The notes beneath the pieces were generated by a model, which did no database searches, had not been told where the DNA came from, and worked only from the letters and a program-made list of their open reading frames with translations. From Candidatus Vampirococcus lugosii (GTDB taxonomy: Bacteria; Patescibacteriota; Gracilibacteria; Absconditabacterales; Absconditicoccaceae): DNA of 7,314 nt. Position 1 is the stretch's first letter, and each line of letters begins with the position of its first letter. The stretch covers positions 1 through 7,314 of the forward strand of contig NZ_JAEDAM010000050.1 in the NCBI RefSeq assembly GCF_018420025.1, in the 5' to 3' direction. The position numbers and the translations under genes are program-made. Of this stretch, positions 1 to 7,314 are shown one piece after another.

Positions 1-295
1 GAGTGACATAAGTTTTTCAATTATATTTGCGAGTACTTTTTTTAATAAACATATTATAATTATTACCACTTAAAATAATAAAAGATAAAAAATAATATAT
101 TTCATTATAATGAAAAAAAGTACAATTTCAAGAGAAAATACAATAATAATCGCCACTACAAAACTAGCTATTTTTTGTTTACAAAGATGGGTTTAAACTT
201 TCTAGTACAATTAAATCTATATTAGATTGAAAATAAAATAAAAATCTATATAATATATATATATATTTTATATAATTAAATATTAATTAAATTAA

Positions 296-622
296 ATGGC
301 AAGAACTAATAAAAAATGAATTGCTGCAAAGAAAGCACAGCTTGCAAAACAAGCTGGTAGATTGAAATGACAAAAAAGATTTAATTATCCCAAAAGAAAT
401 TTATCAATAGAATTAGCAAAAGAATTATCTGTTGTATGAGCAAAAATGAATCCAGCAGGTAGAGAATACAATTGGTTTTTGAGAGGTAGGAAAATATGTT
501 GGGAAACATGACTTAGAGTTGATCCAGATGGTTATAGATTAGTAAGATTACCAAGTGGTTGATTAGAATTTGTTGAAGTACCAGTTTCTGGTTGGGTAAG
601 AAAAAAACTTAGAAAAAGATAA
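296..622 (+). CDS. hypothetical small basic (Lys/Arg-rich) protein, 108 aa under table 25
   Basis: ATG at 296 and TAA at 620-622. The frame stays open only if five in-frame TGA codons (317, 368, 437, 509, 560) are sense. Translation: MARTNKKGIAAKKAQLAKQAGRLKGQKRFNYPKRNLSIELAKELSVVGAKMNPAGREYNWFLRGRKICWETGLRVDPDGYRLVRLPSGGLEFVEVPVSGWVRKKLRKR. I recognise no family. A 109-codon frame free of TAA/TAG is unlikely by chance at this AT content. It is co-directional with aspS and ends 29 nt upstream of it. Confidence 0.55.
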
Positions 623-651
623 ATTTTTAATTTTATAATTAATTTTAAATA

Positions 652-2478
652 ATGTTTAGAACTCATAAATCTTGAGAAATAGATGAAGGTTTTGTTGGAC
701 AAAAAATAACTCTTGCAGGTTGGGTAAATTCTGCTAGAGATCATTGATGAGTTATTTTTATTGATATTAGAGATAGATTTTGAATAACTCAAGTAAAAGC
801 TGATCCTGATACAGTTTCAAATGAAGTTTTGCAAGTTGCTCATTCATTAAAAGATGAATTTGTGATACAAGTTATTTGATTAGTTAGTAAAAGACCAGAT
901 TGAACATATAATCCAAATATTACTACTTGAAAAATAGAGTTAATACCAGATGAAATAAAAATTTTATCTAAATCGGATGTATTGCCTTTTCAAGTTTCTG
1001 AACAGAGTAATGTTGGTGAAGAAATTAGAATGAAATATCGTTATTTGGATTTGAGAAGAGAAAATATGAAAGATAATATTATTACAAGACATAATATGAC
1101 AAAAAAAATATTTGATTATCTTGTAGATAATGATTTTTTGTATATAGAAACTCCTTCTTTGATAAAAAATACTCCTGAATGAGCTAGAGAATATATTGTT
1201 CCTAGTAGAAATAATCCTGGTGAAGCTTATGTTTTGCCTCAATCTCCACAACAACTAAAACAAATGTTGATGTTAAGTTGATTTGATAGATATTTTCAGA
1301 TAGCTAGATGTTTTCGTGATGAAGACTTGAGATGAGATAGACAACCAGAATTTACTCAAATAGATATAGAATTAAGTTTTGCTGAACAAAATGATATTAT
1401 AGATATAATATCTAATCTTTTTGGAGAATTAACAAAAGAATTATTTGATAATAAATTAATAAATGATGAAATTCCTATAATATCTTGGGAAGATGTTATG
1501 AACAGATATTGAATTGATAAACCAGAATTGAGAACTAAAGAAATGCAAATAATAGATATATCAGATATAGCATCTAAATCAGATCTTAAAGTTTTTGGTG
1601 ATGTTGTAAATAAATGATGAGTAATAAAATCTATGGTGGTAGATTCTATTTTTACTAGAAGTCAAATAGATAAATATACTTCTTTACTACAAGAAAAATG
1701 AGCTAAATGATTGGCATATATTATTTGGGATGAAGAATGACCAAAATCACCTATTTTGAAATTTTTTTCTGATGATTTACAAAAAGAATTATTTGAAAAA
1801 TTATGATTATCAAAATGAAAAACAGCTTTTTTTCAAGCAACAGATTGGCTTTTAGCAAATGAATATTTATGATATTTAAGAACAATACTTATTAGAGACT
1901 TAGAACTTACTAAATGAAAAGAAAATGAACTTAATTTTGCTTGGATAGTTGATTTTCCTATGTTTGAAATTGATGAAGAAACTTGAAAATTTGCAAGTAT
2001 GCATCATCCTTTTACTAAACCAAAAGAAGAATTTGTACCTTTCCTTAAAGAAATATGACAAAAATTGAAATTATGAAATAAATTAACTGAAGAAGAAAAA
2101 AAGCAAGTCTTGAATGTAAAAGCTGATGCTTATGATTTAACACTTAATGGTTATGAAATAGCAGGTGGTAGTGTGAGAATATATGATCAAGAATTACAAG
2201 AGACAATATTTTATATATTGTGAATGAATGAAACAGAAATTGAAGAAAGATTTGGACATATGACTCAAGCATTTAAATATTGAGTTCCTCCTCATGCAGG
2301 TATAGCTATATGATTTGATAGAGTAGTTATGATTTATCAAAATATGCCAAATATAAGAGAAGTAATACCTTTTCCAAAAACTCAAAAATGAGAAGATTTA
2401 TTGCTAAATTCTCCTTCTCAAATTGATGATAAATTATTAAAAGAATTATGATTACAAGTTAAAAGAAAAAATAAATAA
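652..2478 (+). CDS. aspS: aspartate--tRNA ligase (bacterial-type AspRS, 608 aa) read with TGA=Gly
   Basis: ATG at 652 and TAA at 2476-2478, with no in-frame TAA/TAG and 28 in-frame TGA by hand count. Hallmark AspRS segments are present: [28 protein letters not shown] (GG = TGA TGA at 745-750), [14 protein letters not shown] (G = TGA at 1180), [44 protein letters not shown] (class II motif 2 region), RYGIDKPELR (TGA at 1510), and [12 protein letters not shown]...[20 protein letters not shown] (motif 3 region, TGA at 2281 and 2311). The length fits the bacterial type carrying the inserted GAD-like domain. Confidence 0.95.
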
Positions 2479-2542
2479 TAATTAAATTTGGGGATAAAAT
2501 AAAGTATAATTGATTTATCTTTTTATAATTTTCATAAAAAAT

Positions 2543-2854
2543 ATGATTAAATGAGTTTCTTTATTTGCAAATGTATGAATAGCAGAGTTTTATTTAAAAG
2601 AACTTTGAATTGATATTGTTGTTGCAAATGAATTATTACAAAAAAGATGTGATTTATATACTTATTTTTATCCTAATTCAAAAATAATTTGTTGAGATAT
2701 AACAAAAGATGAAATATATTATAAAATTTTGGAAAATGCTTTAATACAAAAATGTAATTTTGTTATAGCAACACCACCTTGTCAATGAATGAGTGTTGCA
2801 TGAAAAATGAACGAAGATGATCCAAGAAATAGTTTTAAATATGCCAAAATTTAA
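2543..2854 (+). pseudogene. truncated DNA (cytosine-5) methyltransferase, N-terminal fragment only (103 aa, motifs I-IV)
   Basis: ATG at 2543 and TAA at 2852-2854. Translation under table 25: MIKGVSLFANVGIAEFYLKELGIDIVVANELLQKRCDLYTYFYPNSKIICGDITKDEIYYKILENALIQKCNFVIATPPCQGMSVAGKMNEDDPRNSFKYAKI*. It contains an AdoMet-binding motif I-like LFANVGIAE, the catalytic PPCQ motif IV (TPPCQGMS) and the following DPRN. Full-length C5 MTases are roughly 300-500 aa. The QxRxR motif, target-recognition domain and GNAVP motif X are absent from every downstream frame. Confidence 0.75.
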
Positions 2855-2877
2855 TATAAAAATTGATTTTAAAGTTT

Positions 2878-3174
2878 ATGAAACTAAACACTTGAATAGA
2901 AAAATTAATTAAGATAAATTTTGATAGTTTTGCAAATTTACTTGTTTTAGAAAATATATGGATTAAAAAATTTAAATTACTTAAAATTGCAATAGAAAAA
3001 GGAAATAAAACATGGAAAAAAATTATTGAAAATAAAATAAAATTAGAAAAATTAGAAGAAGAAATGAATATAAATATTGATAATTTTAAAGATAAAATTG
3101 AAAAAATAAAAGTAAAAACTCCAGAAGTTAAAATGTCTTGGGAAAAAATAGAAAGTGAAATAAAGAAAATTTAA
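2878..3174 (+). CDS. hypothetical Lys/Glu-rich, coiled-coil-like protein (98 aa); possibly the decayed continuation of the upstream methyltransferase
   Basis: ATG at 2878 and TAA at 3172-3174, with one in-frame TGA (2893). The frame is open from 2860, which is long for this AT content. Translation: MKLNTGIEKLIKINFDSFANLLVLENIWIKKFKLLKIAIEKGNKTWKKIIENKIKLEKLEEEMNINIDNFKDKIEKIKVKTPEVKMSWEKIESEIKKI. LLVLENI weakly resembles C5-MTase motif VI (hhhhENV), and the rest is low-complexity. Confidence 0.35.
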
Positions 3175-3245
3175 TTTTTTTAGTTATTATTTATTTTATT
3201 TATTGCTATATAATATATATTTTATAAATTAAATTAATTATACAA

Positions 3246-3935
3246 ATGAATTTTTTTTCTGAATCTAATATACAAGAATTACAAGAAATGTTTTGGAAAA
3301 ATTTTGAAAAATCTTTATTAGATTTGAAAAATAATGAACATATATATATATGACTTAGTTGATGAACTTCATTAAATTATTTTTATGAAAAAATATTAAA
3401 AAATTTTAAAAATATTGAATTTGAAATAAGAAAAAAAATAATTTTTGTTTTTGTAGATGAAAGAATAGTTTCTTTAAATCATAAAGATAGTAATTATAAA
3501 CAAATAAAAGATTTTTTTTTATGAAAATTAATTGATCAAAATCTAATTAATCAAGATCAAATTATTTCAATAAATTATGATATAGAAAATATAGCTGATG
3601 ATTATTTTTCAAAAGTTCCTTATATAGATATATCTTTAATATGAGTTTGAGAAGATGGACATATTGCTTCACTTTTTCCAAAACATATTTTGTTGCAAAG
3701 TAAAGAAAAAAAATATTTATCAATAAATGATTCACCAAAAAAACCTTCTCACAGAATTACTATTTCTCCTGAAATGATAAAAGATATTAAATATTGATTT
3801 ATATTTTTTATGTGAGATGCTAAACAAAAAGCTTTAAATAATTTCTTTGATAATAATCTAATTTATAAAGATTGTCCTGCCAAATTAATAAATAATACTA
3901 AAAATGTATTTTTATTTACAGATTTGAAATTATAA
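3246..3935 (+). CDS. pgl: 6-phosphogluconolactonase (229 aa) read with TGA=Gly
   Basis: ATG at 3246 and TAA at 3933-3935, with 8 in-frame TGA. Family signatures are present: HIYIGLSGGTS (G at 3351, GG at 3360-3365, all TGA), IFVFVDERIV, LIGVGEDGHIASLFP (TGA at 3642 and 3648) and GFIFFMGDAKQKAL. The LSGG / DER / GxGxDGHxASLFP combination points to Pgl rather than NagB, which has GxGxDGHIAFNEP. Confidence 0.85.
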
Positions 3936-3965
3936 TATTTTAATTATATAAATTGATAATTTAAT

Positions 3966-5454
3966 ATGCTATTTGATATGGTAGAAGAGTATGATAAACA
4001 AAAAATGGATTTTCTTATAAATCTACGGGAAAAGTCTATAGAAAAATTAGTTACTGTTCAAGATAGCAAAAAAATTATTTCTTTTTTAAATAGGGCTTGA
4101 ATAATTTGAATAGATGAAAAAAAACAAATAGTTTATATATGAGTTCCAAACGAATTTGTATTATCTCAAGCAAAAAAATTTTTTAAAAAACATTTTGATA
4201 ATGTTATCAATGAAATATATAATAATAGTTATAAAGTTGATTTTATTGTATACTGAAAATTTCAAACTTGAAAACATAAACTGCAAAAAGATATAAAAAA
4301 AATATTAAATATAAAAAAAAATTGAATCAGATTTTCCCAAAACTATAGATAATAATACAAAAGAAGTTTTAAAAAATAATTTTGGTATATTATTTGATCC
4401 TAGATATAGATTTGATAATTTTATAGTAGGATGAAGTAATCAACTTGCATATTCTGCATCTTTTTCTATTGCTGAAAATCCTGGTAAAGTATATAATCCA
4501 TTTTTTATATATTGAAATGTATGACTTGGTAAAACACATTTATTACAATCAATTTGAAATTATACTATATCAAATTTTAAAGATAAAGTAGTTGTATATT
4601 TGCCTACTAGTAAATTAATTGATGAAATAGTTGAAAATATTAGAAAAAATACTATTAATAATTTAACAAAAAAATTGGATGAAGTAGATGTTTTAATATT
4701 AGATGATATTCAATTTTTGGCAGGAAAAGATAAAACTCAAGAAATCTTTCATAATATATTTAATGATTTTTATTCCAAAAAAAAGCAAATAGTTTTATCT
4801 TCTGATCGTCCTCCAAAAGAACTTGATTTGTTGGAAGCAAGACTTAGAAGTAGATTTTGAATTTGATTAGTAACTGATATAAAAAAACCAGACTTTGAAA
4901 CAAGAATGGCTATAATTAACTCAAAATTGAGAGAAAAATCTGAATATTTGGAATATGAATATATAGAAATAATTGCTAAATATGTAAAAGATAATGTAAG
5001 AGAAATTGAATGAGCTGTAAATATAATGTTAACTAGGAAAAATTTATTGTGACAAGATTTGACAGAAAAAGATATATATGATTGACTAGAAATATTGTGA
5101 TACAATGTATGAAAAGAAAGTTTACAAGATGCAAAAATTAAGGATGCTGATACTATGAATAATAAAAGTTATAAATCATTTGCTAAAATATTGGAATATA
5201 TAGCTAATTATTATAGTATATCTATCTCTGATATAAAATGAAATTCAAGAAAAAAAGAGGTTAGTGTAGCTAGACAAATGCTTATGTATATAGCAAAAAA
5301 ACATTATTGATGGACTTTGGAAAAAATTTGAACTTATTTTGGAGGTAAAAATCATGCCACTGTAATATATGCAATTAAAAATTTTGAAAAATTATTGAAA
5401 AGTAATACTACAATATACAATGATTATCATATAATAATACAAGATCTTGTATAA
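3966..5454 (+). CDS. dnaA: chromosomal replication initiator DnaA, interrupted as sequenced by a one-nucleotide frame change at an A9 run
   Basis: Segment 1 runs from ATG 3966 in one frame to TAA 4350-4352 and encodes DnaA domain I-like sequence (...KKQIVYIGVPNEFVLSQAKKFFKKHFDNVINEIY...). Segment 2 is in the +1 frame, open from 4315 to TAA 5452-5454. It encodes [55 protein letters not shown] (Walker A, G at 4513 and 4522 = TGA), VLILDDIQFLAGKDKTQEIFHNIFN (Walker B), [45 protein letters not shown] (TGA at 5011), and domain IV ARQMLMYIAKKHYGWTLEKIGTYFGGKNHATVIYA. Dropping one A from the 4313-4321 run joins both segments into a protein of about 495 aa. Frame 2 has no ATG/GTG/TTG before the P-loop; the first is TTG at 4600. 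Confidence 0.9.
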
Positions 5455-5457
5455 AAA

Positions 5458-5482
5458 AACCTACCGTAAATATCGGTAGGTT
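5458..5482. terminator. GC-rich hairpin, intrinsic-terminator-like, with its canonical T-tract on the minus strand
   Basis: The stem pairs AACCTACCG (5458-5466) with CGGTAGGTT (5474-5482), a 7-bp GC-containing core plus 2 A:T pairs, around the 7-nt loop TAAATAT. It starts 4 nt after the dnaA stop. On the plus strand it is preceded by A7 (5453-5459) and followed only by TT then A6. On the minus strand it is followed by T7, the classic rho-independent layout. It is the only such GC-rich hairpin I see in the window. Confidence 0.5.
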
Positions 5483-5689
5483 AAAAAATTGTATGAATAT
5501 AATTTATTTATAAGTTTTTACTTTTGAGTTGTAAGAAAGTTCCAAATAAAATTGGAACATAGGATCATTGAATTGCTGTATCAAAATGTTTAAACTTATC
5601 CAAAAATAAATCATAGTATAAATTGTCCTCATATTTATTACCAAAAGTTGTATAACTATAAAGATTTAATACATAAAATCAAGTTTAAA

Positions 5690-6781
5690 ATGAAAAATTT
5701 AATTTTTGATCAGGAAAAATTAGAAGAATTTAGAAAAAAAAATAAATTACAACCATTTAGAATTAAACAAATTTATCAAGAAATATTTAAAAATTCAAAT
5801 ATTGATTTTTGAAATTGTACAAGTTTATCAAAAGAATTAAGAGAAAGTTTAGATAAAAATTTTGAAATATTATCAATTAAAATTAAAGAAATAATTGAAT
5901 GATATGAATCTACAAAATTTTTATTTGAAACAAAAAATTCAAAAACTTTTGAATCTGTATTAATGTATCATTGGCATACAAAAAATAATTGAGATAAAAA
6001 AATAAATAGAATTACTTTATGTGTTTCTTCTCAAGTAGGTTGTGCAGTAGCTTGTATTTTTTGTGTTACAGGTAAACTTGGTTTTTTGGCAAATTTGCTT
6101 TGGGAGGAAATAATATGACAATTACTTTTCGCAAATAATTATATAAAAAATAAATTTTGAAAAAAAGATGATTGAACTTATCATAAAGTAAGAAATATTG
6201 TTTTTATGTGAATGTGAGAACCTTTATTAAATTATAATAATGTAAAAAAATCAATTGAAATAATGCTTGGTCAATGATATTGATTTAGTTTATCCAAAAG
6301 ACATATTACAATTTCTACATCTTGAATTATACCTTGAATACAAAAAATGATAGATGATAATATTGAATCTATGCTTGCTATATCTTTGCATGCACCAAAT
6401 CAAGAACTTAGAGAAAAATTAGTGCCTATATGAAAAAAATATAAATTAAATGAATTAATTTATATTCTTGATAATTATTATAAAAAAACAAAAAATAGAA
6501 TTTTTTATGAATATATAATGATAAAAGATATGAATGACCTTTCTAAAAATGCTATAGAACTTTCAAAATTATTGAAACATCAAAATTGTCATATAAATTT
6601 GATACCATATAATGAAAATCCAGCAATGCCAAATTTACAGGAAACTGAAACAAGTAGTATATACAAATTTAAAGAAATACTTGAAAATAATTGATTGACA
6701 GTTACCGTGAGAACTAATATGTGAAGGGAAGAAAAATCAGCTTGTGGACAATTATGATGGGAAAATATAGCTAAATGATAA
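5690..6781 (+). CDS. rlmN: 23S rRNA/tRNA adenine-C2 methyltransferase RlmN (radical SAM, 363 aa) read with TGA=Gly
   Basis: ATG at 5690 and TAA at 6779-6781, with about 17 in-frame TGA. Motifs: [11 protein letters not shown] (N-terminal RlmN domain), the radical-SAM cluster [22 protein letters not shown] (CxxxCxxC), NIVFMGMGEPLLN (both G = TGA at 6209 and 6215), [51 protein letters not shown] and SACGQLGW near the C-terminus. Confidence 0.92.
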
Positions 6782-6790
6782 ATTTATTTT

Positions 6791-7314
6791 TTATTTATCT
6801 AATTTTTTCTTCTTTTTTATTTTATATTTTTTCATTATTCTTTCTGATTCGTTATTTTTAATATTTTCTTTTTCATTTTTTTTATTTTTTGTTTTATTAG
6901 TTGTTTTTTCATTAACTTTAGTAAAAGTAATATTTCACGATTTATTTTTAATATTATCAATTTTATTTTTAATATCATCAGTTTTCTGTTGAGTTTTTTC
7001 TTTTACAGAATCAAATTTTTCTTTTGAATTATTTTTAGTATCATCAATTTTATTTTTAATATCATCAGTTTTTTGTTGAGTTTTTTCTTTTACAGAATTA
7101 AATTTTTCTTTTATATTATTTGTAGTATCAAAAAACTTTTCTTGAATATAAGTAAATTTTTCTTTTATAGATTCAAATTTTTCTTCTGCATTATTAGAAT
7201 TAGTTTTATTAGAATCATCTAAATTAGAATTAGTTTTATTAGAATCATCTAAATTAGAATTAGATTTATTAGAATCATCTAAATTAGAATTAGTTTTATT
7301 AGAATCATCTAAAT
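6791..7314 (-). CDS. hypothetical low-complexity repeat protein, C-terminal 173 aa (5' end lies beyond the window)
   Basis: The minus-strand frame is open from the window edge down to TAA at 6793-6791, with one in-frame TGA at 6937-6935. Translation: (N)LDDSNKTNSN LDDSNKSNSN LDDSNKTNSN LDDSNKTNSN NAEEKFESIKEKFTYIQEKFFDTTNNIKEKFNSVKEKTQQKTDDIKNKIDDTKNNSKEKFDSVKEKTQQKTDDIKNKIDNIKNKSGNITFTKVNEKTTNKTKNKKNEKENIKNNESERIMKKYKIKKKKKLDK*. The coding strand is purine-rich and the 174-codon frame has no TAA/TAG. The gene converges on rlmN with only 9 nt between the two stop codons. No family recognised. Confidence 0.7.
6941..7130 (-). repeat. 87-bp tandem repeat, about 2.2 copies, encoding 29-aa units (KEKFxSVKEKTQQKTDDIKNKIDxxKNxS)
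   Basis: By hand alignment, 6941-7027 and 7028-7114 differ at about 7 of 87 positions. A third copy starts at 7115 (ATTATTTGTAGTATCA) and then diverges. The period of 87 is 29 codons, so the repeat stays in frame in the minus-strand CDS. Confidence 0.85.
7193..7314 (-). repeat. 30-bp perfect tandem repeat, at least 4 copies, truncated by the window edge, encoding the decapeptide LDDSNKTNSN
   Basis: The unit ATTAGAATTAGTTTTATTAGAATCATCTAA occupies 7193-7222, 7223-7252, 7253-7282 and 7283-7312, then restarts at 7313. The third copy has a single substitution (TAGATTT instead of TAGTTTT), giving KSN instead of KTN. Each unit holds an internal 15-bp half-repeat (ATTAGAAT occurs twice). The repeat is in frame within the minus-strand CDS. 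Confidence 0.95.

Follow-up and report, generated by a model that had tools for sequence, protein, structure and literature searches.

Almost certain glycine at UGA and probable tryptophan at CGG in an aspS–pgl–dnaA–rlmN contig of Candidatus Vampirococcus lugosii

Which genetic code is needed to read the 7,314-nucleotide stretch of DNA analysed here (hereafter the window), and does that code account for every codon in it? The choice decides every gene call on the contig: translation table 11 breaks the contig into fragments, table 4 puts tryptophan on catalytic glycines (for example in the P-loop and in the radical-SAM GMGEP motif), and table 25 yields correct proteins except, probably, at CGG. 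A UGA=Gly code in SR1 and Gracilibacteria has been on record since 2013; references for it reportedly include Rinke et al. 2013 and Hanke et al. 2014. As judged from the sequence, V. lugosii, a member of the Absconditabacteria (SR1), almost certainly uses this SR1/Gracilibacteria code, with UGA read as glycine and UAA and UAG as the only terminators. A preliminary description had proposed that UGA is glycine from 296 to 6781, and this is borne out by column statistics, structure alignments, HMM scores and the interchange of TGA and GGN in relatives. The same description correctly called the assignment not new: it is already known, because the 2021 genome paper of V. lugosii states that UGA encodes glycine, Prodigal having been run with table 25 (PMC8080830). 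Placement in the Absconditabacteria was also right: with TGA read as glycine, the window products match exactly the proteins deposited under the name Candidatus Vampirococcus lugosii (including P0136 and P0241), the next-best named matches being Candidatus Absconditicoccus praedator and Absconditabacteria MAGs.

Under table 11, an ORF search of the whole window at the tool's default threshold (at least 60 amino acids) returned six ORFs of 63–111 amino acids; this number had been given in the preliminary description, which counted three of them as antisense where there are four. When only TAA and TAG were taken as stops, long plus-strand frames opened at 296–622, 649–2478 (609 codons), 2510–2854, 2860–3174, 3228–3935, 3960–4352, 4315–5454 and 5594–6781. 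At 21% GC, the chance that any given codon is TAA or TAG is 0.085, and a stretch of 609 codons free of both has a probability of 3e-24. No such long frames opened when TAG was made sense in place of TGA; making TAA sense gave many frames, nearly all on the minus strand, the longest of at most 231 codons. With TGA sense, the plus strand carries seven complete genes (orf1, aspS, a C5-methyltransferase fragment, orf4, pgl, dnaA and rlmN), whose 2004 codons include 84 in-frame TGA and no in-frame TAA or TAG and which all (7/7) terminate with TAA; one further TGA lies in a partial minus-strand ORF, in agreement with the earlier count of about 85.

The first gene, orf1 (296–622, plus strand), encodes a 108-residue basic protein, contains five in-frame TGA and ends in TAA; its frame stays open only with TGA read as an amino acid. 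Searches of Pfam and NCBIfam gave no match to the orf1 product, whose sequence equals that of V. lugosii hypothetical protein P0241 as deposited (100% identity) and shares 89% identity with the product of the ORF upstream of aspS in a relative (L122). The housekeeping genes, all on the plus strand, are aspS (652–2478; aspartate–tRNA ligase, 608 residues, 28 TGA; Pfam tRNA-synt_2, E = 2.9e-98), pgl (3246–3935; 6-phosphogluconolactonase, 229 residues, 8 TGA; TIGR01198), dnaA (3966–5454; 495 residues after one A of an A9 run is dropped, 19 TGA; TIGR00362) and rlmN (5690–6781; dual-specificity RNA methyltransferase, 363 residues, 17 TGA; TIGR00048). The window contains no tRNA gene.

These four genes had been described as intact and free of in-frame TAA and TAG. 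The latter is true of all of them, but dnaA is split: the N-terminal coding sequence, beginning at 3966, and the C-terminal one, ending at 5454, lie in different frames, shifted by one base at the A9 homopolymer (4313–4321, plus strand), and rejoin when one A is dropped. The A9 run in the contig is a one-base assembly (homopolymer) error. Indeed, the homopolymer is A8 in the independent Logan assembly (L001; run SRR13241708), in which an intact 495-residue DnaA is called, and DnaA is contiguous in all close relatives (488–528 residues). As a result of this error, the deposited V. lugosii annotation presents DnaA as a 284-residue C-terminal piece that lacks the P-loop.

The least probable reading of all, to the point of being negligible, is that these are pseudogenes decaying under the standard code, their TGA codons being real stops gathered by mutation: the frameshifted dnaA and the truncated methyltransferase gene are in keeping with it, but the frameshift is missing from the independent assembly, the 84 in-frame TGA stand against not one TAA or TAG although the latter are about four times likelier (0.085 versus 0.020 per codon) and are abundant in the other two frames, the four housekeeping proteins all reach their equivalog HMM cut-offs, and the identical pattern (in-frame TGA without TAA or TAG) extends across 19,000 codons from three relatives.

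The identity of the amino acid was sought in the residues that homologues carry opposite TGA, using as references 94 AspRS homologues with normal tryptophan and glycine content and 78 DnaA sequences from uninterrupted standard-code ORFs. In AspRS, glycine was the top residue at 22 of the 25 alignable TGA columns (binomial P = 4e-24), the ln-likelihood of glycine exceeding that of the second-best amino acid by 141 and that of tryptophan by 175; at the three variable columns the commonest residue was Asn, Ala or His. The DnaA columns were more varied: glycine came top at 7/17 and tryptophan at 0/17 (P = 4e-6), glycine being ahead of serine by 30 and of tryptophan by 98 ln units, and Ser, Glu, Leu or Lys was commonest at the ten variable columns. 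Taken together, glycine was top at 29/42 alignable columns and tryptophan at 0/42. UGG has kept its meaning: window TGG codons fall on AspRS columns where 89%, 45% and 98% of the references have tryptophan, and the TGG at 721 and the adjacent TGA–TGG pairs at 5308–5313 and 6755–6760 were confirmed.

Alignment to solved structures gave the same picture. In AspRS, TGA codons lie opposite the glycines of RDHGG, TPEGAR, AGFDRY, YGSDKP, YGAPPH and GLDR of standard-code organisms. In DnaA, where TGA encodes both leading P-loop glycines and the glycine of NVREIEG, they lie opposite the glycines of GxxGxGKT and ELEG; in RlmN, opposite both glycines of MMGMGEP and five further glycines of the E. coli protein; and in Pgl, opposite the GG of LAGG and both glycines of GMGPDGH in the Thermotoga structure. 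Every TGA position cited beforehand checks: 745/748, 1180, 1279, 1510, 2281 and 2311 in AspRS, 3360–3365 and 3642/3648 in Pgl, 4513/4522 and 5011 in DnaA, 6209/6215 in RlmN and 2786 in the C5-methyltransferase. The last of these, in PPCQGMS, had been offered as an invariant glycine; its position is correct, but the residue after PCQ is a weak example of an invariant glycine, because no solved structure matches the fragment (at E ≤ 0.01). Curated HMMs scored the proteins 31–90 bits higher with TGA as glycine than as tryptophan: 745.9 versus 656.3 bits for AspRS (NF001750), 397.5 versus 356.8 for DnaA (TIGR00362), 328.3 versus 297.2 for RlmN (TIGR00048; cut-off 290) and 127.6 versus 94.9 for Pgl (TIGR01198), for which only the glycine version passes the cut-off of 124.45.

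These column and HMM results, together with composition, effectively refute the reading of UGA as tryptophan (table 4, as in Mycoplasma, Spiroplasma and several AT-rich insect endosymbionts), which we consider extremely improbable. It can appeal to the low GC content of the window, to the fact that the frames open equally well under any table in which TGA is sense and to the W that much of the public protein collection has at TGA for this clade (for example P0001, the Logan-assembly version of this AspRS). However, it would raise tryptophan to 5.0% of residues, whereas code 25 gives 0.8% tryptophan and 5.8% glycine (1.6% from GGN alone), and the conserved tryptophan columns are occupied by TGG, not TGA. 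With the table 4 organisms (Mycoplasmatales, Entomoplasmatales, some insect endosymbionts) V. lugosii shares an AT-rich reduced genome, a sense UGA and, presumably, the loss of release factor 2; it would differ in reading UGA as glycine through a tRNA-Gly derivative, as opposed to tryptophan through tRNA-Trp(UCA).

Glycine at UGA is likewise indicated by the relatives. Their database translations made with TGA=Trp contain 290 W and 138 G at the TGA columns of the window and 74 G and 70 W at its GGN columns; TGA and GGN thus interchange at the same columns among close relatives, which supports UGA=Gly. TGA accounts for 72% of the glycine codons in the window and for 80%, 83% and 95% in three relatives (samples of about 6000 codons), the nearest relative having 17 GGN versus 350 TGA. 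In a BD1-5 bacterium, from a related lineage, proteomics had yielded 97 peptides unique to a UGA=Gly database versus 3 unique to a UGA=Trp database (PMC4032931).

The clade also has a tRNA suited to this reading. A near-identical 74-nt tRNA(UCA) occurs in at least 87 genomes of the SR1/Absconditabacterales/Gracilibacteria type, including RAAC1_SR1_1 and oral taxon HOT-345; the search pattern demanded glycine acceptor-stem bases, so these are present in the matches by construction, and the findings are the restriction to the clade and the near-identity of the matches. The matches listed, at least 120 in number, do not include V. lugosii. The gene is part of a cluster with conserved order, tRNA(UCA)-Tyr-Ala-Arg-Glu-infC-rpmI-rplT-Leu. 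The release factor encoded close to dnaA in two relatives (L203 and L204) is of the RF1 type, since it carries PET and GGQ and lacks SPF, and RF2 has been found only in two "Gracilibacteria" species without recoding (PMC8629427). Within the accessible part of the supplements to the V. lugosii genome paper, there is no mention of its tRNA(UCA) or prfB (PMC8080830). From the clade and the literature, one may propose that UGA is read by a tRNA(UCA) devoted to this codon and bearing glycine identity elements (G1–C72, C2–G71, G3–C70, U73), that release factor 2, its competitor, is absent, and that RF1 serves UAA and UAG. The first position of GGA/TGA would then be a synonymous G/T site in a 21% GC genome, and AT bias may therefore have driven TGA to its share of glycine codons here and in the relatives. 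V. lugosii conforms to code 25 in having UGA sense on conserved glycines, UGG as tryptophan and UAA and UAG as sole stops, and in belonging to the Absconditabacteria, the clade of this tRNA(UCA); it departs from that code in degree, not in kind, in that TGA is the principal glycine codon of the window and not an "additional" one.

We also considered whether UGA might be ambiguous, i.e. glycine at most sites and a stop at some gene ends. The last sense codon of rlmN is TGA (6776–6778), directly followed by the TAA stop (AAA-TGA-TAA, 6773–6781), and an AspRS entry in nr (P0003) ends just before the TGA at 2389. However, no gene needs a TGA terminator: the seven complete genes stop at TAA, and the 59 genes in the three relatives' loci stop at TAA (53) or TAG (6), with no in-frame TAA or TAG. 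Moreover, AspRS homology runs 28 residues beyond 2389, and P0003 begins at an internal methionine and has no contig record. Dual use of UGA is thus very improbable.

Does table 25 then give the whole code? The statement in the preliminary description that it fixes every other call stands as far as UGA=Gly is concerned; it is slightly too strong in view of the CGG at 4026–4028 (plus strand), codon 21 of dnaA and the only CGG of the window, which falls on a near-invariant tryptophan and probably encodes tryptophan, not arginine. The column has tryptophan in 74/77 standard-code sequences and arginine in none, and in 119 clade relatives it has W (65) or "R" (54) and nothing else. Where the DNA is readable, V. 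lugosii and A. praedator both use CGG at this position, and the nearest relative uses TGG. The same alternation, restricted to W and "R", is seen at invariant tryptophan columns of the AspRS and orf1 families. The arginine-box codons of the window are 62 AGA, 4 AGG, 3 CGT, 1 CGG and 0 CGA (AGA making up 62/70, about 89%), and relatives have 0–2 CGG and 1–5 CGA per approximately 6000 codons. Judging from the single window codon and the clade alternation, CGG, and presumably also CGA, is probably tryptophan in V. lugosii, and table 25, which lacks this assignment, is probably almost the full code, with the CGG codon mistranslated.

A tryptophan reading would extend to V. lugosii what Codetta predicted for the Absconditabacteria, namely CGA/CGG reassigned to tryptophan, with matching tRNAs (Shulgina and Eddy 2021, eLife, PMC8629427); tRNA(CCG) and/or tRNA(UCG) with tryptophan identity (G73, no A20) was reported for the clade (PMC8629427). 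The accessible portion of the supplementary-table text of that paper contains no occurrence of V. lugosii, and such tRNAs are absent from the window and from the examined tRNA-cluster loci of the clade. The window resembles the predicted code in its low GC content, in the near-disuse of CGA and CGG with arginine on AGA, and in having its one CGG on a near-invariant tryptophan that alternates with TGG in relatives; it differs in that the evidence here is one window codon plus the clade-level W/"R" alternation.

The alternative that the code is exactly table 25, with CGG as arginine and DnaA codon 21 a genuine Trp-to-Arg substitution, fares best of the rival readings and is nonetheless unlikely. 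The window has a single CGG, and the annotations deposited for V. lugosii and for A. praedator give arginine. At two other tryptophan-dominated columns of DnaA domain I, V. lugosii has Phe and Gln, so tryptophan can be lost from this domain. Replacing the arginine by tryptophan leaves the TIGR00362 score unchanged, because the local alignment stops short of residue 21. A true arginine, however, would have to be reconciled with a column in which no standard-code DnaA has one, with readable "R" residues encoded by CGG despite the predominance of AGA, with the W/"R" alternation in the other two families and with the independent Codetta prediction.

Nothing here alters the scientific picture, since both UGA=Gly (the 2021 genome) and the clade prediction of CGA/CGG as tryptophan (2021) precede it. 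The useful additions are corrections to the public record: the dnaA CDS, DnaA residue 21 and the database translations with tryptophan for glycine. The chances seem to us evenly balanced that the lineage of V. lugosii has nearly ceased to encode glycine in the GGN box while CGG, presumably with CGA, became tryptophan. If so, this lineage would show, in nature, a four-codon box falling out of use, and the table 25 proteomes in GenBank, that of V. lugosii included, would have arginine where the cell inserts tryptophan at functionally invariant positions (for example DnaA W21).

The C5 cytosine DNA methyltransferase N-terminal fragment (2543–2854, plus strand; 103 residues, 6 TGA) matches Pfam PF00145 (E = 1.4e-10) over profile positions 2–88 of 324, i.e. 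the first quarter only. The 98-residue, Lys/Glu-rich orf4 (2878–3174, plus strand; 1 TGA) has no significant family match in Pfam or NCBIfam and no homologue in the three relatives' loci; it is a gene call in the independent Logan assembly. Finally, a partial minus-strand ORF (6791–7312; 173 codons, open when TGA is sense; 1 TGA) runs off the contig end. Its product is a repeat protein rich in Lys, Asn and Asp, and its DNA has two tandem repeats, one of 30 bp (4.1 copies) and one of 87 bp (2.2 copies).

Under the standard code (table 11), the 7314 bp of the window (GC content 21.4%) held six ORFs of at least 60 aa, the minimum set for the listing, with sizes of 63–111 aa; four of the six were antisense, one more than the preliminary description had counted. 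Once TGA was taken as a sense codon, long frames appeared on the + strand at 296–622, 649–2478 (609 codons), 2510–2854, 2860–3174, 3228–3935, 3960–4352, 4315–5454 and 5594–6781. Making TAG sense instead of TGA did not open these long + strand frames, and making TAA sense gave many frames, nearly all on the minus strand and at most 231 codons long. At this base composition the chance of a random codon being TAA or TAG is 0.085, so that a 609-codon frame free of both would be expected with P = 3e-24.

Gene starts were then assigned, and they agree with an independent gene call made on another assembly. The + strand carries orf1 (296–622), aspS (652–2478), a C5-methyltransferase fragment (2543–2854, DNA_methylase N-terminus), orf4 (2878–3174), pgl (3246–3935), dnaA (3966–5454) and rlmN (5690–6781), and the minus strand a partial ORF (6791–7312); the identities of AspRS, the DNA_methylase N-terminus, Pgl, DnaA and RlmN are supported by Pfam and NCBIfam. 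The seven complete genes contain 84 in-frame TGA codons in a total of 2004 codons and no in-frame TAA or TAG. All seven end with TAA, which led us to reject UGA as a context-dependent stop; in rlmN a sense TGA lies directly 5' of the TAA stop (6776–6781). Decay of the genes into pseudogenes was rejected as well, because the 84 in-frame TGA codons are accompanied by not a single in-frame TAA or TAG. Every coordinate cited in the preliminary description was found to be correct.

For identification of the amino acid at UGA, TGA was translated as X, and the references were independent of any assumption on the code of the clade. For AspRS, we used 94 homologues (0.3–1.5% Trp, 4.7–8.3% Gly), entries named Gracilibacteria or Absconditabacteria being excluded. 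Gly was the commonest residue in 22 of the 25 alignable TGA columns, as against just 14 of the 561 other columns (binomial P = 4e-24), and Trp was the commonest in none; a Codetta-style likelihood favoured Gly over the next amino acid by 141 ln units and over Trp by 175. For DnaA, we took advantage of a metagenome scan by DnaA alignment, nearly all matches of which turned out to be standard-code DnaA genes rather than recoded relatives: 78 uninterrupted standard-code ORFs from it were reused as an independent reference set. Gly topped seven of the 17 TGA columns and Trp none (P = 4e-6). Among the Gly-topped columns are the two P-loop glycines (77/78 and 78/78), the glycines of RFxxG (78/78) and RE(L/I)EG (77/78) and, in the C-terminal helix-turn-helix, that of IG (65/78).

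Residue-by-residue comparison with the solved AspRS structures of P. aeruginosa and E. coli likewise gave TGA = Gly, and alignments with solved DnaA (B. subtilis, A. aeolicus), RlmN (E. coli) and Pgl (T. maritima, M. smegmatis) agreed. The C5-methyltransferase fragment, including its 'PPCQG' motif, which had been offered as an example, had no match among solved structures. Profile HMM scores were also higher with Gly than with Trp: 745.9 versus 656.3 bits for AspRS (NF001750), 397.5 versus 356.8 for DnaA (TIGR00362), 127.6 versus 94.9 for Pgl (TIGR01198, cut-off 124.45) and 328.3 versus 297.2 for RlmN (TIGR00048, cut-off 290). Translation with table 25, which reads UGA as Gly, gave 5.8% Gly and 0.8% Trp, while GGN codons alone would give 1.6% Gly, and table 4, which reads UGA as Trp, 5.0% Trp. 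True Trp columns are occupied by TGG codons. Decoding of UGA as Trp was therefore rejected: Trp tops no TGA column in AspRS or DnaA, and the HMM scores are lower with it.

Close relatives provided a further comparison. In their database translations, made with TGA as Trp, the window's TGA columns contain 290 W and 138 G and its GGN columns 74 G and 70 W, indicating that TGA and GGN interchange freely. The observation that TGA stands for Gly is thus confirmed, and its interpretation as UGA = Gly is supported by the column tests, the solved structures, the equivalog HMMs, the composition and the TGA/GGN exchange. TGA is in fact the main glycine codon, both in the window (84 TGA and 32 GGN, i.e. 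72% TGA) and in the 21-kb loci of three relatives (L122, L203 and L204), where its share is 80, 83 and 95%. In L204, the nearest relative, GGN is close to disuse (17 GGN versus 350 TGA in 6097 codons). Since GGA and TGA are synonymous, AT-biased mutation predicts such a predominance of TGA.

Recoding in SR1 and Gracilibacteria has been on record since 2013. In nr, entries under the name Candidatus Vampirococcus lugosii are identical to the AspRS, DnaA and orf1 products translated with TGA as Gly. The paper on that genome (Moreira et al., PMC8080830) already states that UGA is Gly, and its genes were called using Prodigal with table 25. The reading is therefore right and has been published for this very genome; the preliminary description had itself called it not new. 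In BD1-5, the proteome yielded 97 peptides unique to a UGA = Gly database versus 3 for UGA = Trp (PMC4032931). What remains of value are the annotation corrections and the codon-usage picture at the level of the clade. Most public clade translations in the protein collection (P0001–P0019, P0121 and others) used TGA = Trp, with 4–7% Trp and 0.3–3% Gly as a result, so that catalytic glycines are shown as W. The nr AspRS of V. lugosii (P0003, 453 aa), for which no contig is recorded, begins inside the protein, at Met126, and breaks off immediately 5' of the TGA at 2389, beyond which homology goes on. Note that NCBI table-25 entries show 'R' at Trp sites encoded by CGG or CGA.

The window contains a single CGG (4026–4028, codon 21 of dnaA) and no CGA, 62 of its 70 Arg codons being AGA. 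The corresponding column, which lies within the well-anchored 'LW..(v/l)L..l' block, is near-invariant, with Trp in 74 of 77 standard-code sequences; among 119 clade relatives it contains 65 W, 54 'R' and nothing else. In A. praedator this codon is CGG, the sole CGR codon of the gene, and in the nearest relative it is TGG. The same W/'R' alternation recurs in AspRS and the orf1 family, again at invariant Trp columns. Replacing R21 by W left the TIGR00362 score unchanged, the local alignment stopping short of residue 21. The CGG and W/'R' pattern matches the CGA/CGG→Trp reassignment predicted by Codetta for Absconditabacteria (PMC8629427), a study in which the available text of the supplementary tables does not contain the name 'Vampirococcus'. 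Judging from this one codon, CGG is probably read as Trp in V. lugosii. Table 25 lacks CGA/CGG→Trp and probably describes the code of this organism incompletely.

Neither a tRNA scan nor an Rfam scan of the window detected a tRNA or any other Rfam-recognised RNA. One genome per species was scanned with a tRNA pattern combining anticodon UCA with glycine acceptor-stem bases. Out of 120 matches listed, 87 correspond to one nearly invariant 74-nt tRNA, GCGGATATGATGTAATTGGTGTAGCATAGCAGACTTCAGCTCTGTTCGTACGGGTTCGAGTCCCGTTATCCGCT, and all 87 come from low-GC genomes of SR1, Absconditabacterales or Gracilibacteria type, among them RAAC1_SR1_1 and oral taxon HOT-345; V. lugosii is absent among the 120. 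As the pattern demanded the acceptor-stem bases, these results bear on clade restriction and conservation only. Position 37 of the tRNA is G. In the clade loci analysed with ARAGORN, it comes first in a conserved cluster, tRNA(UCA)-Tyr(GUA)-Ala(UGC)-Arg(UCU)-Glu(CUC)-infC-rpmI-rplT-Leu(UAA), found in SR1/Absconditabacterales (L005, L008, L036, L039, L049, L052, L081 and others). Cloverleaf tRNA-Gly-like genes with anticodon UCA also occur outside the recoded clade (L002, L009, L030, L056, L057, L077, L088, L094), for instance in an Anaerolineaceae MAG, Akkermansia, Gemmatimonadales, Streptococcus sp. LQJ-218, Thalassotalea, Parachlamydiales and an alphaproteobacterium; either natural opal suppression or sequencing errors may account for them.

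In the published mechanism, which presumably operates here, tRNA-Gly(UCA) would read UGA, RF2 would be lost and RF1 would terminate at UAA and UAG; V. lugosii would then carry a tRNA(UCA) matching GCGGATATGATGTAATTGGTGTAGCATAGCAGACTTCAGCTCTG... The available part of the supplements to the V. lugosii paper mentions neither release factors nor tRNA-Gly (PMC8080830). Two relatives have an RF1-type release factor (PET, GGQ, no SPF) near dnaA: it adjoins dnaA in A. praedator (L203, 8898–9971) and lies about 5 kb upstream of it in the nearest relative (L204, 4160–5230).

The dnaA gene, described earlier as intact, proved to be split into two frames, one extending to about 4319 and another beyond, joined inside an A9 run (4313–4321). 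The deposited dnaA CDS is a 284-aa C-terminal stump that starts at a TTG at 4600 and lacks the P-loop. By contrast, the independent Logan assembly of run SRR13241708 (L001), which spans 160–6853 with 99.94% identity, has A8 instead of A9 and encodes an intact DnaA of 495 aa; relatives' DnaA proteins are contiguous (488–528 aa). The frameshift is likely a homopolymer error, given that the genome was obtained from MDA/MALBAC-amplified cells (PMC8080830). The window also differs from L001, an assembly of the same organism, in a TA-repeat at 261–262, where it shows one mismatch and is one base longer, and by a single C/T difference at 6539, within rlmN.

The order pgl-dnaA-rlmN is common to the window and L204. 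A search of the window for DnaA boxes with one mismatch gave five sites versus 2.5 expected, equalled in 16 of 200 shuffles, which is not significant and gives no ground for calling an oriC. Just 3' of the dnaA stop lies a perfect 7-bp inverted repeat, CCTACCG...CGGTAGG (5460–5480); the run flanking it on the + strand is of A, so that a T-run could lie only on the minus strand.

The 108-aa basic protein encoded by orf1 had no match in Pfam or NCBIfam and 167 database matches in total, all named ones falling within the clade. It is conserved better than housekeeping genes (61–81% identity in the other genomes listed versus 53–72% for clade AspRS) and lies upstream of aspS in a relative as well; its AlphaFold2 model is weak (pLDDT 65, pTM 0.37). 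Of the 324 positions of the profile, the C5 cytosine methyltransferase ORF matches just 2–88, which makes it a probable gene remnant. Next comes orf4, a Lys/Glu-rich ORF of 98 aa with no homologue in the three relatives' loci, and together the two (2543–3174) replace the relatives' content between aspS and pgl or dnaA. Finally, the minus-strand partial ORF encodes a Lys/Asn/Asp-rich repeat protein and runs off the contig end (6791–7314); it contains tandem repeats of 30 bp (4.1 copies, 97% matches) and 87 bp (2.2 copies, 93%).

Follow-up and report, generated by a model that had tools for sequence, protein, structure and literature searches.

The dnaA gene of Candidatus Vampirococcus lugosii, which is split by a frameshift in the deposited genome, is in our judgment an ordinary intact gene, and the ninth A in the homopolymer at which the reading frame breaks is, with a probability of about 0.9, an error that entered during amplification, sequencing or assembly, or else no more than a minority allele. 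Frame continuity is broken in the deposited contig (A9) and unbroken in two further assemblies of this organism, both with A8 and both encoding a DnaA of 495 amino acids. No lineage among the Absconditabacteria that we compared carries a frameshift at this site.

Results

Sequence, genetic code and gene content

The window, by which we mean the whole stretch of DNA that was analysed, is a complete contig of 7,314 bp from Candidatus Vampirococcus lugosii (Absconditabacteria/SR1) with a GC content of 21%. Genetic code 25, in which TGA encodes glycine, applies throughout (for example at 4513-4536, 4098-4100 and 4323-4325). This code is required because the motifs of DnaA, including the Walker A region IY-TGA-NV-TGA-LGKTH, RSRF-G-x-G-L and RE(I/L)EG, carry TGA at glycine positions, and the REIE-G-A motif likewise makes sense only with TGA as glycine. 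The same reassignment was stated in the paper describing the genome (PMC8080830). ORF calling with translation table 11 breaks up every gene of the contig, and domain I of DnaA would then end at 4100. Many homologues in the databases carry tryptophan at the TGA positions, in the manner of a code-4 translation. Under code 25, the contig contains a 108-aa ORF, an intact AspRS gene, an N-terminal fragment of a C5 DNA methyltransferase gene, a Lys/Glu-rich ORF, a 6-phosphogluconolactonase-like gene (pgl), dnaA, rlmN and a gene for a repeat protein on the minus strand. Scans of the window for Rfam families and tRNAs gave no matches.

The dnaA reading frames as deposited

The layout of the two dnaA frames in the deposited sequence is exactly as the earlier note had described it (Table 1). 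The frame of domain I opens with an ATG, continues to ...KKILNIKKNGIRFSQNYR and, read with code 25, terminates at TAA 4350-4352. The AAA+ and DNA-binding domains are encoded in the +1 frame, which is open from 4315 to 5451 and closed upstream by a TAA at 4312-4314, and the run of nine A lies where the two frames meet. In the +1 frame, no ATG, GTG or TTG precedes the Walker A motif, the earliest such codon being TTG 4600 downstream of it. The product of the +1 frame comprises 379 amino acids and matches the Pfam families Bac_DnaA (3e-62) and Bac_DnaA_C (5e-24). Homology to other DnaA proteins extends in frame 0 through ...ILNIKK and restarts in frame +1 at ...IDNNTKEVL. Together with the stop codons in both frames, these limits imply that the switch must fall within 4315-4349. 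Apart from the A-run, both halves of the gene are intact, without any further lesion. The window contains two A9 runs and one T9 run, and a rough estimate from base composition predicts about two runs of this length by chance, so that an A9 by itself is not unusual in this sequence.

The C-terminal part of the gene is represented in GenBank by MBS8122183.1 (WP_244831595.1), an entry of 284 aa named 'DnaA' or 'DnaA/Hda family protein' that spans only 4600-5454. As this entry starts at TTG 4600, it lacks the ATP-binding loop of the Walker A motif.

Table 1. Features of the dnaA locus in the window (positions refer to the deposited contig).
Feature	Position	Strand	Remark
Frame-0 ORF: DnaA domain I and the first part of the linker, ending with 10 out-of-frame codons and TAA	3966..4352	+	GenBank MBS8122182.1, 'hypothetical protein', 128 aa
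A9 homopolymer; A8 in the two Logan assemblies, and their sole difference from this contig in dnaA	4313..4321	+	
Frame +1 ORF: remaining linker, AAA+ domain III and DNA-binding domain IV; stop TAA 5452-5454	4315..5454	+	
Walker A motif GNVGLGKT; TGA codes for two of its glycines	4513..4536	+	
dnaA as one uninterrupted frame of 495 aa, with the run at A8	3966..5454	+	Product on record (P0121, Logan, SRR13241708 and SRR13241709)

The repaired protein and its genomic neighbourhood

As had been anticipated from the sequence, removal of one A joins the two frames into a DnaA of 495 aa. This protein aligns end to end, at 100% coverage, with the DnaA proteins of 488-498 aa from relatives. The alignment to the closest relatives is gapless, with identities of 74% to L006, 70% to P0001 and 66% to the protein of Absconditicoccus praedator. 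Domain I is present, since residues 1-118 align with 22 full-length DnaA proteins of Absconditabacteria, whose N-termini match through ...LQKDIKKILNIKK; the Pfam match to DnaA_N is weak and below threshold (E 0.068). The AAA+ domain III is covered by PF00308 (Bac_DnaA) from position 2 to 162 of the 162 profile positions with an E-value of 3.2e-62, including the Walker A motif, and the helix-turn-helix domain IV by PF08299 (Bac_DnaA_C; 5.1e-24). As a member of the DnaA family the gene is ordinary: domain I and a variable linker are followed by the AAA+ and DNA-binding domains. DnaA of Absconditicoccus praedator (P0002), also of 495 aa and aligned at 100% coverage, has the same four-domain layout and shares the use of TGA for conserved glycines, and in both organisms rlmN lies downstream. 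The two genes differ in the variable linker (ILNIKKIESDFPKTID here versus ILGTNNKKNTPPENID in Absconditicoccus praedator) and in the upstream neighbour, which is pgl here and prfA there.

In the region 3228-6778, dnaA is not adjacent to dnaN, and rlmN is the conserved downstream neighbour. The upstream neighbour is pgl in the window and in L001, and the order pgl-dnaA-rlmN is thus common to both; in L003, L004 and L005, prfA occupies this place. A search for DnaA boxes (TTATCCACA, at most one mismatch) revealed no cluster and no oriC by dnaA, only scattered matches with one mismatch. Just past the dnaA stop codon, at 5458-5482, a strong hairpin with a 9-bp stem containing G+C (AACCTACCG...CGGTAGGTT) lies between an A-run and a T-run. 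This hairpin was scored as terminator-like on the minus strand, and a second hairpin is located at 5539-5558, giving two terminator-like hairpin sites in comparison to 0.1 expected from shuffled sequences.

A run of eight A in two other assemblies

Eight possible products, corresponding to the A9, A8 and A10 versions of the gene with TGA translated as either Gly or Trp, were looked up by exact sequence. The full-length A8 protein of 495 aa is on record (P0121) from two Logan contigs, there translated with TGA as Trp. The A9-derived pieces were found by this look-up only as GenBank MBS8122182.1 and MBS8122183.1, and no A10 product was on record. Logan contig L086, from SRR13241708, has a length of 6,692 bp, covers positions 160-6853 of the window and is 99.94% identical to it. 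Logan contig L087, from SRR13241709, has a length of 3,841 bp and covers positions 3002-6843 with 99.95% identity. According to exact look-up, these two are the only Logan contigs that carry pgl, rlmN and dnaA. The base-by-base comparison, which was made between assemblies, showed that both have A8 where the window has A9 at 4313-4321. Both contigs encode precisely the ...ILNIKKIESDFPK... protein that the earlier note had predicted for a run of eight A. Reads supporting A8 had been set beforehand as the finding that refutes the frameshift, and at the level of assemblies A8 is what we obtained. Among the homopolymers of at least 7 nt in the overlap, 28 of 29 agree, including the A9 at 5734-5742 and the T9 at 3512-3520, leaving the run in dnaA as the sole mismatch. 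We infer that SRR13241708 and SRR13241709 are runs of PRJNA678638 from the 99.94% identity over 6.7 kb; a literature search for the two run accessions returned no paper naming either.

Two further differences concern other parts of the contig. At position 6539, in codon 284 of rlmN, the deposited contig has C (Leu) and both Logan contigs have T (Phe). Residue 284 of RlmN varies among relatives (L/F/K/S/E), and we therefore rejected the Leu/Phe difference as an arbiter of the correct assembly, the position being uninformative. In the intergenic (AT)n repeat at 249-265, the window reads ...ATATATATATATATTTT and L086 reads ...ATATATATCATATTTT, which is one base shorter and contains a C. This discrepancy, at 261-262, is associated with the repeat and was found in L086 alone.

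The linker in related genomes

The scan of genome contigs gave 80 relatives, all of them organisms other than Candidatus Vampirococcus lugosii. Under code 25, dnaA is continuous in all 58 of the 58 Absconditabacteria loci with a full-length match in the GTDB genome collection. A frameshift at the linker site is thus not conserved, which argues against a programmed recoding signal. Comparison of the same position in related genomes, which had been proposed as a check, accordingly uncovered no frameshift in any of these loci. The linker is encoded in a single frame in L006 (ILNIKNNTSNNQCNLD; 74% identity), in L001 (ILGIKKTNGNCNID; 70% identity) and in Absconditicoccus, and in all three the homologous lysine codons form in-frame runs of A5-A8. 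Within the Lys-rich linker (codons 101-135) of the 58 relatives, A7 occurs in 26, A8 in 7 and an in-frame A9 in 3. Since long A-runs are common in the linkers of Absconditabacteria, other assemblies carry a risk of homopolymer miscalls there, too. Placing the shift by homology was attempted and given up, the linkers of L006 and L001 being too divergent. A 7-nt match (AAT TGA A) between frame 0 of the window and L001 hinted at a shift downstream of the A-run; this location was dropped because, within dnaA, the A8 assemblies differ from the window at the run only.

Other features of the contig

Of a C5 cytosine DNA methyltransferase, the region 2543-2854 (+) encodes no more than the N-terminal quarter, which matches positions 2-88 of the 324 positions of PF00145 and includes the motif PPCQGMS. 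This region is identical in L086, so that the truncation, unlike the break in dnaA, is reproducible, and the fragment probably represents a genuine remnant of a gene. Downstream of it, in a different frame, lies the Lys/Glu-rich ORF (2878-3174, +), which contains the string 'LENI' and has no methylase match. The 108-aa ORF upstream of aspS (296-619, +; MARTNKKGIAAKKAQL...) encodes a basic protein, was called identically in L086 and has no match in Pfam. At the other end of the window, the minus-strand ORF (6794-7312) runs off the contig and contains several tandem repeats of NLDDSNK(T/S)NS as well as longer KEKF.SVKEKTQQKTDDIKNKID units. The two Logan contigs stop at about 6843-6853, indicating that this tandem repeat probably breaks assemblies.

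Discussion

Origin of the extra A

The origin of the material offers a plausible source for a one-base error in a long homopolymer. Three samples of about ten infected cells each were taken from a bloom that was described as clonal, and the DNA was amplified by MDA in two of the samples and by MALBAC in one (PMC8080830). Reads were obtained on an Illumina HiSeq (2x125), SPAdes 3.6.0 was run on each sample by itself, the contigs from MDA and from MALBAC were combined afterwards, and genes were called by Prodigal with table 25; the paper makes no mention of a problem in dnaA, of a frameshift or of a pseudogene (PMC8080830). Such a setting of amplification from few cells is prone to homopolymer slippage in vitro. 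The extra A most likely came from polymerase slippage during whole-genome amplification of very few cells, or else from sequencing or assembly. With so few templates, a slippage event early in the amplification could come to dominate one library. The private difference at 6539 would fit a contig that derives from a data set or consensus with errors of its own.

In its form, the A9 resembles the homopolymer-length errors of few-cell assemblies obtained by MDA or MALBAC: the change is a single base confined to a long A-run, it does not recur in other assemblies, and without it the gene is full-length and conserved; we found no respect in which it departs from such errors. Two points weigh on the other side. 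At runs of 9 nt, neither Illumina sequencing nor phi29 polymerase is especially prone to error, and transcriptional slippage can occur on a tract of the length of A9, so that such an allele, if real, need not be lethal. Of the three readings offered in the earlier note, the homopolymer-length error is borne out by the A8 in two assemblies from different runs. The other two readings, slippage or +1 frameshifting in the cell and an initiator that is split or inactivated, find no support, the frameshift being missing from the other assemblies and from all 58 relatives.

Alternative explanations

Runs of at least nine A are known slippage sites, as exemplified by the A9 of dnaX in Thermus thermophilus and by the rescue of frameshifted genes at poly(A) tracts in Buchnera and Blochmannia. 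The A9 could be a real allele in one of the three consortia, with RNA polymerase slipping on the A9/T9 tract, or the ribosome sliding on AAA AAA AA, often enough to yield sufficient in-frame DnaA. The presence of A9 in the deposited contig, the undamaged state of both dnaA halves and the substitution at 6539 relative to both other assemblies, which could mark a slightly different genotype, are compatible with such an allele, and the superficial likeness to the slippage-rescued genes of AT-rich endosymbionts extends to the AT-rich, reduced genome, to the position of an A9 at the frame junction and to a one-base mismatch that an mRNA with one A fewer would correct. However, slippage rescue presupposes that the genome itself is frameshifted at a run of roughly nine or more A or T, and here the A9 is found in the deposited contig only; in contrast to the rescued genes, the genomic frameshift is not reproducible, two assemblies having A8, and there is nothing to rescue. 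None of the relatives is frameshifted at the linker site, and amplification from few templates is the simpler explanation. A frameshift in an essential gene would, moreover, presumably have had to dominate a pool of many cells, each sample having comprised about ten infected cells from a bloom described as clonal (PMC8080830). We therefore regard a real A9 allele as an outside chance. A more elaborate version, in which cells with A9 form a subpopulation that survives because slippage of RNA polymerase or sliding of the ribosome provides full-length DnaA in sufficient amounts, and in which the A8/A9 polymorphism acts as an accidental dosage switch for replication initiation in a predatory, code-25 CPR bacterium, appears quite improbable to us.

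An evolved recoding signal that joins the two frames by a programmed +1 ribosomal frameshift at the A-run would share with frameshifting of the prfB type the direction of the shift and a UGA close to the site. The UGA is indeed located one codon past the run, and a tRNA-Lys that moves by +1 on AAA AAA A can pair again without mismatch. The differences from the prfB type are that the site is not conserved, no stop or slow codon directly follows the slippery codon, the UGA is a sense codon and no stimulator resembling a Shine-Dalgarno sequence is present. More specifically, the run is followed by AAU, which is neither a stop nor an obvious hungry codon, and the next UGA encodes glycine. The upstream sequence AAAATATTAAATAT consists of A and T only and contains no GGAGG-like stimulator and no purine-rich element with G. 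Given in addition the A8 in two assemblies of the same organism, the continuous gene in every one of the 58 relatives and the in-frame runs of A5-A8 at the homologous lysine codons of the closest among them, we give this mechanism next to no credence. Very unlikely as well is a dnaA that is truly split or inactivated, either as a decaying gene or as an initiator in two pieces accompanied by another initiator elsewhere. The annotation as two separate CDSs in GenBank would agree with a split gene. Yet two assemblies contain the intact gene, neither half carries another lesion, and the C-terminal frame has no canonical start codon before Walker A and hence cannot provide a separate functional AAA+ piece. 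In addition, all universal single-copy markers that were searched in the source paper were present as single copies (PMC8080830).

Implications for the annotation and for replication initiation

An artefactual ninth A in an intact dnaA remains our preferred reading, and we suggest that MBS8122182.1 and MBS8122183.1 should be merged into one DnaA of 495 aa. Questions of this kind can be settled by independent re-assemblies of public reads, such as those of Logan, without recourse to the raw reads. If the A9 were real, Candidatus Vampirococcus lugosii would present the rare case of an essential replication initiator that depends on recoding, in the reduced genome of a CPR bacterium. With A8, no recoding mechanism is needed. 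The value of the finding is then curatorial: the correct public product is the 495-aa DnaA, and the split record could mislead comparative studies of replication in CPR bacteria.
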